A stretch of DNA of 19,254 bases from assembly GCA_049599475.1 (NCBI GenBank), contig JBMYOQ010000076.1, forward strand, positions 1-19,254, read 5' to 3'. Shown piece after piece: positions 1-19,254 of the stretch. How positions within the stretch are numbered: position 1 is the stretch's first letter; each line of letters opens with the position of its first letter. The position numbers and the translations under genes were made by a program. The notes beneath the pieces were generated by a model. That model searched no databases, was not told where the DNA came from, and saw only the letters and a program-made list of their open reading frames with translations. The DNA comes from Opitutales bacterium (GTDB lineage: Bacteria; Verrucomicrobiota; Verrucomicrobiia; Opitutales; JABSRG01).

Positions 1-56
1 CAAAAGTACAAGCTTAAAATCGTTATTTACGAAAATACTTTTGAGAAATGCTCTAG
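1..56. mobile_element. Miniature inverted-repeat element end(s), truncated by the window edge
   Basis: CAAAAGTA (1-8) is the reverse complement of TACTTTTG (36-43). The reverse complement of 26-56 (CTAGAGCATTTCTCAAAAGTATTTTCGTAAA) matches 237-259 (21/23) and resembles 19215-19245. Confidence 0.55.
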
Positions 57-230
57 AGGGGTGATGAGCATATTGGGGATGAAAATATCCGAAAGAAACG
101 CCATATTGTGGCACAATCCAGGCGAGACTGTCGGCTTACTGTTAAACGTATAGCCAAAAAATGCTCGGATCCAAACGAAATTCTGCATACGCCCTCGCCC
201 CGGCTGTGGTTGAGCGTGATGCCGGACGTG

Positions 231-437
231 CTACGGTTTCTCAAAAGTGTTTTGGTAAACCTGGGAGGAACATTGTCCTGAGGTCCGCTGCCGACGGCTG
301 AGGACAGCGCAATGGCGCTGCCTTAAGAGTATTTTCAGGGTAAGCGTCGTTGACCTCAACCGACATGATTCGGTCTTAGACGCAGTAGCTAAGGCGCTCT
401 TGCCCGTTGGGTCTACGGGCTACCTTTTGATGAAAGG
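231..437. mobile_element. Degenerate TIR-bounded element containing REP-like hairpins
   Basis: Left end is TTTCTCAAAAGTGTTTTGGTAAACC (237-261). Internal hairpins lie at 274-306 and 305-320. A REP-like GCCCGT-TGGGTCT-ACGGGC-TACC (402-424) is followed by a degenerate right end TTTTGATGAAAGG (425-437). Confidence 0.5.
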
Positions 438-450
438 TGAGGGCAAATGA

Positions 451-1914
451 TCAACAGGCCTGGAGCTCTTGGGTCTCCGGACTCTTCACAATTGCCGAGC
501 CTGTCTCAAGAGAGCCTAGAAGATACTCGAACACATCTTCTACAGAATAAGTGCGTTTCCCTTCAGGAAGGACTCGATGCAGAAAAGTCAAATCCTGGCC
601 GATTGTCACTAAAGGGGCTTCCTCCTGCCCATCAAAATTCAATCGCCCTAAGCCCACTGTTGCCAGCAAGCCATTACACAAGCACTGCTTCCCCTCCGCT
701 TCCTCAGGCGCTCCCCCTTTCCGAACGAATCCGGCCAACGGCGCCGCCGGACATCGGTAACCCAGTGTACCTGATCCGCGCATGAACGGCTGGCGAAGGT
801 ATCCCAAATCACATACGCGGCAGGACTCTGGACTGAGCTCACTCCCATACTCGGCGCGCTTCAGCGGATACCCTGTCGGAGAGGCTTTGAAGTCGGTTAT
901 CACATCCAAGTTTCCAGCAAAATAGCTCTCGATCAAAGTGAGCTTTAAGCCATCTTCGATACCTGACTCCTTCGAAAGTGCAAAAATACTTCCCGCCTGG
1001 ATGCCCTGGGCCCCGGCCTCTTGAGCTTCTTTGATATGACCAGGACTCGCCTCCCCTCCCGCTAGCCAAAACGGAAGGCCCAGCTTACGTATTGATTCTA
1101 CATTACACTGGTCTTTGGGCCCATACTCTCCGCCCCGTCGCGGAGGTGCGTTGTGCCCCCCAGCGTTGGGTTTTTCTATGACAAAACCGTCGATACGCCC
1201 ACTTCCTTTTTTGAGGAGTGTCTTCGCCAGGATTTCACTCGAGATGACAGGGAAAAACAAAGGCCGTTTTAGGGCGCTTTGGTCGGGTAGAAAATCTTGT
1301 GGGTTCAGCTCGGTGCGAAAATCGTCGTCGGCTCCCGCTTCCAAGACATGTACCTTTAACTCAGCCGGAAGCATCTGTGCGAAATTGTCCAATACGGCGG
1401 GGATGGACAGAGGGATACCGCCCCCCATCAATACAGCGTCTACTCCGGCCAACATGGCACCCAGCAGGGCGGGTAGGCTCTGCACTTGGGTCTTTTCCAA
1501 AATATTGAAACCGACCCAACCCGAATGCCCTTCCTTTGCTAGATAAACCTCTACGAAGCTGCCCACGATCATCAACTCGATCAAGTCCCGGTCCATTCCA
1601 AAGGTGGGTAGCGCTTTCACTCGATAGTTCTGCCCGGACCTCCGCCCTTCTGGCTGAAACCAACGCTCTAAAATGGCAGCGCTGGTAGCGGGATTGGGAT
1701 AAGCCTCCAAGGCACGACGCATGTGTCCGCCCAAATCCCCATCTTGTAGTCGGCGAATGAGCACGGTGTCCAAGGCGCTCCCGGAAACCACCCCGAGCCC
1801 GCCTCGCTGCGACACTGCTCGGGCGAGCTCCCAATTGGAGACCCCTATTCCCATGCCTCCTTGGATGATGGATGGAAGTGAGGCCTTATTTTCCTTCAAA
1901 GTGTAGGTGTCCAT
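451..1914 (-). CDS. Nitronate monooxygenase / 2-nitropropane dioxygenase family FMN enzyme
   Basis: 487 aa with family motifs IIQGGMGIGVS, AGGHNAPPR, FWLAGG and GAQGIQAGS. The C-terminus is Cys-rich (CRVCDLGYLR, YRCP, CLCNGL). Confidence 0.88.
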   Translation of the reverse strand: MDTYTLKENKASLPSIIQGGMGIGVSNWELARAVSQRGGLGVVSGSALDTVLIRRLQDGDLGGHMRRALEAYPNPATSAAILERWFQPEGRRSGQNYRVKALPTFGMDRDLIELMIVGSFVEVYLAKEGHSGWVGFNILEKTQVQSLPALLGAMLAGVDAVLMGGGIPLSIPAVLDNFAQMLPAELKVHVLEAGADDDFRTELNPQDFLPDQSALKRPLFFPVISSEILAKTLLKKGSGRIDGFVIEKPNAGGHNAPPRRGGEYGPKDQCNVESIRKLGLPFWLAGGEASPGHIKEAQEAGAQGIQAGSIFALSKESGIEDGLKLTLIESYFAGNLDVITDFKASPTGYPLKRAEYGSELSPESCRVCDLGYLRQPFMRGSGTLGYRCPAAPLAGFVRKGGAPEEAEGKQCLCNGLLATVGLGRLNFDGQEEAPLVTIGQDLTFLHRVLPEGKRTYSVEDVFEYLLGSLETGSAIVKSPETQELQAC

Positions 1915-2016
1915 AACAGATCTCCCTACACAATCATTAAATAAAACTTATACTAGCGTATTTTAAAATTCCAATTACTTATTAGAAATCATTCAATCGC
2001 GTAACAGCAAAACGCA

Positions 2017-3354
2017 TCACACATGGCCCAGATCGCGCATTGCTTCGGCCACACGGATGAATCCACCAATATTGGCCCCGCTGATCAGGTTATCCTTTTC
2101 TCCGTAGCGCTCAGCGTAGAAGAGGCAACTCTCGTGGATACGCTTCATGATTTTCTTTAGGCGCTCGTCGACATCATTCGCGCTCCATTGCTGCCAAGAA
2201 GCGTTTTGTTGCATCTCTAGATTTGAAACGGCGACTCCTCCAGCATTTGCGGCTTTGGCCGGTGCGATAATGACATTGGCTTCTTCAAACACTTGGATTG
2301 CTTCCGGAGTGCAGGGCATGTTTGCGCCCTCGCAAATCATCTTGCAGCCACTTTTTGCGAGCTTTTGAGCATGCTCGCCATCGACCTCATTTTGGGTCGC
2401 GCAGGGGAATGCGGCGTCACAAGCGATATCCCAGACACTGCCTCCTTTCTTAAACTCTGCCGAACTGTGAACACTCAAATATTCATGCAGTCGCTTCCGC
2501 TCGATTTCTTTGAGCAATTTGAGAGCATCAAAATCGAGCCCTTTTGGATCGTAGAGGACACCGGAGCTATCCGAGCACGCGACCACGATAGCGCCCAGTT
2601 GCTGGAGTTTCTTAATAGCATAGAGTGCCACATTTCCAGAACCGGATACCACGACTCGCATGCCTTCAAGGGAAGCCCCGCGAGCCTTCATAATTTCATC
2701 GGCAAAATAGACGACGCCATAGCCAGTCGCTTCCTTCCGCCCATGAGAACCACCCATGCCCGGAATTTTCCCCGTTATGGCGCCCAGTTCGTAGCAGTTT
2801 TTGATGCGCTTGTACTGTCCAAATAGAAATCCGATCTCCCGAGCACCGACCCCGATGTCTCCTGCAGGGACATCTGTCTTTTCTCCGATATGGCGCGCGA
2901 GCTCTGTCATGAAACTCTGGCAAAAGCGCATCACTTCGCCATCGCTCTTCCCCTTAGGATCAAAATCGGAACCGCCTTTGCCTCCACCAATCTGAAGACC
3001 CGTGAGGCTATTTTTGAAAATCTGCTCAAAGCCCAGAAATTTGACGACCGATGCATTTACCGAAGGATGGAAGCGCAGCCCACCTTTGTAGGGCCCGAGC
3101 GCGCTGTTAAACTCGATGCGGTAACCGCGATTTACCTGGTAGGAGCCGTCGTCTCCCTGCCAAGGGACTCGAAAGGCGATTTGGCGCTCCGGCTCACAGA
3201 GCCTCTCGAGCAAATTGAGTGCTTTGATCTCGGGGTGTTCGTCGATCACCCTGTCCAGGGATCCAAGTACTTCTTCAACAGCCTGCTGGAAAACAGTCTC
3301 GCCGGGGTTGCGATCTTCGACGGCTTCCAGAACGCGCGCTATGTAGTCGTTCAT
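2017..3354 (-). CDS. gdhA: NADP-specific glutamate dehydrogenase
   Basis: 445 aa with motifs GPYKGGLRFHPSVN, GGGKGGSDFDPKGKS, DVPAGDIGVG, GSGNVA, EGANMP and KAANAGGVA. Confidence 0.97.
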   Translation of the reverse strand: MNDYIARVLEAVEDRNPGETVFQQAVEEVLGSLDRVIDEHPEIKALNLLERLCEPERQIAFRVPWQGDDGSYQVNRGYRIEFNSALGPYKGGLRFHPSVNASVVKFLGFEQIFKNSLTGLQIGGGKGGSDFDPKGKSDGEVMRFCQSFMTELARHIGEKTDVPAGDIGVGAREIGFLFGQYKRIKNCYELGAITGKIPGMGGSHGRKEATGYGVVYFADEIMKARGASLEGMRVVVSGSGNVALYAIKKLQQLGAIVVACSDSSGVLYDPKGLDFDALKLLKEIERKRLHEYLSVHSSAEFKKGGSVWDIACDAAFPCATQNEVDGEHAQKLAKSGCKMICEGANMPCTPEAIQVFEEANVIIAPAKAANAGGVAVSNLEMQQNASWQQWSANDVDERLKKIMKRIHESCLFYAERYGEKDNLISGANIGGFIRVAEAMRDLGHV

Positions 3355-3470
3355 AAGATATATATCGGCAAAACGGACTGATAATCAAACGCTTAGGTGC
3401 GGAAAGCGCTGAGCGCAGCAGGCGGTGTGTAATCTCAACATCGCTACGCCATCGTCGGCTTCGTCTTTGT

Positions 3471-3496
3471 CCGCCGCTCGGAGCGCGGCGGCTACC
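3471..3496 (-). repeat. GTAG-type REP-like palindrome
   Basis: CCGCCGCTCGGAGCGCGGCGGCTACC (GGTAG tail on the - strand plus hairpin), 23/26 identical to 4825-4850. Confidence 0.75.
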
Positions 3497-3530
3497 TTTG
3501 GTTGTGCAAAAGAGGTGGGACGGGGAGTTC

Positions 3531-3679
3531 CAGTCTGTCTCAAAACTCGGATAAATCTCTCTTTAGGTAGCGCGCGCTCACCGAGCGAGCATGACTCGGC
3601 CTTAGCCGCGCTAGTCGTTTGGGCTAACGCGCTCATGCCGGATACGGTGATCCGGCGCCACCACTTTTGAGACAACCTC
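3531..3679. mobile_element. 149-bp non-autonomous element (MITE) with IS1182-like TIRs enclosing an inverted REP pair
   Basis: Ends are CAGTCTGTCTCAAAA (3531-3545) and TTTTGAGACAACCTC (3665-3679). It is flanked by the direct repeat AGTTC (3526-3530, 3680-3684). Internal REP-like units are at 3566-3590 and 3637-3662. The first ~95 bp recur inverted near 19102-19195. Confidence 0.8.
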
Positions 3680-3709
3680 AGTTCTGCTGACAATTGTTAG
3701 GGAAACGCC

Positions 3710-4234
3710 TTATGCGGCTTCGCGGAGTGTGGGACGGAGCATGTCCGCGAGGCGGTTACGCGCTCGAGATAGGCGAGACATGATAGTACCTACGGGGACT
3801 TTGAGGCGATCTGCGATCTCTGCGTAGTCCAAGCCATCGAAGTATCTAAGCCTTACCGCATCTCGGAAGACAGGGTCTAGGCGTTCCACACTTGAGCGGA
3901 CCGCTTCGATCTCGTCGTCGAACAAGTGGCGCTCGGGCGCTGATTCGAGCAGAGTGAAGGTGGGCGATTGGTCCTCTTCAATCACGAGGCGCTGGTCTTT
4001 GCGGCGACGCTTCAGAAATTCGCGATAGAGGATTTGGTTCAACCAACTGCGCACCTTGCTCTTATCTCTCAGCGAGTGATGGTAACGGCTCAGTTGCATA
4101 AAGGTGTGTTGAACGAGGTCGCGTGCAGCGTCGCTGTCCTTACTCAGTGAAGTAGCAAACTTCAATAGCCCCGTGTAGTGCTCATCCACAGCGGCGTCAA
4201 AATCGATGGTATTCAGAGTTTCGGTTGTTTTCAT
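3710..4234 (-). CDS. ECF RNA polymerase sigma-70 factor
   Basis: Region 2 (AARDLVQHTF, VRSWLNQILYREFL) and region 4 (GLDYAEIADRLKVPVGTIMSRLSRAR) are present. ATG at 4234 is preferred over the TTG at 4270, which coincides with a TTGACA box. Confidence 0.93.
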   Translation of the reverse strand: MKTTETLNTIDFDAAVDEHYTGLLKFATSLSKDSDAARDLVQHTFMQLSRYHHSLRDKSKVRSWLNQILYREFLKRRRKDQRLVIEEDQSPTFTLLESAPERHLFDDEIEAVRSSVERLDPVFRDAVRLRYFDGLDYAEIADRLKVPVGTIMSRLSRARNRLADMLRPTLREAA

Positions 4235-4235
4235 A

Positions 4236-4295
4236 TATCTACCAATTAGTAGGTAAATTCCTCCTGTCAAACTTATCTACCAATTAGTAGGTAAA
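4236..4295. promoter_or_regulatory. Two identical 22-bp near-palindromic operators flanking a TTGACA -35 hexamer
   Basis: TATCTACCAATTAGTAGGTAAA occurs at 4236-4257 and 4274-4295, with core dyad CTACcAATTaGTAG. TTGACA lies on the - strand at 4270-4265. Confidence 0.75.
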
Positions 4296-4352
4296 AAAAT
4301 CTTTCTCTCCTGATTCTTGCGATGCTGCGGTATTTCCATTCCCTCCAAACCT

Positions 4353-4796
4353 ATGAAATTTGCTCACACGGTACGGCGGCGCGTAGAATTCGCAGAAACG
4401 GATATGGCCGGGCTCGTCCACTTCACCAATTTCTTCCGCTATGTAGAACTTGCGGAAGCTGAATTCTTCGAGGATCTCGGCCTACCCCTCATCGATGCCA
4501 ACCGTGAGCAGAGCGTTGGCTGGCCACGCGTCCGGGTAAACTGCAGCTATGCGGAGCCGCTTTATTTCCGCGACCAGGTGGAGATCACAATTTTCGTGAA
4601 GACGATAAAAATACGCGCCATCGAATGGGGCTTTCGGATCTTTCGCATAGAATCTGACGAAACCCGAGTTCGCGCCGCCAAGGGCAGCTTCACCACAGTA
4701 CGCGTTAAAAAGGATAACATTGACCGCGGCATGACCTCCCTTGAGCTGCCCGAGGAGCTTTTATCCAAGATTCAAGAGGCCCCGGAGGGGTACTAA
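4353..4796 (+). CDS. Acyl-CoA thioesterase, YbgC/FadM (4HBT-like hotdog) family
   Basis: Motif RVEFAETDMAGLVHFTNFFRYVELA and PLYFRDQV. ATG at 4353 is preferred over the upstream TTG. Confidence 0.9.
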   Translation: MKFAHTVRRRVEFAETDMAGLVHFTNFFRYVELAEAEFFEDLGLPLIDANREQSVGWPRVRVNCSYAEPLYFRDQVEITIFVKTIKIRAIEWGFRIFRIESDETRVRAAKGSFTTVRVKKDNIDRGMTSLELPEELLSKIQEAPEGY

Positions 4797-4824
4797 ATAG
4801 CAAGAGGCGTGGGTCTCGGGGATT

Positions 4825-4887
4825 CCGCCGTTCGGAGAGCGGCGGCCACCTGTTTGATTGCAAAAACAATTCTGAGGAAGAGTCTAA
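4825..4887. repeat. REP-like palindrome followed by a degenerate TIR end
   Basis: CCGCCGTTCGGAGAGCGGCGGCCACC at 4825-4850. The reverse complement of 4870-4887 (TTAGACTCTTCCTCAGAA) matches TTAGACTAATTCTCAAAA at 19215-19232 at 14/18. Confidence 0.6.
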
Positions 4888-4946
4888 GCCTACTTTATTA
4901 ATGGGTTTGGAATGACAATCTGGAGTTCATCAAGCCTATTAGAGGG

Positions 4947-5000
4947 ACCACGAATGAACACGAATTCTCCATACGGCGGAACCGCATTCGTGTTTATTCG
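4947..5000. repeat. Inverted repeat hairpin between convergent genes
   Basis: CGAATGAACACGAAT (4951-4965) pairs with ATTCGTGTTTATTCG (4986-5000): a 15-bp stem with one G-T pair and a 20-nt loop. Confidence 0.7.
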
Positions 5001-5089
5001 ATTCCACAAAGTAGAACTAGCTAGACTCAAACGATCTACAGAATGCCCATTTCGATGACGATCTCTATAGCCCGGGTCGCCGCTATCGA

Positions 5090-5527
5090 CTAAGCCACGC
5101 TAATGAAGCGGGTTTTGCTCGGCTTTATGCCGGATTTGTTGGTCCGGCGGGCTTTGGGGCGATCGGTCGTGCCATAGGAGCTATTGAGGCGGCGTACGGT
5201 ACGGCGGCCCTTCAGCAAAGATGCGAGCTCATCCCTATTGGCTTCCATGGAATCATTGAGCCAGGAAGCATTCTCTGTCTGAGCTTTGTAGAGCTTCTCA
5301 ATGCGATCCTTGAAGATAGCAGGTACGCCTTCTGCGCTGAGTTCAGCAATCTTCCGGATAAAATCTCCCTTGAGCTTCTGGTTATCGGCAAGGCGAGCAT
5401 AGTCCTGACGGGACAAGGCTGCTTGATCTAAGCGCAGAAGCCTCTCGAGCTCTGAAAGCAGTCTTTCAAAATCTCCAGTCCTTCGACTCTCCGAGCCTTT
5501 CTCTGGATTGCGCGTCGCCAAATTCAT
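5090..5527 (-). CDS. Flagellar export chaperone, FliT/FlgN-like
   Basis: 145-aa helical protein directly downstream of fliS. It has an L..L..D..AL...D...L......K pattern and a C-terminal L..L..GRR....SY pattern. Confidence 0.6.
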   Translation of the reverse strand: MNLATRNPEKGSESRRTGDFERLLSELERLLRLDQAALSRQDYARLADNQKLKGDFIRKIAELSAEGVPAIFKDRIEKLYKAQTENASWLNDSMEANRDELASLLKGRRTVRRLNSSYGTTDRPKARRTNKSGIKPSKTRFISVA

Positions 5528-5537
5528 GTATCGTGCG

Positions 5538-6014
5538 CTAGGCAGAGTGTAGGATAGACCCCGATGAACTCGGAGAAGATGCGGGCCTTGGGGCCGCAGC
5601 TGGCTTTGGAGCCTGTGGAGCGGAGTTTTGTTTTTGCAACATATCAGCCCAAGCTGAGCGCAAATCGCTAATCACAGCATAGGCCTCTTTCACGGCCGCC
5701 GGGCGTTTTTGGATATTGGCAATCTCTAAGCGATTAAAACAATACTCGTAGAGATCATTCAAAGTCTTGGGCAAATCCCCTTCCACGGACAGGTCCAGCG
5801 AGTTTTGTAGCTCGTTGATGATCTTCTGTGCCTTAATGAGGTTGTTATTCACGATCTCATTTCGGCGAATGAAGTGCTCATCGCGGAAACCCAATTCGGC
5901 CTCGTGCATGAACTTTAGGGCACCGTCATAAAGCATCAAGATGAGCTTACCCGGACTGACGGTGGAAATACTTGCAGTCTTGTAAGATTTTGATGCTAGG
6001 TTCGAATAGTTCAT
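5538..6014 (-). CDS. fliS: Flagellin chaperone FliS
   Basis: Motifs SPGKLILMLYDGAL, KAQKIINELQNSLD, LNDLYEY and DLRSAW. It has a Pro/Ala/Ser-rich tail. Confidence 0.95.
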   Translation of the reverse strand: MNYSNLASKSYKTASISTVSPGKLILMLYDGALKFMHEAELGFRDEHFIRRNEIVNNNLIKAQKIINELQNSLDLSVEGDLPKTLNDLYEYCFNRLEIANIQKRPAAVKEAYAVISDLRSAWADMLQKQNSAPQAPKPAAAPRPASSPSSSGSILHSA

Positions 6015-6042
6015 ATAGGGGTCAGGAAATGGATCTGGAAGA

Positions 6043-6348
6043 TTAGATTTCTTCCATCATGCGCCGTGCTACGGTGTCGATCACCGGCTGGGTATCATAG
6101 TCGCCAGCTTCGAGCTTAGCCTTAGCGGCCGCTACTTTTTCTTCCCGCACGTCGGGCATGTCTTTGAGTTTATCTACATAAGATTGAATGCGCTCCAGGT
6201 CGCTGACGCGGAGCCCAGATGGGTCGGCAACAACCGTTTTCGCTGGTGGAACAGCTTCCGTCTCAGGTGCTTTAGCAGCCTTCTGAGACTGGTTAGATTG
6301 TTGAAGGTAGGATGTCAGAGGAGCTGACGAAGAGGAATCGATGTTCAT
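6043..6348 (-). CDS. flgM: Anti-sigma28 factor FlgM
   Basis: 101 aa with C-terminal PDVREEKVAAAKAKLEAGDY...VARRMM, in a flagellar context. Confidence 0.85.
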   Translation of the reverse strand: MNIDSSSSAPLTSYLQQSNQSQKAAKAPETEAVPPAKTVVADPSGLRVSDLERIQSYVDKLKDMPDVREEKVAAAKAKLEAGDYDTQPVIDTVARRMMEEI

Positions 6349-6380
6349 GTTGAGAAGTGAAAAAATGAGGAATACTCTTA

Positions 6381-6407
6381 AAGTCGGAGAGGGCTGAAGG
6401 TTCTTTA
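6381..6407 (-). promoter_or_regulatory. Putative sigma28 (FliA) promoter for flgM-fliS-fliT
   Basis: On the - strand TAAA-N15-TCCGACTT, compared with the consensus TAAA-N15-GCCGATAA. It lies 32 bp upstream of flgM. Confidence 0.65.
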
Positions 6408-6432
6408 AAAAAAATCTGTAAAATCTTTTTCT

Positions 6433-7098
6433 TTAACGTGTGGGAAAGGTTTCAAAGGCTTCGTGCACGACATAACGCGAGAATCTCTGAGGGCTCTGCA
6501 GCATACTATCTGCCGAGTCTAAGGGAAATCGATCTGTGTAGACTTGCCGGGCGTAGCGCCGAGCAGCTGCCGACACATTAGGCTGCGCAGAATCGAACAC
6601 ATCATCGAAGACCCAGACCAATTCACCATCGCGCAAATCCACGAGCTTGGAGCGCAGGCCTACGCGAATGGGTCGGTAGGGGTGGTAATCGGTAACGTCC
6701 AAAAACAGGACCCCTTGCGCTTGATAGTCTTGCACGATTTGTCCCAGCATTGACGGGGGCAGCGAGGCTGCAGAGTTCACCTGATCCATGCCAAAATGCT
6801 TCTGCATGTAGGCACGTTCAATGGGAACAATTTCAAAGAGTTGCGCCTTACTCAGCTCGCCAATCACCGCGGAGTCAAAGCGCTCCAAGAGATCTGGATC
6901 TTCCTCAGGATGATAGGATGGCAAGACGGCGACCCGAATCATTGTAGCCGGAATATGCTCCATAGCATACACGTTTTGTGGCTGATAAGACTTGGGTGGG
7001 ATCTTGGGAATTCGGGCTCCGTTGGAATTACATCCCACAGAGAAGAGCATCCCAGCTGCGCAAACTGAGATAGCGGTAATGTTTAAGAATCGTGGCAT
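6433..7098 (-). CDS. Uncharacterised lipoprotein (alpha/beta fold reminiscent of CsgG/DUF799/TolB-N-like proteins) in the flagellar cluster
   Basis: 221 aa with a lipobox-like FSVGC at Cys23. Motifs RVAVLP and VGLRSKLVDLRDGELVW are present. Confidence 0.7.
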   Translation of the reverse strand: MPRFLNITAISVCAAGMLFSVGCNSNGARIPKIPPKSYQPQNVYAMEHIPATMIRVAVLPSYHPEEDPDLLERFDSAVIGELSKAQLFEIVPIERAYMQKHFGMDQVNSAASLPPSMLGQIVQDYQAQGVLFLDVTDYHPYRPIRVGLRSKLVDLRDGELVWVFDDVFDSAQPNVSAAARRYARQVYTDRFPLDSADSMLQSPQRFSRYVVHEAFETFPTR

Positions 7099-7148
7099 AA
7101 AAAGGGGCTATCGAGACGTGTAAATCTCTTATCAAAACGGGGTTATCA

Positions 7149-8840
7149 TTATCGAATCCGCTGAATCGCTGCTAGCTGGCTGTTGAACTCCTGCTGGGCC
7201 TGCTCCATCGCCAAAAACGCGTCGACCATGGACTGCTCTTTTGAGGCGATGAAGCGCTCGAGCTGGTCAATTTGGTCATCGATATCGTCGTTGGTATTTT
7301 GCAGAGACTCAGTCTGCACGTCGATGGTGGCATCCTCTTCGATAAAGGTGTCTAGCACCGCATCAATCTGGGCATAAAGACCCTCGGTGGAGTTGTTGAA
7401 TACATCATCCACTTCGCCCGCGAATTCTTCGAGTGCGTCGTCGAGAAGGGTCTCATCTGAGATTTCGAGCTTGTTGGTGCCCGGTTCGAAATCGATTCCC
7501 ATGTCCTGCAGACGCTTGATATTTGCGCCGTCGGTGCTGGTGATCAGGGCCCGGCGGATATCACTAATGGCGCGGCTCATTTCCCTATTATCGGAAAGGA
7601 GGCCCGTTTCGATGTCGCCATTATCGTCGACAGTGATCTCGGTGTTGTTCTCAAGGTAGTCAATCAGATCGTTATACTCAGAGATGAACGTTTCGATCTT
7701 ACTCTTAGCGTTGGAATTATCCACACCGACAGTGACCGTCTCCGTGCCCAGCTCCATCGCTGTGACTGTGAGGCCCTCGATGCCGTGGCTGTCGGAAGTC
7801 AAATTGTTGCTGTTGGAGGTCAGGGTGGATCCTCCATTCAAAGTGTATTCTGCATTTACCCCGAGGGTTACCGTACCACCGCTGGCAATTCCCAGCGCTT
7901 CACCTAGATTTCCCGAAACATCCGTTACGGTGAGGCCGAAGCTACCCGTCGCATCGTTGTTCAGGGTAATACGGTCGGACTCAGCATCGTAGGCTGCGGT
8001 GACCCCTGCGCTCGAGTCGTTGATATTCTGGATTACGGTGTTGATGCTATCAGTATCTTCGTAAGTGATTTCTACTCCATTGATTGAAATAGTACCGGAG
8101 CCACTGACTGCTGTCGCAAAATTTGCATCTGCCAGGCTGTCCGAAAACCTCAAAGCTCCCAAAGCCGAAGTGCTCGAGGTCGAATCGGTGCCGTTCGAAA
8201 ACAGCTTGGTTGCGACAAGGAAATTTGATGTATCGGTGGGGCTACCCAAGACGACTTCTGCACCCGAGCCCGAAGTCAGAGTAATCGAGTCTGTCGTCGA
8301 GTTATAAGAGCCTGTGACATCTCCACTCGTCGCAGTGCTGATCGCATCAAAAACATCTTGGAGCGAATCAGTGGTCTCGATGTCTACCTGTTGCCCATTC
8401 ACGGTGAAAAAGCCTTCAGAGACTTGGACGGACGTAGACATAGTCCCCACAGTCACGCCCGATACATCACTACTCGCGGCAAGCGTGTTAGAAATATCGG
8501 TGGTGCCGGCGCGTTCCGACTGTGTGGCTAGTTGAGTGATGGTGAATTCATAATCACCGGTCAAAGTGTTCTCCTGGGCCAAGGCGGAGAGAACTGTGGA
8601 ATCGGGATCTCCCAAGGAATAGGAGCGCCCGTAGAAAATAGTATCGCTGCTGAGAGTATCTAGGGCTGAGTCTAGATCCTCCATCCGCGAGCCGACATTA
8701 TTAATGGTCGAGATCTTCGTCTCATTGACCAATTTATCGTCTTCGAGGTTCGTGATCTGGATACGATCGAGGGCAATCAATTGATCTACAATTGATCTCC
8801 AGTCCATACCTCCATTGAGGCCTGATAAGGTAACGCCCAT
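7149..8840 (-). CDS. fliD: Flagellar filament cap protein FliD
   Basis: 563 aa. The N-terminus is LSGLNGGMDWRSIVDQLIALD, the middle has NNLTSDSHGIEGLTV and IETFISEYNDL, and the C-terminal coiled coil ends FLAMEQA. Confidence 0.95.
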   Translation of the reverse strand: MGVTLSGLNGGMDWRSIVDQLIALDRIQITNLEDDKLVNETKISTINNVGSRMEDLDSALDTLSSDTIFYGRSYSLGDPDSTVLSALAQENTLTGDYEFTITQLATQSERAGTTDISNTLAASSDVSGVTVGTMSTSVQVSEGFFTVNGQQVDIETTDSLQDVFDAISTATSGDVTGSYNSTTDSITLTSGSGAEVVLGSPTDTSNFLVATKLFSNGTDSTSSTSALGALRFSDSLADANFATAVSGSGTISINGVEITYEDTDSINTVIQNINDSSAGVTAAYDAESDRITLNNDATGSFGLTVTDVSGNLGEALGIASGGTVTLGVNAEYTLNGGSTLTSNSNNLTSDSHGIEGLTVTAMELGTETVTVGVDNSNAKSKIETFISEYNDLIDYLENNTEITVDDNGDIETGLLSDNREMSRAISDIRRALITSTDGANIKRLQDMGIDFEPGTNKLEISDETLLDDALEEFAGEVDDVFNNSTEGLYAQIDAVLDTFIEEDATIDVQTESLQNTNDDIDDQIDQLERFIASKEQSMVDAFLAMEQAQQEFNSQLAAIQRIR

Positions 8841-8865
8841 AATTTAGACAAGTTAGGTCAGATGA

Positions 8866-8892
8866 AGGTCGCCCGCGGCAGGACAATCTTGA
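8866..8892 (-). promoter_or_regulatory. Putative sigma28 (FliA) promoter for fliD
   Basis: On the - strand TCAA-N15-GGCGACCT, 25 bp upstream of the fliD ATG. The spacing and CGAC core are the same as the flgM site. Confidence 0.55.
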
Positions 8893-9020
8893 GAAAAGCT
8901 TTTGGAAAAAAACCGTGTTTGAAATTCGATTACGAATTATCAAAAATAGTGATACTGGGCTTTGTTTATCATCTATATAGCCGAATTAGCATGCTACGGC
9001 TCCTGTTTTGAAATCCTGCA

Positions 9021-11198
9021 ATGCAGCAATCTTCATCAACGCCTGCAAATAGAGGCAAAATTGTCACTTTCCTGAAAACCCACCGCACCTGGATCATGTG
9101 CCTATGGGTGGGGATCGTGATGGGGATGACGCTGCTCCCATGGTTTCAGAGGCTGAAGTTTTTTTATGCAGTCGAGCAATCTTGCCTTTCACTTCGCTTG
9201 CAGTTTCGTGGACAAGAGATACCAGACGAAGATGAGGACAAGATTATCATCTTGGCGGTGGATGACCGATCTTTGGCTCGGGACTTTTCACAACAGGACC
9301 TAGACAACAATTTCGACCTAGAGTTACTGCTGGACCCATGGCCTTGGGATCGAGCCGTCCATGGAATCGTAGCGGATAAGTTGATCCAGGCGGGAGCCAA
9401 AGCGGTGGCCTTCGACTTCGTGTTCCCCACCCCCAATCCTGGCAATGCGGACTTCAAGGAGGTCATCGAGCGATATCCCAATCAAATCGTCCTCGGTTAT
9501 GACTATGTGCCCATGGAGAGCCAGCTGGTTGGAGATATTCGCGTACAAGAAAATTTGCCGATTGAGGAGCTCTTGCCTGAAAATATAGATAATCTGCTCG
9601 GTTTCGTGAATATTGAGCGCGATTCCGACGGAGCACTGCGCCGCGCTAAAGTCTCTACCAATATTTCGGCGGAAAACAGTTATTTCAAAGAAGACCCCGA
9701 AACTTACGAAAAGCTCGTCCGGCGGGCACATTCAACGCCTCTTGAATTATCGCTCGGAGCACGAACAGCCGCTCTAGTCGATCCCGAGTTCGCGGCCAAT
9801 CCGCCCCCCTTCACCTACAGGCCGATCATCAACTATGGAGGCGAGGCCGGCTTCTTCACAACAATCAGCTATCTCGACGTAATCCTTGAAGACCGGTTCG
9901 AGAGTCGGAAAGGCATTTTTAAAGATGCGATCGTCATAGCTGGTCCCTTCGACGACTTTTTTAAGGACGTCATTCCTACACCACTTGGGGACATGTTTGG
10001 AGTCGAAACTCATGCACATGTCTTGCGCTCAATCTTGACCGAAAGCTTCTACAAGCCTCTCAGCGATAAGAAGAATCTGGCTATCATCACCCTCTTCAGC
10101 GGTATCTTGGTAATCGGCAACCTCCGCCTTAAAGCCGCCTGGATGAAGGGAGCTTGGCTATTTGGGATTACCCTCGCCTACTTCGCCTTATCTCAGATCG
10201 CCTTTGAGACCGGGCGCTGGGTAATTCCTTCTGTGCCGGTCATGTGGATCGTAGTCTTCGGAGGCTTCATTTTACTCATTTACGATTTCGTAATCGACCA
10301 GTATGAGCGACAGCAACTACGGGGCTACCTCAATCGCTACGTTTCGCCGGATGTCGCTCGGATCTTAGTCGATAATCGCGATGGTTTTGATCAGTTACTC
10401 CAAGGGGCTAGCCGGCCGATCGCAGTGCTCTTTTCCGATATTCGCGGATTCACGACCCTCAGTGAGCGATATACGCCGCAGGGATTAGTAAATCACCTGA
10501 ACGAATACTTTCAGGGCATGGTCGATTCTATTCTAAATAGACGCGGATCTCTAAACAAATATATCGGAGACGCCATCCTAGCGGTCTGGGGTGATGTGTA
10601 TACCCAAGGCCCGCAAACCGACTGCACCGCGGCAGTGAGTTCGGCCTTGGAGATGGTCACCAAGCTCGAGGCTCTCAACGCAGATTGGGAAAGCCGTGAC
10701 GACCGCCTCCCCTTGGGCATCGGCGTGGGAATCAGTTACGGAGAAGCCTTTGTCGGGAATATGGGACACCCCAACCGCATGGAAGTCGCAGTGATGGGCG
10801 ACGTGGTAAACCTTGGGTCCCGCCTCGAGGGAGCCACCAAGCAGTATGGTTGCGCTGTTCTGGTGAGCGAGGAAGTCGTCAAAAACTCTGATGATACATA
10901 TCAATACCAGGAACTCGACATCATCCAAGTGAAGGGCAAAACGGAAGGTATCCGCATTTACACACCGGTGTGCAAGGTGGATGAAGTCGCCCCGGCCTGG
11001 CTCGAGTCTTGGCATGAAGCTCTAGAAACCTACCGGTCACGTGAATTTGACTTAGCACACGAAAAGTTCACAGAACTAGCCCAAGTATCTCTGGAACTAG
11101 AAAAACAAAGCTCTTTGTATCTAGAACGCTGCCTCGAACTCCAGAAAAACCCGCCACCTGATAATTGGGACTACGTTTTCATTATGACCACGAAATAG
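9021..11198 (+). CDS. CHASE2-domain membrane class III adenylate/guanylate cyclase
   Basis: N-terminal TM, then CHASE2 motifs (IIILAVDDRSL, PWPWDR, GAKAVAFDFVF, DSDGALRR, TPLGDMFGVETHA) and three TM helices. Cyclase motifs are LFSDIRGFT, KYIGDA and GDVVNLGSRLEG. A TPR-like tail ends PPDNWD. Confidence 0.95.
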   Translation: MQQSSSTPANRGKIVTFLKTHRTWIMCLWVGIVMGMTLLPWFQRLKFFYAVEQSCLSLRLQFRGQEIPDEDEDKIIILAVDDRSLARDFSQQDLDNNFDLELLLDPWPWDRAVHGIVADKLIQAGAKAVAFDFVFPTPNPGNADFKEVIERYPNQIVLGYDYVPMESQLVGDIRVQENLPIEELLPENIDNLLGFVNIERDSDGALRRAKVSTNISAENSYFKEDPETYEKLVRRAHSTPLELSLGARTAALVDPEFAANPPPFTYRPIINYGGEAGFFTTISYLDVILEDRFESRKGIFKDAIVIAGPFDDFFKDVIPTPLGDMFGVETHAHVLRSILTESFYKPLSDKKNLAIITLFSGILVIGNLRLKAAWMKGAWLFGITLAYFALSQIAFETGRWVIPSVPVMWIVVFGGFILLIYDFVIDQYERQQLRGYLNRYVSPDVARILVDNRDGFDQLLQGASRPIAVLFSDIRGFTTLSERYTPQGLVNHLNEYFQGMVDSILNRRGSLNKYIGDAILAVWGDVYTQGPQTDCTAAVSSALEMVTKLEALNADWESRDDRLPLGIGVGISYGEAFVGNMGHPNRMEVAVMGDVVNLGSRLEGATKQYGCAVLVSEEVVKNSDDTYQYQELDIIQVKGKTEGIRIYTPVCKVDEVAPAWLESWHEALETYRSREFDLAHEKFTELAQVSLELEKQSSLYLERCLELQKNPPPDNWDYVFIMTTK

Positions 11199-11251
11199 TG
11201 AAGGCTTTCGTCCGTATACATAATCTTGGCCTGAAATATCATACTGAATTT

Positions 11252-14200
11252 ATGGAAACTCAAAACTACGTTAGAATCCTACAGCCCGCTTTGAGTGGGA
11301 TTCTCAGCCTCTTGATCGCAACTCCATTGTGGTCTCAAGACGAGATCCAACCGCTGACCGAATCGACCATTGTCGAAGTAATCAATTCGGTGAATGTCCT
11401 CACTGGCGAAAACCTCGATGCGACCCCGGCGGAGCCCGAGATGCTTTTCCAGGCCCCTGACTTCCTCGAAACCGGCAGACGGTCCCGCGCTCGACTCGAA
11501 GCCGAAGACGGCACGATCACCCGCATTGGCTCAAACACCCTTTTCTCTTTCGACGACGCCAGCCGCACCATCAATCTAAAGCGCGGCTCCCTTCTCTTTC
11601 ATTCACCTGAAGGCCGCGGTGGAGGCCGCGTAGTAACCGCTTCGGCGACAGCGTCTGTACTCGGCACTACGATTGCGGTAGCAGCGACGCCCAACGGTGG
11701 CTTCAAACTGCTTGTCCTCGAAGGCGTGGCCCAGGTCGCCTATCCCGACGGCACTTTCCGCAGACTCACGGCGGGGCAAATGACATTCGTACTTCCCGAC
11801 TCCAGCTCCGGTGGGTCTCAGAGCTCAGGCGGCGGCTCACAAGACAGTGACGACCAAGGCAACGACGACAGTAGCGACGGTGGAGATAGCGGAAGCGATA
11901 ACGATAGCGGAAGCGGCGACAGCAACTCTACCGATGGCGGCTCAGACAACAGTGGCGCCGACAGCTCAGGTAATGATGGTGGATCCGACAGCTCGGGCAG
12001 CGGCGGTTCAGATGCTTCTGGCTCTACCGGCGGCGGTTCCAATGACAGCTCAGGAGGCTCACCAGCAGACCACTCTGGATCTAGTGATCCTGGCGGGGCG
12101 AGCGGAACCAGCGGTGCAGGTGATACATCTGCCGGCGGCAGCTCGCCGGGTCTCGCCTCCAGTGGTCCGAGTCCATCTCCAAGCCCCTCCCCCAGCCCAT
12201 CCCCAACAGGAGGACAACCGGGCCCTGTTATCAATTTTGACTTGGAGCGCATGCAAGAGGGGTCGGCGCTCTTGAATGGATTTTCTACTGAACTACCCAG
12301 TGTAGACAAAATCCAGGTAGCAATCACCGACCAAAAAGTTCTAATCAGCGAGGGTGGTCTTGAAGAAACCGGATCAATCGTGGTAACCGCAGAAGACTCT
12401 GATACACTTGTTGTCGTAGAAGTGGAGCCTGAAAGCTTGAATCCCTTGACCGAACACGACGCCAGCGGAGACGAGATCAAATCCAAGGATCCAGAAGCGG
12501 CACAAGACCAAGAAGACACTTACACGGACTTAGGATTTAATCTCGATGGCAACGGCGACCCGATCACCGGTAGTGATGGCAATCTAGTCCGCGGAGAAGA
12601 CGGCGTGTTACTGGTCGATGAGAACGGAGACGTTATTCGAGATCAAAATGGCGACCCTGTTTTCTTCGACGAGGATGCGCTCCCAGAAGGTTTCGAAACT
12701 GACGACGGAACAGTCGTGTTTGATAGCGCCCCTACTTTCGACGAAAACGGCGACCCCATACTCGTAGACGAAAACGGAGACACCTTCATGGTGGACGAAA
12801 ATGGAAATTTGATCCTCGAGTCTCCTTCGGAACAGCGCTTAAACGCAGCCCTTGCATCCTCAACTAACCCATCTCGAAATGGCTTCAGGACCGAGAACAT
12901 ATTTGAATATCCAGGGGTCGATCTCGCGATTCCAGAAATTCCCGAGGTAGAAGAAGGCCTTCCGATAGGATTTTACGGATACATAGGAGGCAATATTACT
13001 ATGGGTGGTGGTCCTCTGAACGTATCCGACATCCGCATTTCTCAGCCAGGGGCTAATTTTTCCGAGTTCAACATTCTCGCAGTGGACGCCCTTCGCATCA
13101 ACGGAGATCTCAACATCGGAGGATTTGGAGAAAATGCGCTCATCAACATTCTCTCCTTGGGAACCTTCAGTGTCGCTCAAGGCAGTGACATTATCTTCAA
13201 CTCTGCCTCTCCCTCGCTGGCCGGCATTGGCAGTTTCGGCGGCCTAGCTTTTACCGACTCGATCGTCCGCAATTCCAATGGTTCTCTAGATATCATATCC
13301 ATCGAGAACGATCTAGTGCTGCGGGGCTCACGTGTAATCGCAGAAGGAGCCCTGCCCGCTAGCTCATCCCCATTCGAGGGAGATGTTGTAAATCAGCTTT
13401 TCCTCGAGAGTGAACTCGCGAAACTGCGCATACTTGAAGACTCGGTGGTTCGCTCGACCGGGAGTATTTTCCTAAACGCCGACGGCGTAGAGATAGAAGG
13501 CTCACGCGTAAATGCTGCGGAAGACCTAAACATGATCATCGATGGGGATGTAGACATCACCGGTGGGTCAGCGATCCGCGGTAGAGACATCCATTTCGAT
13601 TCATTCGGTTCCAATCTCATTGAGGGGTCCACCATCATAGCAGATTCGCTCATATCTTTCGCAAATTTCGCGGATCACCAAAACAATGATAGCAATACCA
13701 ATAACGACTTCGCAAACACGGTAGAATTCACCGGCATTTCAGTATTCTCTAGTACTCTAGACGCATCGATACTCGAACTAGATTCAGCGGGACTTATCGA
13801 CATTTCCGACTCCTCGCTCACGAGCACCGATTACATCCGCCTGTTCAGTGATTCACAAATCATGATATCGGACATTCCGGAGACGAGCCTTATGCGTGCG
13901 CCTCGCATCGAGATCTCGAGCAATGGCCCCCTGGATATCAGTAACGCAACTATTCGTGCCGGCAGGGACGGACTGGATCTTTACGCAGATGGCAGCGTGT
14001 CGATCAGTGCCGGGTCTGATGTGCGCGGCGGTTTCGTATTCATCGGAGCAGACTCCGAGCAAATCGGAATCAACAACTCCAGTGTCGAAGCGACACGCGA
14101 CCTTCAGATTTTCTCTAGAAACGTAGTCCGGATTGATGCAAGCGAAGTGACCGCGGACTATGTCGAAATCAACGCCGATGTAATCAAATCGCAACTCAGC

Positions 14201-14560
14201 CAATACAACACTACGGACCTGAATCTGTTTGGCGATAGCGAGATCGCCCTGGACCAAATCGATCTCCGAAACCTCACCACGATTAATATGGCGGCGCGCA
14301 CCCTAGTGCTTTCGGATGTCCAGTTCTCCTCCACATCCAGCTCTATTTCTCTGGGCTCTGAAATCGGCGTATTGGCACCTGACCCGAACACGGGAGCGGA
14401 CGCGGTCACCGGATACGTGAACTTTATCGAAAACGTCACTTACGATGGTTCCCCCGCGGAGGACTTTGTGTCCACCCAGCACGGAGGAAACGCCGCTGAA
14501 ACAGATGCGCGCATCGAAATCTACTCCACCACTGCACCTGAGGATATTCCTATGAACTAA
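11252..14560 (+). CDS. Secreted FecR-domain protein with low-complexity linker, DENG repeats and beta-helix-like C-terminal region
   Basis: ATG at 11252 gives a Sec-type signal peptide. The FecR motif is LETGRRSRARLEAEDGTITRIGSNT...TASATASVLGT...VLEG. A G/S/D linker, (PS)n, DENG repeats and repeated I..S.I.A strands follow. Confidence 0.88.
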   Translation: METQNYVRILQPALSGILSLLIATPLWSQDEIQPLTESTIVEVINSVNVLTGENLDATPAEPEMLFQAPDFLETGRRSRARLEAEDGTITRIGSNTLFSFDDASRTINLKRGSLLFHSPEGRGGGRVVTASATASVLGTTIAVAATPNGGFKLLVLEGVAQVAYPDGTFRRLTAGQMTFVLPDSSSGGSQSSGGGSQDSDDQGNDDSSDGGDSGSDNDSGSGDSNSTDGGSDNSGADSSGNDGGSDSSGSGGSDASGSTGGGSNDSSGGSPADHSGSSDPGGASGTSGAGDTSAGGSSPGLASSGPSPSPSPSPSPSPTGGQPGPVINFDLERMQEGSALLNGFSTELPSVDKIQVAITDQKVLISEGGLEETGSIVVTAEDSDTLVVVEVEPESLNPLTEHDASGDEIKSKDPEAAQDQEDTYTDLGFNLDGNGDPITGSDGNLVRGEDGVLLVDENGDVIRDQNGDPVFFDEDALPEGFETDDGTVVFDSAPTFDENGDPILVDENGDTFMVDENGNLILESPSEQRLNAALASSTNPSRNGFRTENIFEYPGVDLAIPEIPEVEEGLPIGFYGYIGGNITMGGGPLNVSDIRISQPGANFSEFNILAVDALRINGDLNIGGFGENALINILSLGTFSVAQGSDIIFNSASPSLAGIGSFGGLAFTDSIVRNSNGSLDIISIENDLVLRGSRVIAEGALPASSSPFEGDVVNQLFLESELAKLRILEDSVVRSTGSIFLNADGVEIEGSRVNAAEDLNMIIDGDVDITGGSAIRGRDIHFDSFGSNLIEGSTIIADSLISFANFADHQNNDSNTNNDFANTVEFTGISVFSSTLDASILELDSAGLIDISDSSLTSTDYIRLFSDSQIMISDIPETSLMRAPRIEISSNGPLDISNATIRAGRDGLDLYADGSVSISAGSDVRGGFVFIGADSEQIGINNSSVEATRDLQIFSRNVVRIDASEVTADYVEINADVIKSQLSQYNTTDLNLFGDSEIALDQIDLRNLTTINMAARTLVLSDVQFSSTSSSISLGSEIGVLAPDPNTGADAVTGYVNFIENVTYDGSPAEDFVSTQHGGNAAETDARIEIYSTTAPEDIPMN

Positions 14561-14608
14561 CCCTTCCGATTATCACCTGCTCTCACATTTAATAAGCTGC
14601 CGTATACT

Positions 14609-15631
14609 ATGAAACTTTCACTGCCCACCCTTAGCCAATCCCTAGCACGCCTCGCCGGAGGGCTTCTTCTCGCCGGAGGCTCTATATTGCACGGACAGAC
14701 TCCGCTTGAGTCCGCAAACGAGTCTCTAGACAAGAGTGCCGCAACTGCAGACTTCAATTCGGGCGTCAGCGAGATCCCGGTATTTTTTGAAGATGAGTTC
14801 GAAGACTTAGGCCCGCAATACCTCCTAAAACCTGGTAAGAAACCTCACGATTGGTTCCGCGCCGTATTCGACAGCCAGTGGCTCTATACATCCAACCCGA
14901 CACTCGCCTCCGACGAGACAGCGGAGCCGACTGACCTTTTCGTGTTTACCGGACAATTCGGTGTATCCCCGCGCACCATCAAATGGCTCGGCGGCGACCT
15001 CAGCTCTCTCACAGGCTATCGGTACCAAATTTTCAAATACGCTTTCGCCACGGACGACAAATTGATCAATGGCTTTCTCGTATCCGAAAATAATTTCACG
15101 GCGCATACTCTGTTTTCCGATGTTCGTTGGACGCGCGACCAATGGGTGGCTCAAGTGGGCCTGCGCTTCACCCGACTTGACAATTCAACGGACCCCGGCG
15201 GCTTTTACAACGAGCTCGTTCCTACTTGGGCTCTATCGCGCAGCTTCAACATAAGCCAGACCACTCAATTCAGCGCCCGATACGATGGCTCCCTCTATGC
15301 AACAAAGAGTGATGCTTTCCGCCTCCAGCGCGATGACTTTAATGATCGGATCTCAAACACTGTATCCATCAATCTCACACACCAGATCTTTAAAAACTTC
15401 TTCTTTCAGCCCTCTGCCCGTGTCAATCACTCCAAATTCACGGATGATCCCACAGGCGACCGCGAAGACCTTACTTGGGGCCTAAACGGCACCCTATCCT
15501 ACCGCTTCGGCGCACACGGCTCGATTCGCTTTTTCACTGGGTATCAGTCCCGCGATTCAAACGGTGTCGGCATAACCGACTATACAAGCCTCGATATCGG
15601 TTGGGGCGCCAATGCTTCATTCCGATTCTAA
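14609..15631 (+). CDS. Outer-membrane beta-barrel protein
   Basis: 340 aa with a signal peptide and alternating aromatic/hydrophobic strands. It ends in WGANASFRF, a terminal-Phe BAM signal. Confidence 0.85.
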   Translation: MKLSLPTLSQSLARLAGGLLLAGGSILHGQTPLESANESLDKSAATADFNSGVSEIPVFFEDEFEDLGPQYLLKPGKKPHDWFRAVFDSQWLYTSNPTLASDETAEPTDLFVFTGQFGVSPRTIKWLGGDLSSLTGYRYQIFKYAFATDDKLINGFLVSENNFTAHTLFSDVRWTRDQWVAQVGLRFTRLDNSTDPGGFYNELVPTWALSRSFNISQTTQFSARYDGSLYATKSDAFRLQRDDFNDRISNTVSINLTHQIFKNFFFQPSARVNHSKFTDDPTGDREDLTWGLNGTLSYRFGAHGSIRFFTGYQSRDSNGVGITDYTSLDIGWGANASFRF

Positions 15632-15640
15632 ATTCCTGCC

Positions 15641-18600
15641 ATGAATACACTTTTACATCGACTACATAAATTGCGCGGGCTCTGTCTGCTTGCACTCACA
15701 TGTAAGGGTATCCTGCTTACGGCGAATACGAACTTACCTCGGTTTGAGCCCAGCGGTGCATCTTTTTTCGGCGAACTCAAAGGCGAGAAACAGGAGTTGA
15801 CGGACCCCAACGGACCGCGGGGCCTGACGTTTTACGAATCATCATTTGTCGTGCCTCAAATCTGGACCACAGGGGAGAGCGCCACACTCATAGATCATCC
15901 CTACAATACCAATCCCATTTATACGAAACTGAGCAGCGCTGATTTTTTCGACTTCGCGAACAACGTCGAATTAGCCGAGCGGGATGAGACCCGCGTCCCG
16001 CTTTTAGAGACCACCCATCACAATCTTGAGCTCTCAGGCCTACCGGTTGGAGACGAAGAGACGGTTTACATCAGCCTCTTTGGTTTCGAAATGGGATACG
16101 AAGGGACTCTCGGTCAATTCGACTACTACATCTCAGATCTAGGCAACGGCAACTACCAGGAAACTCGAGTTTACCAATACGGAACCGTAGAGTTGTTTAA
16201 TTACGACACAGCCTCAGAGTCCTTCAATCTGATTAGCTCCACCTATTCCGGAGCCCTGGTAATTCTCAATATTTTCTGGCCATCATCAGGAGAAATAGAC
16301 GACACCATCGTCTCACTGTCGATCACCGGACTCTTCGATTACTACTCCGGGGAGGACTCTTTTTTCTTCGATTTCGAGATCTATTCCCAATCTCCCATAG
16401 GAACTCCTTTAACCGGGACAGCGGGGACCTCTGAGGTGCGAGGATTCGATAACCCGGCCGTCATGCAATTTGACGAATCATACACGAGAACACAATCTCC
16501 GCCATATATCTGTGATATTGGCGACGCCACGATTCTACCAAATGCATACCATGAGATAAATTACAGCGTATTCGACGCGGATGGACTGGATTCAGACGTA
16601 ACAGTAACGACCTCGGTTTCGCCTCAGCCTGTGAATTACACCCAAAATTCCAGCGACCGATTCATAGGCATTATTCCAACCCCAGAAGAGCTTGGGCAAA
16701 CCTTCACGGTATCGATGATCGCAACGGACAGCGACAACATCACTTCCAACGCAACATTCGACATAACGGTGTCGGCATCAGCCGACACGGTAAGCGAGGT
16801 AACAGAGATCATCACCCAAGGCACGATCCCTCCTACAATCTCCATTGGCTCTCCGACCACCTTTACGGAAAACGGCAGCGCAGTTCTGGTAGACCCGTCG
16901 ATGTTTATATCGGATTCAGAAGATGACTTCGACGGCACGGGTACTCTTTCTGCCCAGATCGTAAGTGGTGCAGACACAGAGGATCGCCTTTACATCACCC
17001 CGAGCGGAAACCTTACGCAAAGTGGTCAGTTACTCAGCTATATGGGCATTCATGTCGCCACTCTGAACAAGAATATTGCGACAGGTAGTGAAGCCCTCAG
17101 CATGACATTTACAACGGGTCTCAACACCTCAAATTTTGATGGCTCAACCCCAACGTTCGCGTTTCCGAGTAATGTAGTCACCGCAATTGCCAATGCGATC
17201 ACCTTCGATACGACTTCTGACGACCCGGGTACAGGCAGAGTCGTCAGATTCACGGCTGCCGACGCTTCGGCCCTTTCAGATCAAGCGGATCAGAGCCTTA
17301 CAATAATCCCCGTGGATGACCCCCCAGTTTTCGACTCAATCCCGGATTTCACGGTCCAAGCGTTCGACACCATTTCGTTCTTCCCCACGCTCACGGACCC
17401 CGACTCCACAAGCTTCAATTTCACCCTAGACACCTCTTCCCTGGGCCTAGGAATGAACATAGATGCCACCACCGGAGAATTTCACTGGACCCCCACAGCA
17501 TCCGATGTTCCTGGACCTTACATCGTGACGGTCGGAGTAATCGATGATACATCGCTCTCTGATTCCACTCTGTTCACTATTAACGTCACAGATGTCAACG
17601 ATCCGCCAGAGCCCGAGGATGACGCCTTTGGCACCAACGAAAGCCAGGCGCTCACATTAAGTTTCAATGACCTCCTGAGCAACGATACCGACCCCGAGGG
17701 CGATGCCTTTACCATAACATTCGTCGACGGATTTTCGGCCTTAGGGGGTATCATCACGACGGATACAACCAACAAGCAAATCGTCTACGAAACTTCTAGT
17801 GTGCCCGACCTGTTCACCCTTGAAGGGGGCGATGTTCTTGTAGACTCCTTCGTCTATGAAGTGACCGACTCCGAAGGTGGCGAATCCCTCGCTTCCGTAT
17901 TTGTGACGATCAACGGAGAGGACAGCCCGCCCGTCATTTTCGGATTCGTGCCGACTGAGATTTTCGAATCTGAGACCTTCGAAACCCTCGTATCGGTAAG
18001 CGATTTCGACTCCACGGCCATCCCTGTTTTATCAGGAGATCTACCCAGATTCGCAGAGCTTCGCTTCGACCAAGTATTCAATGGAGAAGCCTTCTACGAT
18101 CTCATTTTTGCACCTGGACCCGATGACATCGGAACATACACCATCACCCTGACAGCCGAAAACAGTGATACGACTGAGACCACGAGCGAGTCCTACACAT
18201 TTGAAGTGGTCGATGGCTTTCAGCGCCCCTTCTCTATGGTGGTATCCGACTTCTTTGTTGCTGAAAACCAAACCCGCCTCGATATCCCGCTCTACGACTT
18301 GTTCGATGATCCAGACGGCAATGACTCCAGCCTCAGCTTCGATATCACCCGTAATATTAATCCCTTCATCTACGAGAGCATAGTATTCAACCAACAATCA
18401 GGAATCCTCACGCTGACCTTCAATGAAACGGTGCAAGGCTTCCTAGATCTAACGATTCGCGCAGTCGATACAGACGGGCTCTCGTCATCGGTTGATATTT
18501 TCATCGGAGTCCGCAACGACTTTTTCGGAGATATGCAGGCTCCCGCGGGTGCTTCCGCAAAACGCGTTTTCATGCCCGATACGATCGAGGCAGATATGGA

Positions 18601-19093
18601 CAGCGTAAAGAATATCGCGATTGCGCCTCTGGCGACAACTGCGAGCCGTTTCCCTACATACGAGTGGGACCCCACTGCGAGCACTTTGACTGTCGAGCCT
18701 ACCGCCACTCCGAGCCGCTCACTCCTGTCCACCACCTACTATCTTGAGAACGGCGATGTCGTTGAGCAGATGTTCCCAGTCACCTTCACTAGCGGCGAAA
18801 TTTTCAGCTCTGATGCAAGCGTGGGGGATAATTGGTTCTACTCGGAAGCACTCGGCCTCTACTACAGGTCCTTAGAATGGGCGTATCACCCCATCCTCGG
18901 CTGGCTATATGTCGACGCCACGTTCTCCGACAATATTTACTTCTACAGCGAAGACCACGGATGGATGTACACCTCGGAATCGGCATTCCCATACGTATAC
19001 GACACTCAGTCAAAAGTATGGAAATACCTCTACATCGACTCCGAATCCGCCTTCATTTACAATTTCGAAGAGAGCGCTTATTCGGCCTGGTAG
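15641..19093 (+). CDS. Large acidic surface protein / putative adhesin with cadherin-like and Ig-like repeats and a Trp/Tyr-rich C-terminal domain
   Basis: 1150 aa with an N-terminal basic/hydrophobic leader. Repeats include VDDPPVF, GMNIDATTGEFHWTP (He_PIG-like), VNDPPEPEDD...LLSNDTDPEGD and LFDDPDG. The last ~90 aa are aromatic-rich. Confidence 0.85.
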   Translation: MNTLLHRLHKLRGLCLLALTCKGILLTANTNLPRFEPSGASFFGELKGEKQELTDPNGPRGLTFYESSFVVPQIWTTGESATLIDHPYNTNPIYTKLSSADFFDFANNVELAERDETRVPLLETTHHNLELSGLPVGDEETVYISLFGFEMGYEGTLGQFDYYISDLGNGNYQETRVYQYGTVELFNYDTASESFNLISSTYSGALVILNIFWPSSGEIDDTIVSLSITGLFDYYSGEDSFFFDFEIYSQSPIGTPLTGTAGTSEVRGFDNPAVMQFDESYTRTQSPPYICDIGDATILPNAYHEINYSVFDADGLDSDVTVTTSVSPQPVNYTQNSSDRFIGIIPTPEELGQTFTVSMIATDSDNITSNATFDITVSASADTVSEVTEIITQGTIPPTISIGSPTTFTENGSAVLVDPSMFISDSEDDFDGTGTLSAQIVSGADTEDRLYITPSGNLTQSGQLLSYMGIHVATLNKNIATGSEALSMTFTTGLNTSNFDGSTPTFAFPSNVVTAIANAITFDTTSDDPGTGRVVRFTAADASALSDQADQSLTIIPVDDPPVFDSIPDFTVQAFDTISFFPTLTDPDSTSFNFTLDTSSLGLGMNIDATTGEFHWTPTASDVPGPYIVTVGVIDDTSLSDSTLFTINVTDVNDPPEPEDDAFGTNESQALTLSFNDLLSNDTDPEGDAFTITFVDGFSALGGIITTDTTNKQIVYETSSVPDLFTLEGGDVLVDSFVYEVTDSEGGESLASVFVTINGEDSPPVIFGFVPTEIFESETFETLVSVSDFDSTAIPVLSGDLPRFAELRFDQVFNGEAFYDLIFAPGPDDIGTYTITLTAENSDTTETTSESYTFEVVDGFQRPFSMVVSDFFVAENQTRLDIPLYDLFDDPDGNDSSLSFDITRNINPFIYESIVFNQQSGILTLTFNETVQGFLDLTIRAVDTDGLSSSVDIFIGVRNDFFGDMQAPAGASAKRVFMPDTIEADMDSVKNIAIAPLATTASRFPTYEWDPTASTLTVEPTATPSRSLLSTTYYLENGDVVEQMFPVTFTSGEIFSSDASVGDNWFYSEALGLYYRSLEWAYHPILGWLYVDATFSDNIYFYSEDHGWMYTSESAFPYVYDTQSKVWKYLYIDSESAFIYNFEESAYSAW

Positions 19094-19195
19094 CGCGGTC
19101 GAGCCCACACGACAAGCGCGGCTAAGGTCGAGTCATGCTCGCTCGGTGAGCGAGCGCGACCACAATAGAGATTTATCGAGTTTTGAGACAGCCTG
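19089..19195 (-). mobile_element. Partial inverted copy of the 3531-3679 element, overlapping the stop codon of the surface-protein gene
   Basis: The reverse complement aligns with 3531-3633 (about 10 differences in the first 95 bp, by eye). The TIR TTTTGAGACAGCCTG is at 19181-19195. Confidence 0.85.
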
Positions 19196-19214
19196 AGGTC
19201 GCTTGCCCTTATAC

Positions 19215-19254
19215 TTAGACTAATTCTCAAAAGTACATTCGTAAACCAAAGGTA
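19215..19254 (+). mobile_element. Left end of another TIR/REP element, truncated by the window edge
   Basis: TTAGACTAATTCTCAAAAGTACATTCGTAAACC matches the ends at 26-56 and 237-261. It is followed by AAAGGTA, the probable start of a GGTAG REP. Confidence 0.6.

Follow-up and report, generated by a model that had tools for sequence, protein, structure and literature searches.

The window, the whole 19,254-nucleotide stretch of Opitutales DNA that was analyzed, contains four genes on the plus strand, separated in order by gaps of 53, 48 and 9 bp; this arrangement, given in the original prediction, is borne out by the ORF coordinates. The domain identities proposed at the same time (CHASE2 cyclase, FecR and Ig/cadherin repeats) are recovered by profile matches. 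The genes and their features are as follows.

9021..11198, plus strand: gene 1, CHASE2 class III nucleotide cyclase (725 aa; domain profiles, 28% identity to Sinorhizobium meliloti CyaK)
11252..14560, plus strand: gene 2, FecR-headed protein, likely exported (1102 aa from ATG; ORF, domain profiles, homologs)
11342..11800, plus strand: FecR-type head domain of gene 2 (Pfam FecR, homolog searches, profile match to the protein encoded before cyaK)
11801..12211, plus strand: Ser/Gly/Asp-rich low-complexity insertion, ~137 residues (homolog comparison)
12212..12403, plus strand: conserved 64-residue segment (homolog comparison)
12959..14152, plus strand: predicted beta-helix body (family profile match, periodicity)
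14153..14527, plus strand: uncatalogued C-terminal motif of gene 2, ~125 residues (homolog alignments, genome co-occurrence)
14609..15631, plus strand: gene 3, predicted outer-membrane beta-barrel (340 aa; predicted fold, fold matches)
15641..19093, plus strand: gene 4, Ig/cadherin-repeat surface protein, accessory (1150 aa; domain profiles)
18800..19090, plus strand: Trp-rich C-terminal domain of gene 4 (genome ORF comparison)

An in-frame TTG at 11165 provides an alternative start for gene 2 that would add 29 non-hydrophobic residues. Promoter and terminator matches at the locus are at chance level (10 vs 9.0 and 4 vs 9.3, respectively), and the divergent flagellar neighbors fliD, flgM and fliS are not found beside the related loci inspected.

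Gene 1 matches the CHASE2 (E 8e-36) and Guanylate_cyc (E 4e-19) profiles, with CHASE2 at residues 38-363, the catalytic domain at residues 465-642 and hydrophobic segments near residues 24-42, 352-370 and 407-425. Sequence alignment shows the catalytic residues D473, K513, D517, N597 and R601 to be intact; we take D473 and D517 to be the metal-binding Asp pair, N597/R601 the Asn/Arg pair and K513 the adenine-selecting Lys. The second adenine-selecting site is occupied by Ala590 rather than Thr or Asp, as it is by Ala in L013, L018, L031 and L033; most other relatives have Thr, and CyaK has Ser. With Ala590 standing where Thr is usual, selectivity for the nucleotide is less than certain; the enzyme likely makes cyclic AMP. 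The identity to CyaK extends over 606 columns.

The gene 2 product lacks cysteines altogether and is ordered as a likely signal peptide, the FecR head, a Ser/Gly insertion, a head-associated segment, an acidic DxNG stretch, a predicted beta-helix and a conserved C-terminal motif. Signal peptides were assessed by eye and from homolog N-termini, and the product is likely exported. The Pfam FecR match spans residues 72-159 (E 9e-9), and the head profile also matches the N-terminus of the protein encoded before cyaK (probability 94%, E 1.5e-7). The insertion is long compared with a maximum of 82 residues among 112 homologs. In most homologs the 64-residue segment lies directly C-terminal to the FecR head, and the two likely form one folded unit. 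The body varies in length and sequence among homologs, from ~300 to ~2000 residues with tandem duplications included. It has no Pfam match, and its predicted resemblance to a beta-helix comes from a match of the family profile to EtpA (8vba; E 3.8e-8) and a 21-residue periodicity (z 4.5).

A small barrel had been proposed for gene 3, and structure prediction agrees: the model is a beta-barrel of 12 long strands (pLDDT 81.5), with a low-confidence N-terminal segment of ~50 residues carrying a conserved acidic motif, and with a C-terminal Phe. The profile match to MtrB_PioB is only weak (E 4e-7). By fold, the predicted barrel is closest to AaaA (Z 17.9; rmsd 3.6, 251 aligned), followed by CymA (Z 16.4), COG4313 (16.1), AIDA-I (15.8) and FapF (14.6), with VhGalP, KdgM and NanC also among the best matches. 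Since these include small-molecule channels (CymA, COG4313, KdgM) at 7-13% identity, the fold is no evidence of protein passage. Neither PF03797 nor, at E<=0.05, PF04575 (DUF560) is found in 25 barrel-family members. Fused passenger-barrel forms are absent from the 112 homologs, and none scored among 7992 long candidates, the latter being a weak result. As a separate observation and a lead only, one Atlas cluster with 44% SlipAM stands at rank 24 of 30.

Complex prediction for the L013 homolog suggests, weakly, that the FecR head docks on the barrel. The score is 0.52 against 0.00 for the best of three controls, one with the barrel replaced; contacts agree to at least 73% and partner pLDDT is at least 77. 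The score mark is reached by 116 of 157 solved pairs and 2 of 215 mismatched pairs; support is weak because, among pairs reaching it at <=0.60, there are only 18 solved pairs and both mismatched ones. The barrel-replaced control kept CHASE2, and its score of 0.00 is neither support nor counter-evidence for a FecR-CHASE2 contact.

What is new at this locus is a conserved ~125-residue tail motif that tracks the barrel, in the fixed order motif gene then barrel. It was not remarked on in the original prediction, and neither was the Trp-rich C-terminal domain of gene 4. The motif is present in 108 of the 112 head-selected homologs, is terminal in 101, and is carried by 635 sequence clusters; it also occurs internally in tandem bodies, as expected of a beta-helix cap. 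It has no Pfam match, no match to PDB sequences under E 0.38 and no likeness to the FecR head, and all its Atlas matches are under 0.9. Across 251 genomes, every one of the 40 with the motif has the barrel, and the motif is present in 40 of the 42 whose barrel match is strong (the exceptions being G236 and G218), counts to be read knowing that related genomes are not independent and that the profiles were built from the same loci. The 42 remain after removal of six weak partial matches (E>1e-7: G019, G061, G122, G132, G177 and G241) from 48. All 42 also have the FecR head, and 209 genomes have neither motif nor strong barrel. In 38 of 46 loci the motif gene immediately precedes the barrel, and in none does it lie downstream (L048 was left out of locus counts as a duplicate). 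In a sample of the phylum, the motif occurs in 5 of 201 genomes, all from the order of the window. The barrel had been suggested to anchor or export the beta-helix and/or the gene 4 adhesin; co-occurrence and fixed order uphold its tie to the beta-helix protein, and an obligatory link to gene 4 is not upheld.

The conserved unit consists of three genes: cyclase, FecR protein and barrel. For 15 of 22 close FecR heads (E<=2.7e-49), the contig carries a CHASE2 gene no more than 5 kb away; for two others the linkage crosses contig breaks, and the remaining five have no linked cyclase. Relatives show two gene orders, cyclase-FecR-barrel and FecR-barrel-cyclase, and in G015, G052 and G076 the three are spread over different contigs. 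The neighborhood search for co-conservation supports these three genes and leaves out gene 4. A second locus type, with a motif protein, a barrel and a short FecR, lacks CHASE2 except in L049. One homolog, P0040, comes from a named isolate.

The locus is likely a split version of the rhizobial surface-sensing system NsrA-CyaK (with CyaD1/D2 and Clr) of S. meliloti, and NsrA-dependent cAMP synthesis by CHASE2 cyclases, as described in PMC13001267, is a precedent. The 1190-aa product of the gene before cyaK, taken as NsrA by position and size, has FecR at residues 66-160, TPRs and a C-terminal barrel, so both systems place a CHASE2 class III cyclase beside an N-terminal FecR domain and an outer-membrane barrel with no sigma factor. 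Here, however, FecR and barrel are on separate chains without TPRs, the small predicted 12-stranded barrel gives no profile match to that of NsrA (600 residues), gene 2 has a long predicted beta-helix body and a conserved tail, and no CRP/Clr was found in the Opitutales genome. Signal-peptide FecR proteins without a sigma factor also lie beside CHASE2 sensors in the Burkholderia BiofilmReg operon (LysM-FecR and a CHASE2 histidine kinase; PMC5192318) and in a Campylobacterota cluster (CHASE2 cyclase, FecR outer-membrane protein, TPR and phosphodiesterase; PMC9239204); the unit described here lacks LysM, kinase, TPR and phosphodiesterase, and has a separate barrel and a beta-helix body. The idea that FecR is newly rewired at this locus is not supported in view of these published clusters, and since the gene before cyaK already encodes FecR, TPR and barrel, there is also a precedent for FecR without a sigma factor next to a CHASE2 enzyme and a barrel.

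Among secretion systems, type Va autotransporters and the FapF amyloid channel share the 12-stranded barrel fold predicted here. In the former, a beta-helix passenger is likewise coded directly upstream and has a conserved C-terminal end, comparable to the stable core described in PMC5895577. Unlike both, passenger and barrel are here on separate genes, with no PF03797, 8-11% identity and an N-terminal FecR head. Slam/type 11 secretion also pairs a stand-alone barrel with a secreted protein of variable N-terminus and conserved C-terminus (PMC8406197), but gene 3 has 12 predicted strands rather than 14 and a ~50-residue N-terminus without TPR, and the gene 2 tail gives no Pfam or PDB sequence match that would point to the 8-stranded barrel at the end of Slam cargo. 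The gene 2 body resembles the beta-helix of EtpA, a TpsA protein of two-partner secretion, whereas gene 3 has 12 predicted strands rather than 16 and no POTRA, and gene 2 begins with FecR instead of a TPS domain.

Our preferred reading, tentative and close to an even call, is that cyclase, FecR protein and barrel form one envelope-spanning sensor, with the head docked on the barrel, the beta-helix displayed and its state passed to CHASE2. The gene 2 product would leave the cytoplasm by Sec export, and its C-terminal motif would mark the place where the barrel engages it, or the folding start. The predicted beta-helix would be displayed at the cell surface while the FecR head, docked on the barrel, would stay in the periplasm as stopper and adaptor and communicate fiber state to CHASE2, whose output would likely be cAMP. 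The readers may be cNMP-binding histidine kinases rather than CRP. HTH_Crp_2 was not found in this 96.6% complete genome, in which 14 of 14 controls were detected, nor in any of seven cNMP-domain ORFs, two of which were scanned minus 90-120 residues at the N-terminus. Candidates for the reader role are two cNMP-histidine kinases. A more specific, split-autotransporter-like form is possible but doubtful: the barrel would recognize the motif and thread the beta-helix C-terminus first, and the head, as periplasmic stopper, would switch CHASE2, read by cNMP-histidine kinases without CRP.

It is rather unlikely that the barrel and the FecR-headed protein instead form a stand-alone display or adhesion device, with the cyclase a frequent neighbor that is co-regulated or senses otherwise. 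Barrel, head and motif do travel together more tightly than any of them does with CHASE2: 33 of 50 FecR loci have no CHASE2 gene in the flanking sequence examined, and 120 of 251 genomes carry CHASE2, vs 42 for the barrel. Against this stand the linkage of 15 of the 22 close heads to a cyclase in two orders, the recurrence of FecR-CHASE2 pairs in unrelated bacteria (PMC5192318, PMC9239204), and G105 and G155, which keep head and cyclase with short FecR proteins that lack the motif, and without a barrel match. Less probable still is that nothing is exported and the barrel serves as a plugged channel for small molecules or oligosaccharides above a periplasmic FecR protein, the beta-helix binding ligand and the head signaling to CHASE2. 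The channels among the best fold matches, the compatible head docking and the separation of barrel and passenger, unlike autotransporters, favor such an arrangement; the variable, tandemly duplicated bodies are more like a surface fiber, the related loci inspected show no recurring genes for catabolism or transport, and no enzyme domain occurs in 37 long motif proteins.

That gene 4, which matches Cadherin_4, Big_9 and He_PIG, is an obligatory fourth part exported or anchored by the barrel is very unlikely, despite the 9-bp gap after gene 3 and a split homolog at the corresponding position in G003 (28-35% identity), the only same-family genome with a counterpart in place. In four genomes of another family, a Trp-tail gene lies within 3 kb of 13 of 25 motif genes vs 1.2 expected if uniform, clustering that may reflect a duplicated cassette, and a Trp-tail gene immediately precedes 2 of 46 barrels. 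Gene 4 is not obligatory because its tail occurs without a strong barrel match in 49 of the 71 genomes (among 251) that carry it; 20 of 42 barrel genomes conversely lack the tail, which is found in 5 of 5 genomes of the same family vs 1 of 5 for the barrel. This genome alone has 15 ORFs with the Trp-rich domain, C-terminal in 12, and one barrel, and gene 4 lacks the C-terminal motif of gene 2. Gene 4 is probably an optional surface protein, and would be separately sorted and often parked beside such loci. The probability is close to negligible that gene 2 is a classical anti-sigma protein of the FecI-FecR-FecA kind, with which it shares the FecR periplasmic domain, its ECF sigma factor and TonB receptor being encoded elsewhere. 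In the genome there are 14 matches to TonB receptors and numerous ECF sigma genes, the nearest 6.9 kb away. However, 11 of its 12 FecR genes have an ECF sigma gene within 252 bp and a hydrophobic segment before the domain, an internal control against which gene 2 is the sole exception. In homologs, the median start of the head is near residue 21, and neither there nor in gene 2 does a cytoplasmic part or membrane anchor precede it, in agreement with the original prediction; related loci also confirm a unit without sigma or TonB receptor genes.

CHASE2 switching and the role of sigma-free FecR domains are questions even in NsrA-CyaK, and a split version with a small barrel and a separable head lends itself more readily to dissection. 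If the barrel does not pass the beta-helix, the locus joins a widespread class that has already been described in part; if it does so in trans, this would amount to a previously undescribed route of export whose signal is defined.

ORF reading bears out the four closely spaced, co-oriented genes of the original prediction (gaps of 53, 48 and 9 bp), on a window that is one entire contig of a 4.68-Mb genome (96.6% complete). The features, with gene contents from domain searches, are as follows.

9021-11198, plus strand: gene 1, CHASE2 and class III cyclase domains
11252-14560, plus strand: gene 2, FecR domain (the head) at residues 72-159
14609-15631, plus strand: gene 3, weak barrel-family matches
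15641-19093, plus strand: gene 4, cadherin/Ig domains
19102-19198: ~97-bp repeat with internal hairpin, 3' of gene 4; second copy at 3535-3625
5090-8840, minus strand: flagellar cluster (fliD, a 221-aa putative lipoprotein, flgM, fliS, flgN-like), divergent from gene 1 with 180 bp between
3710-4270, minus strand: ECF sigma factor gene without a FecR-type anti-sigma beside it

Close homologs are found in Opitutales and elsewhere in the Verrucomicrobia, and genes 2 and 3 are each single-copy in this genome. None of the homologous loci read had the flagellar cluster next to it. The repeat (21 blastn rows in the genome including itself, 82-96% identical) appears REP/MITE-like and may act as a terminator behind gene 4.

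The gene 2 product comprises a likely signal peptide (called by eye and from the N-termini of homologs), the FecR head, a Ser/Gly-rich insertion, a 64-residue segment, an acidic DxNG stretch, a body and a conserved end. The insertion spans ~137 residues; the corresponding gap is at most 82 in 112 homologs, most of which have the conserved 64-residue segment directly adjoining the head. The body, rich in Ser, Ile and Asp, shows a periodicity of 21 residues (z 4.5 for identity autocorrelation, the highest among 44 lags) and is a predicted beta-helix; a profile of body and end matched the beta-helical adhesin EtpA (E 3.8e-8) as its sole PDB sequence match. The ~125-residue end, hereafter the tail motif, matched no Pfam family. 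It occurs in 635 sequence clusters at E<=0.001 and in 108 of 112 head-selected homologs, lying at most 25 residues from the C-terminus in 101 of the 112. A set of 37 long proteins with the motif was taken from the 150 matches listed; a Pfam FecR domain was present in 28 of them and a clear enzyme domain in none. At the closest four-gene locus, in genome G003, the FecR gene is broken into two overlapping ORFs, 404 and 479 aa long, and a seven-G run lies at their junction (L018:11813-11859); this split, and that of the adjacent gene 4 homolog, may reflect phase variation, decay or assembly error.

The predicted structure of gene 3 has 12 long strands (pLDDT 81.5) and a low-confidence N-terminal stretch of 50 residues containing a conserved acidic motif. 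Against 48,161 solved chains, the best fold match is AaaA (Z 17.9, rmsd 3.6, 251 aligned), followed by CymA (16.4), COG4313 (16.1), AIDA-I (15.8), BrkA (15.1), Hbp (14.9) and FapF (14.6), all at ~8-11% identity. These include both polypeptide-passing and small-molecule barrels, and the fold list does not decide the function. A Slam assignment was rejected by Pfam, with matches in 0 of 25 barrel family members. In another genome, a single 567-aa open frame (G033:C108:1711-2952) carries both a barrel match and a FecR match; the former stops early, a possible fusion or frameshift.

Across one set of 251 genomes from the order, profiles of the head, barrel, tail motif, CHASE2 and Trp-rich C-terminal domain of gene 4 (the Trp tail) matched 48, 48, 40, 120 and 71 genomes, respectively. 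Leaving out six weak partial matches reduces the barrel genomes to 42. The barrel is present in all 40 motif genomes, the motif in 40 of 42 barrel genomes and the head in 42 of 42. The distribution is patchy inside families (one of five genomes in the window's own family), but counts from related genomes are not independent. The motif gene lies directly upstream of the barrel on the same strand in 38 of 46 barrel loci and downstream in none; one of the remaining eight sits at a contig end. A CHASE2 gene lies within 5 kb on the same contig for 15 of 22 close heads, and across contig breaks for two more; the other five have none. Two orders occur (cyclase-FecR-barrel and FecR-barrel-cyclase). 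The proposed co-conservation of these three genes therefore stands. Two genomes (G105, G155) keep cyclase and head with short, motif-less FecR proteins, and no barrel match was found in either, a pattern suggesting that the head goes with the cyclase and the tail with the barrel. Counting against this split are G236, which has barrel and cyclase together with a FecR protein that is short and without the motif, and a second type of locus (25 of 46 barrels; made up of motif protein, barrel and short FecR), in whose flanks read CHASE2 is absent. The FecR head is also on 10 of 19 motif proteins scanned from this type, and the flanks read of 33 of 50 FecR loci contain no CHASE2. Second-type loci (L026-L029, L050-L069) occur in two families, with up to seven barrel copies per genome, and are often adjoined by Trp-tail surface proteins.

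For the homologous locus L013, three-chain prediction of barrel, CHASE2 and head as partner scored 0.52 versus 0.00 for the best control, a barrel-replaced control included, with contact agreement between runs of at least 73% and partner pLDDT of at least 77. Of 157 solved pairs, 116 attained the score mark, as did 2 of 215 mismatched pairs, but those that did so with 0.60 or less were only 18 of the solved pairs and both mismatched ones; the models thus weakly support docking of this head at its barrel. The catalytic and nucleotide-selecting residues D473, K513, D517, N597 and R601 are all retained in the gene 1 cyclase, and the Thr/Asp position is occupied by Ala, so that cAMP is a likely but not certain product. 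A genome search that picked up a CRP-type HTH in 14 of 14 control genomes found none here. Seven ORFs carry a cNMP domain, two of them histidine kinases; glutaminase, NDH-2 and an MMPL transporter are the other fusion partners.

We tentatively favor genes 1-3 as one envelope-spanning sensor, in which the gene 2 product would be exported, its head would hold at the barrel, its predicted beta-helix would be displayed outside the cell, and CHASE2 cyclase activity would change as a result. Export in trans through the gene 3 barrel is the boldest reading and a doubtful one, drawn from autotransporters, which share the passenger-then-barrel order, the (predicted) 12-stranded fold and a conserved passenger end; in these, C-terminal rungs are described as leaving and folding first (PMC5895577). 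A display device beside which the cyclase simply happens to lie fits the cyclase-free flanks of second-type loci and fits poorly with the CHASE2 genes near most close heads, and seems unlikely. Less probable again is a wholly periplasmic ligand sensor beneath a small-molecule channel, which accords with part of the fold list.

The four-part system originally predicted, read with gene 4 as an obligatory part, is improbable. The Trp tail is common to 15 ORFs of this genome (at the C-terminus in 12); of the 71 genomes with it, 49 have no strong barrel match, and 20 of the barrel genomes are without it. Since Trp tail and barrel occur apart, only G003 among the loci read has a gene 4 homolog (as two ORFs) in the same position, and the motif was not found on gene 4, gene 4 is not an obligatory member. 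Some link does exist: 13 of 25 motif genes in four genomes of another family have a Trp-tail gene no more than 3 kb away, versus 1.2 expected under uniform placement, possibly from a single duplicated cassette. A classical FecR is scarcely credible despite the shared domain: 11 of the genome's 12 FecR genes have an ECF sigma gene within 252 bp and a hydrophobic segment ahead of the domain, and gene 2, as predicted for a FecR without the anti-sigma part, is the only one with neither.

On Sinorhizobium meliloti pSymB, the gene ahead of cyaK encodes a 1190-aa protein that combines FecR, TPRs and a barrel at the C-terminus, and is taken by position and size to be the outer-membrane protein NsrA, whose barrel PMC7529298 places at residues 600-1200. 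Its head matches our family head profile (probability 94%) and CyaK is 28% identical to the gene 1 product, whereas its barrel does not match the gene 3 family profile. Papers on Burkholderia (PMC5192318) and Campylobacterota (PMC9239204) already describe sigma-free FecR next to CHASE2. The literature searched, whose coverage excludes most subscription papers, yielded no paper on this Verrucomicrobial module. What is added here is a tail motif that tracks a predicted 12-stranded barrel, a head-cyclase linkage set apart from the one between tail and barrel, and the reassignment of gene 4 as a non-obligatory member.
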